The notes under the pieces are model-generated. The model worked only from the letters and a program-made list of their open reading frames with translations. It was not told the DNA's origin and searched no databases. A DNA stretch of 64,000 nucleotides from an uncultured bacterium (GTDB lineage: Bacteria; Verrucomicrobiota; Kiritimatiellia; RFP12; UBA1067), in NCBI GenBank assembly GCA_902770045.1, contig CACXRO010000014.1, forward strand, positions 27,516 through 91,515. Reading direction: 5' to 3'. Made by a program: the position numbers and the translations under genes. How positions within the stretch are numbered: position 1 is the first letter of the stretch; every line of letters starts with the position of its first letter. Shown here piece after piece: positions 1 through 64,000 of this stretch.

Positions 1-1646
1 AAGGTGAAGATGTTGCGGTTGAATCCTGAGGCCGGAAGGTGCCGGACGGGGTGCTCCAGCCCCTCTATGGCGAAATGCACCCCGTCGTCCCTGACGATCA
101 CCCTCACGCCGTCCCGCTCCGGCTTGACCGTGATCTCGGCATGCACGCGCCGGTCGTTCCCGTTTTTCCCGCGAATCTGATCCAAGGAAAGCGTCAGCGC
201 GTGGAGAATCTGCTGGACGGTTTCGCCGGGCGCCTCCCGGGAAAGGGACTTTTCAATCGAGGCGAGCAATTCGCGGCACGACGCCGGGTCCGAGGCGTCG
301 ACAGACCAGACGTGGGTCTTGCGCCTGGACTTGGCCGACTTCAGCGAGCGCAGCAGGGGGCGGATCTGGAGCACCGCGACTGCGATCGCCGGCCCGGCCG
401 CGATGGAGACCCAGACCCCGTTCATCCCCGATATCCTCCCGCCAAACGCAAAGAGCAGCGCGACGGGAACAATGAAGAACGCCAGCGACGTCAGCTTGAC
501 CGAGCGGCCGGGCCGTCCAATGTACTGGTAATGGGAATTGAGCATGTACGCAAGCGCATACCCGGTAAGACCCACGCACGTCCACCTCGCCGCATGGCTC
601 GCCTCGCTGACATGCTCCGGGCTGTCGATGCCCACCGCAGAGGCGATCAGATCTGGCGCGACAAACACGACGACGGTGAGGAAAAGGCCTTCCAGGACCG
701 ATATGCACGCGGCGAACCGCACCAGGCTGTTGATCCCCGCGGTATTGCCCTCCCCGTGGTAAACCGTCTCTATCGGCTGCAGGGCTATGCCGACGCCGTT
801 GAAAAACAGCGAGAGCCGGACCACGAAGAACGCCACCGTCGCGACCGGCAGCGTGTCGGGTCCCCACAGAAGGATGATGTACTTGGTGGCGACAAACAGC
901 AGGAGCGCCTGGAAAAGGCCGGACGATGCGTCCCCAAAGCTCAGCTGCAGCGAGCGCAAGAATTCATTCGGCAGGAATTTCGGCGTGAAACGCACCCCGC
1001 ATCTTCCGCGGCGGAAAAACCGCGGCAGGAGCATTGCGATGCCGGACAGATAGGCAGCCACCGTGCCGAGCGCGATTCCGCCCATGCCGAGTCTCGGCAG
1101 CCCCCACTTGCCGGCGCAGAGACCGTACGAAAGCACTATGTTCACGACAACCTGCACACAATAGGACACCGTACAGCTGACGGCGCCTCCGTCCGTGTAG
1201 ACAAGATACAGCAGCAGGAGGTCGATTGCCTCCAGAAAGACGACAAGAGGATACCAGTTCAGGTAGCCGAGCGCATATCCTGTAGTTTCGGCGTCAGACG
1301 CCATGAAGCCGACATAGAGTCCCTTGACGGCGAATACCATGACGCCAATGGCAAGGCCGAGCAGAACCGATGCGACAAGCCCCTGCCCCGCAAGGTTTGC
1401 CGCGCGTTCCCGCTGCATCCGCGCCATCGCGTCCGAATAGACGATCGACGTGCCGACCGCCAGCAGCCAGGTGAAGAAGCTCACGACCATGAATATCGGC
1501 ATGAGCATGTTCGCCGCGCCGAGCGCCTTCTCGCCGAGCATCTGCCCGGCGATCACGCCGTCGGACAGCACGAGGATGTACTCAGCGACGATCACCACCG
1601 TCGCGGCGCCGAGGAATCCGATGAACTTGCGGTTGGCAAATGTCAT
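1..1646 (-). CDS. MATE-like polytopic membrane transporter with a C-terminal soluble extension (HATPase/anti-sigma-kinase-like?); 3' end runs off the window
   Basis: Not in the ORF track because it is open at the left edge. Hand translation from ATG 1646: MTFANRKFIGFLGAATVVIVAEYILVLSDGVIAGQMLGEKALGAANMLMPIFMVVSFF..., with many hydrophobic segments. The tail reads ...ETVQQILHALTLSLDQIRGKNGNDRRVHAEITVKPERDGVRVIVRDDGVHF. A promoter motif lies 31 nt upstream. Confidence 0.6.
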   Translation of the reverse strand, partial: MTFANRKFIGFLGAATVVIVAEYILVLSDGVIAGQMLGEKALGAANMLMPIFMVVSFFTWLLAVGTSIVYSDAMARMQRERAANLAGQGLVASVLLGLAIGVMVFAVKGLYVGFMASDAETTGYALGYLNWYPLVVFLEAIDLLLLYLVYTDGGAVSCTVSYCVQVVVNIVLSYGLCAGKWGLPRLGMGGIALGTVAAYLSGIAMLLPRFFRRGRCGVRFTPKFLPNEFLRSLQLSFGDASSGLFQALLLFVATKYIILLWGPDTLPVATVAFFVVRLSLFFNGVGIALQPIETVYHGEGNTAGINSLVRFAACISVLEGLFLTVVVFVAPDLIASAVGIDSPEHVSEASHAARWTCVGLTGYALAYMLNSHYQYIGRPGRSVKLTSLAFFIVPVALLFAFGGRISGMNGVWVSIAAGPAIAVAVLQIRPLLRSLKSAKSRRKTHVWSVDASDPASCRELLASIEKSLSREAPGETVQQILHALTLSLDQIRGKNGNDRRVHAEITVKPERDGVRVIVRDDGVHFAIEGLEHPVRHLPASGFNRNIFT

Positions 1647-1677
1647 GCGACTTTCACGTTGTCAATTGTTTATGCGT

Positions 1678-1686
1678 ATTATACCA
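1678..1686 (-). promoter_or_regulatory. extended -10 element TGGTATAAT (minus strand)
   Basis: Minus strand reads ggaataTGGTATAATACgcata. It lies 31 nt upstream of ATG 1646. Confidence 0.6.
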
Positions 1687-1832
1687 TATTCCGCCGCGCA
1701 AACTGCCGACATTTGCCATTTGCACGATTAATTCTGCCGCGCTATCGCAGGATGAAAAGGTTGACCGGGTTCGGGGGCATCGTCGCCAACGGCGTGTAGC
1801 CGTAGCGATGCGGAATCTGCCGACCCTTTTTA

Positions 1833-2657
1833 CTACCTCTTTGCGCCCTTCAGGACTTCGACGAGCGAATTCTGCAGGAGCTCGTTGTGTTCCGGCAAGG
1901 TGTCGCCTTCGACGATGCGACTGCATTTGTCGCAGATCCCGCACAGGTTTTCGTACAAAGCCGACTTCTCCTTTGCCGAAGCAAGTGACGCGGTCATTGC
2001 CGCGACGCGACTGGCTTCGTCCGCCGCCGCGGCAGTTTCCTGGCTGCAGATGCTGTTCGTCGCCGCCGCGATTTCCGCCGCGGCTTTGCACTCCACCACC
2101 TCTACATGCTTGTTCCAACCCCAAAGCCTGCCCTTCTCGAGGCGCTCGACCGAGACCTGGCACGGGAAGGCGTTGGTGGCCGCAAAGGCGCGGAGCCGGA
2201 CAATCTGATTGGTGCGATGGGCGTAGACGGTGGTGAGGATCAGAAGCTCCCGGTCAAGCTGCTTGATTTCCTTCTGCTGTCCCGAGAGCATCCTTTCGCA
2301 AACAGACTTCCGCTCCTTCCAGATGCGGCGCCAGCACTTTGCATAGCCTTTCGGGTCTTTCCGCCGCGCCTCGTCCGTCCACTCCCAGGGCAGAATCTCG
2401 TTGCCCTGCTCCTTGAGCCACGCATGGATCTCCGGCTCCAGCCCAACCTCGGCGTCCGACCAATTCGCAGCCGGCTTCACGAGCAGCCGCACGCAGCTCG
2501 CCCTTTGCGCCTCCTCGAGGAACTGCGCAAGCGTCTGGTGCTGCGTCTCCTCCGGCGGCCATAGGCGCACCACCACCCGATAGGCCAGCGCCAGCACGAC
2601 CACCACCAACAGTGCCGCGCCAAACATCCCCGCCAACTCCTTCGCCTCCTTTTTCAT
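1833..2657 (-). CDS. hypothetical membrane-anchored protein (one N-terminal TM helix, coiled-coil-like remainder)
   Basis: 274-aa ORF. The N-terminus is MKKEAKELAGMFGAALLVVVVLALAYRVVV. I recognise no family motif. A promoter motif abuts the ATG. Confidence 0.5.
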   Translation of the reverse strand: MKKEAKELAGMFGAALLVVVVLALAYRVVVRLWPPEETQHQTLAQFLEEAQRASCVRLLVKPAANWSDAEVGLEPEIHAWLKEQGNEILPWEWTDEARRKDPKGYAKCWRRIWKERKSVCERMLSGQQKEIKQLDRELLILTTVYAHRTNQIVRLRAFAATNAFPCQVSVERLEKGRLWGWNKHVEVVECKAAAEIAAATNSICSQETAAAADEASRVAAMTASLASAKEKSALYENLCGICDKCSRIVEGDTLPEHNELLQNSLVEVLKGAKR

Positions 2658-2664
2658 GCCCGGT

Positions 2665-2673
2665 ATTATACCA
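2665..2673 (-). promoter_or_regulatory. extended -10 TGGTATAAT, 7 nt from the ATG (leaderless configuration)
   Basis: Minus strand reads ttttTGGTATAATACCGGGCATG, with the ATG at 2657. Confidence 0.6.
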
Positions 2674-2792
2674 AAAATTCAGGTCTGCGGACGGAGATCT
2701 CGCGAAAACCGCCGGCCGCAGGCCTGTCCGGGCTCTCTCAGCCGGATACTGCCTAATGGCACACTAGTATACGGCGGGGAGTGGGAGAACTG

Positions 2793-2835
2793 ACAGGAAA
2801 GTGTTTGAGTTGAGAGGGTTTGAGTTGGGAGGCGG
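2793..2835. repeat. direct repeat copy A (GAGTTG/CAACTC-rich) flanking the hipBA module
   Basis: acaggaaagtgtttgagttgagag at 2793-2816 is identical to 4476-4499. The following ggtttgagttgggagg is similar to 4510-4524. Confidence 0.8.
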
Positions 2836-2841
2836 ATAACG

Positions 2842-4037
2842 CTATGCTTCCAGCCGGCGCGCGATCGCCTCGGCAAGTTCGCCGCGGACACCGGCCTCGG
2901 ACGCGAAACGCAGCCAGTCGCGGACGGCGCCCCTCACTTCGTCAAGGACTGCGCGCGCACGGCGCTCGCGCATGTTGGCGAACGTCGCCAAGGCGAGGAT
3001 GTCCGCTTCCTCAATGCCGGTGCGCCCCATTCGCCGCGCCTATCCATCAGGTACGCGATGTTCTTCACGTGGTCGTCGCAGTTCCACGCGAGGACGTTGA
3101 ACGCCATGCGGCGGAATAGCTGCTCGTCCGCCCGCGCGTCGTTCACCACCTGCCGCGTGACGCGAAACGCCTGCTCGTAGGAATATCCGGACGGGTCGTT
3201 GAAATCCATGTGCGCCATCGCCCCCAGCGTCTGCGCATGCAGCTTGCCGCCGTCCGGAAGCCGGTCGAACCGCCGCGTCATGAAGTGCCGTCCGTCCCAG
3301 AGACGGCATTCCGTCATCTCTATCCCGGCGGCACGGGCCATGAGATGGTAGGCATACTCGACGCGGCCATAGCCCCACTTGTCGTCGCCCTCCCTGTCGC
3401 CGTTGCCCGCGATTCCGTCGAACTTGACGAGCCAGTAGCCGAATCCTCCGGGAAGCGCAATCTGGCCGGAGCGCACTTCCCCCGTCGCCTCGTTCCAGCC
3501 GATGAGCGCCTTCGCCCTGGCGCCGCCGGCGGAAGATCCGACCCTGAGGATGGAGGCGTACCGCTTCATGTCGGGGACGAGCCTGGCGACGGACTCGGTC
3601 CGCACCCTGAGCACCTCGGCAGCCAGTTCGGCAAGGGCGTCGACATGGAGTTCCTCCGACTTGTCCTCGTCATCGAACAATGCCGGCCTGTACTCAAGCG
3701 CCCCCATCCCGCGAACGCCGGTGTAGCAAAGGCGTTCAATCGGCGTGAGGCTTTCCGGCAGCCGCCCCTGCGCCTTCAGCCACGCACCGATCACTGCGTT
3801 GCCGAACTTGTCCGGAAGCGAATCGGACAGCATTCCCGGGAGCCCGTGGAACGAGACCTGGGGAAGCGCGGCAAAAGAATACGTTCCGGCGCCTACGGGC
3901 ATCATCAACGGCGACGGCTCGATGCCCGCAACAATAAACTCCCGGTCATATGCAAACGACGCCCAGGAAGATCCCTCGGTCCTTGACACGACGCCAATGC
4001 GCCGTCCCCAAAGATAGACTTCCGCCGCTTCGTTCAT
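2842..4037 (-). pseudogene. hipA: HipA-family Ser/Thr kinase toxin, disrupted near 3013-3030 (internal deletion/frameshift)
   Basis: ORF 2934..4037 has the HipA N-terminal domain and the catalytic CDDHVKN motif. The expected W-x-LAPAYD segment is truncated to EWGAPA. The C-terminal tail (GRTGIEEADILALA...WLRFASEAGV...) continues in another frame as ORF 2842..3030. Confidence 0.65.
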
Positions 4038-4369
4038 TGGTCAGTCCCCCACACTTTGGCCGCCGCGCGCCTCCGCCGTGCGCGCTTCGGCAATGTTCGC
4101 TTTGCGAGGATGTCCTGCGGCGACAACTGCACCTCCGGAAGCAGCGACTCAAAACCATCCGTCAGCGACAACGCGCCACAAACGGCAAAGAAAACATCAA
4201 GCCGAAGTCCTCCAGCACCAGCCTCAAGCCGCTCAAGTGATCGCTTGGACACTCCAGCTCGCTGCGATAGCTCTGCCTGCGTTATGTTGCGAGCAAGCCT
4301 GACTTGCGCGAAACGCCTACCCGCCTCGCGTAAAGCCTCGTCCACAGTCATTGCCACATTGAATTTCAC
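4034..4369 (-). CDS. hipB: HipB-like XRE-family HTH antitoxin
   Basis: Contains ...LARNITQAELSQRAGVSKRSLERLEAG. There is a 4-nt overlap with the hipA start. The track start 4369 is a GTG. An in-frame ATG at 4351 (MTVDEAL) is an alternative start. Confidence 0.7.
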   Translation of the reverse strand: MKFNVAMTVDEALREAGRRFAQVRLARNITQAELSQRAGVSKRSLERLEAGAGGLRLDVFFAVCGALSLTDGFESLLPEVQLSPQDILAKRTLPKRARRRRAAAKVWGTDQ

Positions 4370-4388
4370 AATTCTACCTTTCTGGCGA

Positions 4389-4394
4389 ATTATA
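4389..4394 (-). promoter_or_regulatory. -10 hexamer TATAAT (no TG extension), proximal hipB promoter candidate
   Basis: Minus strand reads aaGGTATAATtcgcc, 19 nt upstream of GTG 4369. Confidence 0.4.
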
Positions 4395-4429
4395 CCTTAG
4401 TTACGCCTATTACTCGCCAACAACTGCGT

Positions 4430-4438
4430 ATTATACCA
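4430..4438 (-). promoter_or_regulatory. extended -10 TGGTATAAT, distal hipB promoter candidate
   Basis: Minus strand reads gggttgTGGTATAATACgcag. Confidence 0.5.
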
Positions 4439-4475
4439 CAACCCTCCGCAGTTGCGCAAGGGGCACGAGCCGGTC

Positions 4476-4525
4476 ACAGGAAAGTGTTTGAGTTGAGAGC
4501 GTTTTGGGGGTTGAGTTGGGGGAGT
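4476..4525. repeat. direct repeat copy B flanking the hipBA module
   Basis: See copy A. A 24-nt identical core is followed by a related gttgagttggggg stretch. Confidence 0.8.
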
Positions 4526-4545
4526 CAATGGTTTGAGTTGCGTTC

Positions 4546-5346
4546 CTATATCCCTCTGAAGAATTCCAGCAATGTTTTGATGACCTTTTCAACTGGCTCG
4601 TCAATCCATGCGTAATCTGGATTCGCCAGCCTCTTCAGAAAGGTCTTGCTGGAGAATATCCGCCCGAGCCGCCGTTCGATGTCGAGGACATCGTTCTCGA
4701 GCATTCCTACGTCCTCGAAGATGCATATCCGAAGGTAATCTCCCAGCACCTTGGCATCCACGCGGCTGCAGAGGTAGTAAAGGTCGTACACATCCTTGTA
4801 CCGCGTAGAGACAACTCCAAGCTTGAGCAGGCTTTTCAGCTTCTCGACAAAAATCTGCTCCTTGGAATTGACAAGAAGAACCACGCCGACGTCGTTTGAA
4901 ACCACCTTGAACCTGAAGTCCACCTGCTCAATTAACTTGTTGCCATGTACACCGATGTCGACTTTTGTCCTTATCGATCTCCCCGCGTCATCGGTCAGGA
5001 CTATGTTTGCCCGCATTCCTTTGTATTCGCCCTGCCGCAATTCCTGGATTTCGCCTTCAATCCGGATCTCGCATCCGGCAACGCGGTTGAGGCGTTGCAC
5101 GAAGCGCCTGATGGACGCATCGCCAAGGGAATAGCCGAGGAAATCGAAATCCATGTCTATGGTGGCACGGCGCACTGCATCTGATATCCCGCTCATGACC
5201 ACACCGCCCTTAATCGTCACCTTGTCGTGGAATCCGGCATCCTCGATTGCCTTGAGAACTATGTCATGGGCAATCTTGGCTTCAGCCTTGCGTGGCGGAT
5301 ATCCGGCCGCCTTCAGCGTTGCGGCGATATCATTGAAATCCATCAA
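4546..5346 (-). CDS. AbiEii/AbiGii-family nucleotidyltransferase toxin (type IV TA / abortive infection)
   Basis: KIAHDIVLKAIEDAGFHDKVTIKGGVVMSG...TIDMDFDF matches the family's N-terminal KGGTAL...D.D pattern as I remember it. The gene is AT-richer than its surroundings. Confidence 0.65.
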   Translation of the reverse strand: MMDFNDIAATLKAAGYPPRKAEAKIAHDIVLKAIEDAGFHDKVTIKGGVVMSGISDAVRRATIDMDFDFLGYSLGDASIRRFVQRLNRVAGCEIRIEGEIQELRQGEYKGMRANIVLTDDAGRSIRTKVDIGVHGNKLIEQVDFRFKVVSNDVGVVLLVNSKEQIFVEKLKSLLKLGVVSTRYKDVYDLYYLCSRVDAKVLGDYLRICIFEDVGMLENDVLDIERRLGRIFSSKTFLKRLANPDYAWIDEPVEKVIKTLLEFFRGI

Positions 5347-5882
5347 AACACCTCGCTTTCGATAGTCCGCAATATAGACTCCTTTTTGGGGAACACATCA
5401 AGATAGTCCGTTAGCTTCGCGGGATAGAGCGTGTCCCTTATCCGGCGGAAGGACTCAATGACCTCCTTGTAGAGGTCATAAGGTAGCTTTGTCTTGTTTC
5501 TTGCCGTCTCTATAAGCAGTCTTTCCTTGTCGAAGATACGCGAAACATCGTCGTTCAAGAACTTATGGGAAACGACGCCAATCCCCACCGTCCCCTTGGG
5601 CAGAAAGTGCTGTACGACCCGCTCATCATAAATCTTCGCCGCGTCCCTATCCGTTGCAAGATGGAGCGCTTCTGGAACTGAATCAGAAAGGTCATAGTAA
5701 AAATATGCGCTTTGCAGCGTCACAACCGCGTTGGGATATCTAGCCAGCATGACTTCGACTTCCGACCATTCCGCCTGATCACTATAGAGGCCCAAGGCGA
5801 CCTTATGCAGTTCGCCATTGCGTATCAGAAGTTCTGCCCGATACCGTCCGCCGTATTTCTCACAGCATTCTGAGAAACTCAT
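5343..5882 (-). CDS. AbiEi-family antitoxin / transcriptional regulator
   Basis: The N-terminus ...LIRNGELHKVALGLYSD is typical of the AbiEi_4 wHTH. There is a 4-nt overlap with the toxin gene. The track start 5888 is a GTG, and I prefer ATG 5882 (MSFSECC). Confidence 0.55.
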   Translation of the reverse strand: MSFSECCEKYGGRYRAELLIRNGELHKVALGLYSDQAEWSEVEVMLARYPNAVVTLQSAYFYYDLSDSVPEALHLATDRDAAKIYDERVVQHFLPKGTVGIGVVSHKFLNDDVSRIFDKERLLIETARNKTKLPYDLYKEVIESFRRIRDTLYPAKLTDYLDVFPKKESILRTIESEVF

Positions 5883-5933
5883 CACCACTACATCGCCCTC
5901 CGCGTTTTCATATTTTTGCGTAGAATGGTGTGT

Positions 5934-5942
5934 ATTGTACCA
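5934..5942 (-). promoter_or_regulatory. extended -10 TGGTACAAT upstream of abiEi
   Basis: Minus strand reads ggtaggtaTGGTACAATACacac, about 51 nt upstream of ATG 5882. Confidence 0.45.
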
Positions 5943-6005
5943 TACCTACCCAATAAGTGTCAATCGGCGTCAGATTGGCGGGGATTGGACGTATATGAGC
6001 ATGGT

Positions 6006-7661
6006 ATGAAAACTGACAAGCATAGCAAGAGGAAGTTCGCACGGACGAGATTTCTCGCGGCGGTGGTGACGTCGTCGCCGGCGGTCGTATTCGTCTATTC
6101 GCCGCTACTGGCCGGGATGACCGTCGTCGGCATCGTTGTCCCCTTCGCGATGGGGCGCTTCATCGACGCGCTCGTGGGCGGCCTGCCGCCGGTTGCTCCG
6201 TTCGCGGTCCTCGCCGCGCTGCTGGCAGCCCGCGCCGTCCTGACGCCCTGCCTCCAGCGGTTCGCCATCTCCCGAGCCAGAATGGTAGAGCTGCGGCTTC
6301 AGGAGCGCGTCCTCGCCGCTGTCATGGACTTTCCTCCCGCCGAGCTTTCGCCGCTCGCCGACGGATCGCTCGTCGCCAAGTTGACGCGCGACGCGTATGC
6401 CGTTGGCGGGTTCGTGAGCGGACTCTACCCGCGGCTGCTGACCGCCGTCGTCACGATGGCTGCGGCCGGCATCGCGCTGCACTCGCGCTCGCCCGTGCTT
6501 TCCATTGCCTTCATGGCGTTCATACCGCTCGCAATTCTCCTCTTCGTCCCCTTCACGCGGCGCTTCGCCGCCAACGCCCATTCTGTGCGCAAAAAGAGCG
6601 ACGGCGCATTTGCCGCGCTCTTCGACTTCTTCCGCTCACTCCCCTTCCTGCGCACGCTCGACGCCGAGCGCCGCTTCGCCGAGGCGCCGCGGCAGTCGCT
6701 GCAGGAGCTCAAGGACGGCAACTGCGCGATGGACAGGCTGACGGTCGCGTTCGGCGCACTGCTCGGCGCTACCTTGGTCATGGGGGAAATCGCCGTCCTC
6801 GGCGTGGCCGGCGCGCTCGCCGCCAGGGGCGCGATTCCGGTCGGGGACGTCGTGGTCTACCAGATGCTGTTCCTCGCGGCGATGCAGTCCGTGCAGGGCA
6901 TCGTCTCGCTCCTGCCGGAGACCGCGGCGCTTCGCGAAGGCGTCGACTCGCTGGACGAAATTCTCGGCCGCGCGCCGCCGCGCCGCGGCGGACGCCGGAT
7001 CGACGCCGTGGAGAGCGTCGAGTTCCGCGGCGTCACGTTCGCCTACCCGGGCGCGGACGCAAAGCCAGTAGTCAAGGACTTCTCCGCCTCCTTCCGAGCC
7101 GGGAGAATCGTCGCGATAGTCGGCGCCAACGGCTCCGGGAAAACGACCCTGCTCAGGCTGGCAACCGCCGCGCTGGCGCCGCAGGCTGGCGAAATCCTCG
7201 TCAACGGCTCGCCCATCGCGGCACTCAACGAGGGGTTCTTCCGGCGAAGGCTCGGGATCGTCTTTCAGGACAGCCTGCTCGTCTCCGGCACGGTGCGCGA
7301 CAACATCACGTTGCGGGATCCCGACTTCACGGCAAGCGACATCGACGAGGCAATGACGCTGAGCGGGCTAAAGGAGGTAGTCGGACGGCTCCCGGACGGA
7401 CTCGACACGCGCGTCGGACTCAACGGGCAGTCCCTTTCGGGCGGGGAAATGCAGCGCCTCGCGATCGCCAGGGCGCTCATTCGCAGACCAGGCATCCTCG
7501 TCCTCGACGAAGTGACGAACCATCTCGACGCGGAGGCGCGCGCCGGTTTCGGGAAACTCCTGCGCCGGCTGGCGCCAGGACGCATAGTCCTCGTCGTCAG
7601 CCACGACCACGCCATAATCGAACTCTGCGACGAAAAAATTTCCTGTCAGATTCCCGGATAG
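6006..7661 (+). CDS. fused permease/ATPase ABC exporter (type I exporter fold); candidate peptide exporter of the graspetide cluster
   Basis: Walker A GANGSGKTT, signature LSGGEMQR and Walker B ILVLDE are present, with N-terminal TM helices. The start at ATG 6006 (MKTDKHSKRK) is preferred. In-frame ATG 5925 is also possible. Confidence 0.8.
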   Translation: MKTDKHSKRKFARTRFLAAVVTSSPAVVFVYSPLLAGMTVVGIVVPFAMGRFIDALVGGLPPVAPFAVLAALLAARAVLTPCLQRFAISRARMVELRLQERVLAAVMDFPPAELSPLADGSLVAKLTRDAYAVGGFVSGLYPRLLTAVVTMAAAGIALHSRSPVLSIAFMAFIPLAILLFVPFTRRFAANAHSVRKKSDGAFAALFDFFRSLPFLRTLDAERRFAEAPRQSLQELKDGNCAMDRLTVAFGALLGATLVMGEIAVLGVAGALAARGAIPVGDVVVYQMLFLAAMQSVQGIVSLLPETAALREGVDSLDEILGRAPPRRGGRRIDAVESVEFRGVTFAYPGADAKPVVKDFSASFRAGRIVAIVGANGSGKTTLLRLATAALAPQAGEILVNGSPIAALNEGFFRRRLGIVFQDSLLVSGTVRDNITLRDPDFTASDIDEAMTLSGLKEVVGRLPDGLDTRVGLNGQSLSGGEMQRLAIARALIRRPGILVLDEVTNHLDAEARAGFGKLLRRLAPGRIVLVVSHDHAIIELCDEKISCQIPG

Positions 7662-7735
7662 CCGTCCGTATACAAGAACGTAGCGGGCGAGTGTCCGCTG
7701 CATTGGTTAACCAAAACAAAAAGGAAACAACAAAA

Positions 7736-7837
7736 ATGACACCAAATGACATCGCGACCGATATCGCTGGGCTTGACCCAAACAAGCCGACCACGTACTT
7801 CACCTACACGTTTGAAAGGTTGGATGACGCACAATAA
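7736..7837 (+). CDS. candidate graspetide precursor peptide (33 aa): MTPNDIATDIAGLDPNKPTTYFTYTFERLDDAQ
   Basis: Too short for the ORF track. The RBS is aaAGGAAAcaacaaaaATG and the stop is TAA at 7835-7837. The C-terminal half is rich in Thr (x4) and Lys with Glu/Asp (x3). It lies 70 nt upstream of the ATP-grasp gene. Confidence 0.55.
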   Translation: MTPNDIATDIAGLDPNKPTTYFTYTFERLDDAQ

Positions 7838-7851
7838 TTAGTGCAAAACCC

Positions 7852-7881
7852 AATCGGGGCTGGCAATAGTCAGCCCCGATT
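7852..7881 (+). terminator. perfect 11-bp hairpin after the precursor ORF (attenuator or partial terminator candidate)
   Basis: aatcggggctg-gcaatagt-cagccccgatt. There is no clean U-tract, so it may be a processing or attenuation structure. Confidence 0.45.
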
Positions 7882-7907
7882 ATCTCAATCCTCACATAAT
7901 AAGATCC

Positions 7908-8843
7908 ATGATCTTCATATATACCTTCAGCCAGGACTCGACCACTGACATAGTATTGGAAGAACTAGGCAAAAACGATGTTCTACGATTGAATATCGAC
8001 AAAACAGAGAATTTCGCATGGGATTTTCACCGCTATGGATTTTACATCGTTGACAAGTCGAACAACAAGGAAATTTCCGACAAAACAATATCTTCTTTCT
8101 ACCTTCGCAAACCAATTTTTCTAGATAGTATCGACATACCAAGATTCGGATGTGTAGAAAACTGGCGTCGAGAGGAAACGAGCGAGTTGTTTCAGGACTT
8201 CTACCGCGAATGTCAGCATCGCGGACTCGTCACACTCGTTCGCTCTCAGGACAACAAATACGGCAAACTGCGGCAGCTCCTCGTCGCACAGAAATATTTC
8301 CGCGTCGCCAAGTGGCACTTCTTCCATGGCAAGCTGCCCGAAGAGTGCAAACGCGGCAGATGGGTGGTGAAGTCGATGACGCAAACGTCTATCGGGGAAA
8401 ACAAGGTTTTCTTCGTCAAAGAAGTCGATCCCGCCGCGCTGGACCTCTCCTATCCGTGGTTCGTGCAGGAGCGGATCGAGGGCGAAGAGGAAGTGACGGT
8501 AGTCTATGTCGACGGCAAGACCTACGCTGCAAGCGCGGCGCGTGAATCGTTCGGCGGAGAGGACTCGCGGAAGTCGCTGCTTGAGCATCCAGTTGCCTGG
8601 CCGCGATGCGAGCTGACGCCGGAGGAGGAGCGCGCGATACGCGGCTTCATGGATGAGACGGGCTACCGGTTCGGGCGCTTCGACTTCATCCGCAAGGACG
8701 GCGAGCTGTGGTTCCTGGAGCTGAACCCGAACGGACAGTGGGCGTGGCTCGACGAGAAGAACGAGCACGGGCTCGTCTCAATGGTAGCTGGCGCGATCAA
8801 GGCCGAAGACCGGACGCATCGGGCGCGTCCATCTCTTCTCTGA
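7908..8843 (+). CDS. MdnC/MvdD-type ATP-grasp macrocyclase (graspetide synthetase)
   Basis: The N-terminus MIFIYTFSQDSTTDIVLEEL...LRLNIDK and C-terminal FDFIRKDGELWFLELNPNGQWAWL resemble MdnC (VLIVTFSRDNESIPLV...; IFLEINPVGEFFWL) from memory. The first ~300 nt are AT-rich. Confidence 0.7.
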   Translation: MIFIYTFSQDSTTDIVLEELGKNDVLRLNIDKTENFAWDFHRYGFYIVDKSNNKEISDKTISSFYLRKPIFLDSIDIPRFGCVENWRREETSELFQDFYRECQHRGLVTLVRSQDNKYGKLRQLLVAQKYFRVAKWHFFHGKLPEECKRGRWVVKSMTQTSIGENKVFFVKEVDPAALDLSYPWFVQERIEGEEEVTVVYVDGKTYAASAARESFGGEDSRKSLLEHPVAWPRCELTPEEERAIRGFMDETGYRFGRFDFIRKDGELWFLELNPNGQWAWLDEKNEHGLVSMVAGAIKAEDRTHRARPSLL

Positions 8844-9411
8844 CCTTCGCGGCGGTTTCGCGCAGCTTCGCGGTGAGGCGGGCGCGGATCTGGTAGAGGT
8901 TGTCGCGCGAGAGGCCGTAGAGCTTCATCACCGCCTCGGTGTCCTGCCCATCAACCGTGCTCGCCACGAACGCCGCGTAGTGGTCGGGGCGGACTTCCGG
9001 CTTGATGCGGCGCAGCGCCTCCTCCAGCGCGGCGGCCTGCCATTCGCGCTCGGAGAATCCGTTGTCGTCGCCAGGCTTCGTCTCTAAGACGTCCTTCAGC
9101 GCGGCGTCGCGGTTCCTCTCCCGGAACTTGTCCTTGACGCGCCAGTGGACGAGCCCGGTCAGGTACGACCTGAACTTGCCCTTCGCGCGGTCGTACTGGA
9201 ACGTCGGGAGGTTCCGCGCGAGGTCGGAGAAGACGACCTGCAAGACGTCGTCCGCGTCATCCTCCGAGAGCCCCTTGGAGCGCGCGATGGAGAAGATAAA
9301 CCCCGCATAGAGGTCGAAGAGCCGCTGCCAGGCGGCCTGGTTGCCGGTGTCCGCGACCGCCCTGATTACGCTGGAGCGCGTCGCCTCATTATTGAAGTGT
9401 CTGTAGGTCAT
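8797..9411 (-). CDS. ECF-type RNA polymerase sigma-70 family factor
   Basis: Region 2-like DDADDVLQVVFSDLARNL and region 4-like YGLSRDNLYQIRARL are present. There is a 4-nt overlap with the upstream kinase gene, and a convergent 47-nt overlap with the ATP-grasp 3' end. Confidence 0.75.
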   Translation of the reverse strand: MTYRHFNNEATRSSVIRAVADTGNQAAWQRLFDLYAGFIFSIARSKGLSEDDADDVLQVVFSDLARNLPTFQYDRAKGKFRSYLTGLVHWRVKDKFRERNRDAALKDVLETKPGDDNGFSEREWQAAALEEALRRIKPEVRPDHYAAFVASTVDGQDTEAVMKLYGLSRDNLYQIRARLTAKLRETAAKVREEMDAPDASGLRP

Positions 9412-10544
9412 TTAGAATCGCTTTCGTCACTCTCGTTATCAGTGGACTTCGGCGCGAAGTCAGCTTGCAGCCTGGCAAGATGTTCCTTCTGCTCGTTTTT
9501 CATTTCCTCAAACTGCGTGGAAAGTTCCATGTCCAACTCCCCGCTCCTAATCCGCTGTAGATTCGGGTCGTTCTTAACAGCATCTTCAACCAGCGATTTT
9601 TTCACCTCCTGCACGGAGACCGAGCGTCCACTGGAGGCGACAAGAAACCAGATGGCACCAATGGCGGCCAACGCCAGAAGCGCAATTGCGACCTTGAACA
9701 GAGGAGAACCTACAACCACGATTCTGCGATTAAGGCTTTCGAAGTCCTTCAAGAGCGCCTTGGCAGACTGGTAGCGTCGGGATGGTGTTGGATCAGTTGC
9801 CTTGTTGAGGATACGCCACCAGGCGGGGAAGAACCTTGATCCCGTATCCGCCTCCAGCGCAGGGCCCTTGTCCAGATCCTCGATTTTCCGGCCAAAGCTC
9901 GCGGCCTTCAGAGTGAGGCCGAGGCTGTAGACGTCGCCGGAGGCGGCGGTGAAGCTCTCCGGCGGAACATAGCCGGGGGTGCCGACCAGCGATGCCGCCG
10001 CAGCTTCCTCGACTACAAGTCCGGGGTCGGAAAGAACAGGACGGCCGCCGACATAGATTATGTTCCCGGGCTTGATGTCGCGGTGCAGCAGATGGTGGCG
10101 CTGGAGCGCGGCAAGTCCCTTGGCGAGGGTGACGCCAAGCTTGACGCACTCGCCGAGCGGCAGCGCCTTTTCGCCGGCGATGACGCTGGCAAGCGTCTTG
10201 GGGCGATAACCGGCTGACGCTTCCTGTGGACCGCCGAATTCGTCGTCCGCAAGCTCCATAACGGCAAAGAAGCCCCACGGCTCCTCCGCCAGTTCCAGCA
10301 TCCGGACAAGCCCTTCCTGCGGAGGAATCGCCCGGTAGAGTTTTGCGCCGCGCAGCTCGCGCTCGAAGCGCTCATCGCCAATATCTTCGCAACGGCAGAC
10401 CTTGACCGCCACGCGTCCGCCGTCAGGCGCGGAGGCGAGATAGACCGTGCCGTACGCGCCGCGGCCGATCTCCTGCTGGAGCCCGTATTCCCCGCATTGA
10501 CGCGGAAGCTCCCCACCTCCATCATGTATCGTGTCGAAAAGCAT
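9408..10544 (-). CDS. Ser/Thr protein kinase with a C-terminal TM helix and an extracytoplasmic coiled-coil tail
   Basis: Motifs GRGAYGTVY, AVKV, HRDIKPGNI, SDPG and GTPGYVPPE are present. The TM helix is PLFKVAIALLALAAIGAIWFLVA. Confidence 0.85.
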   Translation of the reverse strand: MLFDTIHDGGGELPRQCGEYGLQQEIGRGAYGTVYLASAPDGGRVAVKVCRCEDIGDERFERELRGAKLYRAIPPQEGLVRMLELAEEPWGFFAVMELADDEFGGPQEASAGYRPKTLASVIAGEKALPLGECVKLGVTLAKGLAALQRHHLLHRDIKPGNIIYVGGRPVLSDPGLVVEEAAAASLVGTPGYVPPESFTAASGDVYSLGLTLKAASFGRKIEDLDKGPALEADTGSRFFPAWWRILNKATDPTPSRRYQSAKALLKDFESLNRRIVVVGSPLFKVAIALLALAAIGAIWFLVASSGRSVSVQEVKKSLVEDAVKNDPNLQRIRSGELDMELSTQFEEMKNEQKEHLARLQADFAPKSTDNESDESDSK

Positions 10545-10551
10545 ATGACGT

Positions 10552-10560
10552 ATTATACCA
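10552..10560 (-). promoter_or_regulatory. extended -10 TGGTATAAT, 7 nt from the kinase ATG (leaderless configuration)
   Basis: Minus strand reads aaaataTGGTATAATACGTCATATG, with the ATG at 10544. Confidence 0.6.
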
Positions 10561-10647
10561 TATTTTTGTCGCGGTCCACGACCGACTTTGGCGGCACGGG
10601 GACAGTCCCCACAAATCCGAGGGGTCTGTCCTATGTTCTCTGCCGCA

Positions 10648-12867
10648 CTAGAGCAGATGCACGGCGAAGCCGCTTACGGGCAGACGGGTGATCTTCAGGA
10701 ATCCGGCATTCGTGGCGTTGTCGTACTCGGCCTTCACCCAATCCGCCGACGCGACGCCGGAGCGGATGCGGATCTCGTCGATCTCGCCCTGGAAGTTGCC
10801 TGTGTCTCCCGGCTGCGCGTTGGTGAATCCGCCGAGCCCGAAGACCGTCCGCGAGGTGCTCAGCGTATCCAGCTGATGATAGTCGCTGCTGTCCTGGGGT
10901 ATGAGGACGCCGTCCAGGTAGGTCTTGGAAGACGTGCTTTGGTAGACGCCGGTCACGAACTGCCAGGTGTCCTTCTTGCAACGAGACTTCGCCTTCGTCT
11001 GCTCGTCGGTGTCGCCAGCCGCCGCCTTCTGGAACGGCAGGTACTTGGCCAGATCGCTGTTGTTTGTGTCACCCATCACAAAGCCCTGTTTCCAGTTGAA
11101 GAAGATATTGGCGGCTTGGTTGTTCGTGCCGCAGGTCCAGATGCGTCCGCTGCCGGAGGCGCAATCCCAGCGACTGGCCGGATATCGGCTCCAGCAGGAG
11201 ACGGAGAACGGCTGGGAGAAGACATAGCCCGCCCCCTGCGCCAGCAGCGGATAGTCGCCGTAGATGCCGGCCGCGGAACCCTGCGCGCCGGCGACAACCG
11301 TCGGAGCAGTCCCGACCGGCTTGGCGGGATAGTTCGTCGAGACCGAGTTGGCATAGCCGCCGATAGTCGAGTCGTAGCGGTCGAGGTGCCAGACGAACTT
11401 GTATCCAGCCGCCGTCCAGACGGCGGAAGCTGGCATCGGCGGCAGTACGGCCGACGGGTTCTTCTTGTGCCAACGCATCGTCACCACCGTGTCGCGCGAA
11501 AGGCGCGGGACGCTCACGTAGAGCACGGACTCGCCCACCTGGTTCCACGAGGCGACTTCGTGGAAGAGCTGCAAGTCGTCTGCGTCGAAGAAGCGGACGT
11601 CCGAGCCGTCCACCGCCGCGTCGGCGTATGAGAAGCCGTACTTGTTGCTCGCCGTCAGCTTCACCATCAGCGGGAAATTCGTCAGCACCACGCCCGCAGC
11701 GAGGTTGGTGGCCGCGATTGTGCAGCCCCTGCTTAGGCTGGAAGGCTGCGCCATCGGAACGACGAAGCCCGGCTGCAGAGTGGCGTATTCCGCGGCGACC
11801 CATTCGTCGGACGAAGCGACGTTGCGGATGCGGGCCTCGTCGATATAGCCGTTCAACGAATAACTGCCATCTGTGAAGCAACCGAGACCGATACCCTTTG
11901 TGGGCTTGTGGCTGGTATAATTGGCGGGGTTGCCGCCGGCGCTGCCGGTCAAGTTCACCCCGTCGGCGAAGATGAACGTCTTCTGGGTGCTGCCGCGGCC
12001 GAAGACAGCCGCAGCACAGACCCAGCCGGTGGATCCCGCAGGATTGGCCTTGTTGTGGTAGCTGTTGCCGCCCATGCAGTAGATGTCGTCGCTGCCAACC
12101 GAGATGTTGGCCATCTGGCTGTAGGTGGCCCCGGTGGTAATGATGCGGCTGTAGCTTGCCGTCTGCCGCGCGTTGACGATGGCGGAGAACACGAAGCCAG
12201 GGCCGTTGAGCGTCGTCGACGAGGTTACACCCGCCGGCACGAGAAAGCCGCCTTTTACGTAGTGTGCCTTCCCGGCTCCGCAGGCGATGTTCATCGCCGT
12301 GCCGGTGAGCGGCGTCGGATGCGCGGTGACGGTGGGAGCGTTGTTCGTTGGGACTGGATAGTTGGCGTCGTCCTCGTCTTGCTTGTAGGCGTGCCAGCCC
12401 TTCCCGGAGGCATCAGGGGTGTAGTGCTTGCCTTCACCATCCTCGAGGATCACGTTCATGTGCCAAACGGCGTAATAGCCGGCGCGGGACCAGACATTGG
12501 TCGAATCCGGAGAGACTGGCGCCTCCACCGAGTTGGCCGAACAGTGCATTGTGATCGTCGCAGTCGTGGAGAGCGACGGCACGGAAACCCAGACGAGAGA
12601 CTCGCCGGTCGTGTCCCAGGTATCGACGTCGAAGGGAAGCGTTTCGTCGTTCCTGTCGGTGAACCAGAGGCAGCTGGCAGTCGGACATTCCGCATAGGAG
12701 AAGCCGTCCAGCGCGGCCGGGGAGATGCGCACGAGCACCGGGAAGTTCTCAAGCTCGGTCGATGATGCGCTGGGGAACGATAGTTCGCATTTGTATTCCG
12801 CGAGCGCGCCCAGCGCGACGGCGGCACAAACAACACCACACGCAAGTTTCTTGACCATGTTCATCAT
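10648..12867 (-). CDS. secreted 2x(DUF2341 + LamG/concanavalin-like) protein
   Basis: The true start MMNMVKKLACGVVCAAVALGALA (ATG 12867) is preceded by AGGAGGaaaa. ELENFPVLVRISPAALDGFSY... and VLTNFPLMVKLTASNKYGFSY... match the DUF2341 pattern. The track ORF start 12996 is an extension. Confidence 0.6.
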   Translation of the reverse strand: MMNMVKKLACGVVCAAVALGALAEYKCELSFPSASSTELENFPVLVRISPAALDGFSYAECPTASCLWFTDRNDETLPFDVDTWDTTGESLVWVSVPSLSTTATITMHCSANSVEAPVSPDSTNVWSRAGYYAVWHMNVILEDGEGKHYTPDASGKGWHAYKQDEDDANYPVPTNNAPTVTAHPTPLTGTAMNIACGAGKAHYVKGGFLVPAGVTSSTTLNGPGFVFSAIVNARQTASYSRIITTGATYSQMANISVGSDDIYCMGGNSYHNKANPAGSTGWVCAAAVFGRGSTQKTFIFADGVNLTGSAGGNPANYTSHKPTKGIGLGCFTDGSYSLNGYIDEARIRNVASSDEWVAAEYATLQPGFVVPMAQPSSLSRGCTIAATNLAAGVVLTNFPLMVKLTASNKYGFSYADAAVDGSDVRFFDADDLQLFHEVASWNQVGESVLYVSVPRLSRDTVVTMRWHKKNPSAVLPPMPASAVWTAAGYKFVWHLDRYDSTIGGYANSVSTNYPAKPVGTAPTVVAGAQGSAAGIYGDYPLLAQGAGYVFSQPFSVSCWSRYPASRWDCASGSGRIWTCGTNNQAANIFFNWKQGFVMGDTNNSDLAKYLPFQKAAAGDTDEQTKAKSRCKKDTWQFVTGVYQSTSSKTYLDGVLIPQDSSDYHQLDTLSTSRTVFGLGGFTNAQPGDTGNFQGEIDEIRIRSGVASADWVKAEYDNATNAGFLKITRLPVSGFAVHLL

Positions 12868-13072
12868 TTTTCCTCCTGATAAATTTAGATGCCGACTACC
12901 GACAGCGCTAGCGCTGGCAGCGCCAAAGCCGCGCAGATTGAGAACACCGGCCTGCGAGTTTCCATGATTCAACCCTCCTTGGGTTTGACTGCGCATATTC
13001 TAACAAACCGCGCAGAAAATCGCAATGGTCAAGCGCTCATTTTGCGCAGAAATATTCGCTCATAATGCGAAA

Positions 13073-14221
13073 CTACCTGCGACGCCCAAGAAGCCCGACC
13101 ATATAGGTCTGAGGAGAAACTCCGGCAATGGCCTTGAATACGCGGCGGAAGGTCGCGGACGAGGCAAAGCCGCAGCGGAGGTGGAGGTCTCCGATCTTGG
13201 CCTTGCCGTCCGCCATTATCTTCTTGGCGTGCTCCACGCGGGAAGAGTGGATCTCGTCGAGGATCGTGCTGTGCAGATACTGCCGGAACCGGAGTTCGGC
13301 GGCGCGGCGCGAGCATCCCATGGCGGCGACGACGTCTTCCACTGACAGCCCATCCGCCGCCTGCTTTCTGATCAGCTCAAGCGCGAGGTCGATGTTGCCG
13401 CCCTTGGCCGTGACGCGGCGCGTGGACTGGCGGCGCGTGATCTCCCGCGCCTCCAGCGTCTTGACGACGCCCTTGAGCCTAGGGTTCCTGAGCTTGGCGA
13501 CGAGCAGATCAGCAGCGGCCCGTCCCTCGGCAGCGAAGAACGGCCTGACGCTCGTCAGCGTCGGCGTCAGCGACTCGCAGTACACCTCAACGTCGTCGAC
13601 TCCGACGACAGCAATGTCGCCGGGGACGGCAATTCCAAGCCGCGAGGCAGCGGAGATGACATCCGCCGCGACTACGTCGTTGGAGCAGAACACGCCGGCG
13701 GGGCGCGGCAGGGATGAGAGAAAGGCCGGCAGACGGGAAGACCACCACCGCCTGCGCGTCTCGCCGAATTCGCGGTAGGGGCGGCAGTTAAGCTCGACCG
13801 ATTCCTTGAACGCATCGCGCCTCCCCTTTGCCCAGAACTGAGGGTCGGGCCTGTCGATGAACGCATACGACTCCAGATCGTGCCGTAGGAGCTCCTTCGC
13901 GGCGATCAAGCCGACCGAGCGCGCGTCCTGCATCACGCAAAGAGAACAGTCAGGCAATGTTGCGGGATCGCGGTCGAGCCAGACGGTAGGGATGTCGCCG
14001 AAGTCCTCCGGCGTGAAGCAGTTGCCGCGGAGTCCGCAGTGAATGATGCAGCCGTCAGGCGACCAGAATCCGAGGAGCCTCCTGAGCGCCTTGCGCGAAT
14101 TGACGTCGCCGGCGATGTGGACGTTGCAGCCGTGGTGTTCGCGAAGCGACACTATGCCCGAGAGCAGGTCGGATAGGTCCATAGGCGCGTAGGACGAAAG
14201 AAATAGTATCTCGCGCTTCAT
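13073..14221 (-). CDS. XylR-like regulator (periplasmic-binding-protein-like sensor domain plus C-terminal AraC HTH)
   Basis: The C-terminus ...LSVEDVVAAMGCSRRAAELRFRQYLHSTILDEI...LHLRCGFASSATFRRVFKAIAGVSPQTY is a typical AraC-type HTH pair. Confidence 0.7.
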   Translation of the reverse strand: MKREILFLSSYAPMDLSDLLSGIVSLREHHGCNVHIAGDVNSRKALRRLLGFWSPDGCIIHCGLRGNCFTPEDFGDIPTVWLDRDPATLPDCSLCVMQDARSVGLIAAKELLRHDLESYAFIDRPDPQFWAKGRRDAFKESVELNCRPYREFGETRRRWWSSRLPAFLSSLPRPAGVFCSNDVVAADVISAASRLGIAVPGDIAVVGVDDVEVYCESLTPTLTSVRPFFAAEGRAAADLLVAKLRNPRLKGVVKTLEAREITRRQSTRRVTAKGGNIDLALELIRKQAADGLSVEDVVAAMGCSRRAAELRFRQYLHSTILDEIHSSRVEHAKKIMADGKAKIGDLHLRCGFASSATFRRVFKAIAGVSPQTYMVGLLGRRR

Positions 14222-14240
14222 CGGACCTGCGCCTGACCGC

Positions 14241-15041
14241 TCAGGCGTAGAAGTTGCCCAGGGCGCGGAGCTTCGAATAGCGCTCCTCGACCAGCTGGTC
14301 GACGGGGACCTTCGCCAGTTCCTTGAGCGCCTTGAGGACCGCCTTCTTCACGTTCGCCGCGGCGGCGGCGTGGTTCGTCTGGGCGCCGCCGGCGGGCTCG
14401 GGCACGATCTCGTCGATCGCCTTGAGCCGCTTGAGGTCGCGGGCGGTGATCTTGAGCGCCTTCGCGGCCTCCGGGGCCTTGGATCCGTCGCGCCAGAGGA
14501 TGCCGGCGCAGCCCTCGGGGGAAATCACCGAGTAGACGGCGTTCTCGAGCATCAGCACGCGGTCGCCGACGGCAATCGCGAGCGCGCCGCCGGAGCCGCC
14601 TTCGCCGGTGACGACGACAACCACCGGAGTGCGGAGACGGGCGAAGAACTCGAGTGACTTCGCGATCGCCTCGGCCTGGCCGCGCTCCTCGGCCTCGCGG
14701 CCGGGATAGGCGCCGGGGGTGTCCACGAAGGTGACGACGGGCAGGTGGAACTTCTCGGCGAGCTTCGCGAGCCGCATCGCCTTGCGGTAGCCGTCGGGGT
14801 TGGCCATGCCGAAGTTGGCCTCCATGTTCTCCTCGACCGTCGCGCCCTTGTTGTGGCCGAGGACGAGGCACTTGACGCCGCCGATCGTGGCGAAGCCGCC
14901 CACGAGGGCGCGGTCGTCGTTGACGAGCCGGTCGCCGTGGAGCTCCGTGAAGTCGGAGCAGATGCGCGCGATGAAGTCCTTGAGGTGCGGCCGCTTCGGG
15001 TCGCGCGCGAGCTTCACGCAGTCCATTGCACTCTTAGCCAT
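14241..15041 (-). CDS. accA: acetyl-CoA carboxylase carboxyltransferase alpha subunit
   Basis: Contains ...LHGDRLVNDDRALVGGFATIGG...VTFVDTPGAYPGREAEERGQAEAIA. AGGAG precedes the ATG. Confidence 0.85.
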   Translation of the reverse strand: MAKSAMDCVKLARDPKRPHLKDFIARICSDFTELHGDRLVNDDRALVGGFATIGGVKCLVLGHNKGATVEENMEANFGMANPDGYRKAMRLAKLAEKFHLPVVTFVDTPGAYPGREAEERGQAEAIAKSLEFFARLRTPVVVVVTGEGGSGGALAIAVGDRVLMLENAVYSVISPEGCAGILWRDGSKAPEAAKALKITARDLKRLKAIDEIVPEPAGGAQTNHAAAAANVKKAVLKALKELAKVPVDQLVEERYSKLRALGNFYA

Positions 15042-15056
15042 AGCGAGATCTCCTAA

Positions 15057-15887
15057 CTAGAATCCCCAGTAGCCGAGCATCTTGGCGATGAAGCCCTTCA
15101 TCTCCTTGCGCTCGACGATCTTGTCGATGAAGCCGTGCTTCTCCAGGTACTCGGCGCTCTGGAAGTCGTCCGGCAGCTTCTGGTGGATGGTGTTCTCGAT
15201 CACCCTGCGCCCGGCGAATCCGATGAGCGCCCTGGGCTCGGTTATGTTGATGTCGCCGAGCATCGCGAACGAGGCGGAGACGCCGCCGGTGGTGGGATCG
15301 GTGAGCACCGAGATGTAGGGGAGCCCCGCCTCCTTGAGCTTCGCGATCGCGGCGGAGGTCTTGGCCATCTGCATGAGCGAGAGGATGCCCTCCTGCATCC
15401 GCGCGCCGCCGGAGGCGCAGAAGAGGACGAGCGGCAGCCGCTCCGCGACGGCGCGCTCGCAGGCGCGGGCGATGCGCTCGCCGGTACCGGTGCCGAGCGA
15501 CCCGCCCATGAACGCGAAGTCCATCACCCCGAGCATCGCGGGATGGCCGTCGATGCGGCAGACGCCCATCACCACCGACTCCCTCTCGCCGCTCTTGGCG
15601 ATCGCGGCCTCGACCTTGTCGCGGTAGGAGCCGGACGCGTCGCGGAACTCGAGGTGGTCTGAGTAGCTGACCTCGCGGAACACCTCGCTGAAAGAGCCTT
15701 CGTCGGCGACGAGCGCGATGCGCGCGCGCACCGGCAGCCGGCCGTGGTAGTTGCACTTGGGGCAGATGCCGCCGGCCTTCTTCCAGGCGGCCTTGCCGAA
15801 GTGGCTCTTGCACTTCGGGCACACCGCCCAGACCGCCTTCTCCGGCGGGATTGCGGGCTTCTCGGTCTTGGGGACGAACCAGGACAT
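15057..15887 (-). CDS. accD: acetyl-CoA carboxylase carboxyltransferase beta subunit (Zn-ribbon N-terminus)
   Basis: CPKCKSH...CPKCNYH is followed by MGGSLG and SGGARMQEG motifs. Confidence 0.85.
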   Translation of the reverse strand: MSWFVPKTEKPAIPPEKAVWAVCPKCKSHFGKAAWKKAGGICPKCNYHGRLPVRARIALVADEGSFSEVFREVSYSDHLEFRDASGSYRDKVEAAIAKSGERESVVMGVCRIDGHPAMLGVMDFAFMGGSLGTGTGERIARACERAVAERLPLVLFCASGGARMQEGILSLMQMAKTSAAIAKLKEAGLPYISVLTDPTTGGVSASFAMLGDINITEPRALIGFAGRRVIENTIHQKLPDDFQSAEYLEKHGFIDKIVERKEMKGFIAKMLGYWGF

Positions 15888-15909
15888 CGCATTCCTCCTT
15901 GGGTTTAGA

Positions 15910-16200
15910 TCAGCTTTCGGCTCCCTCGACGATCTTGGGGAGCAGGAACTCGTCGCCGGTGCGCGCCGGCGCGTTGGCGAGCGCGGTCTCGGCGGGGAGC
16001 GACTCCCCGACCACGTCCTCGCGGAAGACGTTGACGAGCTCGCGCCCGTGCATCATCGGCGGGACGCCCTCGACGTCGACGGAAGAGATCTTGTCCACGT
16101 ACTCGACGATGCTCTCGAGCTGCGGCTGGAAAGTCGCCTTCTCCTCCTCGGTGAGCTCCAGCCGCGCGAGCTCGGCGACGTAGGAAACGTCGATCTTCAT
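15910..16200 (-). CDS. gatC: Asp/Glu-tRNA amidotransferase subunit C
   Basis: MKIDVSYVAELARLELTEEEKATFQPQLESIVEYVDKI... I prefer ATG 16200 (GAGGGAG upstream) over the track's GTG 16206. Confidence 0.8.
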   Translation of the reverse strand: MKIDVSYVAELARLELTEEEKATFQPQLESIVEYVDKISSVDVEGVPPMMHGRELVNVFREDVVGESLPAETALANAPARTGDEFLLPKIVEGAES

Positions 16201-16210
16201 CGCCACTCCC

Positions 16211-17359
16211 TCAGCGCTGCCACACCGGCGAGATGAAGTTGCCGCTCGCGCCGAAGAGCTGGCGGGGCTTGTCGCCGTCCTTGAGCGTGTCGATTATGAA
16301 CAGCGCCTTGTCGCGGCTGGCGACGAGGTGGCGCATGTCGCGCGACCAGGACGGGTGCTCCCAGTTGCCCTCGGGGGTGACGAGCTCCGCCGAAACGTCG
16401 CCCTCGGCCGGGCTCATCACGGCGATCTGCGCGCCGCCGCGCTTGGTGATGTAGGCGATGCGGCCGTCGGGGCCCCAGTCGGGGTCGACGTTCTCGCGCC
16501 CCTTGGAGGTCAGCCGTCGCTTCGCCTTCGTCGCGACGTCGACGACGAAGATCTGCGGGTTGCGGGCCTCGTTGGAGACGTAGGCGATCTTCTTGCCGTC
16601 CGGGCTCCACGCTGGCTGGCCCTCGCTCGCGAGCGGGGTGTTGGTGAGCCGGACGAAGCGGTCGCCGGAGATGACGTAGAGCTCGGGGTTGCCGTGCACG
16701 GTGAGGATCGCCGCGACCTTGGTGCCGTCGGGCGAGACCGCGATCCCGTCCGGCGAGCCCTTGAGGCTCCACTTCTGGCGGCGCGTGCCGGTGGCGGTGT
16801 CGAGCTCCCACACCTGCGGCGAGCCCTTGAGGTCGCTGATGTACATCACCGAGTCGCGGTCCTTCCAGCGCTGGAAGATCGTCATGCGCCCGTCGCCGGT
16901 GAGCTGCTTCACGTCGTAGCCGTCGGGGTAGCTGACGCACATCTCGCTCGGCCGCACCTGGCCGCGGCCGGCGGACTTGCCGCGGTTGAGGAAGAGCACC
17001 CGGTCGAGCGCGAAGCCCTTCTGGTTGCCGAACGCCTCGCACATCGCGTCGGCGAAGCGGCGCGCGGCCATGCGGGCGGACTTGTCGTCGGAGAACGCCT
17101 CGGCCGAAGAGACCACCTTGCCGCGGCCCTCGGCCTTCATCGCGCCGGACGCCCCGCTCACCTTGATCGTGCCGTCGCCGCGGACGGTGAAGAGCCCCGA
17201 GATCTCGAGGTTCTTCGCCAGGCACTTCGAGTACGCGCCGTTGGCGACCTGGATCGACACCGTGAACTTCTGGGCGCCGACGCCGGAGATGTTGACGACC
17301 GTCTCCGCCGACGCGGCGAGAGCAAGGGCCATTGCGGCCAGGGAGATAATTCTTTTCAT
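16211..17359 (-). CDS. TolB-like periplasmic beta-propeller protein (PD40 repeats)
   Basis: The signal peptide is MKRIISLAAMALALAASAE. Repeated SPDG/WSPDG motifs occur. The track ORF (to 17623) is an artefactual extension through the heptamer array. Confidence 0.7.
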   Translation of the reverse strand: MKRIISLAAMALALAASAETVVNISGVGAQKFTVSIQVANGAYSKCLAKNLEISGLFTVRGDGTIKVSGASGAMKAEGRGKVVSSAEAFSDDKSARMAARRFADAMCEAFGNQKGFALDRVLFLNRGKSAGRGQVRPSEMCVSYPDGYDVKQLTGDGRMTIFQRWKDRDSVMYISDLKGSPQVWELDTATGTRRQKWSLKGSPDGIAVSPDGTKVAAILTVHGNPELYVISGDRFVRLTNTPLASEGQPAWSPDGKKIAYVSNEARNPQIFVVDVATKAKRRLTSKGRENVDPDWGPDGRIAYITKRGGAQIAVMSPAEGDVSAELVTPEGNWEHPSWSRDMRHLVASRDKALFIIDTLKDGDKPRQLFGASGNFISPVWQR

Positions 17360-17366
17360 GATGCGT

Positions 17367-17375
17367 ATTATACCA
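17367..17375 (-). promoter_or_regulatory. extended -10 TGGTATAAT, 7 nt from the ATG (leaderless configuration)
   Basis: Minus strand reads gcgaataTGGTATAATACGCATCATG, with the ATG at 17359. Confidence 0.6.
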
Positions 17376-17382
17376 TATTCGC

Positions 17383-17462
17383 GGTTCGTGGTTCGTGGTT
17401 CGTGGTTCGTGGTTCGTGGGTCGTGGGTCGTGGTTCGTGGTTCGTGGTTCGTGGTTCGTGGG
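17383..17462. repeat. heptanucleotide tandem array, 11 units of GGTTCGT (minus-sense ACGAACC), two of them GGGTCGT variants
   Basis: Counted unit by unit from 17383 to 17459, plus a partial unit. The array fills the gap between stop codon 17463-17465 and the promoter motif. Confidence 0.95.
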
Positions 17463-20400
17463 TTAGGGGAGGACCTGGCCGTCGGCGACGAGGCGGCGGC
17501 GGAGATCCGCGTAGGGGACGTCCTGCACCGCGACGCCCTTCTCGACCGCGACCGCCGCGGCGGTGCCGGCGGCCTGGCCGAGCGCGAAGAACACCGGCTC
17601 CATCCGGATCGACCCGAACGCAACGTGGCTCGCCGAAAGGCTCACGGGGACGAGCAGGTTCGTGCATTCGCCGCGCTTGGGGACGATTGCCCCGTAGTCG
17701 ATTCCATACGGCACCATCGCGCCCTTAAGCCCGGCGCCGCGCGAGTCCTCGAAGTTGCCCTCGTTTCGCACGAAGCCGTCCGCGGTCTCGACCCGGCGCA
17801 CGTGGTGGGAGTCCATCGTGTAGGCGGCCATCGCCACGGGACGGGAAACCGTCTTCTCGCCGCGGCAGTGGCTCTCCGTCATCACCGTCTCGCCCACCAT
17901 GCGCCGGCCCTCGCGGACGTAGAGCTGGCTCTGCCAGCCGTCGCCTGGTCCGTCCGTGAACTCGTCGCGGCACGTTCCCCACTTGGAGAAATACTCCCTC
18001 ACGCGCTTTGGAATCCGCTTATGGTTCGCAAGCGTCCACATGAGCCCGCGCTGGTAGTCGAGATGCGCCTTGAAGATCTCCTCGCGCCGCGCGTAAGACG
18101 CCTCCGGCCATTCGTGGTTCATGCCGATGAAGTCGCTCGAGAAGGCGGTGCGGTTGTTGGAGTCGGTCTTGCCGTCGGGCATGCGCGACATGATGAGCGG
18201 CACGAAGTCCCTGCCGCTTCTCCATGGCCGCGTACTCGCGGAAGAGCAGCTCGTACGCGCGCTCGTCGTAGCCTTCCGGACGCTTGAACGGGATGCGGTT
18301 CTCGGGGACGTCCGTAAGGCACATCCGGAAGCAGTACGCCTGCATGCGCCCATCGCCGTCGCCTGGCTTTTCCGCGGCGTTGTACGGCTCCACCCCGGGG
18401 AGCAGACCAGAGCTCCGGTCGCCCTCGACGACATACGGCGAGACTCCGGCGTGGAAGTTGTGGTGCCGCGAGCCGCAGGCGTCCGGCGCAATGCCGTTCA
18501 GCGTCTCGCCGTAGACGGAGTTGGCCTCGCGCCCGACGGCGTACTTCACTCCGGCGGCAGCCATCAGGTCGCCTTCGTAGGTTGCGTCGACGAACATTCT
18601 GCCGCGGTAGGTGCGCCCGGAGAGCGTGGTGACGGCGACGATGCTCGCGCCGCGCTTCTCCACTCCCCTTTCGCGGTCAAGCCGCTCTCCGCGGCGGATG
18701 TCGAGGCCGTCGCGTTTCTCCCAGCCCTCGAGGATCGCAAGCGCCGCGGAAGGCTCGAACGTCCACATCGAGCCGCCGGACTTGGAGCCGGCGCACTGTC
18801 CGTCGGGGAAATAATCCTCGGACTTCTGCCACTTCCAGTGCGAGGGGTCGGAGTACCACTTCGCGACATCGCGGTAGAACTCGAGGGCGATGCCGCCGAA
18901 AGCGGACTTGTTGCCGATGTCCGTCTGGCCGAGGCCGCCGGTGGTGAGTCCGCCGATGCGCGTCTCGGGCGAGACGACCACCGCCTTGAGCCCCATGCGT
19001 TTCGCCTGCACCGCGGCGGAAATCGCCGCCGGACTGCTTCCGTAGACCACCAGGTCGAAATCCTCCTCCGACGGCCAGCGCAGCAGGTCGGCCTCGCCGA
19101 CCGGAATGTCTTCGGGCAGCGCGCCCCAGTCGGCGACGCCGTCTCCGCAGAGGACGTCCACACTGCCCTTCGCCGCGGCGGCCACCCACTCCGGCGGCGG
19201 CGCGGCGAAGCGGCAGCCGAGGTAGAGCGCCTCGCCGGCGACGTCCTTCACGGCCTTGCGCGTGCGAGCGAAGTACTCGCCGAGCAGATAGTCGGTGAGC
19301 CCGCAGAGCTCCTGCTCCGAAAGCTGGTCGGGACCCTTCGCCGCGTCGTACTTCCGTCCGTCCGCGGCAAGCCGCTTCAGGAGCGCGCGCCGGGCGGGCT
19401 GGTCGGCCGGCGCGGCGAGCGCGCGCCTCGCGAGCTCGGCGTGGGTCGCGCCGAAGTCGACGTCGCGGTCGACGACGAGTCCGAGGCACCAGGGGCTGTG
19501 CGGCAGCGGACGGCGTCCGGCGAAGTCCCAGGTGACGCACTGCCCGAAGGTCGGGTCGAACGGGTCGCGCATCGCGCGCGGCGACTTCCAGAGCGGGCGC
19601 GACTCGGCGTTCACGTAGGCGACAAACGGGGTGGGGCGCGCCGGCGCGGCGGGGCAGGGGCGGGCGGACGAGGCGAGGTCGCGGAAGAGGCGGCCGTCGG
19701 GGTCGACGATCCACCAGGAGCCGCCGCGGCGCTCGACGCGGAAGCGCCCGGTCGCCGCGAGCTGCGGTCCCCGCAGCTGGCCGCCCCACTGGTCGATTCC
19801 GGCGGCCTCGTCGGTGCGGGCGCCGCGCCGCAGCGTCCACGAAGGCTGGTTCACGCCGTAGCCGCAGCCGTGGCCGACGCCCTGGGAATAGCGCAACTTC
19901 ACCGGTCCGCGGAGGTTGCGGAAGAGGATCATCTGTCCCGACGGCGGACAGACGTAGTCGGCGAGGCCGAAGTTGACGTTGACCGGGCAGGTGACGCGCA
20001 TCGCGAGGTTGACACCGTCCACATAGGCGAGCTCCGGCGTCCAGAGCGGAAACCAGCCGCCGATCCTGCCTAGGACCGGATGTCCGGCGAGGTCGCACAT
20101 CCAGGCGAAGTCGGGCGAGCAGCGCGAGACGTCAGGATCCAGCGCGGCGAGCGCGATCGAGCGGTAGCCGCCCATCGAACCGCCGCCGACGGTGAGCGTG
20201 CGTCCGTCCCACTGCTCCAGGGTCTTGGCGTAGGCGACCGCCCGGACGTCGCGCAGCAGCATGAGGAACAACTCGTTGGAGGTCTTCGCGCCGGTGTTGC
20301 GCCAGCAGTAGCCCTGCATCACGTTGGTCCAGAGGTTCTCGTGGTAGGCGGAGTCGGCGAGCGGGTCTTCGCCGTAGCGGGTGATGTGGAGGCGGATCGC

Positions 20401-21087
20401 GCCGCCGTCGCGCAGCACGGACTTCTCGTCGATGCGTCCGCGGCCGTAGCCGTAGCCGGGCACGTCGACGCGGATCGGCAGCGACTTCGCCGCCGCCGCG
20501 CGCGGCCACGCGATCAGTCCCGTGGCCGGTCCGAGTGAGGGGATGAGGTTGACCGAGAAGGCGTTGACGACGACGTTGGTGTCCTTGGACGCGACCGGGG
20601 TGAGCACGGGGCTCATCGGCACGGATTTAAGCCGCGCGAGCTCGAGGTCCCAGAACGCGTTGAAGTCGTCCGGCGCAGGCTTCGCCGGGATGCGCTCCGC
20701 GTCCGCGGCAGCGCTGGAGTCGAAGATGTCCGAGCCCGGGACCTGCCTTCCGTCCTCGTCGACGGCGCGAACGACGAGGTGGACGAAGCCGGGCGCGTCG
20801 AGCTTCGCCTTGACGACGAGCGGCTGGTCGGAGGACGCTTCGCCGGCGCGGCGGCTGCCGTCGTCGCCTTCGAGCGTCCAAGCGACGCGGCGGCCCGGGA
20901 CCGGCGCGTTCTTGGCGCTGCGGTCGACGAGCGTGACCGTGAAAACCATCTCCTCGCCGCAGGCGTAGGAGAGCGGGTCGCGGTCGGTGACGCCGTGGAA
21001 CGAGAGCGACTCGGCGGCGGAGGCGCCGAGCGCCGCGGCGAGCGCAAGCGCGCAGGCGAGCGGGCGGACAGTGCGGGTTGGGTTCAT
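17463..21087 (-). pseudogene. secreted three-domain protein (AXE1/CE7-like esterase, unknown middle domain, FAD-dependent oxidoreductase), frameshifted near 18213-18219 (or a sequencing error)
   Basis: The start MNPTRTVRPLACALALAAALGASA is ATG 21087, with AAGGAG upstream and an ATGA overlap with xseA. The nucleophile elbow is GGGSMGG and the FAD motif is DLVVYGSSPAAISAAVQAKRMG. The reading frame switches between ...LLFREYAAMEK and GRDFVPLIMSRMPDGKTDSNN. Confidence 0.6.
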
Positions 21088-22310
21088 TTCTCTCCTTTCG
21101 CGGTCGCGGACACGACCGAGACGGCTTCGCCGCGGGCGAAGCGGGTCCTGATTTCGTCGCCCCGCTTCAGCGCCGAGGCGTCGCGCACCGCCGAGCCGTC
21201 CGGCCCGGTGACGATCGCGTAGCCGCGCTCGAGCACTCCGTAGGGCGAATACGCCTCGAGCTTCGCCTGGGCCTTCTCGAGCCGCGCGGCGGCGGACTGA
21301 ATAGCGAGCGACTTCGCCGCGTCGAGTCGCGGCACGGCGCGCTCGAGCCGGCGCTCGGCCTTCGCGAGCGCGGCCGCCAACGCGGCGGCGAGCGAGTCGC
21401 CGAGGTGGTCGAGTCGCTGCGCGGTGACGTCGCCCCGGCTCTGGAGCGTGGCGGCCAGCTTGGACGCGAGAGCGTTCACGCGCTCGAGCAGATCCGCGCG
21501 CACCGGCACGGCGATCTCCGCGGCAATCGAGGGCGTGCCGGCGCGCCGGTCGGCGGCGAAGTCGCAGAGGGTGAAGTCGGTCTCGTGGCCGACGGCGCTG
21601 ATGACCGGAATCGCGGAGGCGGCGACGGCGCGGACGAGCGACTCGTCGTTGAAGCAGAAGAGGTCCTCGAAGCTGCCACCGCCGCGCGCGACGATGACGA
21701 GGTCGGCCCGCCAGTCCGGGCAGGAGTTGAAGTACTCGAGGCCGGCGACGATCCGCGGCGGCGCGTCCGCGCCCTGCACGAGGCAGGGGAAGAGCCTGAT
21801 TTCCAGCGCCGGGAAGCGCCGCGTCAGCACGGTGCACATGTCGTGCACCACCGCGCCTGCCTCGCTGGTGACGAGCCCGATGCGCCGCGGCAACGGCGGC
21901 AGCGGACGCTTCTTCGCGGGATCGAAGAGCCCTTCCTGCTCGAGCTTCGCCTTGAGCGCGAGGTAGCGCTGCATCAGCTCGCCGACGCCGGCGAGCCGGG
22001 CGCTGAGGACGTTGAGCTGGTAGTTGCCGCGCGGCGGATAGACGGTGAGGCTGCAGTAGAGGGCGACCTTGGCGCCGTCCTTGAGCTCGTCCCGCGCAGC
22101 GCAGCGCTGGAAGGCGGAGGCGAACATCACCGCCGCGATCTGCGCGCCCTCGTCCTTTACCGTGAAATAGCGGTGGCCGGAGGCGGCCGGGCGCCAGCCG
22201 CTGATCTCGCCTTCGACGATGATGCGCGACCAGCCGCGCTCCAGCGCGCCCTTGACCGCCGCGGTGAGCGAGGTCACGGTGAAGTGCGGGTATTTCGACT
22301 CCTCCGCCAC
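21084..22310 (-). CDS. xseA: exodeoxyribonuclease VII large subunit
   Basis: An OB-fold N-terminus (...TVTSLTAAVKGALE...VEGEISGW) is followed by ...VVARGGGSFEDLFCFNDE. The start codon is GTG. Confidence 0.85.
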   Translation of the reverse strand: MAEESKYPHFTVTSLTAAVKGALERGWSRIIVEGEISGWRPAASGHRYFTVKDEGAQIAAVMFASAFQRCAARDELKDGAKVALYCSLTVYPPRGNYQLNVLSARLAGVGELMQRYLALKAKLEQEGLFDPAKKRPLPPLPRRIGLVTSEAGAVVHDMCTVLTRRFPALEIRLFPCLVQGADAPPRIVAGLEYFNSCPDWRADLVIVARGGGSFEDLFCFNDESLVRAVAASAIPVISAVGHETDFTLCDFAADRRAGTPSIAAEIAVPVRADLLERVNALASKLAATLQSRGDVTAQRLDHLGDSLAAALAAALAKAERRLERAVPRLDAAKSLAIQSAAARLEKAQAKLEAYSPYGVLERGYAIVTGPDGSAVRDASALKRGDEIRTRFARGEAVSVVSATAKGEK

Positions 22311-22314
22311 GGCC

Positions 22315-23478
22315 TCACCTCACCAGCAGCTTGCGCAGCTTCTCGCGCTTGCGGTCGCGGTAGGAGTGGATACCCACCGAGAGAATCGTCCCGACCGCGA
22401 AGAAGGACGCGAGCATGTTCGTGCCGCCGTAGCTGAAGAACGGCAGCGCCATGCCCTTGGTGGGCAGCGCCTCGCAGACGACGCCGATGTTGAAGATCGC
22501 CTGGAAGAAGATGATGAACGCCATCCCGAGCGCGAGGAAGCGCCCGAAGCGGTCCGACGCGGAGCGGGCGATGTAGACCGAGAGGAGGAAGAACGCGAGG
22601 AAGAGGAGAAGCGTGCCGACCGAGAAGATTATCCCCAGCTCCTCCGCGCCGATGGCGAAGATGAAGTCGGTGTGGTTCTCGGGGAGGTATTTCTGCTTCT
22701 GCATGGACTGGGTGAGTCCCACGCCCCAGACGCCGCCGTTCATCATCGCCACCAGCGCCTGGTTGGCCTGGTAGGCCGCGCGCCTCGCGGCCTCGTCCAT
22801 CACCTGGGCGCCGACGTCGATCTTCACGCCGAAGAACGCCGCGATGCGCGCCATGCGGTTGGCGTTGGTGGCCACCTTGTAGACGAACGCGCAGATGCCG
22901 ACGACGGCGAACGGCGCGAGGTGCAGGAGGCGCGTCCCCGCGACGAACATCACCAGGAAGCCGGAGAATCCGATCACCATCGTCGAGCCGAAGTCCGGCT
23001 CGGCCATCACCGGGAGCGCCAGGAACCCGATGAGCAACGCGGGCACGAGCGCCCCGCGGCGGAAGAGCTCCACCCGCCAGGCGGCCAGGTCAAGCCAGAC
23101 CGAGACCACGATGACCACCGCGAGCTTGGCGAACTCGCTTGGCTGCAAATTGACAGGACCGAGCGAGATCCAGCGGTAGGAGCCGTTGATCCTGCGCCCG
23201 AGCGGCGGAAACACCGCGATGAGCAGCAGGAACACGATCGCGTAGAACATCCACGCAAGCGCCGGGGTGTCGCGCCAGCGCCGGTAGTCTACCGCCGCCA
23301 CCACCACCGCAAGCACCACGCCCACCCCGAGGTAGGCGAACTGGCGCTTCATGAAGTAGTAGGCGTCGCCGTGCAGCCTGACGCCGTTGACCTCGCTGGC
23401 GCTCGACAGGACTAAAAAGCCCAGCGCCACGAGGATCGCGACGACCAGGCCGAATGCGCAAAGCGCAGACTTGCGCAC
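22315..23478 (-). CDS. ftsW: FtsW/RodA/SpoVE-family (SEDS) protein
   Basis: About 10 TM segments, with ...PSEFAKLAVV... and ...GMALPFFSYGGTNMLA. It lies next to murD. Confidence 0.75.
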   Translation of the reverse strand: MRKSALCAFGLVVAILVALGFLVLSSASEVNGVRLHGDAYYFMKRQFAYLGVGVVLAVVVAAVDYRRWRDTPALAWMFYAIVFLLLIAVFPPLGRRINGSYRWISLGPVNLQPSEFAKLAVVIVVSVWLDLAAWRVELFRRGALVPALLIGFLALPVMAEPDFGSTMVIGFSGFLVMFVAGTRLLHLAPFAVVGICAFVYKVATNANRMARIAAFFGVKIDVGAQVMDEAARRAAYQANQALVAMMNGGVWGVGLTQSMQKQKYLPENHTDFIFAIGAEELGIIFSVGTLLLFLAFFLLSVYIARSASDRFGRFLALGMAFIIFFQAIFNIGVVCEALPTKGMALPFFSYGGTNMLASFFAVGTILSVGIHSYRDRKREKLRKLLVR

Positions 23479-23484
23479 AGCTGC

Positions 23485-24525
23485 TTACTGCTGGGCTTCA
23501 GCCGGCAGCTTGATGACCTGCCCAGGCTTGAGCTGGGCGTCGTCGGGGAGATTGTTGAGCTCGCGGATCTCGGCGGCGGAGACGCCGAAGCGGATCGTGA
23601 TCGACGTCAGGTCGTCGCCCTCCTGCACCACATAGGTGTTGAAGTCGGGAGCGGCGTCCTTCTTCGCGGCGTCCTCGGCTGCGGCGGGCTGGGCCTCGGC
23701 GGCGGCCTCCTCCTGCTTCCCGGCGGCGGCAGGCTCGGGCTTGATCTCGGCGGCGGACTTGGCCTCGGCGGCGGCGGCCTTCGGGGCCTCGGCCTTGGCG
23801 GCCTTGGCGGCAGGCTTGCCATCAGCCGGGATCTTGAGCTTCTGGCCGATGCGCAGCACGTCGCCGCTCAGGCCGTTGAGCTCCTTGAGCTGGCGGATGT
23901 TGATGCCGTTGCCGTAGGCGATCGCGCCGAGGGTGTCGCCGTTCTTGACGACGTACTCCTTGGTCGCGCCGGTGTAGGGCGTGTAGGACTTCTTCGCGGC
24001 GGCGGCGGCCTTGGGCGCCTCGGCAGCGGCGGGCGCGGCGGTCATGGACTCGGGCAGCTTGCCGGGGATCTTCAGCTTCTGGCCGATGCGGATCGTATCG
24101 CTCTTGAGGTCGTTGGCTTTCTTGATCGCGGCGATGGTGACGTTGCACTTCTTGGAGATCTTCGCGAGGTAGTCGCCGTTCTGGACGACGTAGATCGAGT
24201 ACTCCTGATCGGACGCGGGCACCTTTGCGCTCTTGGTCTTGACGATGCACGCGCAGTCGTCAGCGCCGCACTTGCACGGCTCGGCGTGGATGGTGCCGGG
24301 CGCGCAGAGGCAGCCCTTCTTGGCGATGACCGGCGGCGTGGGCGCGGGAGAGTCCTTGACCTCCGTCTTGTTCACGCCGGTGTCGGCTGGCGGCGGCGCC
24401 GGCTGCGTGTCGGCCATGCGCACATCCGACTGATTCGAAGCGCCGGGGCGCTTGAAGTCAGGATCCTTGCAACCAGAGAACGTCGCGACGGCCGCGACCG
24501 AGAGAACCACTGCGAGCTTGTTCAT
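23485..24525 (-). CDS. lipoprotein with three LysM domains and Ala/Pro-rich linkers
   Basis: The lipobox is ...ATFSGC. Three Y(V)VxxGDxLxxI...IGQKLKIP repeats are present. Confidence 0.8.
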   Translation of the reverse strand: MNKLAVVLSVAAVATFSGCKDPDFKRPGASNQSDVRMADTQPAPPPADTGVNKTEVKDSPAPTPPVIAKKGCLCAPGTIHAEPCKCGADDCACIVKTKSAKVPASDQEYSIYVVQNGDYLAKISKKCNVTIAAIKKANDLKSDTIRIGQKLKIPGKLPESMTAAPAAAEAPKAAAAAKKSYTPYTGATKEYVVKNGDTLGAIAYGNGINIRQLKELNGLSGDVLRIGQKLKIPADGKPAAKAAKAEAPKAAAAEAKSAAEIKPEPAAAGKQEEAAAEAQPAAAEDAAKKDAAPDFNTYVVQEGDDLTSITIRFGVSAAEIRELNNLPDDAQLKPGQVIKLPAEAQQ

Positions 24526-25631
24526 GTTTTGTCTTTTCCTTGTCCTTTGACGAGTTGCGCGAAGACCTCTCCGCGTTCCTCGAAGTTTTTAAACTGGTCG
24601 AAACTCGCGGCTCCCGGGGAAAGCAGCACCTTCTCGCCGTTCGCCGCCTCGCGCTTCGCCCTCTCGACCGCCTTCTCCAGGGTGCCGCAGACCTCGCAGT
24701 CCACGTCTTTGGACCAGGCGGAAAAGAGACTTTCCGCGCTTTGACCGATAAGATACACTTTTTTGACCCACTTTGTCAAGATGGGTAGTGAAATTTTCGG
24801 GTCGTCGCCTTTGGCGAGTCCGCCGGCCAGAAGACGCACCAAACGCCCGCCAGATGCGGCTTTGGCGGCCATTTCGACGCCTGCGGAGAGCGCCGCGAGC
24901 GAAGTCGCCTTGGAGTCGTCGATGTACTCGACGCCGTCGATCTCGGCCACTTTCGCCATCCGGTGGGGCAGCGGCTCGAACGCGGCGAACGCGCGCGCGA
25001 TCTCCTCGTCGCCGAGCCCGGCGACGCGCATCAGCGCCGCGGCGGCGAGTCCGTTCGCGCACAGGACGCGGTTGTCGAAGTATGATCCGGCGAGGAGCGC
25101 GGGGTCCTCGACGCACGGCTCGTCGAGCCCGACGCGGCGCTTCGCCATCGCCCAGAGACGGCGCTTGAGCGCGTGGTACGTCGCCGCGTCGCCGTGGCGG
25201 TCGAGGTGGTCCTCCTGCAGGTTGAGGATCGCCGCCGCCTCGAAGAAGTCGGCTGGCAGCGAAGTCGTCTCGAGCATGAAGGACGACACCTCGACGACCG
25301 CCCATCCGGTGCGCTCCTCGCGCGCGACGTCGCTCACCGGCCGGCCGTAGTTGCCGCAGGGGACGGCGAATCCGCCGGCGAGGTTGATCGCGTCGGCGAC
25401 GACCTTGACGACGCTCGACTTGCCCTTCGAGCCGGTGACTGCGAGGAGTCGCCAGCCGCGCTTCTTCAGCTCGCGGCAGCCGTACTCGAGCTCGCTCATG
25501 ACGCGCACGCCGGGGCTCGCCACCGCGAAGTCGACGCCGTCGGCGAACTCCACCTCGCCGCCGCCAGCCGCCGCGAGCGCCGCCGCCGCCTCGCCGCTGC
25601 GGCCGCGTCCGATGACGAGCACCCTACCCAT
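24522..25631 (-). CDS. murD: UDP-N-acetylmuramoylalanine--D-glutamate ligase (short form)
   Basis: AVTGSKGKSS P-loop and Mur ligase middle/C-terminal motifs (...NLQEDHLDRHG..., ...DDSKATS...) are present. Confidence 0.8.
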   Translation of the reverse strand: MGRVLVIGRGRSGEAAAALAAAGGGEVEFADGVDFAVASPGVRVMSELEYGCRELKKRGWRLLAVTGSKGKSSVVKVVADAINLAGGFAVPCGNYGRPVSDVAREERTGWAVVEVSSFMLETTSLPADFFEAAAILNLQEDHLDRHGDAATYHALKRRLWAMAKRRVGLDEPCVEDPALLAGSYFDNRVLCANGLAAAALMRVAGLGDEEIARAFAAFEPLPHRMAKVAEIDGVEYIDDSKATSLAALSAGVEMAAKAASGGRLVRLLAGGLAKGDDPKISLPILTKWVKKVYLIGQSAESLFSAWSKDVDCEVCGTLEKAVERAKREAANGEKVLLSPGAASFDQFKNFEERGEVFAQLVKGQGKDKT

Positions 25632-26616
25632 GGAGCTTGACGACGCCGAGGTCGGAGGGAATCCACCAGCCGTGCGGCGAGAGGTCGAAGGAGAACACCT
25701 TGACTCCGTCCGGCGCGCAGTTGCGCTTGAAGGCCTGGGTGAAGAAGCGGCGCAGGAAGATCGCGAGGGTCGCCTTGATCTCCGCGTCGGCGAAGCGTCC
25801 CCGGAAGAACTCCTTCGCCGCGTCGGCGAGCCGCTTCGGCCCCATCTCGTTGACGATGAAGTTCCAGAGGAAGAAGTCGTGCAGCTCGTACGGCCCGATC
25901 GTCCGCTCCGTGACCTGCCCCTTCACGAGCTCGGGCGAGACCGGCGTCGCCACGATGTCCTCCACCGCCGCGGCCGCGGCGCCGGGATGACGGGCCGCCC
26001 ACCAGGAGCACACCCTGCGCACCACGGTCTTGGGGACGCCGGAGTTGACGCAGAACATGGACATGTGGTCGCCGTTGTAGGTGCACCAGCCGATCGCGAT
26101 CTCGCTCAGGTCGCCGGTGCCGACCACGATGCCGCCGACCATGTTGGCGCGGTCCATCAGCACCATCGTGCGCATCCGCGCCTGGGCGTTCTCGTAGGCG
26201 GCGTCGGGCGTGGTGCCGTCGTGGCCGATCTCCTTCAGGTGGCGGCGCACGATGCCGCCGATCGGGATCGTCTCGGTCGCGACGCCGAGGCCCTCCGCGA
26301 ACGCGAGCGCGTTGCCGCGCGTCCGCCGCGTGGTGCCGAAGCCGGGCATGGTGATCGCGTGGATGCGCTTCGGGTCGAGGCGGAGGCGCGCGAACGCCTC
26401 GCGGCAGACGAGGAGCGCGAGCGCGGAGTCGAGTCCGCCGGAGACGCCCACCACGACGTCGCGGCAGCGGATCGCCCGAAGGCGGCGCCTAAGCCCCGCG
26501 ACCTGCGCGGCGAACACCTTCGCCGGGCTGCACGGAAACGGCGCGACCGCCCCCTTCTTCGGCGGCAGCCCCAGAAAGGCGCGGTGCCCGGCGAGCGAAC
26601 CCAGTTCCCTTTTCAT
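25624..26616 (-). CDS. nadE: NAD+ synthase (synthetase domain only)
   Basis: GVSGGLDSALAL PP-loop and ...GTGDLSEIAIGWCTYNGDH are present. Confidence 0.8.
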   Translation of the reverse strand: MKRELGSLAGHRAFLGLPPKKGAVAPFPCSPAKVFAAQVAGLRRRLRAIRCRDVVVGVSGGLDSALALLVCREAFARLRLDPKRIHAITMPGFGTTRRTRGNALAFAEGLGVATETIPIGGIVRRHLKEIGHDGTTPDAAYENAQARMRTMVLMDRANMVGGIVVGTGDLSEIAIGWCTYNGDHMSMFCVNSGVPKTVVRRVCSWWAARHPGAAAAAVEDIVATPVSPELVKGQVTERTIGPYELHDFFLWNFIVNEMGPKRLADAAKEFFRGRFADAEIKATLAIFLRRFFTQAFKRNCAPDGVKVFSFDLSPHGWWIPSDLGVVKLHG

Positions 26617-26626
26617 GCAAGTTTTC

Positions 26627-27277
26627 CTAATCGTAATACGAAAGCCGCTTCTCGATCCGCTCCATCGCCCAGGCGACGGCGAAGTTGAAGACGTAGTAGA
26701 AGACGCCGGCGGCGACGAGCGGGGCCATCGTGGTGTTGGAGCTCGAGAGCTGGCGGGCGATGGTGAACATCTCGGTGACGGCGATGGTGAAGGCGAGCGA
26801 AGTGTCCTTGACGAGCGTGATCACCTCGTTGCCGACCGCCGGTATGACGCGCTTCACCACCTGCGGCAGGATGATGCGCATGAATGTGGTCGTGCGCGGG
26901 AACCCGAGCGCCGCGGCGGCCTCGCGCTGGCCGGGGTCGATCGAGAGGATGCCGCCGCGGTAGATCTCGGCGAAGTAGGCGCCGTAGTTGAGGCCGAAGG
27001 CGATCACCGTGGCGAGGAGCCGCGGGTAGCTCGCGAGCGGCATCCCGAACATGAAGTAGGGCGCGAAGTAGACGAAGATGATCTGCAGCATCAGCGGGGT
27101 GCCGCGCACCACCGAGATGTAGAGGCGGAAGAGCCCGGAGACCACCGGGCTCTTCGACATCCTCCCGAGCGCCACCACGAGCCCGAGCGGCAGCGCCACC
27201 GCGAGCGTAAGGACGAAGATCTCCACCGAGACCGCAAGTCCCGAGAGGAGATCAACGACCATGCCGGAGTACGACAT
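26627..27277 (-). CDS. polar amino-acid ABC transporter permease
   Basis: 216 aa. Contains an EAA-like ...IDPGQREAAAALGF... loop. Confidence 0.8.
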   Translation of the reverse strand: MSYSGMVVDLLSGLAVSVEIFVLTLAVALPLGLVVALGRMSKSPVVSGLFRLYISVVRGTPLMLQIIFVYFAPYFMFGMPLASYPRLLATVIAFGLNYGAYFAEIYRGGILSIDPGQREAAAALGFPRTTTFMRIILPQVVKRVIPAVGNEVITLVKDTSLAFTIAVTEMFTIARQLSSSNTTMAPLVAAGVFYYVFNFAVAWAMERIEKRLSYYD

Positions 27278-27278
27278 C

Positions 27279-28052
27279 CTACTTGAGGATCAGCGCCGAC
27301 TTCTCGATGCCGTACTGCTCGGCGATCTTCGCCGCGGTGCCGTCGGCAAACAGCTTCCTGAGCTCCGCCTCCACCTGGTCGCGCAGCTCCTCGTTGCCGA
27401 GCTTGAAGCCGATGCCGTAGGTCTCGGTCATCACGATTTCGCCGAGCAGCTCGAACTTGCCGGGCAGGTCGGACATCTTGCGCTTCGCGACGCCGACGTC
27501 CATCGCCACCGCGTCGACCGCGCCGGCGGCGAGCTCGTTGACGGCCTGGTTGTAGTTCGGCTCGACGATCAGCTTCGCGAAGGTGGCGCCGAGCTTCTCG
27601 TGGTCGCCGCCCTTGGAGAGCGCCTTCATCACCGGGGTGTCGGTCTGGACGCCGACGATCTTCCCGGCGAGGTCGGCGAGGGTCTTGATCGGCGAGCCGG
27701 CCTTGACCAGCACAACCTGGGAGTTGTCCACGTAGGGCGAGGACCAGGTATACGCCTTCTCGCGGCCCTGGATCGTGAAGCCGTTCCAGATGCAGTCGAT
27801 GGCACCGGAGTTGAGCTCCATGTCCTTGGCGTCCCAGTTGATCGGGTTGGCGACGAACTCCCATCCCTTCGCGGCGCACACCGCGCGGGCGAGGTCAAGG
27901 TCGAAGCCCTTGTACTCCGAGCCCTCCTTGAAGCCGTAGGGCGGGAAGTCGGCGTCGAAGCCGACCACGAACCTGCCGTCGGTGAAGGTCGAGCGCTGCG
28001 AGCAGCCGGCGAGGACCGCCAGCGCGGCGGCCGCGATCAGGATGTTCCTCAT
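27279..28052 (-). CDS. amino-acid ABC transporter substrate-binding lipoprotein
   Basis: The true start is MRNILIAAAALAVLAGC (ATG 28052), followed by ...VVGFDADFPPYGF.... The track ORF start 28166 is an extension. Confidence 0.75.
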   Translation of the reverse strand: MRNILIAAAALAVLAGCSQRSTFTDGRFVVGFDADFPPYGFKEGSEYKGFDLDLARAVCAAKGWEFVANPINWDAKDMELNSGAIDCIWNGFTIQGREKAYTWSSPYVDNSQVVLVKAGSPIKTLADLAGKIVGVQTDTPVMKALSKGGDHEKLGATFAKLIVEPNYNQAVNELAAGAVDAVAMDVGVAKRKMSDLPGKFELLGEIVMTETYGIGFKLGNEELRDQVEAELRKLFADGTAAKIAEQYGIEKSALILK

Positions 28053-28081
28053 GTCGTTTCCCCCGTTTGCGGGACAGGACC

Positions 28082-28987
28082 TCAGAACGCGAAGCAGACC
28101 GAAACCCCGCCGTAGAGCAGCCCGGCGTGCGTGCTGTGGTCGCCTCCGACCGAATAGGAGTCCCATCCGGGGCAGTGGCGGACGCTGTGGTCGAGCTTGT
28201 AGAGGAAGTTGAGGTGCCCGCCGATCGTGAGGTTGTCGGTGATCGCATAGCTCAGGGCGACGCCGTTGTCCCAGCCGCCGAACGCAGCGCGGTCAAGCTC
28301 CCCGTCGGAGATGTACCTCGTGTACTCGGAGGTGTAGAGCGTCGTCTTGGAGGTGAGCTTGAGCGAGAGCTCCTCGGTGAGCTGGAAGCTGCGGGAGAGC
28401 GCGAAGTCGATCATGAACGCGGCGCCCGGCTTGTTGCCATGGCAGTACTCCCAGTAGAACTTGACGCTCGGGACGACAATCTCGTTGTCGTATTCGGCGC
28501 CGAGGGTCCAGAAGTTCTGCGACGTCCAGCCGCAGCGCGGATAGGTGTACCAGAGGTGGGATGCGGTGAGATTCACCGGCCCGATGGAGTTGCCGTAGAC
28601 GATCTCGTAGTCGAACTCGCCGATGCCGCCGAGCCGCTTGCCGCCGTTGCCGTAGTCGACCGAGCTGTGCTTCTTGTGGAGCTCCTGGCTGGCCCAGACG
28701 TCGACCCCGATCCAGCCGAAGTTCTCCGGGAGGTTAATCTGCCCCCAGATGTCGTACTGCGCGACAGGCGCGTCGGAGAAGATGCGGTTGTGGGAGACGT
28801 AGGCGGACTTGATGTCGAGCTGCAGCGCGAACTCGAAGAGCGGGGACTCTTCCTTCTCCAGTTCATCCTGCTCGACCTGGGCCGCCTCGGGCTTGGCAGC
28901 CTCCTTCGGAGCGGGAGTCTCGTCGGCATACGCCGTGAATGCGACGGCTGCGGCTACTGCGCCGAGCGCGATCATCGATTTTTTCAT
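28082..28987 (-). CDS. putative outer-membrane beta-barrel protein (porin-like)
   Basis: It has a signal peptide, MKKSMIALGAVAAAVAFTAYA. The pattern alternates aromatic and Gly residues. The C-terminus reads ...GGVSVCFAF. Confidence 0.45.
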   Translation of the reverse strand: MKKSMIALGAVAAAVAFTAYADETPAPKEAAKPEAAQVEQDELEKEESPLFEFALQLDIKSAYVSHNRIFSDAPVAQYDIWGQINLPENFGWIGVDVWASQELHKKHSSVDYGNGGKRLGGIGEFDYEIVYGNSIGPVNLTASHLWYTYPRCGWTSQNFWTLGAEYDNEIVVPSVKFYWEYCHGNKPGAAFMIDFALSRSFQLTEELSLKLTSKTTLYTSEYTRYISDGELDRAAFGGWDNGVALSYAITDNLTIGGHLNFLYKLDHSVRHCPGWDSYSVGGDHSTHAGLLYGGVSVCFAF

Positions 28988-29030
28988 GTGTTGTTTTCTC
29001 CTTTGGTGGGTTTGTAGGGAAATCGGTCCA

Positions 29031-29870
29031 CTATTGTCGTGGCATCTCGTTGATAACCTGCTTGAGGTGCTCGACCTCGTCCTCGGTGACGACGTCGTCC
29101 GCCAAGATGGCCTTGAGCTCGCCGCGCACCTTGCCGAGGAACTCGCCGAGGCGCCCCTGGTGCTCCTGGCCGAAGATCTCCGCCGGGGTGCCCTCGTTGG
29201 CGATGCGCCCGCCCTCGAGGAAGAGGACGCGGCTCGCGACGTCGCGCGCGAAGCGCATCTCGTGGGTGACTACGACCATGGTCATGCCGTTCCGGGCCAG
29301 GTCCTTCATGACGTCGAGAACCTCGCCGACCATCTCCGGGTCGAGCGCGGAAGTGGGCTCGTCGAAGAGCATCACCTTCGGCTCCATCGCGAGCGAGCGC
29401 ACGATCGCGACGCGCTGCTTCTGGCCGCCGGAGAGCTGCTGCGGGTACGCCTTTGCCTTCTCCGCGAGGCCGACGACCTCGAGGAGCTCCATCGCCTTCT
29501 TCTCGGCCTGTTCCCGCGGCAGGCGGCGGACGAGCCGCGGCGCGAGGGTGATGTTGTCGAGGATGGTGAGGTGGGGGAAGAGGTTGAAGTGCTGGAACAC
29601 CATGCCCATCTCGGAGCGGACGCGGTTCTTGGTCTTCTCGTCTGCGCTGACGATGTCGATGCCGTCGAAGATGATCGAGCCCTCGGTCGGCTGCTCGAGG
29701 AGGTTCATGCAGCGGAGGAAGGTGGACTTGCCGCCGCCGGACGGGCCGATCATCACCACGACCTCGCCCTTGCGGATCTCGGTGGAGATGCCCTTGAGCA
29801 CCTCCAGCTTCCCGAAGCACTTCTTCAGGTTCTCTATCTTAAGCAGTGTTTCGCCCATCTTCTTCACCAT
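29031..29870 (-). CDS. amino-acid ABC transporter ATP-binding protein (GlnQ-like) with a short C-terminal extension
   Basis: [20 protein letters not shown] and [10 protein letters not shown] motifs are present. Confidence 0.85.
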
Positions 29871-29878
29871 TGGCGTGT

Positions 29879-29887
29879 ATTATACCA
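29879..29887 (-). promoter_or_regulatory. extended -10 TGGTATAAT, 8 nt from the ATG (leaderless configuration)
   Basis: Minus strand reads agaataTGGTATAATACACGCCAATG, with the ATG at 29870. Confidence 0.6.
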
Positions 29888-29891
29888 TATT

Positions 29892-29919
29892 CTTCGTGGT
29901 TCGTGGCTCGTGATTCGTC
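29892..29919. repeat. heptanucleotide tandem array, 4 units of NTTCGTG (minus-sense CACGAAN)
   Basis: Units are cttcgtg gttcgtg gctcgtg attcgtc. The last unit overlaps the dprA stop codon. Confidence 0.8.
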
Positions 29920-30988
29920 ACCGCGGCAGGGCGATGCGGTTGCCGGGCAGGAAGCGGACGAAGCCCTTGAGCCGGAGCTCCATCGCGAGCGAGTTCACCT
30001 TGCGCGGGGGAAGGCCGGTTTTCGCGACCAGCTCGTCCACCGACACCCCGACGGCGTCCACGTGCAGCATGACGAGCGACTCCTCCACCGTGTAGGGCGG
30101 CGTTTCCGGGTCGCGAACTGGGGCAGATTCCTCCTTTGCCGGCTTCCGCGGCGAAAGCGGCGAAAGCACTTCGATGATGTCGTCGGCGTTGCGCACCAGG
30201 GTGGCGCCGTTGCGGATAAGGTCGAGGCAGCCGGCGGACATGTGGCTGTCGACCTGCCCCGGCACCGCCATCACCGGGCGGCCAAGGTCGCCGGCGATGC
30301 CGGTGGTGATCAGCGTGCCGGACTTCTGCGGGCACTCCACCGCCACCACGCCCTGCGCGAGCGCGGCGACGACATGGTTGCGGATCGGGAAGGTCTGCTC
30401 GTCGGCGGGGCGGCCGAACGGGAACTGGCTCGCCACCGCGCCGCCCTTGGACGCAATCTCGCGCGCGAGGTCGCGGTTGCGCTCGGGATAGAAGCGGTCG
30501 AGGCCGGAGCCGATCACGCCGACCGTAAGCCCCCTTGCGTCCAGCGCGCCGCGGTGACCGTCGGCGTCGATGCCGAGGGCGAGTCCGGAGACGACGCACC
30601 AGCCGGCGGAGGCGAGGTCGGCGGCGAGGCGGTGGGCGACGACGTGTCCGTATGGAGTGGCGCGGCGGGTGCCGACGATCGCCACCATCGGCTTCGAGAG
30701 CGCGGCGACGTCGCCCTTCACGTAGAGCGCGAGCGGCGCGCCGGGGACGCCGCGGAGCCGAGCGGGGTAGCCTTCGTCGGCCGGGGTGACGATCTTCACG
30801 CCGTAGCGCTTCGCGAGTTCCTCCTCGGCGGCGACGTCCACCTCGCCGCCGGTGCGCGAGACCTTCTCGGGATACGCCTCCCAGGCGGCGGCGACGCTGC
30901 CGCCGGCGGCCTCCGCCAGGCGCTCGAGCTTAGCCGGGCCGATGCGGTCGGTCAGGTTGAAGGCTATGTATGCTTGACGGTCTGACAT
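29918..30988 (-). CDS. dprA: DNA processing protein DprA/Smf
   Basis: Contains ...VAIVGTRRATPYG...VVSGLALGIDADGHRGAL...GVIGSGLDRFYP. Confidence 0.85.
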   Translation of the reverse strand: MSDRQAYIAFNLTDRIGPAKLERLAEAAGGSVAAAWEAYPEKVSRTGGEVDVAAEEELAKRYGVKIVTPADEGYPARLRGVPGAPLALYVKGDVAALSKPMVAIVGTRRATPYGHVVAHRLAADLASAGWCVVSGLALGIDADGHRGALDARGLTVGVIGSGLDRFYPERNRDLAREIASKGGAVASQFPFGRPADEQTFPIRNHVVAALAQGVVAVECPQKSGTLITTGIAGDLGRPVMAVPGQVDSHMSAGCLDLIRNGATLVRNADDIIEVLSPLSPRKPAKEESAPVRDPETPPYTVEESLVMLHVDAVGVSVDELVAKTGLPPRKVNSLAMELRLKGFVRFLPGNRIALPR

Positions 30989-31003
30989 CGGTTTTGGTAT
31001 ACT
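30974..31003 (+). promoter_or_regulatory. sigma70-type promoter for tRNA-Glu: TTGACG-N18-(TGG)TATACT
   Basis: -35 at 30974-30979. Extended -10 at 30995-31003. It lies 17 nt before the tRNA 5' end and inside the first codons of dprA on the other strand. Confidence 0.55.
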
Positions 31004-31020
31004 ACGCGCCGTTTTTCCGC

Positions 31021-31095
31021 GGCCCCATCGTCTATCGGCTAGGACACGAGCTTTTCATGCTCGTTAGAGGAGTTCGACTCTCCTTGGGGCTGCCA
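31021..31095 (+). tRNA. tRNA-Glu (anticodon TTC), CCA encoded
   Basis: Hand-folded. Acceptor stem GGCCCCA/TGGGGCT. D arm GTCT-ATCGGCTA-GGAC. Anticodon arm CGAGC-TTTTCAT-GCTCG. T arm AGGAG-TTCGACT-CTCCT. Discriminator G plus CCA. Confidence 0.9.
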
Positions 31096-31097
31096 TT

Positions 31098-32483
31098 TCA
31101 GCCCTGGGCCTTCAGCGCCTGGGAGACTGCGAGCATGCGCTCGGAGAGGTCCTCGAAGCCGACGTCGGTGGAGTAGACGTCCTTGTAGTAGCGGTAGGCC
31201 TTCTCGAGGTCGCCGGACGCCTCCGCGCAGAGGCCAAGCTGGTAGACGACGTTCTTCTTGAGTTCGTCCATCGTCGGCAGCGCGTCGCGCGCGGTCTCGA
31301 GCTGCATCACGGCCATGTCGGTCTGGCCCTGGTTTAGGAAGCACATCGCCAGGTAGTAGAGCGCCCAGAGGCGGTCCTTGGGGCTCTTCTGCGCGAGCTG
31401 GAGGTGGGTGAGGGCGTCCTCGTAGTAGCCGTACTTGAAGTACTCCTTGCCGAGCTCGAAGCGGAGGTGGAGGTCGTTGGGGTAGCGCTCCACCCGGGCG
31501 GCGAGGTCGTCGAACACGAACTGGTTCTTCTCTGCCTCGAGCTCGTTCGCCTCGTCCTCGCGACCCTCCGCCTTCAGCGCGTCGATCTGCTGCTCGTAGT
31601 ACTGCACCTTGGTCTGGGAGAGCATGCGGTCGAGCTCGGGGTCCATCGAGCCGGCGGCGGCGATGGCGGCCTCGAGGGTCTCCACCGCCTCGTAGTAGCG
31701 CTTGTTCTGGATGTAGATGCGGGCGAGCGCGCGGCGGGCGTTCATGTTCTTGGGCTCGGCGGCGATCTGCTGGAGCTTCTCGTTGATGAGCAGCTCGGCG
31801 TCGGCGTCGGTGACGACGGCCTTGTTGGCGGCGTCGAGCTTGGCGGCCTGCTCCTTGTTGGCGATGAGGTTCTGGAAGCCGCCCTTCTTGCCGGCGGTCT
31901 GCTCCCAGCCGGCGCTCATCGTGGCCTGCGCCTCGGCGTTCTTGAGCATCTGCAGGACGCGCTGGTCGCCTGGCTTCATCGCGGAGAGCTTCTGGTAGGC
32001 GTCGCGCGCCTTGTCCCAGCGCTTGGCCATCGTGTAGTAGGTGGCGACGCGCTCGAGGAGCGCGGGGTCCTGGTTGGAGCACTCGTAGGCGGCCTCGACG
32101 GAGATCGCCGCGTGGTCGGTCTTGCCGGCGGCCTCGGCCGCCTTGACCGCGGCCTCGATGTTGTCGGGGTCGAGCGGGTTCTGGCAGAGGAGCTTTTCCG
32201 CCTCGGCCATCGCCTCTGGCCCCTTGCCCTTCTTCGCGAGCGAAAGGATCTTCGCGCGCGCGGCGGCGAAGCCGATCTTGGCGAAGAGGCCGGTCTTGCC
32301 GCCGCCCTTGCGGAAGTTGGCGATCTGCGCGGCCCTCAGGAGCCGGCGCGTCTCGAGGACGTCCGGCGCGGCGGAGACCGCCTCCATCAGCATGTCGACC
32401 GCGAGGTCGTACTTGCCGGTCTCCAGCGCCTGGCGGCCGCGGTTGGTGAAGTTCTGGGCCTTCTGCGCGAGATCGACCGCCAT
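31098..32483 (-). CDS. TPR-repeat protein
   Basis: The true start is MAVDLAQKAQNF (ATG 32483, overlapping the upstream stop by 1 nt). Multiple TPR-like helices occur. The track ORF to 32831 is an extension. Confidence 0.6.
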   Translation of the reverse strand: MAVDLAQKAQNFTNRGRQALETGKYDLAVDMLMEAVSAAPDVLETRRLLRAAQIANFRKGGGKTGLFAKIGFAAARAKILSLAKKGKGPEAMAEAEKLLCQNPLDPDNIEAAVKAAEAAGKTDHAAISVEAAYECSNQDPALLERVATYYTMAKRWDKARDAYQKLSAMKPGDQRVLQMLKNAEAQATMSAGWEQTAGKKGGFQNLIANKEQAAKLDAANKAVVTDADAELLINEKLQQIAAEPKNMNARRALARIYIQNKRYYEAVETLEAAIAAAGSMDPELDRMLSQTKVQYYEQQIDALKAEGREDEANELEAEKNQFVFDDLAARVERYPNDLHLRFELGKEYFKYGYYEDALTHLQLAQKSPKDRLWALYYLAMCFLNQGQTDMAVMQLETARDALPTMDELKKNVVYQLGLCAEASGDLEKAYRYYKDVYSTDVGFEDLSERMLAVSQALKAQG

Positions 32484-32785
32484 CACGACACCTCCAGTCG
32501 GCCGTCGTCGAGCTTGCCGAGGATGCCGCCCGACTTGTAGGTCTTGAGCATGAAGTGGGTTGCGGTGGAGAGGACGCCTTCGAGCGTGGAGAGGTCCTGC
32601 GCCACGAACTGGGCGACGTCCTGCAGGCTGGAGCCCTTCACGAACACCAGGAGGTCGTACCCGCCGGACATGAGGAAGCACGCCTCCACCGCCTCGAAGC
32701 GCGAGACGCGCTCGGCGATGCGGCCGAAGCCGCAGTCGCGCTGGGGGGTGATCTTGAGTTCGATTACCGCATGCACTTCGTTCAT
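32483..32785 (-). CDS. stand-alone Lrp/AsnC-type ligand-binding (RAM) domain protein
   Basis: 100 aa, reading ...AVIELKITPQ...VEACFLMSGGYDLLVFVKGSSLQDVAQFV... Confidence 0.6.
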   Translation of the reverse strand: MNEVHAVIELKITPQRDCGFGRIAERVSRFEAVEACFLMSGGYDLLVFVKGSSLQDVAQFVAQDLSTLEGVLSTATHFMLKTYKSGGILGKLDDGRLEVS

Positions 32786-33324
32786 TTCGCGTTCTCCTTC
32801 CCTTTGGCGTCCTTGTCGCCGGTCCAGTCAATCCTCAGCAGGTCGTCCACCACCAGCCGCGAGAGCTCGTCGGCGAGCCTGCCGGACGCGTCGCGCTCGG
32901 CGGTGGTGAGGTCCTGCCCCGATGCGAAGGTGGTCTCGGCAGTGTACGGGCGGTCCGTGAAGATCACCCGGCCGGACGCCTTGTCCACCACCGTGACCAG
33001 CGCCTCGCAGGACATGGTAAAGCCGGTGTAGCGGCGGAGCGTGCGGCGGTTGTAGGCCACCGAGCCGGCCGAGACGCTCTTGACCACGCCCTGCACCTCG
33101 ACCTGCGCCTCGTCGGGCGAGGCGACGGTAAACGACCCCTCGCGCTGGATCTCCCGCAGCAGCTGGCGCGTCGCGGCCGCCCCCATCTCCTGGAGGCCGG
33201 ACTCGTTCCGGAACGTCGGCACCGAGATCAGGCGCCGGTCGGCGGGGACGTGCGACCGCCATGCGTAGTTCGCGCCGCAGCCGCAGAGCGCGGCAAGCGC
33301 AGCCACCAAGACGACTCTCCTCAT
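32782..33324 (-). CDS. LptE-like LPS-assembly lipoprotein
   Basis: The lipobox is LCGC, followed by ...ISVPTFRNESGLQEMGAAATRQLLREI... An LptF/G permease gene lies 2 kb away. Confidence 0.45.
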   Translation of the reverse strand: MRRVVLVAALAALCGCGANYAWRSHVPADRRLISVPTFRNESGLQEMGAAATRQLLREIQREGSFTVASPDEAQVEVQGVVKSVSAGSVAYNRRTLRRYTGFTMSCEALVTVVDKASGRVIFTDRPYTAETTFASGQDLTTAERDASGRLADELSRLVVDDLLRIDWTGDKDAKGKENAK

Positions 33325-34349
33325 TGGTCAGACCCTTTCTTGAGCTCCTCGAGCCGCGCGCGCGCCTCGTCGGCGTGGCTGCCCCGGGGATGGTTGGCAA
33401 GATACGTCTCGTAGGCGCTGACGGCGCTGCGCTTGGTGCGGATGCGCGAGTCGTAGAACTTCGCCGCGGCGAAGTCGTCGTCGTCGATGAGCGCGCGCGC
33501 CTCGTCGAGCTGGGCGCGGACGGCCTCCCGGTCCTCTCCCTCGCAGGCGCCCTCGGCCTGCTCCAGGAAGGCGATGGTGTCCCTCACCCGCTCGCGGTTG
33601 TAGCCCATTTCCTCCAGCACCATCATCCGCGCCGCGGCCTCGCGCACCAGCGCGGTCTTCGCCTCGGGCGTGCCGCGGTGAAGGTTGCGCAGGTTCTCGT
33701 AGACCTTGATCGCCTCGGTCCAGCGCATCTCGTCCTCGCGCAGGGAGGCGATCTCGAGCATCGCCTGGGGCGCCCACTCCGCTCCCGGCGCCCGGAGGAC
33801 GCACGCCTCGAGCGCGCGGCGCACGTCGGCGGTGTTCTTGAAGCGGAAGAACATGATCGTCTTGCCCTCGATGCGCATGACCGAGGCGACGCGGTAGAGG
33901 GCGTCGACGGCGGCGGAGTAGTCGCACTGCACCGAGTAGAAGTCCACCAGGTACCGCCATTCGCGGAAAGCCTCCTCGTAGTCCTTGAGCTTCGTCTCCA
34001 GCGTCTCGGCGAGGAGCCGCTGCGCCTCGGGCGCCTCGCGGGATACGGGCCACTCGCGCACCAGCGCGTCGAGCTCGCGCGCCGCCTTGGAGTACGACTC
34101 CTCGGCAATGAGGCCGCGGCAGTAGGAGAACTGCGCGGCGGAGTCCTCCATCTTCGGCCCGGTCAGCCAGGAAAACCACTTCGGGGTCTTCTTCTCCGGG
34201 TGCGTGCTCTCCTTCACCTCGTCGAAGCCAGGGTACGCGTCGGTCGCGTAGCGCGCGCCGGAGTTGATCGCTTCAGCCGCGGCGGTCTGTCCCGCGGCAA
34301 GCGGCAGCGCCGCGACGAGCGCAAGCGAGGCGATGAGGAGGCGCTTCAT
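33321..34349 (-). CDS. secreted TPR-like protein (BamD/YfiO-like?)
   Basis: It has a signal peptide, MKRLLIASLALVAALPLAAG. The rest consists of helical repeats. Confidence 0.35.
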   Translation of the reverse strand: MKRLLIASLALVAALPLAAGQTAAAEAINSGARYATDAYPGFDEVKESTHPEKKTPKWFSWLTGPKMEDSAAQFSYCRGLIAEESYSKAARELDALVREWPVSREAPEAQRLLAETLETKLKDYEEAFREWRYLVDFYSVQCDYSAAVDALYRVASVMRIEGKTIMFFRFKNTADVRRALEACVLRAPGAEWAPQAMLEIASLREDEMRWTEAIKVYENLRNLHRGTPEAKTALVREAAARMMVLEEMGYNRERVRDTIAFLEQAEGACEGEDREAVRAQLDEARALIDDDDFAAAKFYDSRIRTKRSAVSAYETYLANHPRGSHADEARARLEELKKGSDQ

Positions 34350-34351
34350 GC

Positions 34352-35365
34352 TCAGACCAGCCCCCGCTTGACGAGGTGTTCGGCGATCTCCACCGCGTTG
34401 AGCGCGGCGCCCCTGAGGAGCTGGTCGCCGGAGACGAACATCTCGAGCCCGCGGCGGTCGTCGCGGGAGATGTCCTGGCGGATGCGGCCGGCGAGCACGT
34501 CGTACTTCGCCGTCGCGTCGAGCGGCATCGGGTAGCCGCCGTTGAGCGGGTCGTCGACGACCTTCACCCCCTCGGCGCCCTTCAGTATCTCGCGCGCCTC
34601 CTCGGGCGTGATCTCGTTCTCGAACTCGAGGTTGAGCGACTCGGAGTGGGCGCGGGCGATCGGCACGCGCACGCAGGTGCAGCTGAGCTTCAGGTCCGGG
34701 AGGTGCAGCATCTTCCGCGCCTCGTTGCGCATCTTGAGCTCCTCGAACGTGTACCAGTTGGTCTCGTCGAACTTGTCGATGTGCGGGATGAGGTTGTACA
34801 TCAGCTGGTGCTGGAACGCCTTGACCGTCAGCGGACGGCCCTCGGCGTACTCGTGGACCTGCCCCTCCAGCTCCGCGAGGCCGGGCGCGCCGGCGCCTGA
34901 CGCCGCCTGGTAGGTCGCCGCGACAAGGCGCTTCAGGCCCTTCGCCCGGTGGAGCGGGGCGACCGCCTCGAGCATGATCGCGGTGGTGCAGTTGGGGTTG
35001 GCGATGACGCCCTTGTTCCAGTCGAGGTCCTCGGCGTTCACCTGCGGCACCACGAGCGGGACCTCCGGGTCCTGCCGGAACGCGCGGGAGTTGTCAATCA
35101 TCTTCGCGCCGGCCTTCACCACCGCGTCCTTCAGCTGGACCGCGACGTCGGTCTTGCCGGCGAAGAGCACGATGTCGAAGCCCTCGAAGCTCCGCTCGGT
35201 GGCCTGGAGCACGTGGTACTTCTCGCCGAGGATCTCCTCGTCGCGCTCGCGCGACGCGAAGACCTGGACCTGTCCCCTCACGGGGAACTTGCGGTCCCTG
35301 AGGACCTTTATCATCTCGGTGCCGACGGCGCCTACGCCGACCAGCCCCACTCTGTAGTCTTTCAT
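34352..35365 (-). CDS. asd: aspartate-semialdehyde dehydrogenase
   Basis: MKDYRVGLVGVGAVGTEM... and ...IANPNCTTAIM... (active-site Cys) are present. Confidence 0.85.
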   Translation of the reverse strand: MKDYRVGLVGVGAVGTEMIKVLRDRKFPVRGQVQVFASRERDEEILGEKYHVLQATERSFEGFDIVLFAGKTDVAVQLKDAVVKAGAKMIDNSRAFRQDPEVPLVVPQVNAEDLDWNKGVIANPNCTTAIMLEAVAPLHRAKGLKRLVAATYQAASGAGAPGLAELEGQVHEYAEGRPLTVKAFQHQLMYNLIPHIDKFDETNWYTFEELKMRNEARKMLHLPDLKLSCTCVRVPIARAHSESLNLEFENEITPEEAREILKGAEGVKVVDDPLNGGYPMPLDATAKYDVLAGRIRQDISRDDRRGLEMFVSGDQLLRGAALNAVEIAEHLVKRGLV

Positions 35366-35394
35366 CTGTCTGCCAACCTTTCGATAACTGGCGT

Positions 35395-35403
35395 ATTATA
35401 CCA
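35395..35403 (-). promoter_or_regulatory. extended -10 TGGTATAAT upstream of asd (29-nt leader with GAAAGG)
   Basis: Minus strand reads ggatttttGGTATAATACgcc. The element starts 12 nt after the lptF/G stop codon. Confidence 0.55.
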
Positions 35404-35411
35404 AAAATCCG

Positions 35412-36509
35412 CTAACGGTGGCGAACGAAGAGCCTCGCCCCGAGGAGGAAAAACACGACGTGCGGCGCGACCGCCGCCGGAATCGGCGGCAGCCAGGCGT
35501 TCTTCGCCGCCACCATGCAGCCGACGTCGAGCCCGTAGAACGCGAAGTACATCCCCAGCGCCCCTAGGACGCCGCGGAAGACGCTCTGCCGCCCCGAGGC
35601 GATGCCGGCCGGGATGGCGAAGAGGGTAATGACGATGCAGGCGAACGGCGCCATGATCTGCGCCCAGGTGTCGTAGAGGAGGTCGGCGCGGCGCTCGGGG
35701 GTGAGCTCCGGGTGGGTGCGGAGGTAGCGGAAGCGGTCGCGCACCGAGTTGTACTGCCACTTGCGGTTCTGGACGAGGAAGTCCTCCGGCAGCTCGTCGA
35801 ACTCGGCGAAGCACCGCAGGGGAAGCGCGTCCAGCTCCGGCGTAGCGGTGGCCACCTCGCGCCCGAGCGAGTCGAAGTGCTGCACGCGCGGGGAGACGAA
35901 CCACCACTCGCCGTCGAGGTATGACGCCTCGGGGGCGGTCACCGTGAGGCTCCGCGCCCCGCCTGGGCCGTCGACCGTCACCTTGACGTTGCCGAGCCGC
36001 GTGCAGTCGGGCGAGCGGATCTCGTCCACGTTCCACGTCCGCCCCGCCGCGGCGTTGCGCAGCACCAGGTTGTCCGCCTTGGCGATCGTCGCGGACTCGA
36101 ACTTGGCGGTCTTGAGCTGGGCAGCCCACTGCGACCACCGCGGCATGAAGCACTCGTCCACCCAGGCCACGACGACCGCCATCGCCGCCGCCGCGAAGAG
36201 GAGCGGACGGACTATCGTGAGGAACCCGATGCCGCTCGCGCGCATCGCCACGATCTCGGAATGGCGGCAGAACACCCACATCGTGTAGAGCGTCGCCAGC
36301 ATCAGCGCCGCCGGCGCGAGGTAGTGGAAGTACGGAGCCAGGTACCCGCAGAAGTAGAGCGCCGCGTCGCCGACGGGGAGGTGCGCCTCGAGCATCCGCG
36401 AAAACGAGCCGAAGAGGTCGAAGAGGACGTAGATCGAGACGAAGCCGACGAGGCAGTAGAAGAGCGGGGAGAGGAACTCCCTGAAGACGTATCTCGACAG
36501 AATCCCCAT
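35412..36509 (-). CDS. LptF/LptG-family (YjgP/YjgQ) LPS export permease
   Basis: The N-terminus MGILSRYVFREFLSPLFYCLVGF is typical of the family. It has 6 TM segments and a periplasmic beta-jellyroll insert. Confidence 0.75.
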   Translation of the reverse strand: MGILSRYVFREFLSPLFYCLVGFVSIYVLFDLFGSFSRMLEAHLPVGDAALYFCGYLAPYFHYLAPAALMLATLYTMWVFCRHSEIVAMRASGIGFLTIVRPLLFAAAAMAVVVAWVDECFMPRWSQWAAQLKTAKFESATIAKADNLVLRNAAAGRTWNVDEIRSPDCTRLGNVKVTVDGPGGARSLTVTAPEASYLDGEWWFVSPRVQHFDSLGREVATATPELDALPLRCFAEFDELPEDFLVQNRKWQYNSVRDRFRYLRTHPELTPERRADLLYDTWAQIMAPFACIVITLFAIPAGIASGRQSVFRGVLGALGMYFAFYGLDVGCMVAAKNAWLPPIPAAVAPHVVFFLLGARLFVRHR

Positions 36510-36515
36510 CTGCTG

Positions 36516-36529
36516 CCCCGCCCCCCCCC
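36516..36529. repeat. C4-G-C9 tract (sense strand G9-C-G4) between the carB stop and the lptF/G start
   Basis: Plus strand reads ccccgccccccccc at 36516-36529. The carB stop is at 36531-36533 and the lptF/G ATG at 36509. Confidence 0.95.
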
Positions 36530-36530
36530 G

Positions 36531-39761
<3,231 letters not shown>

Positions 39762-39805
39762 TTGTCCGCCCAGCCTTTCATTTGGAATGTCGAAATCGGG
39801 TGTGT

Positions 39806-39814
39806 ATTATACCA
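39806..39814 (-). promoter_or_regulatory. extended -10 TGGTATAAT upstream of carB (44-nt leader with GAAAGG)
   Basis: Minus strand reads ggaaataTGGTATAATACacacc. Confidence 0.55.
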
Positions 39815-39824
39815 TATTTCCCCA

Positions 39825-39887
39825 CTGGCTGCTGACCACTGGTTGTTGGCTACTGGCTGCTGGTTACTGGTTGCTGGCTGCTGGTTA
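39825..39887. repeat. heptanucleotide tandem array, 9 units of CTGGYTR (minus-sense CAGCCAG/TAACCAG)
   Basis: Units are ctggctg ctgacca ctggttg ttggcta ctggctg ctggtta ctggttg ctggctg ctggtta. Confidence 0.9.
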
Positions 39888-39909
39888 CTTGCACACTTCC
39901 GGGCTCGTG

Positions 39910-40824
39910 CTACGCCGGCACCCTGACATCCACGATGTTCCCGGCGCCGACGAGCGCCATCACCAGCCGGTCGACGCCGAGCGCGGCGCCGGCGGCGCGG
40001 CCGATCGCTGGAAGCGAGCAAAGGAACTCCTCGTCGAGCGGGTAGTCCTCCTCGCCCAGTTCGCGGCGGCGCGCGCGGGCATGCTCAAAGCGGCGGCGCT
40101 GCTCGGCGGCGTCGCAGAGCTCGGAGAAGCAGTTCGCGAGCTCAATGCCGTCCCAGTAGAACTCCCAACGCTCGGCGTAAGGCTCCCCTTCGCCGGAAAC
40201 AAGCGCAAGCGACGCCGCCGCAGGCGGATAGTCGGTCAGGAACACGCCGCCGCCCATCGCCTTGATCGCCGGCTCCACCTTCCCAGCCATGTCGAAGTCG
40301 AAGCGGTCCTGGTCCCATTCGCCGCTCCAGGGGTCCCAGCCGGCGAAGCGCCGGTAGGCGTCGCGCACGGCGAGGACCTCCGCGGACGAGTCCATGCGCC
40401 GCAGGCCCGGCGCGGCGTCCGAAACCGCCGCAAGCAGCTCCGCAAGGTCGTCGCGAAGCTCAAGGTAGCCGGCGCCGCGGCGGTACCACTCGAGCATCGT
40501 GAACTCGGGGTTGTGCCGCGACCCACGCTCGCCTTCGCGGAAGCACGGCCCGATCTGGTAGATGCGCTCCATTCCCGCGGCGAGGAGCTTCTTCATCTGC
40601 AGCTCCGGCGAGGCGCGCAGGTAGGAGGTCGCGCGGTCGCCGACGACGCCTGGCGCGGACGGCGGCGGCACCACCGGGCAGTCGATGTGCTCCTCCGGCG
40701 CCGGCGCGGCGATGCGCACCGCCGTCTCCACCTCGACGAAGCCACGGTTGTCGAAGAACGCGCGCACTGCGGCAACGATGCGCGCACGCATTTCGAGAAG
40801 CGGGATTCGCTCCGCCGCGGTCAT
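39910..40824 (-). CDS. epmA: EF-P lysine aminoacylase (GenX/PoxA, class II LysRS paralogue)
   Basis: Contains ...FFDNRGFVEVETAV...YLRASPELQMKKLLAAGMERIYQIGPCFREGERGSRHNPEFTMLEWY... Confidence 0.8.
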   Translation of the reverse strand: MTAAERIPLLEMRARIVAAVRAFFDNRGFVEVETAVRIAAPAPEEHIDCPVVPPPSAPGVVGDRATSYLRASPELQMKKLLAAGMERIYQIGPCFREGERGSRHNPEFTMLEWYRRGAGYLELRDDLAELLAAVSDAAPGLRRMDSSAEVLAVRDAYRRFAGWDPWSGEWDQDRFDFDMAGKVEPAIKAMGGGVFLTDYPPAAASLALVSGEGEPYAERWEFYWDGIELANCFSELCDAAEQRRRFEHARARRRELGEEDYPLDEEFLCSLPAIGRAAGAALGVDRLVMALVGAGNIVDVRVPA

Positions 40825-42041
40825 GCGAACCTTTCGAGGTGCTTCGAGAGAATCGGGGCGAGCCGCGTCTCAAGCCAGGGCGTCACCTGCCAGAAGTCCC
40901 TGAGCGCGAGGTACTCGCCAACCGCCGCGGCCTGTCCGCTCTTCACCCCCGACTCGCAGCGGAGCATGATGTTGCGCGCGGTCGCGTCCGGCGAGACGAA
41001 CTCCACCACCTGGACGCGGTAGCCGAGGATGCGCATGATCATCGCGCGGAAGGAGTCGGTGAGAATGTCGCAGAGCCGCTCGCGGAGGATCGACTGGCGG
41101 AGCAGCCCCGCGAAGGCGTCGCCGCCGGCGGAGCGCCCGTGCCCGAGCGCCTTCTGGAGCTCGTGCTGGCAGCAGGGCGCGCTCAAGACGTACTTCGTCT
41201 TCCACTCCACCGCCTTGGCAAGCGCCTCGTCCGTCGCGGTGTCGCAGGCATGGAGCGAGACCACCATGTCCGCAGCGCCGCCCGGAGGCGTAAACGCGGC
41301 GATGTCCGCCTCCTCGAAGGACACGCGCCCGCCGAGGTCGAGCTGCGCGGCCATGCGGCGGGCCGACTCGACCACGTCGCCCCGCCTGTCCACCCCGACC
41401 ACCTTTGCCGTGGGAATCTTCATCACCTCGACGAGATAGCAGGCGAGCGCGAGCGTGAGGTACGCCTTGCCGCAGCCGCAGTCGACCACGGTGAAGCTCC
41501 CCTGCCCATCGTGGCGCACTGTCTCGCCGACCATCCGCAGAAACTCGTTGACCTGGTCGTACTTGCCGCGCATCGACGCGCGCACCTTGCCCGACCCGTC
41601 GGCGATGCCGGTCGCCCGGAGGAGCGCGGCGGAATCGAAGGCCGAAAGCGGCAGGCGCTTGACGCGGTCGTGCGGCAGCACCACCACCTCGCGGTCCATC
41701 TCGGCGGAGCGCGAGACGACCACCCGCCCCTTGCGCGTCACCCTGACGTGGAGGTCGCCCCTGCCGGTCATCAAATGCAGTTCGCGCGCGCCCTTCTGGG
41801 CGAGGATCTCCTCCAGCCCCGCGGCCGCCGCGTCGGCATCGAGGTTCTTCACCTGCACCTGGCCGTCGTCGGTCATCTCCGCCTGGAACCGGCGCTCGCC
41901 GCCGATCTCCACCGGTCGCATCGCGATCCGGAAGACCGCGCCGCCGCGGCGGACGGACTGGACGATCTTCATGAAACCGTCGCCCAGGACCCGCGACCGG
42001 ATCTCGTCCTTCAGTTTCGGCTCGAGCTCGAACTTCTCCAT
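40821..42041 (-). CDS. class I SAM-dependent methyltransferase
   Basis: The true start is MEKFELEPK (ATG 42041). Motif I is VVDCGCGKAYLTLAL. The track ORF to 42206 is an extension. Confidence 0.6.
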   Translation of the reverse strand: MEKFELEPKLKDEIRSRVLGDGFMKIVQSVRRGGAVFRIAMRPVEIGGERRFQAEMTDDGQVQVKNLDADAAAAGLEEILAQKGARELHLMTGRGDLHVRVTRKGRVVVSRSAEMDREVVVLPHDRVKRLPLSAFDSAALLRATGIADGSGKVRASMRGKYDQVNEFLRMVGETVRHDGQGSFTVVDCGCGKAYLTLALACYLVEVMKIPTAKVVGVDRRGDVVESARRMAAQLDLGGRVSFEEADIAAFTPPGGAADMVVSLHACDTATDEALAKAVEWKTKYVLSAPCCQHELQKALGHGRSAGGDAFAGLLRQSILRERLCDILTDSFRAMIMRILGYRVQVVEFVSPDATARNIMLRCESGVKSGQAAAVGEYLALRDFWQVTPWLETRLAPILSKHLERFA

Positions 42042-42051
42042 CTCCGCGCCA

Positions 42052-45000
42052 TCACTCGGCGTTGACGAAGTCGAGCACCTGGCGGCGCACCCGCCACCAT
42101 TCGGCCTTGCCGTCCAGCGCCTTCTTGAGGTCAAACGCCGCGGCGGCCTTGGCGAAGCCGGCCGCGTCGGACCCGCGCAGGATCCGCGCCTTCTCCGCGG
42201 CGACAATGCCGTTCCTCAGCTCGAGGAAGCGCCAGCTCGGCACTCCGCCGGGATATGCGAGAAAGGTGTCGCCAGCGCGCCAGTCGCCGTAGCCGGCGTC
42301 GGCGAGCGGATCCTCCGGCCAGCTGTTCCACGCCCAGCGCAGGAAACCGTCCATTCCTGCAAACGCCGGGTACGCACCGAGCCAGAACGGCTCCTCGCCG
42401 GCGGACTCCATGAAAGTGTTCGGCTTGACCGGCCAGCAGCAGACGTAGTATGTGGTCTTGAAACCTTTTTCGCGGCGACCGTCGCACTCAGAAAGGAACT
42501 CGGGCGTCACATGGGAGAGTATCTGCGAATAGACGTCGATGTCGATGCCCTTGAAGTCGCTCGGCTTGCGGTTGCCGGCCATCGCGATGCGCAGACCCGG
42601 GGCGTGGCGGTGGACGAAGTCGACCACCGCCTTCACCTGGTCAGGCTCGCGCTCGTCCATCGCGATGATCGTGTCGTCGTACCACCCCTTCTCCTTCAGG
42701 TGCGCGGCGAAGCGCTGGATGAACGGAGCCCAGCGCGCCTCGAACTCGGGCGTGCCCGGTTTCTCCCTGAGCTTCCAGGGACAGAGCGTGTAGCAGGAGA
42801 TGTCCGGCCCCAGCCCGCAGGAGCGGCCGAACTCTACGTACTCGTCGAAGAGCGCGAAGCCGCCCTCGACCATCGAATGGTAGGCGTCGCGGCACTGGTG
42901 GTCCCACGGCTCGTCGAGGAGGGTCACGGTAAGCGTCTTCTGCCCCGCCGTCGCCAGCAGCTCCCAGACCGGCCGCATCGCCTCGTAGTGCTCCTTCGAG
43001 AACGGCCTGACGCCCGCGATGCGCGCGACCGCCCACGGATGCTGCCAGAGGTCGAGGTAGTACTTCCACTCCTTCGGCGGCGGCAGCACGCGGTCGAGAA
43101 CCTTCACCTCCATCATCCCGCAGCGGTAGACGCCCGGCTTCGCGTCCGCCGGCACCGTCACCTCGACCACCCTCGGCCCCGCGCCTTCGCCACCCCACTC
43201 CACGCAGTCATACGCCTCGCGGAGCTGCAGCGAGCCCGGCTCGGCGGCGTACTTGACTGGGTGCATCACGCCGACCTTCACCGCCAGCGGCGCGGGCGCG
43301 ACGCCAAGCTCGCAGGAGTCCGGCAGGCGCGCGGCGACGGTCTCGCCGCGCCACGCCCGGAGCTCGAAGGTGCGGGCGGAGGCTCCCAGCGCGAGCGACG
43401 CGAGCGCAAGCGCGAGCACGACGGCGCCGTGGCGGCGCATCTGCCGCGTCGACGGCGGGTCGATCACCTCCACCGCGGGCGCGGCCGCCGCGCGCTCCTT
43501 CGCCGTCTGGCGACGGATGATCCACATCTGCACGATCGAGAAGAGGTTGGAGAGGAACCAGTAGAGCGAGAGCGCCGATGGGAACGAATAGAACATGACG
43601 AGCATCATCAGCGGCATGAACACCATCATCATCCGCTGCTGGTTCTTGTCGCCGGTAGAGGGCGTGAACGCGCTCTGGAGGCCGGTCGAGACCGCCATCA
43701 GGATCGGCAGGAGGTTGAGGCCGCCGAACGGGAACCAGCTCGCGAAGAGCCCTTCCGGCTCGGAGAGGTCGGCAATCCAGAGGAACGGCGCGTAGCGGAG
43801 CTCGACCGCGGACCTGAGCACGTTGAAGAGCGCGATGAAGACGGGGATCTGGATCAGCATCGGCAGGCACGAGCTCGCCGGATTCACCTTCTCGGCGCGG
43901 TAGAGCGCCCAGGTCTCCTGCTGCATGCGCTGCGGGTTGTCCTTGTACTTCGCCTGGATCTCCTTCATCTTCGGCTGCAGCTCCTGCATCTTCTTCATGC
44001 CCACCGTCGACTTGTGGGTGAGCGGCCAGAAGAGGAGCCGCACGAGGATCGTCAAGAGGATGATCGCGACGCCGTAGTTGGGAATCCAGCCGTAGAAGAG
44101 GTTGAGCACCCAGACGAGCGGATAGCAGATCCACCGCCACATGCCGAACTCCATCACGTCCTTCATCCCGAGGTCCCAAAGGAGCGACTGCTTCTTGGGG
44201 CCGACGTAGAAGACGCTCGTGCGCTTCGCCGCGGCGTCGGCGAGCATGACGCTGGCGGAGACGGACGCCGGGCGGTAGCTGGCGGAGCCGATGTCGCGCG
44301 AGACCGTCGCGTCGAAGCCGGCGTTGGCCGCGGTCGACGAGCAGAACGCGGTCACGAAGAAGCGGTTCTTGACCGCCACCCACTGCTGCGCCCCGGGATA
44401 CTTCACCGAAGTCTCCGCGGGCATCCCCGCCGCGCTCTTGGAGCCGCTGCAGCCGCCGGAAAGGCCGCCGACGAGATAGCCCTTGAGCGGGGAGTCGCCC
44501 TCGCAGTGGTGGACGACTCCAGGCTTGCCCTTGCCGGCGTCCATCGCACAGCTGTCGACGGAGAGGAGGTCGTTCTTCGAGTCGCCCATGCGCATCTGCC
44601 CGAGCGAAACCGCCCCGCCGATCCCGTCGTCGTCGAGGGTGATGCGGTAGTCCGCGCCGAGGCGGATGGTGCGGGACTTCGCGCCGTTGACGAAGCGGAC
44701 GGAATCGGCGCCCTCCTCCGCGACTTCGAACGCCTCGACCACCGCGCCGGCGCCGAGCGGCGAATCCGAGAAGTCAAAGACGACCGGCGGGTTCTCGTCG
44801 GAGATTTCGCCGCGGTCCTTCGCGTACTTCTTCAAGGTCGCCTTCTTGACGACCGCGCCCCAGCTGGAAAGCTCGAGCTTAAGCTCCTCGTTCTCGAGGA
44901 CGACGACCTTCTCCGGAACCGACGGCTTCGCCGGCGCGGACTCGACCACCGCAGGCGACTTCGTGGCTTCGCCGGCTGCGGGCTCCGTCCGCGCGGCCTC

Positions 45001-45153
45001 GGCCTGCGCCGCGGCGTTCGTCGCGACGGCGACCGCGGCGGGATGCTCCGCCGCGTATTTCGCGCGCTCCTTGGCGCGGCCGAACTCGCCCCACACGTAC
45101 CACGCGAGAGCCGCGCCCAGCAGCAGACAGATTATCTTTTCGCTCTTGTTCAT
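42052..45153 (-). CDS. yidC: YidC membrane insertase fused in frame to a DUF4091/GH123-like domain that has its own signal-peptide-like segment
   Basis: The start MNKSEKIICLLLG is ATG 45153, with GGAGGaactgaag upstream. The YidC core reads ...NYGVAIILLTILVRLLFWPL...PMLIQIPVFIALF.... Then comes ...IRRQTAKERAAAAPAVEVIDPPSTRQ-MRRHGAVVLALALASLALGASA (internal ATG 43440) with no stop codon. The 462-aa C-terminal part contains ...YYLDLWQHPWAVARIAG... Confidence 0.7.
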   Translation of the reverse strand: MNKSEKIICLLLGAALAWYVWGEFGRAKERAKYAAEHPAAVAVATNAAAQAEAARTEPAAGEATKSPAVVESAPAKPSVPEKVVVLENEELKLELSSWGAVVKKATLKKYAKDRGEISDENPPVVFDFSDSPLGAGAVVEAFEVAEEGADSVRFVNGAKSRTIRLGADYRITLDDDGIGGAVSLGQMRMGDSKNDLLSVDSCAMDAGKGKPGVVHHCEGDSPLKGYLVGGLSGGCSGSKSAAGMPAETSVKYPGAQQWVAVKNRFFVTAFCSSTAANAGFDATVSRDIGSASYRPASVSASVMLADAAAKRTSVFYVGPKKQSLLWDLGMKDVMEFGMWRWICYPLVWVLNLFYGWIPNYGVAIILLTILVRLLFWPLTHKSTVGMKKMQELQPKMKEIQAKYKDNPQRMQQETWALYRAEKVNPASSCLPMLIQIPVFIALFNVLRSAVELRYAPFLWIADLSEPEGLFASWFPFGGLNLLPILMAVSTGLQSAFTPSTGDKNQQRMMMVFMPLMMLVMFYSFPSALSLYWFLSNLFSIVQMWIIRRQTAKERAAAAPAVEVIDPPSTRQMRRHGAVVLALALASLALGASARTFELRAWRGETVAARLPDSCELGVAPAPLAVKVGVMHPVKYAAEPGSLQLREAYDCVEWGGEGAGPRVVEVTVPADAKPGVYRCGMMEVKVLDRVLPPPKEWKYYLDLWQHPWAVARIAGVRPFSKEHYEAMRPVWELLATAGQKTLTVTLLDEPWDHQCRDAYHSMVEGGFALFDEYVEFGRSCGLGPDISCYTLCPWKLREKPGTPEFEARWAPFIQRFAAHLKEKGWYDDTIIAMDEREPDQVKAVVDFVHRHAPGLRIAMAGNRKPSDFKGIDIDVYSQILSHVTPEFLSECDGRREKGFKTTYYVCCWPVKPNTFMESAGEEPFWLGAYPAFAGMDGFLRWAWNSWPEDPLADAGYGDWRAGDTFLAYPGGVPSWRFLELRNGIVAAEKARILRGSDAAGFAKAAAAFDLKKALDGKAEWWRVRRQVLDFVNAE

Positions 45154-45155
45154 CT

Positions 45156-45389
45156 TCAGTTCCTCCAACGTCCCTTCGGCGGCACCGGGTCGGGGCCCTT
45201 CGCCCCGAACGGATGGCACCTCAAAATCCTCCAGAGCCCCAGCAGCGTCCCCTTCGCCGCGCCGTGCACCTGCAGCGCCTCGAGCATGTAGTTCGAGCAG
45301 CTGGGCGTGAACCGGCAGCAGTCGCCGAAGAGCGGACTAAGCGTCACCTGGTACGCCCTCACAAAAAGCTGCAATGTCCTGGACAACAT
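45156..45389 (-). CDS. yidD: membrane protein insertion efficiency factor YidD
   Basis: Contains ...AYQVTLSPLFGDCCRFTPSCSNYMLEALQVHG. Confidence 0.85.
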   Translation of the reverse strand: MLSRTLQLFVRAYQVTLSPLFGDCCRFTPSCSNYMLEALQVHGAAKGTLLGLWRILRCHPFGAKGPDPVPPKGRWRN

Positions 45390-45672
45390 CCTGCACCTTC
45401 TTCCCCGCGATCGCGCGCCTGGCGACGAACACCCACTCGGTGCGCTCCGGCACGCGTCCGTCCTTCGCCAGCAGCCGGAACGCCTCGCGCATCAGCCGCT
45501 TGGCCCGGTTGCGGTCGACCGCGTCGTGGAAGGTCTTCTTGGAAACCACGACGCCGGCCTGGCGGTCGGCGTCGGCTGACTTCAGCCGCCACGCGGCGAG
45601 GAGACGCCCCTTCAAGGAACGCCCCCGGTCGAAGACACGCTTGTACTTCGCGCCGGGGAGCCGCGTGGACAT
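45337..45672 (-). CDS. rnpA: RNase P protein component
   Basis: 111 aa and basic. It sits in the conserved position between rpmH and yidD. Confidence 0.8.
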   Translation of the reverse strand: MSTRLPGAKYKRVFDRGRSLKGRLLAAWRLKSADADRQAGVVVSKKTFHDAVDRNRAKRLMREAFRLLAKDGRVPERTEWVFVARRAIAGKKVQDVVQDIAAFCEGVPGDA

Positions 45673-45685
45673 TGGCCGGGCGGTG

Positions 45686-45823
45686 TCAGACCTGGGTCAG
45701 GCGCTTGCGCCCCTTGGCGCGACGGCGCGCAAGCACCTTGCGCCCGCCCTTCGTCGCCTTACGCGCGCGATAGCCGATTTTCCTCTTCCGCTTGATCTTG
45801 GAAGGCTGCCATGTCATCTTCAT
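45686..45823 (-). CDS. rpmH: 50S ribosomal protein L34
   Basis: Too short for the ORF track. Hand translation gives [45 protein letters not shown]. Confidence 0.9.
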
Positions 45824-45856
45824 TTTCTTGATTCCTTTCAGTTGAAAAGTTTGTGT

Positions 45857-45865
45857 ATTTTACCA
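45857..45865 (-). promoter_or_regulatory. extended -10 TGGTAAAAT upstream of rpmH (33-nt leader with AAAGGAA)
   Basis: Minus strand reads ggtaaataTGGTAAAATACacaa. It overlaps the end of the upstream gene. Confidence 0.5.
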
Positions 45866-45868
45866 TAT

Positions 45869-46681
45869 TTACCCCGCGCCGCGCAAGCGCGGCAGGAGCC
45901 GTGCAAGCCGCGTGTCGGTGGCGATGAACTCCTCCGCCGACATCGCGCGGAAGCGCTCTGGCGTGAAGGAGTTGTGGAGCATGATGAGCCCTGCCGTGCG
46001 CGCGAGGACGTCGTCGACCTCGCCCGGCTCGAACCAGTACTTCTGGTAGGCGGCCACGGCGTCGAGCCCGGTCGCCATCAGCTCCTCCTCCGGCACCGCG
46101 AAGATCGCGTCTTTGTCGATCCAGGCGTAGTCCTTTGGGTCCGCCGTCGCCGCGAGCGGGTCGATGATCGCGTTGACGCAGTAGTTCCAGCGGCGGATGA
46201 GCTTCCACTCGCCGCGGCGGAGGAGACGAAGGAGGAAGTTGGAGCGGAAGCGCTCCGCCTTTGCGACGCGCGGCTTGAGCTCGCGGTGCCAGTCGCAGAG
46301 GAACTTCGCCTCCGGCTTCGTCGCGTTGATGTAGGCGGCGTAGTGGACGAGCCCGCCGTCCTGGCGGCGCGCGACGATGGTGCAGTCCGCCGCCGAAAAC
46401 CTCTCGTCGAGCGGCTTCGTGAGCACCGAGTCGGCGTCCAGCCAGACGCCGCCGTGCTTCTTGAGGACGGCGCAGCGGATGCAGTCGGACTGCATCGCGA
46501 GCGTCATCTTGCGGCAGAGCACCTCGCGCTGCTCCGCCTCGGTCAGCCAGTCGCCGAGCGTCTCGTAGTCGAGGACGGTCGTCTCGTACCCGGGCAGACG
46601 GTCCTTCCACGTCTCCATGCAGAGGCGCACGTACCCCGGCACCCTCTCCTTCGGCTCCCAGAAAGTGAATACCCTTTTCAT
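45869..46681 (-). CDS. capsular-polysaccharide-synthesis-type (GT32-like) glycosyltransferase
   Basis: MKRVFTFWEP...MQSDCIRCAVLKKHGGVWLDADS contains a DxD-like motif. Confidence 0.45.
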   Translation of the reverse strand: MKRVFTFWEPKERVPGYVRLCMETWKDRLPGYETTVLDYETLGDWLTEAEQREVLCRKMTLAMQSDCIRCAVLKKHGGVWLDADSVLTKPLDERFSAADCTIVARRQDGGLVHYAAYINATKPEAKFLCDWHRELKPRVAKAERFRSNFLLRLLRRGEWKLIRRWNYCVNAIIDPLAATADPKDYAWIDKDAIFAVPEEELMATGLDAVAAYQKYWFEPGEVDDVLARTAGLIMLHNSFTPERFRAMSAEEFIATDTRLARLLPRLRGAG

Positions 46682-46685
46682 CTGA

Positions 46686-47540
46686 TCACCTCGGCTCGTT
46701 CTCGGTCCCGAACCACATCGGCCGCTCCTGCGGCGCCAGCCCCTTGCGCGCGAGGAAGCGCTCGAGCTTCCGGTAGAGCCGGAAGGCGGAGCGGTTGACC
46801 ATCGTCTCGAACGCGTTCCGCCCGTGCCAGCGCGCGCGGTCCTGCCGCCGCCAGCCCTCGTCGTAGCGGCGCTTCTCCTCCTCGCTGCGCGGGTCCGGCG
46901 CGGAGTAGTTCGCCTTGAGGAACGCGAGGATCTGGGAGTTGTCGATCTCGTGGTGGACGCCGCCGTCGTCCAGGTACTTGCGGTATTCGCAGCCGACGAC
47001 CGTGATTCCGTCGCGCTCCGACTCCACCACCGCGGCGCTTGCGCCCTCGGCGACGTGGAAGTAGAGGAGGTCGAACCTGACGCCGGGGAAGCGGGTCTCG
47101 AAGACGCGCTTAGTCTCGGCCAGCGTCTCGTCCCGGAGCCGCCCCAGAAGCGGCCACTCCACGCAGACGGCGAGCGCGGTCCTGGCTGACTCGAGACACT
47201 CGCGGAAGCGCTCGGCGCGGCGCTCGTACTTAGCCTTGACCTCGGCGTAGGCGTCGTCCGGCGACTTGAAGAGCGAGAAGTCGTGGACGAAGCCGAAGCC
47301 GGTCCTGCGGTTGAAGTAGACGCGGCGGTTGATGCCGCTGTGCCGGACGTCCGTAAGCTCGAGGTCCTCGCGGTCGAGCCAGTGCGCGAAGTCGGACGCC
47401 GCCATCCGCGCCGCCTTCGGGAAGCTCGGCGTCGCGGTCCAGTCGAACGGCAGCGAGGCGAACTGCAGGTTCGCGGCGCGGAGCGCCTGGGTGACGCCGC
47501 AGGAGAAGCCGCAGCCGAAGCAGAAGTCGTAGTTCTTCAT
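46686..47540 (-). CDS. DUF1796-like protein (putative papain-like peptidase fold)
   Basis: The true start is MKNYDFCFGCGFSCGVTQALRAANLQFASLPFDW (ATG 47540, ATGA overlap with the upstream gene). Confidence 0.4.
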   Translation of the reverse strand: MKNYDFCFGCGFSCGVTQALRAANLQFASLPFDWTATPSFPKAARMAASDFAHWLDREDLELTDVRHSGINRRVYFNRRTGFGFVHDFSLFKSPDDAYAEVKAKYERRAERFRECLESARTALAVCVEWPLLGRLRDETLAETKRVFETRFPGVRFDLLYFHVAEGASAAVVESERDGITVVGCEYRKYLDDGGVHHEIDNSQILAFLKANYSAPDPRSEEEKRRYDEGWRRQDRARWHGRNAFETMVNRSAFRLYRKLERFLARKGLAPQERPMWFGTENEPR

Positions 47541-48325
47541 TTCTCCCAGAGCTCCTTCACCCACGGGCACGGCCGCGTCCAGCCGTCAATGTGCTTCGAG
47601 CCGCGGAAGCCGTCGATCGCCTGCTGCGGCGTGGGCGTGCCGTGGAAGCAGAGGATGCGGGTGTCCTTCTTCATCCTGGGGACGAGGAAGTGGTTGAGCG
47701 GCCAGGGCCAGGTGCAGCTGCGCTTGAAGGACCTGACGAAGTTGTCCGGCCAGAAGTTCACCTTGTCGAAGCCGACGGCGTGGGTCATGTACTCCTGCTC
47801 GGTGCCGTAGACCTCGGGGTCCATCGCCACGTCTGCCTCGGAGCGGAAGGTGTCGTAGATGTAGCGGCAGCCCTCGCCGGCGTCGAAGCGGAAGCAGCTG
47901 GAGTTGCCGCAGAAAGGCACCTTGCGGAAGAGCCGCTTCCTGAGCGCCACCCAGTTGTGGATGATGCAGAACTTCCCGGGCAGGTAGTTGAAGAAGCAGT
48001 CGAGCGGGCCGGTGACTATCTGGTCGATGTCGAGGAAGAGCGTCGGCCCCACGAGGCCGGCGAACCCGGGCTCGAAGACGAGCAGCTTCACGTAGATGCC
48101 CGGCCACCCGGGGTAGCGGGCGTTGGGGTGGAACCAGTCCGGCTTCTCGGGGAACGCCACCGCGTCCACGCCCTCGGCGAGCCCCGCGGGGTCGTCGGTC
48201 ACGCAGACGAAGCGGAACGGGCGCGAAAGGTGCGCCTTCACCCCGCGGTAGAGACGGTTGACATACTCCGAGGAGTACAGCGTACCCCACTTCAGCGTAA
48301 GTATGTTGACCCTGTTCTCTTTCAT
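47537..48325 (-). CDS. putative nucleotide-sugar-dependent glycosyltransferase-like protein
   Basis: The start is MKENRVNILTLKWG (ATG 48325). ...TLFLDIDQIV is DxD-like. I recognise no firm family. Confidence 0.3.
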   Translation of the reverse strand: MKENRVNILTLKWGTLYSSEYVNRLYRGVKAHLSRPFRFVCVTDDPAGLAEGVDAVAFPEKPDWFHPNARYPGWPGIYVKLLVFEPGFAGLVGPTLFLDIDQIVTGPLDCFFNYLPGKFCIIHNWVALRKRLFRKVPFCGNSSCFRFDAGEGCRYIYDTFRSEADVAMDPEVYGTEQEYMTHAVGFDKVNFWPDNFVRSFKRSCTWPWPLNHFLVPRMKKDTRILCFHGTPTPQQAIDGFRGSKHIDGWTRPCPWVKELWEK

Positions 48326-48383
48326 GCGTGAATTCAACCTTGTTTTGCCAACGCCGCCCGCACAGCCCGGAGAGACGGCGCGC

Positions 48384-49391
48384 CTACAGCGACGCGCGGT
48401 CGCAGAGGGCCGACACGAGCAGCGCCTTGATCGTGTGCATGCGGTTCTCGGACTCGTCGAAGACCTTTGAGTACTTCGACTCGAACACCTCGTCGGTCAC
48501 CTCCAGCGCGCCGCACTCCTTCGTCACCTCGGTCTCGAAGTCGTGGAAGGCCGGCAGGCAGTGGAGGAACATGAGCCGCCCGTCGAGGTTGCCCGTGGCG
48601 CGCATGAGGTCCATGTTGATCTGGTAGGGCCGGAGCAGCTTGATGCGCTCGGCCGTCTTCGCCTCCTCGCCCATCGACACCCAGACGTCGGTGTAGAGGA
48701 CGTTCGCGCCCTTCACGCCCTTGGCGGGGTCGTCGAAGACGCGGATGTCCACGCCGTTGCGCTTCGCCACCTCCTCGGCCTCGGCGAGCACCTTCTCGTC
48801 CGGCCTCAGCTCGCTCGGGCAGCAGCAGACGTACCTCACGCCGCACTTGGCGCAGCCCATCATCAGCGAGTTGGCGACGTTGTTGCGGCCGTCGCCGACG
48901 TAGGCGACGCAGGTGTTGGCGTCCAGGGAGCCGAAGGTCTCGCGCACGGTGAGGAGGTCCGCGAATATCTGGGTCGGGTGGTAGTCGTCGGTAAGTCCGT
49001 TCCAGACCGGGACGCCGGAGTACTTCGCCAGCGCCTCGCAGTCCGCCTGGCGGAAGCCGCGGAAGAGGATGCCGTCGTAGATGCGCCCGAGGACGCGCGC
49101 GGTGTCCTTGACCGACTCCTTCTTGCCGAAGTGGATGTCGGGACGGGTCAGGTACTCGCCGTTGCCTCCCTCGTCCCGCACCGCGATCAGGGTGGAGTTG
49201 CGCGTCCGCGTGGAGCTCTTCTCGAAGATGAGCGCGATGTTGCGGCGCCGCAGCAGGTCGCCGCGCACGCCGGCGGCGCGCCGGGCCTTGAGCTGGGCGG
49301 CGAGGTCGATGAGGTTGACCATTTCCTCGTCGGTGAACGAGGCGAGGCGGAGCATCGAGCGCCCCTTGAGCGAGTCCATCCAGGTAAGCAT
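48384..49391 (-). CDS. ornithine carbamoyltransferase (argF/arcB type)
   Basis: STRTR, HPTQ and HCLPA motifs are present. Confidence 0.85.
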   Translation of the reverse strand: MLTWMDSLKGRSMLRLASFTDEEMVNLIDLAAQLKARRAAGVRGDLLRRRNIALIFEKSSTRTRNSTLIAVRDEGGNGEYLTRPDIHFGKKESVKDTARVLGRIYDGILFRGFRQADCEALAKYSGVPVWNGLTDDYHPTQIFADLLTVRETFGSLDANTCVAYVGDGRNNVANSLMMGCAKCGVRYVCCCPSELRPDEKVLAEAEEVAKRNGVDIRVFDDPAKGVKGANVLYTDVWVSMGEEAKTAERIKLLRPYQINMDLMRATGNLDGRLMFLHCLPAFHDFETEVTKECGALEVTDEVFESKYSKVFDESENRMHTIKALLVSALCDRASL

Positions 49392-49392
49392 G

Positions 49393-50307
49393 TCAGTAGA
49401 CCTTGATGTAGGTTTCGGCGCGGAGGCGCTCGATCCAGTCGCGGTATGCCTTCAGCGCGACGGCCTGGCGCACATTCTCCTCCACGTCGGCATACGCCTC
49501 GGCGAAGGTGCGGGCGCGGCCGGGGGTCTCGGCGTCCTTGCGCAGGAGGAAGCTCCAGCCGTCCAGCTCGATCCAGTGGCTGATGGTGCCCTTGGGCATC
49601 TTGGCGATCTCGTCGCAGATCTCCTTCTTGAAGACGTCGGCGGGGGTGACGTCCTTCCACACCCCGCCTTCCGCGGCGTGGCTGTCGGCGCTGTACCTGC
49701 GGGCGACGTCGGCGAAGGAGTTGGTGGCGATCGCGGCGGACACCTCGTCGCGCCTGTCGGCGTCCTCGGGCTTGAGCAGGATCACCGACACCGTGACCTT
49801 GGGCGGGGTGGAGTACTTCTCGGGGTGGGCGTTGAACTCCTCGCGCATCGCGGCGGGGCTGGCGGTGGCGTTCTTGTCCACCACGTTCCAGCGCATCGCC
49901 TGGATAATCATGTCCTCGCGCATCCGCGCGTGCCACTCCGGGTAGGACACCTTCTGCTTCGCGAGCGACTCCATGAGCTTGTTGCGGTCGCCGCCGAAGG
50001 CGCGGTCGACGATGTCGCGGATGCGGTTCTCGACGATCCAGTCCTGCATCGACATCTTCGCCTCGGACGCGGCGCGGAGGATCAGCTTGCGGTCGATCAT
50101 CCCCGCGCGCACCTCGTCGTAGCTGGAGGCCGGCGCGCGCAGGCGCTGCATCTCCATCGCCACGTCGCTCTTGAGGATCGTCTCCGTGCCGACCCGGGCG
50201 GCGATGCCGTCCACCTCCACCGCGCCGGCCGCGAGCGCGAGCGCGCCCGCGAGCGCGGACAGGGCGAACGACGCCGTCTTCATGGCTTCCACCGGTTTCC
50301 TCCGCAT
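49393..50307 (-). CDS. SurA/PpiD-like periplasmic chaperone with a parvulin PPIase domain
   Basis: The start is ATG 50307 (MRRKPVEAMKTASF...) or ATG 50283 (MKTASFALSALAGALALAAGA). The track ORF to 51213 is an extension. Confidence 0.6.
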   Translation of the reverse strand: MRRKPVEAMKTASFALSALAGALALAAGAVEVDGIAARVGTETILKSDVAMEMQRLRAPASSYDEVRAGMIDRKLILRAASEAKMSMQDWIVENRIRDIVDRAFGGDRNKLMESLAKQKVSYPEWHARMREDMIIQAMRWNVVDKNATASPAAMREEFNAHPEKYSTPPKVTVSVILLKPEDADRRDEVSAAIATNSFADVARRYSADSHAAEGGVWKDVTPADVFKKEICDEIAKMPKGTISHWIELDGWSFLLRKDAETPGRARTFAEAYADVEENVRQAVALKAYRDWIERLRAETYIKVY

Positions 50308-51587
50308 CAGAGCATCGCGGCGATGCCGGCGCCGACCATCGGCGCGTCGTCGACCTGCGGGGTGATCTCGTAGTGGATGTTGCGGCGCTTGACGAGCATG
50401 TCGTCGAGCTCCTTCACCACGGTCTGGGCGAACGGAATCGCCTTGGTCTTGTAGTAGGTGGACCCGTCGATGTTGATCGCGACCGGGGCGGAGGCGTCGG
50501 CCCCCTCGCCGGACTTGATCACGAACGCCGCGAGCTGCACCGCGGTGAGCACCGCCGCGCGCTCGAAGACCGGCAGCGTCAGCCGGCGGGCCATCTTCGC
50601 CTCGTCGGCGTCGGCGAAGACGCAGAAGAGCGGGTTCGGCCGCGTGTCGCGGAAGTTGGCGCAGAACTCGCTCAGGTCGCGCGTCTCGAGCGAGCCGAGG
50701 CCGGCGACGGCGTTGGCGGCCTTGGGCAGGAAGCCCTCCTTCGCCGCGGCCTTGAGGATCTCGAGCCCGACGCCGCCGAGGTAGGCGCCGGCGATCATCT
50801 TCTCGTAGAGGCCGTGGCCGGGGTTGCCGGTCTTGGCGTCCGCCGCGAGGTCGAACTTCGAGCGCGGCGCCTTGTCGAACGCGCCCGACTCGGCGTTGAT
50901 TATCATCGAGCCGCCGGCGGGCAGGCCGGGGAGCTTGGTGATGTTCTCGTTCTTCTCGACGTAGGCCGTGTTGGTGCCGGTGCCGAGGATGAAGCCGATG
51001 TAGGAGGAGTAGGTCTTGTCGCCCTCGGTCGCCTTGGCGGCGAGCAGGGTGGCGACCGTGTCGTTGACGACGGCGATGGACTTGCCGCCGGTGCGCTTGA
51101 GGAGCTCCGCGCCGACGTTCTGGCCGACGATCTCCGGCGCGTCCACGTTCTTCGTCCAGCGCAGCAGCTTCGCGTCCAGGTCTGGCGTGGACTCGGCCGG
51201 ATAGGAGAAGCACCAGCCGACCTTCTCGACCGTCGCCTTGCCGTCGAGGCGCTTGATCTCCTTCGCAAAGGCGTCGTAGAACTCGGCCTCGCCGACACGG
51301 CCGTGGGTGCCGGGCATCGGCTGGTTCTGCTTCTCCTCCACCTTCGGCGGGATGGTCACGACGCCGCCGCGGAAGTTGGTGCCGCCGGCGTCGAGCACGA
51401 TCGCCTTCGACCCCTGCGGGATGCGGCCGTCGACGCCGACGTAGGCCGGGATCATCAGCAGGGACGACTTCTCGCCCTTAAGGCCCTTCTCCATCTCCGA
51501 GAGGAGCGAGGCGGTGAGCGCCTGGCGGTCCAGCTCGGCCGCCGTCACGAAGCCGTTGTCGGCGAGAAACTCTTCGGGTGTCTTCAT
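50307..51587 (-). CDS. hexokinase-family (eukaryote-type) sugar kinase
   Basis: AIVLDAGGTNFRGG matches the hexokinase LDLGGTNFR signature. The size of 426 aa fits. AGGAGG precedes the ATG. Confidence 0.7.
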   Translation of the reverse strand: MKTPEEFLADNGFVTAAELDRQALTASLLSEMEKGLKGEKSSLLMIPAYVGVDGRIPQGSKAIVLDAGGTNFRGGVVTIPPKVEEKQNQPMPGTHGRVGEAEFYDAFAKEIKRLDGKATVEKVGWCFSYPAESTPDLDAKLLRWTKNVDAPEIVGQNVGAELLKRTGGKSIAVVNDTVATLLAAKATEGDKTYSSYIGFILGTGTNTAYVEKNENITKLPGLPAGGSMIINAESGAFDKAPRSKFDLAADAKTGNPGHGLYEKMIAGAYLGGVGLEILKAAAKEGFLPKAANAVAGLGSLETRDLSEFCANFRDTRPNPLFCVFADADEAKMARRLTLPVFERAAVLTAVQLAAFVIKSGEGADASAPVAINIDGSTYYKTKAIPFAQTVVKELDDMLVKRRNIHYEITPQVDDAPMVGAGIAAML

Positions 51588-51612
51588 TTGGAATCCTCCT
51601 TTGTTTTCGGGA

Positions 51613-51621
51613 ATTATACCA
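51613..51621 (-). promoter_or_regulatory. extended -10 TGGTATAAT upstream of the hexokinase gene (25-nt leader with AGGAGG)
   Basis: Minus strand reads ggtatttTGGTATAATtcccg. Confidence 0.55.
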
Positions 51622-51653
51622 AAATACCTCTGTCCAAGGCAACAGCGTCCGGA

Positions 51654-52685
51654 TCAGGCGCCAGCCTTGATGAGCACGGCGAGGCCGGCCACGAAGAGGA
51701 CGAACATCGCGAGGTTGAGGTACGCCGACTTCTTCGGCGCGCCCGCGAACTCCCTCCAGACCAGGATGCCCCAGAGCGCCGAGACGAGCGTCGCGCCCTG
51801 GCCGAGGGCGTAGGCGATCGCCGGCGAGGCCGCGCCCGCGGTGACGAACGAGAGGAGCGTGCCGAGTCCCCAGATGGTGCCGCCGAGCATGCCCACGAGG
51901 TGCGTCGCCGGCGAACCGGCGAAATAGCGCCTGATTCCGTCGCGGATCGGCTCGCCCTGCACCGGATGGCGCATCGCGATGGTGTTCCAGAGGAAGTTCG
52001 AGACGAAGATGCCGGCCGCGAAGACGAAGAACGCGGTGTAGGCGGTCATCTTGCCCGCCGCCGGCGCCGGGTTCGCGAAGGCGTTGTCGATCACCTTGTT
52101 GACGAGCGGCGAGAACCACATCATCAGAAGGCCGGCGACGGCCGCGAGCGCCAGGCCGCGGGCGGTCTTTGACGACTGGCCGCCATCCGCGGCGCCGGAC
52201 GACTTCGCCTTGAACGCCATCGCGTTGCAGACGATGGAGACGACGATGAGCGCCAGGCCCGCGACGATGAGCCCGAGCGGCTTGCCCGCCGGGTTGAAGT
52301 AGTAGTTGAACACCGTGCCGCCAACGAGCGCGAGGCCCACGCCGACCGGGAACGCGACCGACATCCCCGCCACCGCGATCGACGCCGAGAGGAGGATGTT
52401 CGAGAGGTTGAAGACGATGCCCGCCGCGAGCGGCCAGAGCCACGCGGGGCCGAAACTCGACTTCAGATTGGCGACGAAGCCCCATTCCGGATGCTCGCCG
52501 ATGCTGCCGAGCGTGAGCCCGGCGACTAGCGCGAAGATGAGCAGGCCGATCACGTAGTCCCAGTAGAAGAGCTCGTACCTCCAGCTTTTGCCCACCAGCT
52601 TCTGGGTGTTGCCCCAGCTGCCCCAGCAGAACATGCAGACGACGCAGAGCGCCACCGCGAACGTGTAGTCGGATACGTAGAACAT
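51654..52685 (-). CDS. DMT-superfamily sugar transporter (GRP/RhaT-like, 10 TM)
   Basis: The true start is MFYVSDYTFAVALCVVCMFCWGSWGNTQKL (ATG 52685). The track ORF to 53450 is an extension. Confidence 0.55.
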   Translation of the reverse strand: MFYVSDYTFAVALCVVCMFCWGSWGNTQKLVGKSWRYELFYWDYVIGLLIFALVAGLTLGSIGEHPEWGFVANLKSSFGPAWLWPLAAGIVFNLSNILLSASIAVAGMSVAFPVGVGLALVGGTVFNYYFNPAGKPLGLIVAGLALIVVSIVCNAMAFKAKSSGAADGGQSSKTARGLALAAVAGLLMMWFSPLVNKVIDNAFANPAPAAGKMTAYTAFFVFAAGIFVSNFLWNTIAMRHPVQGEPIRDGIRRYFAGSPATHLVGMLGGTIWGLGTLLSFVTAGAASPAIAYALGQGATLVSALWGILVWREFAGAPKKSAYLNLAMFVLFVAGLAVLIKAGA

Positions 52686-52720
52686 TTTCAGGTCCTTTCT
52701 TGTTGTTGTTTCTTTTGAAG

Positions 52721-53620
52721 CTACTTCACCTCGCGACGGCGCGGCACCGAGCTCTGGGCACCGGGCCGGGTCACGGAAATCGCCGACGCCTTCTGGGCGA
52801 AGGCAATCGCGTCCCGGCACGACTTCCCCTCCGCGAGCGCCACCACGAACGCGCCGTTGAAGGTGTCGCCGGCGGCGACGCAGTCCACGGCCTTCACCTT
52901 CTTCGCGGGATAGAGCCGCCGGCAGTTGCCGCAGTAGACGCCCTTCGCGCCCATGGTGATCGCGACGTTCTTCACGCCCTTGCGCTTCAGCGCGTCGACC
53001 GCGAGCTGCGCGCTCTTCGCGTCCTTCACCTTCACCCCGGTGAGCAGCTCCGCCTCGGTCTCGTTCGGGGTGATCCAGTCGATGAGCGGATAGAGCTCCT
53101 TCGGGAGCTTCGCCGCCGGCGCCGGGTTGAGCACCACCATCACGCCGGCCGCCTTCGCCGCCTTCGCCGCGGCGAGCACGGTGGGAATGGGCGTCTCGAG
53201 CTGCATCAGGAGCGCGGCCGCGCCCTTGAGGTCCTTCAGCCGCGGCTTCACGTCCGCCGGCGACAAGGTGCCGTTCGCGCCCAGCGCCACCGAAATCACG
53301 TTCTGCCCCTTCGCGTCGACCAGGATGAGCGCGGTGCCGCTCGGGTTCTTCCGGTCCACGACGAGCCGCGCGTCGATGCCCTCGGCGCGGAAGCGCGCAG
53401 CCGCGTCGCGCCCGAAGAGGTCGTCGCCGACCTTGGCGACGAAGACGCACTCGCCGCGCTTCGCCGCCAGCCTCGCCACCGCGACGGCCTGGTTGGCGCC
53501 CTTGCCGCCCGGGTTCATCATGAACTTGCCGCCGCTGATGGTCTCGCCCGGCGCCGGCAGCTTCCGGTCGGCGATCACCATGTCGGTGTTGGTCGAGCCA
53601 AGCACGAATATCTTCTTCAC
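52721..53620 (-). CDS. rbsK: ribokinase
   Basis: GTG 53620 is preceded by AGGAGG. The sequence reads (M)KKIFVLGSTNTDMV...GGKGANQAVA...DCVAAGDTFNGA. The track ORF to 54385 is an extension. Confidence 0.8.
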   Translation of the reverse strand: MKKIFVLGSTNTDMVIADRKLPAPGETISGGKFMMNPGGKGANQAVAVARLAAKRGECVFVAKVGDDLFGRDAAARFRAEGIDARLVVDRKNPSGTALILVDAKGQNVISVALGANGTLSPADVKPRLKDLKGAAALLMQLETPIPTVLAAAKAAKAAGVMVVLNPAPAAKLPKELYPLIDWITPNETEAELLTGVKVKDAKSAQLAVDALKRKGVKNVAITMGAKGVYCGNCRRLYPAKKVKAVDCVAAGDTFNGAFVVALAEGKSCRDAIAFAQKASAISVTRPGAQSSVPRRREVK

Positions 53621-54651
53621 TTTCCGAACCTCCTTACGATTTCCTCGTATTCCGCGGCCTGAGCCTCCATGGACTCCACCATCTTCAGCTGGGTGCGGCA
53701 CCGGACGAGGTTGTGGTCGTCGTAGGCGGTGTGGAAATAGGTGTCGCCGGCGAGGTAGTCGGTGAGGAAGCGGATGCCGATCGTAAGCGTGATCAGCCGG
53801 CCGGAGAACGCCAGGTTCTCCCGCTCCGCCTCGGTGAGAAACTTCGCCTTCGGCAGGTAGCCGGCGACGAGCGCCTCGAAGTACTCCTTCTTCGAGTACA
53901 CCTTGGAGAGGTCCTTCTCGTCCTCCGCCGCCGCGGCGGACGAGGTGCGCACCATGTCGCCGAAGTCGTACAGCGCCGAGCCGGGCATGGTGGTGTCGAG
54001 GTCGATGACGACCGTCGAGCCGTCCGGCGCCATCATCACGTTGTTGATCTTGGTGTCGTTGTGGGTGATGCGCTCGGGGATCTCGCCCGCGGCCATCATC
54101 TTCACGATCTTCGCCGCCTCGCCGCGGCGCGCGTCGATGAACGCAAGCTCCTTCGCGACCGAGGCGCGGCGCCCCTTCACGTCCGCGGCGGCGGCTTCGT
54201 CCAGGAGCCGCAGGCGGTCCACGGTGTCGTGGAAACGCGGGATCACCGCCTTGAGCGGCGGCGCGGGCAGGTCGGCGAGGTCGTTCTGGAACGACGCGAA
54301 CGCGCCGGCCGCGATTGCCGCGTCCTTGGGGTCGGTGATGAGGTCGACCGAGGCGTAGCCCTCGAGGAAGCGGTAGACCCGCCACGGGTTCTCGTAGCCG
54401 ACGACCTCGAGCGTCTTCACGCCCTTGGCCTTCAGGTGGGCGGTCACGCGCAGGATGTTCTCCTTGAGGACGTCCTTGTCGAAGATGTCGGTGACGCGCT
54501 GGAGGATGTACCGCGTCCCGCCGGCGGTCTCGACCTTGAAGGTGTCGTTGATGTGCCCCGAGCCGTAGCGCGAGACGTCGGTAGCGTCGTTGATGCCGAA
54601 GCCGGCGAGCGCCGACCTGAGCTCCTCCTGCGAGTACTGCCTGTTGGACAT
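53617..54651 (-). CDS. APH-fold sugar 1-kinase, N-acetylhexosamine 1-kinase (NahK)-like
   Basis: GSGHINDTF, ITHNDTKINNVMM, IDLDTTMPGSALYDFGD, EDEKDLSKV and HNLVRCRTQLKMVESME closely parallel Bifidobacterium NahK as I remember it. The start is ambiguous (ATG 54651, 54672 or 54702). Confidence 0.65.
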   Translation of the reverse strand: MSNRQYSQEELRSALAGFGINDATDVSRYGSGHINDTFKVETAGGTRYILQRVTDIFDKDVLKENILRVTAHLKAKGVKTLEVVGYENPWRVYRFLEGYASVDLITDPKDAAIAAGAFASFQNDLADLPAPPLKAVIPRFHDTVDRLRLLDEAAAADVKGRRASVAKELAFIDARRGEAAKIVKMMAAGEIPERITHNDTKINNVMMAPDGSTVVIDLDTTMPGSALYDFGDMVRTSSAAAAEDEKDLSKVYSKKEYFEALVAGYLPKAKFLTEAERENLAFSGRLITLTIGIRFLTDYLAGDTYFHTAYDDHNLVRCRTQLKMVESMEAQAAEYEEIVRRFGK

Positions 54652-54758
54652 GTCGAGTTGTTCCTTTCCCATCTCAGCCAGATGGTCGGCTTCGGCGGTC
54701 ATCTGGCGCTTGTTCAGTGTAGTCTATCATACTCCCCCAGCCGGGTCAATAGAGGTAG

Positions 54759-55589
54759 TCACACCCCCATGGCGCCGAGATACCAGTTGACGATCTCCGG
54801 GCCGAAGAACATCCACACCAGGCACGCGCCGCAGATGTACGGCCCGTAGGGGATCTCGAGGAAGCGCCCGAACTTGGTCTTCGCGAGCGCGACAAGCGTA
54901 AGCCCCGCCACCGAGCCGAGGACGGACGATACGATGAGCGTGAAGAGAACCGCCACCGGGCCGAACAGCGCCCCGACCGCGCCCATCAGGAAAACGTCGC
55001 CCATCCCCATCGCCTCGCGCTTGAACGCCTTGGTGCCGACTGTGCGGATGAACAACAGCAACCCGAAGCCGAAGACAAGGCCGGATACCGACCATGCAAG
55101 CGGCATGCATCCGGCGAAGCCTGCGCCGTAGACCATGTTCACCGCAGACTTGGCGACGGCATAGACGAGCCCGAGCGCCATGCCGCCTACGGTCACGAAG
55201 TCGGGGAGGAGCTTGTGGTCGAAGTCGATCACCGAGCCGACCAGCATCAGCGAGACCCAGATCCAGAGGAGCACCACCGCCGAGACCACCGGCAGGAACT
55301 TCCACGCCACGGCGAGGAAGAGGAGTCCGCCAATCGTCTCCACGATGATGTAGCGCGGCGAAATCGGCGCGCGGCAGCTGGCGCACTTGCCGCGCAGGGC
55401 GAGCCAGGAGAGGATGGGGACATTCTGCCACCACCTGATCGGAGCGTTGCACTTCGGGCAGTGCGACGGCGGGCGGACGATCGACTCGCCGCGCGGAACG
55501 CGCCAGGCGACGACGTTCAGGAACGAGGCGATCGAGGCGCCCAGCCCGAAGGCGAAGACGCAGAGGATCGTCTTAAGCTCGGAGTCCAT
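54759..55589 (-). CDS. pilD: prepilin peptidase (A24 family)
   Basis: Zn-knuckle-like CPKC...CASC is present, followed by multiple TM segments and ...MGMGDVFLMGAVGA. Confidence 0.8.
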   Translation of the reverse strand: MDSELKTILCVFAFGLGASIASFLNVVAWRVPRGESIVRPPSHCPKCNAPIRWWQNVPILSWLALRGKCASCRAPISPRYIIVETIGGLLFLAVAWKFLPVVSAVVLLWIWVSLMLVGSVIDFDHKLLPDFVTVGGMALGLVYAVAKSAVNMVYGAGFAGCMPLAWSVSGLVFGFGLLLFIRTVGTKAFKREAMGMGDVFLMGAVGALFGPVAVLFTLIVSSVLGSVAGLTLVALAKTKFGRFLEIPYGPYICGACLVWMFFGPEIVNWYLGAMGV

Positions 55590-55595
55590 CGCCGC

Positions 55596-56921
55596 CTACA
55601 TCCCGGCGCCGCCGGAGGACACCGAGCCGATGATCTTGACCATGGGCAGGAACATCGCCACCACGATGGTGCCGACCACCACCGCGAGCACGATGATCAG
55701 CGCCGGCTCGATCGCGGCGGTCATGCCGGCGACGGCGTTGTCCACCTCGTCGTCGTAGGTGTCTGCGATGCGGGTGAGCATGTCGGCGAGCGCGCCGGTC
55801 TCCTCGCCGACCTCGACCATGGAGATCACCATCGGCGGGAACACGGAGCACTGCGACAGCGGCTGGGTCATCGACTCGCCCTCCTTCACCGCGTCGTGCA
55901 CCGTCTGGATGGCGTTGGAGAGGACGCGGTTGCCGGTGGTGTCGCGGGTGATGACGAGCGACTGGAGGATCGGCACGCCGGAGGAAAGGAGCGTGCCCAG
56001 GGTGCGGGTGAAGCGCGACACCGCCGAGCGCTGGGCGAGGGTGCCGATGACCGGCAGCTTGAGCTTGAGCGCGTCGAAGAAGTACGCACCTGCCTCGGTC
56101 TTGCCGATCACCTTCACGATCACGAAGATGGCCACCGCGGCGATGAAGATCATGAGGCCGTTGTGCTGCACGAACTCCGAGGCCTGGATCACGAACTCCG
56201 TGACCGCCGGCAGCGACTGGCCGCCGAGCATGTCGCTGAACACCTGCTTGAACTTAGGGATCACCATCACCAGGAGGAACGCGGTGATGCCGATCGCGGC
56301 GAAGAGGACGACGCTCGGGTAGATCATCGCGCCCTTCACCTTGTTCTTGATCTTCTCGGACTTCTCCGCGAAGTCGGCGAGACGCGCCAGCACCACCTCC
56401 AGCACGCCGCCGGCCTCGCCGGCCTTGACCATGTTGATGTAGAGGTTGTCGAAGATCTTCGGGTAGGCGGTAAGCGCCTCGGAGAACGTGCCGCCGGCGG
56501 CGATGGTGTCGGAGATGCCGTCGAGCGCCTCGCGCATCTGCTGGTTCTTCATCTGGCGCTTGAGCACCTCGAGCCCGCGCATCAGCGCAAGCCCGGCGTT
56601 CACGAGCGTCGCCAGCTGGCGGGTGAACTGGGTGAGCACCTTGGTCTTGATCCGGCCCTGGAGGAACTTGGGGAGCTTGATCTTGATCTCGATGTTGCGG
56701 TTGAGGCCGCCGCTCTTCTTGCCCCCGGCGGCCGGCTTCTTCGCCGCCTTGCCGCGCGCCGCGGCCGGAGCCGGCGCGGCGCTTTTCACCTCGCCGAGCG
56801 CGGTCGGCATCAGCCCCTGCGCCCTGACGGCGGCGATCGCGGAACTGCGATCACCCGCCTCGACCGTACCCCGCGTCTCGTTGCCGGACGCGTCCTTGGC
56901 GATATACTGGAAAGTGGCCAT
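55596..56921 (-). CDS. pilC: type IV pilus / type II secretion platform protein (GspF/PilC family)
   Basis: Duplicated T2SSF domains are present. The sequence ends ...MFLPMVKIIGSVSSGG. Confidence 0.8.
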   Translation of the reverse strand: MATFQYIAKDASGNETRGTVEAGDRSSAIAAVRAQGLMPTALGEVKSAAPAPAAARGKAAKKPAAGGKKSGGLNRNIEIKIKLPKFLQGRIKTKVLTQFTRQLATLVNAGLALMRGLEVLKRQMKNQQMREALDGISDTIAAGGTFSEALTAYPKIFDNLYINMVKAGEAGGVLEVVLARLADFAEKSEKIKNKVKGAMIYPSVVLFAAIGITAFLLVMVIPKFKQVFSDMLGGQSLPAVTEFVIQASEFVQHNGLMIFIAAVAIFVIVKVIGKTEAGAYFFDALKLKLPVIGTLAQRSAVSRFTRTLGTLLSSGVPILQSLVITRDTTGNRVLSNAIQTVHDAVKEGESMTQPLSQCSVFPPMVISMVEVGEETGALADMLTRIADTYDDEVDNAVAGMTAAIEPALIIVLAVVVGTIVVAMFLPMVKIIGSVSSGGAGM

Positions 56922-56959
56922 CTCTATCCCCTTTTCGCTTCTTCAGACTGTTGACGCGT

Positions 56960-56989
56960 ATGATACCAAAACCGCCCCCCAGATGTCAA
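56960..56989 (-). promoter_or_regulatory. near-consensus sigma70 promoter TTGACA-N18-(TGG)TATCAT for pilC
   Basis: On the minus strand, -35 is at 56989-56984 and the extended -10 at 56968-56960. A 38-nt leader contains AAGGGGA. Confidence 0.6.
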
Positions 56990-57107
56990 ATGCGCACAGC
57001 GGTGTCGATTGCAAGAGTAAACGCAACTCCAACGGCAGGAATGGCTCTGACGCGGCGGGGCCTTGCCTAATCTTTCGTTTTGTTTTTCAACCTGTCAAAC
57101 AGGGTGG

Positions 57108-60100
57108 TTAGCGCAAGTAATACACCGAGCCGCGGGGGCGCGAGGCGTAGCAGCCGAGGTCGAGGCGGTGGCCGGAGAGGCGCTCGTAGCCGCGCAGGTC
57201 CTCCGTCGCCGTGCCGCCGCAGGCCGTGTACTCCGCCCAGGTCGAGCCGGTGTCGACCAGCGCCCCGCCGTTCCGCGGACGCAGACCGGCGACGTCCTCG
57301 GCGCGGCGCGACCAGTCGCGGAACGCCTTCTCGTCGACCACCTTCCATGTCGCGCAGGACTCGTTCGTCACCGCCGACGCGCAGTACGCGAACCGGTCGA
57401 GGTTGACACCGCCGAACTCGGCCACCTCGGTGCCTCCGTTGCCGAATATCACGCAGTTCACCGCCTTGGCGTTGGAGGACGCCATGTATAGCCCGGAACC
57501 AGAAACGCCAGTGCCGGTCGTGTTGTCGACAATGGTGCAGTTCACCGCAACCGCGCTGCCGCCGAGGTAAATGCCGCCGCCGAGCGTGCGGGACTCGTTG
57601 CCGTTGGCGTAGATGAGGCAGCTGTCCACGACCGCAGCGCCCTCGGCGCAGACGCCGCCGCCACGTCCAGTGTGGCCTTCGTCGGTGGCGTTGGACATAT
57701 GGCCGGCGCCGTGCCCTTGGGTGATCATCGAGCGCAGCAGTCTGCCGCCCGACATGTAGACGTTGCCGCCAAACCCGCGGCCCCAGCCGCCGTTATGAGT
57801 GCCGGCGCCATAGCCGCCGGTGACGATGCAGTTCTCGACCGTGCCGGCCGAGACGTTGATGTGCCCGCCGCAGACCGCCTCGCCGCCATAGATCGAAGTC
57901 CTGTAGCCGGTGCCGCTGACAGTAAGGTCCCTGACCACCGCGCCGGCGTGACTCATCGTGAACGCGCGCGAGCCGTTGACGCTGTCGTTGATGACGACGT
58001 CCGCCGGGTTGCCGGTGTCGCCGCGAACGGTGACGCCGCAGGCAAGCTGGAGGCCGGTCTCGGCGTGGGTGCCTGCGAGGACGCGGATGGTGCCGCCGTC
58101 GACGCAGCCGAGGTTGGCCGAGGAGTTGTTCGTCATCGCGAGGAGGCAGTCGGCGATCTTCCTCGCCGCCTTGGCCGGCGTGTCGTAGGGATACTCCGGA
58201 CTCGCGTTCGCGGAGTCGACGTACATCACCGCCGGCACGACCACGGTCTTGGTGGAGACCTCCGTCCAGTCACACCAGCTCGCGCCGCCGTCGTCGGATG
58301 CCGCGACGCGCACGGTGTAGAGCCCTGCCGCCGGATAGGCGTAGGAGTAGTCTGTGTTGGGAGCGGTGACGGTGACGCCGTTGCCGAAGTCCCAGCGGAA
58401 GATGAAGCTGCCGCTCCCGCCGATCGCCGAGGCGATGAAGGTTATGTTGCTGCCGACGAAGTAGGCGTAGGTGGACTGGATGCCGCTGCAGGAAATGCTC
58501 GACTGGTCCACCTCGTAGCAGCCGATGTCGATGGAACTGCCGGAGATGCGCGGATTGCCGTCGAAGTCGAGCGTTCCCGCATTGGCCGGATACCAATCTG
58601 CGTCGGTGGTGCCGTGGTTGACGAGCAAGCTCGACGGATTGGCATGGAAATCCTGCACCGAATATCCGGCGAAGTCGCTGTCGCCGATCAGATACCAGGT
58701 CTCGCACGACTCGTTGGTGACGGACGAAGCGCAGCACATGTACTTGCCGAGGTTCGCGGTACCGAACTCGGCCTTCGCGGTGCCGCCGTTGTCGTACAGA
58801 ACGCAGTTGACCGCCTTCGCATTCGCACCGTAGATGCAAATGCCGGCGCCGGGGTAGGTAGAATCGGTGGTGTTGCCGATTACAGTGCAGTTCACCGCAA
58901 CCGCGCTACCCGCAAGACAGATGCCGCCGCCGTAGGTAATCGTCGCGCTGCCGTTGCCGTAGATGAGGCAGCTGTCCACCACGGCGTCGCCCGCGGCGTA
59001 CACTCCGCCGCCGTAGCTGCGCCGGGAGTCTTCGTCCTTGGACTGCTTCCACACAGCTGGCTGGCCGCCGGTAATCTTCGAACGCGTCAGCCTTCCGCCG
59101 GACATGTAGACGTTGCCGCCCGAACCACGCCCCCAGCCTCCGCTGTTCGCTCTGGTGCCGCGCCCGCCGGTAATGACGCAGTTGTCGACGAGGCCCGCCG
59201 ACATGTTGACATGGCCGCCGCAGAAATGGTCGTTGGCCTTGCCGTTAATTCCATATCCGCTTATCGTAAGATCGCGCACGACAGCGCCGGCATGGGTGAT
59301 GGTAAAGGCGCGCGTACCACTTGCACCGGAATTGGTATTGTCCCTGATAACGACGTCCGCCGGATTGCCGGTGTCGCCGCGCACGGTGACGCCGCAGGCA
59401 AGCTTGACACCCGCCTCGGTGTGCGTGCCGGCGAGGACGCGGATGGTGCCGCCGTCGATCGTGCCGAGGTTGGCCGAGGCATTGTTCGTCATCGCCACAA
59501 GGCAGTCGGCAATCTTCTTCGCCGCCTTGGCCGGCGTGTCGTAGGGGTATTCCGGACTCGCGTTCGCGGAGTTGACGTACATCACCGCAGGGACAATGGC
59601 GATCTTGGTGGGGACGTCGGCCCAGGCGCTCCAGGTATTGCCGCCGTCGTCGGACGCCGCGACGCGCGCGGTGTACAGCCCCGCGGCCGGATAGGCGTAG
59701 GTGTATGCCGCATTGGCGGTATCGACGGTGACTCCGTTGCCGAAGTCGAAGCGGTAGAGGTAGCCGCCGCTGCCGCCAACCGCCGAGGCGGTGAAGGTTA
59801 TGTTGCTGCCGACGAAGTAGCCGTAGGTCGACGGCAGCGCGGAACAGGAAATACGTGACTGGTCGATCTCGTAGAAGCCGATGTCGTAGGCCGGACCCGA
59901 CTTGCGCGGATTGCCGAAAAAGTCGGTCGCGATGGGATCGTCATAAGGCGCGGAAACTGTGCCGTGGTCGGTCAGCGGCGAGGACGGATTGTGGCGGAAG
60001 TCCTGGACCAGGTATCCCATGAACGCACTTTCATCCATCAAATACCAGGTCGCGCACGACTCGTTGGTGACGGACGAGGCGCAGCACATGTACTTGCCGA

Positions 60101-60925
60101 GGTTCGCGGTGCCGAACTCGGCCTTCGCGGTGCCTCCGTTCCCGTACATCACGCAGTTGACCACCCTGGCGTCAGCCGAGTAGATGCAGACGCCGGCACC
60201 GGGATAGGCTGGATCGGTGGTGTTGTCGGCAATGGTGGAGTTGGACATCACCGCCCTGCCGTCAAGGCAGACGCCGCCGCCGTAGGTAATCGTCGCGCTG
60301 CCGTTGCCGTAGATGAGGCAGCTGTCCACCACGGCGTCGCCAGTGGCGTAGACGCCGCCGCCGTAGCTGCGCCGGGAGTCAACGTCGGAGGACTGCTTCC
60401 ACACAATTGCCTGGCCGGCGGTAATCTTCGAACGTGTCAGCCTGCCGCCGGACATGTAGACGTTCCCGCCCGAACCACGCCCCCAGCCTCCACTCGCCGA
60501 TCTGGCGCCGCGCCCGCCGGTGATGACGCAGTTGTCGACGACACCCGCCGACATGTTGACATGACCGCCGCAGAAGTTGTTGTTGGCGCTACCGTTTAGT
60601 CCATATCCGCGTATTGTTAACGAGCTCAAGCCGGCATACTGATGACTGATGGAAAACGCACGCGAGCCAGACGTTTTCTCACTGGAGTTGTCGGTAATCG
60701 AAACGTCCTTGGGGTCGCCGGTCTCGCCAACCACCAAAATCGGCGTGGAGAGGGCATAGCCGGAGCCAGTGTAGCTGCCGGCTGCCATCACGATCTTCGC
60801 CGCCCAGTTCGACGCGTTGGCGCAGGCGATCGCATCCGCGAGCGTTGCCGCGCCGGTTTCGCGGGTGGCGTAGGGCTCGACGTGATCCGCCGCGGACGGG
60901 TTCACGTACATCGTCTGGTAGACGA
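57108..60925. repeat. three tandem intragenic repeats of about 1.35 kb (about 60925-59595, 59594-58241, 58240-57108)
   Basis: 58721-58800 versus 60071-60150 gives 74/80 identical nt by my count. The third copy is more diverged and lacks the PKD part. Confidence 0.85.
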
Positions 60926-62591
60926 CGAACTCCACTTCCGAAGTCGCGCCTTCGTATAGCGACCCCGCCTTGCCGGTCACGATCGCCGTGGCGATGCCCG
61001 GCGCGGCGTTGTTGGTGTAGGAGACTTCGTAGTCGGTGTTCTTTATGAGTGTTCCGCCTGTCAACAAGCTGGTGACAACCGGCTCGGGGCACGCCGGCTC
61101 TCCGGCCACGTAGTCTTCCGATGCGATGGGCGCGACATGCAAGATCTGGTCCACGCGCTCGCCGGCAACGAATGAGCCAGTTCCGACGTTGGCGTAGAAG
61201 ACATCGTACACGCGGTCGTAGAGGCCGACCGCGCCGTCCTCCTCGCGGCGCGCGGGCACGAAGTCGCACTCCAGGACTCCGCCCTTCCTGATCTGCAGCG
61301 AATAGAGCGTCCAGGAACCCCTGTGGCCGCCGTCACAGTCAGCGAAGATGTTGAAGACTTCGCTGCTGGAACTACGGGAGACGGTGGTGGTGACTGCAGT
61401 TGAGCCGTAGTCGAGGATAAGCTGGTCGGAATCGTTGATGGTGAGATGGCAGTCGGTGTTATTCTTAAGGGAGCCGACGGTGGTTGCGGCCCCATAGAAC
61501 CTGTAGGCATTGTTCTGCTTGATGAAGAGATATTGGTTGCTGTTCCATTTCTGGCCGAAGAAAGTGGTGTCTCCTTGATAGGGCCCGGTGTTGAAGTCCA
61601 TCTCCACCGTGGTGGTCGTGCCGGGCTGGATGCCGGTCGTGATGTACTGATTTCCGGTGGAGGTGATTGACGCGAGCTTCTGGTAACCGCGCGGTAGGAC
61701 GATGTCGGAGGTGATCTGGAACATGGCCTTGGCAACCTCGCCGGCGTAGGTGCCGGCGCCGGTCGCGTATGCCCACGCGATTCCGGCCCAGGTGGTGTTG
61801 GAGTATGAGACGGTGTAGTCGGTGCCCTCGGAGAGCAGCGTGCCGGTTTCGGTGTCGGTTACGGTCACCGACGGCAGCGTCTGGGCGGATGGGTTGAACT
61901 CGACGGTGTCGGTGCTGAGGGCAACGGTCATCCGGCTGACGTCGAGGGGTTCGTAGGTGAAGTCTACCCCAGTGCCCTGGTTGGTACAGAAAACACGGGT
62001 GACGCAGTCGTAGAGACCAGGCTTGCTGTCAGACCGGCGCACCGCCGGCAGGTAGTAGTGGGCAACGGAGCCGCCCTGGCTGATCTCGAAGGACTTGAGC
62101 CCGAAGGTGCAGTAGTGTTCGGCGCCACACGAGAAGATGTAGAGCGTTCCGCCGTTGCTGGTGAGCGTGACGGACTTGGTGGAGGAGGCACCGTCAACTT
62201 CAAGCGTCAGGCTGCCGCCGCCGATGGTCAAGGAGGCGTCCTTGTTGTCTACGCACAAGATGTCGGTGTTGTCGTCATTGCCGAAGAAACGATAAGTACC
62301 TCCCCCACCCATATTGCCCTGCATGAAGAGCCAGCGGCCTTTGGCCCAGCCGGTGCCGAAAAAGGCGGTGTCGTGGACATAGGTGCCGGTGTTGAACTCC
62401 ATCTTGACCGAAGTCGAGGCGTTGGGCGCGAAGCCGGTGTTGATGTACTGCGCCCCGGAGGAGATGAGCATCTTCACCGGCTCGTAAGTGCCGGGTATGT
62501 CATTGTAGTCATACGCCCACGCGCTCGCCGCGCCCAGCGCGACCGCGGCAGACAACACGAAACCACCCGCGAGTTTCTTCACCCCGTTCAT
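57108..62591 (-). CDS. 1827-aa secreted repeat protein: 2x(QYIxTG jelly-roll-like plus Ig/MBG-like) followed by 3x(right-handed beta-helix, the first two with a PKD domain)
   Basis: It has a signal peptide, MNGVKKLAGGFVLSAAVALGAASAWA. Beta-helix turns read GGGVYA.GDAVVDSCLIYGNG. ...DIGFYE/DIGCYE motifs occur. The PKD-like segment reads FDFGNGVTV...YAYPAAGLYT.RVAASDDGG. GGAGG lies 7 nt upstream of the ATG. Confidence 0.8.
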   Translation of the reverse strand: MNGVKKLAGGFVLSAAVALGAASAWAYDYNDIPGTYEPVKMLISSGAQYINTGFAPNASTSVKMEFNTGTYVHDTAFFGTGWAKGRWLFMQGNMGGGGTYRFFGNDDNTDILCVDNKDASLTIGGGSLTLEVDGASSTKSVTLTSNGGTLYIFSCGAEHYCTFGLKSFEISQGGSVAHYYLPAVRRSDSKPGLYDCVTRVFCTNQGTGVDFTYEPLDVSRMTVALSTDTVEFNPSAQTLPSVTVTDTETGTLLSEGTDYTVSYSNTTWAGIAWAYATGAGTYAGEVAKAMFQITSDIVLPRGYQKLASITSTGNQYITTGIQPGTTTTVEMDFNTGPYQGDTTFFGQKWNSNQYLFIKQNNAYRFYGAATTVGSLKNNTDCHLTINDSDQLILDYGSTAVTTTVSRSSSSEVFNIFADCDGGHRGSWTLYSLQIRKGGVLECDFVPARREEDGAVGLYDRVYDVFYANVGTGSFVAGERVDQILHVAPIASEDYVAGEPACPEPVVTSLLTGGTLIKNTDYEVSYTNNAAPGIATAIVTGKAGSLYEGATSEVEFVVYQTMYVNPSAADHVEPYATRETGAATLADAIACANASNWAAKIVMAAGSYTGSGYALSTPILVVGETGDPKDVSITDNSSEKTSGSRAFSISHQYAGLSSLTIRGYGLNGSANNNFCGGHVNMSAGVVDNCVITGGRGARSASGGWGRGSGGNVYMSGGRLTRSKITAGQAIVWKQSSDVDSRRSYGGGVYATGDAVVDSCLIYGNGSATITYGGGVCLDGRAVMSNSTIADNTTDPAYPGAGVCIYSADARVVNCVMYGNGGTAKAEFGTANLGKYMCCASSVTNESCATWYLMDESAFMGYLVQDFRHNPSSPLTDHGTVSAPYDDPIATDFFGNPRKSGPAYDIGFYEIDQSRISCSALPSTYGYFVGSNITFTASAVGGSGGYLYRFDFGNGVTVDTANAAYTYAYPAAGLYTARVAASDDGGNTWSAWADVPTKIAIVPAVMYVNSANASPEYPYDTPAKAAKKIADCLVAMTNNASANLGTIDGGTIRVLAGTHTEAGVKLACGVTVRGDTGNPADVVIRDNTNSGASGTRAFTITHAGAVVRDLTISGYGINGKANDHFCGGHVNMSAGLVDNCVITGGRGTRANSGGWGRGSGGNVYMSGGRLTRSKITGGQPAVWKQSKDEDSRRSYGGGVYAAGDAVVDSCLIYGNGSATITYGGGICLAGSAVAVNCTVIGNTTDSTYPGAGICIYGANAKAVNCVLYDNGGTAKAEFGTANLGKYMCCASSVTNESCETWYLIGDSDFAGYSVQDFHANPSSLLVNHGTTDADWYPANAGTLDFDGNPRISGSSIDIGCYEVDQSSISCSGIQSTYAYFVGSNITFIASAIGGSGSFIFRWDFGNGVTVTAPNTDYSYAYPAAGLYTVRVAASDDGGASWCDWTEVSTKTVVVPAVMYVDSANASPEYPYDTPAKAARKIADCLLAMTNNSSANLGCVDGGTIRVLAGTHAETGLQLACGVTVRGDTGNPADVVINDSVNGSRAFTMSHAGAVVRDLTVSGTGYRTSIYGGEAVCGGHINVSAGTVENCIVTGGYGAGTHNGGWGRGFGGNVYMSGGRLLRSMITQGHGAGHMSNATDEGHTGRGGGVCAEGAAVVDSCLIYANGNESRTLGGGIYLGGSAVAVNCTIVDNTTGTGVSGSGLYMASSNAKAVNCVIFGNGGTEVAEFGGVNLDRFAYCASAVTNESCATWKVVDEKAFRDWSRRAEDVAGLRPRNGGALVDTGSTWAEYTACGGTATEDLRGYERLSGHRLDLGCYASRPRGSVYYLR

Positions 62592-62652
62592 TTGGCACCT
62601 CCAGTTGAATTTCGAGTATGCGAACGACGGGGGAAGATTTCTAAGAGGTTTG

Positions 62653-62666
62653 CCCCCCCCCCCCCC
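62653..62666. repeat. homopolymer C14 (G14 on the sense strand) in the leader of the giant gene
   Basis: Plus strand reads tg-cccccccccccccc-gcaa. It lies between the -10 at 62712-62720 and ATG 62591. Confidence 0.95.
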
Positions 62667-62711
62667 GCAAAATTTTAGCAGTTATGCTGATTCGCCGCTT
62701 CATTAATGCGA

Positions 62712-62720
62712 ATATTACCA
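62712..62720 (-). promoter_or_regulatory. extended -10 TGGTAATAT upstream of the giant gene (about 115-120-nt leader)
   Basis: Minus strand reads cgggataTGGTAATATtcgc. Confidence 0.45.
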
Positions 62721-62761
62721 TATCCCGCCAAGTCTGTCAACTGCCGCGGCACGGCGTATCG

Positions 62762-63736
62762 TCAGCGGCGGCGGGCGCGGCAGATGACGACGTCGTCGGC
62801 GACGGCGATGGTCTTCTCGCCGTCGACCTCGGCGAAGTCGGCGCTGGCGATGCACATGTAGCGCGGGTCGGCGCGGCCCTCGGAATGGTGCGCATGGAAG
62901 ACGATCCTGAGCCGCCCCTCGCGGTCGCGGAAGAACGAGTGGTGGCCGGTGCCGGACAGCCCCGCCTTGCGGAGCAGGATCGGGTTGGAGGCGTTCTTGG
63001 CGTAGGGTCCGGTGACCGACTTCGAGGTGGCGCAGCCGACGGCGTAGAGCGGGCTGCGGTAGTCGTTGGCGGACCAGGTGATGTAGTAGAGCCCGCCGTG
63101 CTTCAGCAGGAACGGTCCCTCGTTCACCCGCCCGAAGCCGCGCTTCTCCCATTCCCCGCGCGCGTCGAAGAGGAAAACCGGCTCCGCCCCCTTCTTGACC
63201 GCGGTCATGTCCTTCTCCATCTCGACGATGCGCGGACCAGATCCGTAGCCCGGTGCTCCGCCGGCGACATAGAGCATCCAGACGCGTCCGTCGTCGTCGG
63301 TGAAGAAAGAGTTGTCGATCGTGAAGCGGTCGTCCTCGAAAAGCGTGCGCTTCTCCGCCTGCCTGAACGGTCCGAGCGGCGAGTCGGCGACGGCGACGCA
63401 CACGCGCTCCTGGGCGGAGTACGCCATCACGTACCTGCCGTCGGCGCGGCGGTAGACCTCGGGCGCCCAGAACCAGCGCTCGCCCCAGACGTCGTCCTTG
63501 TGGAGCGCAAGCCCCTTCTTCGCCACGCCGACGCCGATGGTCCAGTCGACGAGGTTGGTGGAGACCGCGACCGGTATCCCGTCCGCGGCGCCGGTGCCGT
63601 AGGCGTAGTAGACGCCGCCGTCGAGGAGGACGAACGGGTCGGCGAGGTAGAGCCTGCCGTCGCCGCCGGCGTCGCCCGCGGCAAAGGCGGCGAAGGAGGC
63701 GAAAGCAAGAATCACGAATGCGAATGTCTTTCTCAT
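62762..63736 (-). CDS. glycoside hydrolase family 43 (beta-xylosidase/arabinofuranosidase-like)
   Basis: The true start is MRKTFAFVILAFASFAAFAAG (ATG 63736). It contains ...LADPFVL..., ...WAPEV... and ...NEGPFLLKHGGLYYITWS... Confidence 0.75.
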   Translation of the reverse strand: MRKTFAFVILAFASFAAFAAGDAGGDGRLYLADPFVLLDGGVYYAYGTGAADGIPVAVSTNLVDWTIGVGVAKKGLALHKDDVWGERWFWAPEVYRRADGRYVMAYSAQERVCVAVADSPLGPFRQAEKRTLFEDDRFTIDNSFFTDDDGRVWMLYVAGGAPGYGSGPRIVEMEKDMTAVKKGAEPVFLFDARGEWEKRGFGRVNEGPFLLKHGGLYYITWSANDYRSPLYAVGCATSKSVTGPYAKNASNPILLRKAGLSGTGHHSFFRDREGRLRIVFHAHHSEGRADPRYMCIASADFAEVDGEKTIAVADDVVICRARRR

Positions 63737-63743
63737 GGCAAGT

Positions 63744-63752
63744 ATTATACCA
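63744..63752 (-). promoter_or_regulatory. extended -10 TGGTATAAT, 7 nt from the ATG (leaderless configuration)
   Basis: Minus strand reads atgaataTGGTATAATACTTGCCATG, with the ATG at 63736. Confidence 0.6.
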
Positions 63753-63792
63753 TATTCATGGCTCATAGTTCGCAACTCGTGGATAGTTATAA

Positions 63793-63861
63793 CACACGGA
63801 TTTGCTCAGGTCTACGACCTTCGCCAACTGTGAGCGACGTAGTCGCGAACAAATCCGTGTG
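63793..63861 (-). terminator. 12-bp inverted repeat with a 45-nt loop, 8 nt after a stop codon (terminator or structured-RNA candidate)
   Basis: cacacggatttg (63793-63804) pairs with caaatccgtgtg (63850-63861). On the sense strand it is followed by TTATAAC. Confidence 0.3.
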
Positions 63862-63869
63862 CTGAAAAC

Positions 63870-64000
63870 TCAACGCAGGTAGTATACCGAACCTGCGCCG
63901 ATCTGGGTGTAGACCACGCTGGCTCCAGGCGCCACCTCCACCGTGAACGTGCCGCAGCGCGACTTGTGCGGCAGCTTAAGCGTGCCCGCCGACACCTTCA
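63870..64000 (-). CDS. 3' end of an unidentified gene (5' part outside the window); C-terminus ...QIGAGSVYYLR
   Basis: Hand translation gives ...KVSAGTLKLPHKSRCGTFTVEVAPGASVVYTQIGAGSVYYLR*, with the TGA stop at 63872-63870. It is open at the right edge and not in the ORF track. Confidence 0.55.
   Translation of the reverse strand, partial: KVSAGTLKLPHKSRCGTFTVEVAPGASVVYTQIGAGSVYYLR

Follow-up and report, generated by a model that had tools for sequence, protein, structure and literature searches.

The locus considered here raises a simple question: why should the gap between the stop codon of one gene and the promoter of the next be filled by a pure run of seven-nucleotide repeats? The window (the whole 64,000-nt stretch of DNA that was analysed) lies on contig C14 of the source genome, a 2.27-Mb MAG of 87 contigs and 64.7% G+C, hereafter G000. 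A sequence-only reading of this window had described eleven tandem heptamers at 17383-17462. The tandem array is confirmed but the count is not: TRF and the sequence itself give 12 units, and TRF places them at 17378-17461 (minus strand), beginning five bases earlier, as a single array of period 7 with 12.0 copies, 96% matches and a score of 147. No longer period-7 array was found in the genome, and among the 28 arrays built from the unit CCACGAA it also ranks first in length. Read on the sense strand, it comprises four CCACGAA, two CCACGAC, five CCACGAA and one CCGCGAA unit, in agreement with the earlier description of a unit of composition C3A3G1 that lacks U and of two identical variant units in tandem, which follow the first four. 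The array does begin directly after the TAA stop codon of the upstream esterase/FAD-oxidoreductase frame (17463-17465, minus strand), with one C (17462) between them, and it does stop 2 nt short of a promoter motif; beyond it the sense strand continues with TA (17377-17376), TGGTATAAT (17375-17367), ACGCATC (17366-17360) and ATG (17359-17357). Three independent assemblies carry an array at the same site, which makes an assembly artefact unlikely.

The ATG belongs to a gene (16211-17359, minus strand) for a PD40/TolB-like beta-propeller protein with a signal peptide (PF07676 PD40, E 9.8e-21). Its mRNA is probably leaderless, since the start codon lies 7 nt past the -10 hexamer. The gene upstream of the array (17466-21087, minus strand) encodes an AXE1-esterase/FAD-oxidoreductase and is probably frameshifted in the source genome, because its FAD domain (PF12831) is split over two frames, 18019-21837 and 17466-18491. 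The same gene carries a ~1-kb deletion in the 98%-identical MAG SFPL01000069 (L063), and it appears to be decaying in the clade formed by G000, this MAG and the sister genome G019 (rumen assembly RUG10963). In most genomes of the genus, the PD40 gene sits directly behind argJ with a spacer of a few nucleotides and no promoter (orthologues L002-L020), while at L013 and L014 the argJ/PD40 junction holds arrays of other unit families; in G000, G019 and the SFPL01 MAG, a rearrangement put the esterase gene, the array and a new promoter ahead of the PD40 gene. Conservation of the array beyond the species pair is rejected by this arrangement, in which other members of the genus have argJ directly upstream or other unit families at the junction. 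Since these orthologues stand behind argJ with neither promoter nor CCACGAA array, the array is dispensable for the PD40 gene.

The promoter between array and gene conforms to a single dominant consensus of this lineage, rAAWTWTGGTATAATACrC, derived from 554 sites across the genome and showing a faint TTGAC at -36 to -32. The motif TGGTATAAT has 298 exact occurrences and 554-558 with at most one mismatch, the total varying with the contig-end cut-off. It is a real promoter, because 17 of the 39 tRNA genes have it at a distance of 11-21 nt upstream and because a start codon follows the -10 hexamer by 5-10 nt at 189 of 558 sites (about one third), with a peak at 7-8 nt; these same 189 sites suggest that leaderless mRNAs are common and a major mode of expression in the source genome. 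One example of a start codon close after the hexamer is the TGGTATAAT site at window positions 29870-29890. Since a TTGAC-type -35 accompanies 88 of 556 sites only (~16%), most of these promoters are extended -10 promoters without a -35. At the PD40 gene, the promoter (17367-17380, minus strand) was called from the lineage's own consensus alone and consists of the extended -10 motif and an AT-rich stretch at -20 to -16; the GAA of the last repeat unit coincides with the consensus rAA at -21 to -19. A scan of 15500-19500 for classical sigma-70 promoters and intrinsic terminators found none, and no TTGACA-type -35 was found at this promoter. The array was itself rejected both as a -35, with CGAACC, ACGAAC and GAACCA at 16-18 nt spacing each matching TTGACA at 2 of 6 positions, and as an A/T-rich UP element (about -40 to -60), with 57% G+C and no A/T tract longer than 2. 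Other members of the genus also use the TGGTATAAT promoter.

We counted family arrays of at least three units with at most one mismatch per unit. Nineteen of the 28 are intergenic in a genome that is ~89% coding, although these figures come from a rough codon-usage gene caller and the label of any single array may be wrong. Thirteen lie 2-10 nt upstream of TGGTATAAT, all of them in the sense orientation and none antisense, and 12 of these 13 share one register in which CGAA is followed by 2-4 A/T bases and TGG (CGAA|WTWTGGTATAAT). At least one unit in register is present at 57 of the 554 promoters (~10%), and exact CCRCGA[AGT] at gaps of 2-4 nt occurs 49 times against 0.6 expected from its genome-wide frequency. 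The number of units per promoter falls off from one (38 promoters) through two (7), three (6) and four (4) to six and 12 (one promoter each), and the array at 17378-17461 thus marks the far end of a graded series. A simple reason for the fixed register would be that only arrays keeping GAA beside WTWTGG leave the promoter intact. The distance to the upstream stop varies, unlike this register. Genome-wide, periods 7 and 8 are over-represented among strong TRF arrays.

Orientation follows transcription in a similar way. Of the arrays, 15 in co-directional spacers and 8 in reading frames have CCACGAA on the sense strand, and two have it on the opposite strand; the two arrays in divergent spacers are each oriented with their own promoter, and none of the 28 arrays occupies a convergent spacer. 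On contig C17, a pair of back-to-back promoters shares one divergent spacer, and each of the two has a unit of its own that is oriented with it. The window itself holds a second, short array of the family (29893-29918, minus strand; ~3.7 units) a few nucleotides before another TGGTATAAT promoter, and an array of another heptamer family (39825-39884, minus strand; sense CAGCCAG/CAACCAG type) upstream of a third TGGTATAAT promoter, outside the strict register. The genes downstream of unit-bearing promoters have unrelated housekeeping functions. A Pfam scan of 10 of their proteins matched nine, namely a class II aminoacyl-tRNA synthetase, Lgt, a T2SS ATPase, enolase, an Mrp/NUBPL ATPase, Pth (peptidyl-tRNA hydrolase), a POTRA (BamA-like) protein, PGI and ArgC, and gave no match for the tenth. 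A tRNA-Arg gene also lies behind such a promoter, and the leader behind another is one that we take, from its sequence, to be TPP riboswitch-like. The lack of a common downstream function argues against a regulon or a contingency system.

Comparison with close relatives reveals rapid turnover of the unit. At the PD40 locus, 12 units are present in G000, 9 in G019 and 5 in SFPL01000069, with flanks that are 96-98% identical. The PD40 protein of G019 is 98% identical to that of G000, and its gene has the same stop-array-promoter layout with a different pattern of A/G variants; SFPL01000069 is 98% identical downstream of the array, and the upstream stop is TGA in the relatives and TAA in G000. 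Among 23 unit-bearing promoters compared between G000 and G019, 16 could be paired (flanks 92-100% identical), and 8 of these 16 differ in copy number: 3 versus 10 units at enolase, 2 versus 6, 3 versus 0 at the BamA-like gene, 4 versus 3, 4 versus 5, 12 versus 9, and two complex cases. Four of the other eight pairs have substitutions inside the array only and four are identical. The core promoter is unchanged in all 16 pairs. As copy number differs at half of the pairs while the core promoter stays constant, the array is hypermutable and dispensable for the presence of the promoter. The variation in unit number between strains that the sequence-only reading had suggested looking for is found, and its alternative of a slippage-prone microsatellite accords with both the three alleles at this locus and the eight differing orthologous promoters.

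The pairing of unit and promoter is recent and lineage-specific: it is all but limited to G000 and G019, and the promoter motif itself occurs throughout the genus. The pattern CGAACCRCGAA-N(2-4)-TGGTATAAT matched 12 times in G000, 22 times in G019 and once among 119 other family genomes, and a reversed-control pattern gave no match in the same family-genome search. Of the 23 other genomes of the genus that were sampled, 22 lack the unit. The orthologous promoters of enolase, pgi and argC in five other members of the genus show the general GAA-WTWTGG consensus and not the unit, in regions of poor synteny. A 30-nt exact junction pattern had no match in a metagenome scan, and a scan of genome contigs with the junction pattern returned two relatives; a near-identical public MAG carries the label Lentisphaeraceae.

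Several observations bear on how one unit sequence came to be scattered through the genome. A GC-rich hairpin of ~29 nt (CCGCCTACGCCAAGGCTACGGCGGGCA type) is found 17 times inside CCACGAA units (CCAC | hairpin | GGCGAA), and several copies lie between heptamer units and promoter, with sites at, for example, C37:1959, C27:3036, C21:10322, C33:38670 and C58:7212. From this placement, the hairpin looks like a small insertion element that prefers the CCACGAA repeat. Inverted CCACGAA arrays also form hairpins, as on contig C4 at 53580-53655. At three of the loci compared between G000 and G019 (3, 11 and 17), CCACGAA arrays have members of other repeat families inserted within them or next to them; at C45 ~5667-5760 (G019 L032) and C8 ~46646 (L034), AATCCTGT units lie within a CCACGAA array and GTTGAAAG lies beside CCACGAA, in one genome only. 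Since arrays of one family sit in or beside those of another in only one of the two sisters, the comparison points to block insertion besides slippage, and the difference at the BamA-like promoter (locus 18) is a block replacement rather than a unit-step change. In-situ slippage alone does not suffice, because a single unit sequence is found at 28 sites, including positions within genes, and a copying or mobile process of some sort has to be involved as well. Arrays might, as a speculation, also be spread in register by recombination that uses the almost identical promoter cores as anchors.

Taken together, we favor, with a probability of roughly 0.6, the interpretation of the array as an expanded representative of a (CCRCGAA)n repeat family that is lineage-specific, dispersed and slippage-prone and lies beside -35-less promoters; it would be near neutral or mildly tuning. 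A single CCRCGAA unit occupies about -25 to -19 of roughly one in ten promoters, its 3' GAA coinciding with the conserved rAA upstream of WTWTGGTATAAT. The unit expands and contracts quickly, probably in the main through slipped-strand mispairing with occasional block gain or loss, and this turnover gives the 0-12 copies seen at orthologous promoters. As these extended -10 promoters make no use of a -35 hexamer, the stretch from the preceding stop to -20 is unconstrained and can be filled by an array. We infer that the array has little effect, or a modest quantitative one, on transcription of the PD40 gene, and that it is not a dedicated terminator or switch. The strict register and the depletion of -35 elements (TTGAC at 1 of 57 unit-bearing promoters) would fit a promoter function of the unit just as well.

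The sequence-only reading had instead seen the hallmarks of a Rho-utilisation (rut) site. On such an account, a C-rich, G-poor and unstructured 3' UTR of ~84 nt loads Rho, ends the esterase/FAD transcript and insulates the leaderless gene behind it. The physical description stands: C makes up 43% and G 14% of the sense RNA, a CC dimer recurs every 7 nt, and the RNA is predicted to be essentially unstructured (MFE -2.5 kcal/mol, z +1.77), since 196 of 200 shuffled sequences reach an equal or better fold. Contig C17 carries a Rho gene (PF07497, 92.9 bits), and the scan described above found no intrinsic terminator between the two genes. These properties are compatible with a rut site, but the distribution of the family speaks against one as the reason for the array. 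Position is set by the downstream promoter and not by the upstream stop (12 of 13 arrays end 2-4 nt from TGG), and units occur inside reading frames and in divergent spacers, where no upstream transcript arrives, yet in no convergent spacer. Nor are arrays that run from stop to promoter C-rich in general, an idea rejected because the period-7/8 arrays of co-directional spacers include, on the sense strand, 35 with more C than G and 32 with more G than C, the GTTGAAAG family being one G-rich example. Close relatives make do with 5 or 9 units at this locus and with 0-10 at others, and the frameshift in the upstream gene means that ordinary polarity would already let Rho act further upstream. We therefore consider a dedicated rut site improbable; if the 84-nt tract loads Rho when transcribed, this would be a side effect of its composition. 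The hairpins invite a different account, in which CCACGAA arrays are the arms of a dispersed, hairpin-bearing element that spread by transposition-like insertion or promoter-anchored gene conversion. The 17 hairpins within units (several directly 5' of promoters), the inverted arrays, the intruding families at loci 3, 11 and 17, the block gain or loss at the BamA-like promoter and the lineage-restricted spread are all in its favor. The array at the PD40 locus, however, contains tandem units only and no hairpin, its alleles (12, 9 and 5 units, the A/G variants shuffled) resemble slippage products, and no transposase or nuclease was linked to it. This account, which we likewise hold to be quite unlikely, explains origin and not present function, and it overlaps with the interpretation of an expanded, slippage-prone repeat.

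CCRCGAA might be a functional upstream component of promoters that lack a -35, bound perhaps by RNA polymerase or by a factor peculiar to the lineage, with copy number heritably adjusting promoter strength. The register to the -10 is fixed, the unit goes with its own promoter where two promoters stand back to back, a TTGAC -35 is found at 1 of 57 unit-bearing promoters compared with 16% overall, and copy number is hypervariable. The -35 could also be depleted because the array takes up or displaces its position, however, and the 57% G+C of the array is unlike an A/T-rich UP element. The pairing is restricted to G000 and G019 (with one match elsewhere) while the promoter motif is genus-wide, and the BamA-like gene has the same promoter in both genomes, preceded by 3 units in one of them and by none in its sister. 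A precedent exists in the hmw1A and hmw2A promoters of nontypeable Haemophilus influenzae, which carry 9-28 7-bp repeats that vary between isolates (PMC2424069; PMC8262952) and in which an increasing repeat number correlates with decreasing transcript (PMC2424069). This is the best-documented case of heptamer copy number changing transcript level, and it shares with CCRCGAA a period-7 repeat in the promoter region whose copy number varies between strains. The hmw system, however, concerns two adhesin (contingency) genes with a measured effect on expression, whereas CCRCGAA adjoins dozens of housekeeping promoters and lies upstream of the -10 element, unlike the hmw setting. No association with surface, host-interaction or restriction-modification genes was found for CCRCGAA, whose neighbors include enolase, PGI, ArgC, Pth and Lgt. 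We regard a tunable element of this kind as doubtful. A stronger version, in which CCRCGAA is a newly evolved, clade-specific module that replaces the -35 at ~10% of extended -10 promoters, spread by core-anchored recombination and tuned by slippage, seems to us unlikely; if true, it would give dozens of housekeeping and leaderless genes a heritable, quickly reversible means of adjustment, and the genome would possess a register-locked promoter microsatellite system at large rather than a few contingency loci. An operator array for a sequence-specific transcription factor would account for one 7-nt unit at a fixed position of ~50 promoters. Regulators that bind direct repeats usually phase their sites at 10-11 bp, in contrast to the contiguous 7-bp repeats seen here. 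The downstream genes share no function, on which ground a regulon was rejected, orthologous promoters carry anything from 0 to 12 units, and 22 of 23 other sampled genomes of the genus lack the unit, making this proposal highly improbable.

The array resembles elements known from other bacteria. The likeness to cyanobacterial STRR repeats that the sequence-only reading had noted is real with respect to tandem 7-nt units, many loci, mostly non-coding positions and variable number. STRR heptanucleotide repeats were reportedly described by Mazel et al. in 1990. Their units are of the CCCCAGT, TTGGTCA and CAACAGT types and occur in heterocystous cyanobacteria; the present array is not an STRR proper, having the unit CCRCGAA and a rumen PVC bacterium as its host. 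With all four of these defining features present, CCRCGAA belongs to the broader class of dispersed bacterial heptanucleotide repeats. To our knowledge, such repeats have been known for decades from cyanobacteria, Beggiatoaceae, Xanthomonas and Geobacter without an accepted function. The class shares head-to-tail units in 2 to tens of copies, one unit sequence per lineage at many loci, mostly non-coding positions that often fall between co-directional ORFs near stops or starts, variable number, and neighboring genes without a functional pattern. Other members include the TAACTGA repeats of marine Beggiatoaceae, Cyanobacteria and Bacteroidetes, located just upstream of start codons (MacGregor 2015, PMC4679880), the G4-forming GGGNATC repeats of Xanthomonas and Nostoc, located within 50 bp of ORF ends (Rehm et al. 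2015, PMC4692102), and the GGGACCG and MTYCTGA heptamers of Geobacter metallireducens (PMC2700814). CCRCGAA differs in its unit sequence and its rumen Kiritimatiellia-type host, in having nearly half of its arrays register-locked directly 5' of an extended -10 and, relative to GGGNATC, in lacking G-tracts of three. The comparison with rut sites is of another kind: both are C-rich, G-poor and unstructured RNAs, here of ~80 nt, after a stop codon in a genome that encodes Rho, but rut sites are functionally defined and not tandem repeats, and CCACGAA follows promoters rather than transcript ends. REP/REPIN and MITE-like repeats are similarly dispersed, lineage-specific and intergenic, and the hairpin at 17 sites and the inverted arrays recall them; the present array is a pure direct tandem run without a palindrome, and no RAYT-like or other enzyme was tied to it. 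The array stands apart through its register lock to the promoter and its restriction to one species pair; it is otherwise an ordinary member of the dispersed heptamer class. One register-locked family with 0-12 copies at orthologous sites of two sister genomes provides a clean comparative set, in which the effect of copy number on transcription is directly testable. For annotators, the family is a warning that, in these genomes, a C-rich tract following a stop codon should not on its own be taken to indicate a Rho site.

Two further features accompany the repeat families of this genome. Several families of period-7/8 units show a strand bias relative to transcription, with 15 sense versus 1-2 opposite occurrences for GTTGAAAG and 15 versus 2 for AACCACCT among the contexts that were tallied, and avoidance of stop codons does not account for the bias. 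A conserved element, GCGGAGCGGTAGCGAGAGCC..ATCGGAGTTT, is present in 42 copies, often just upstream of heptamer units and promoters, on G000 contigs C1, C3, C5, C7, C8, C10, C13, C20 and others.
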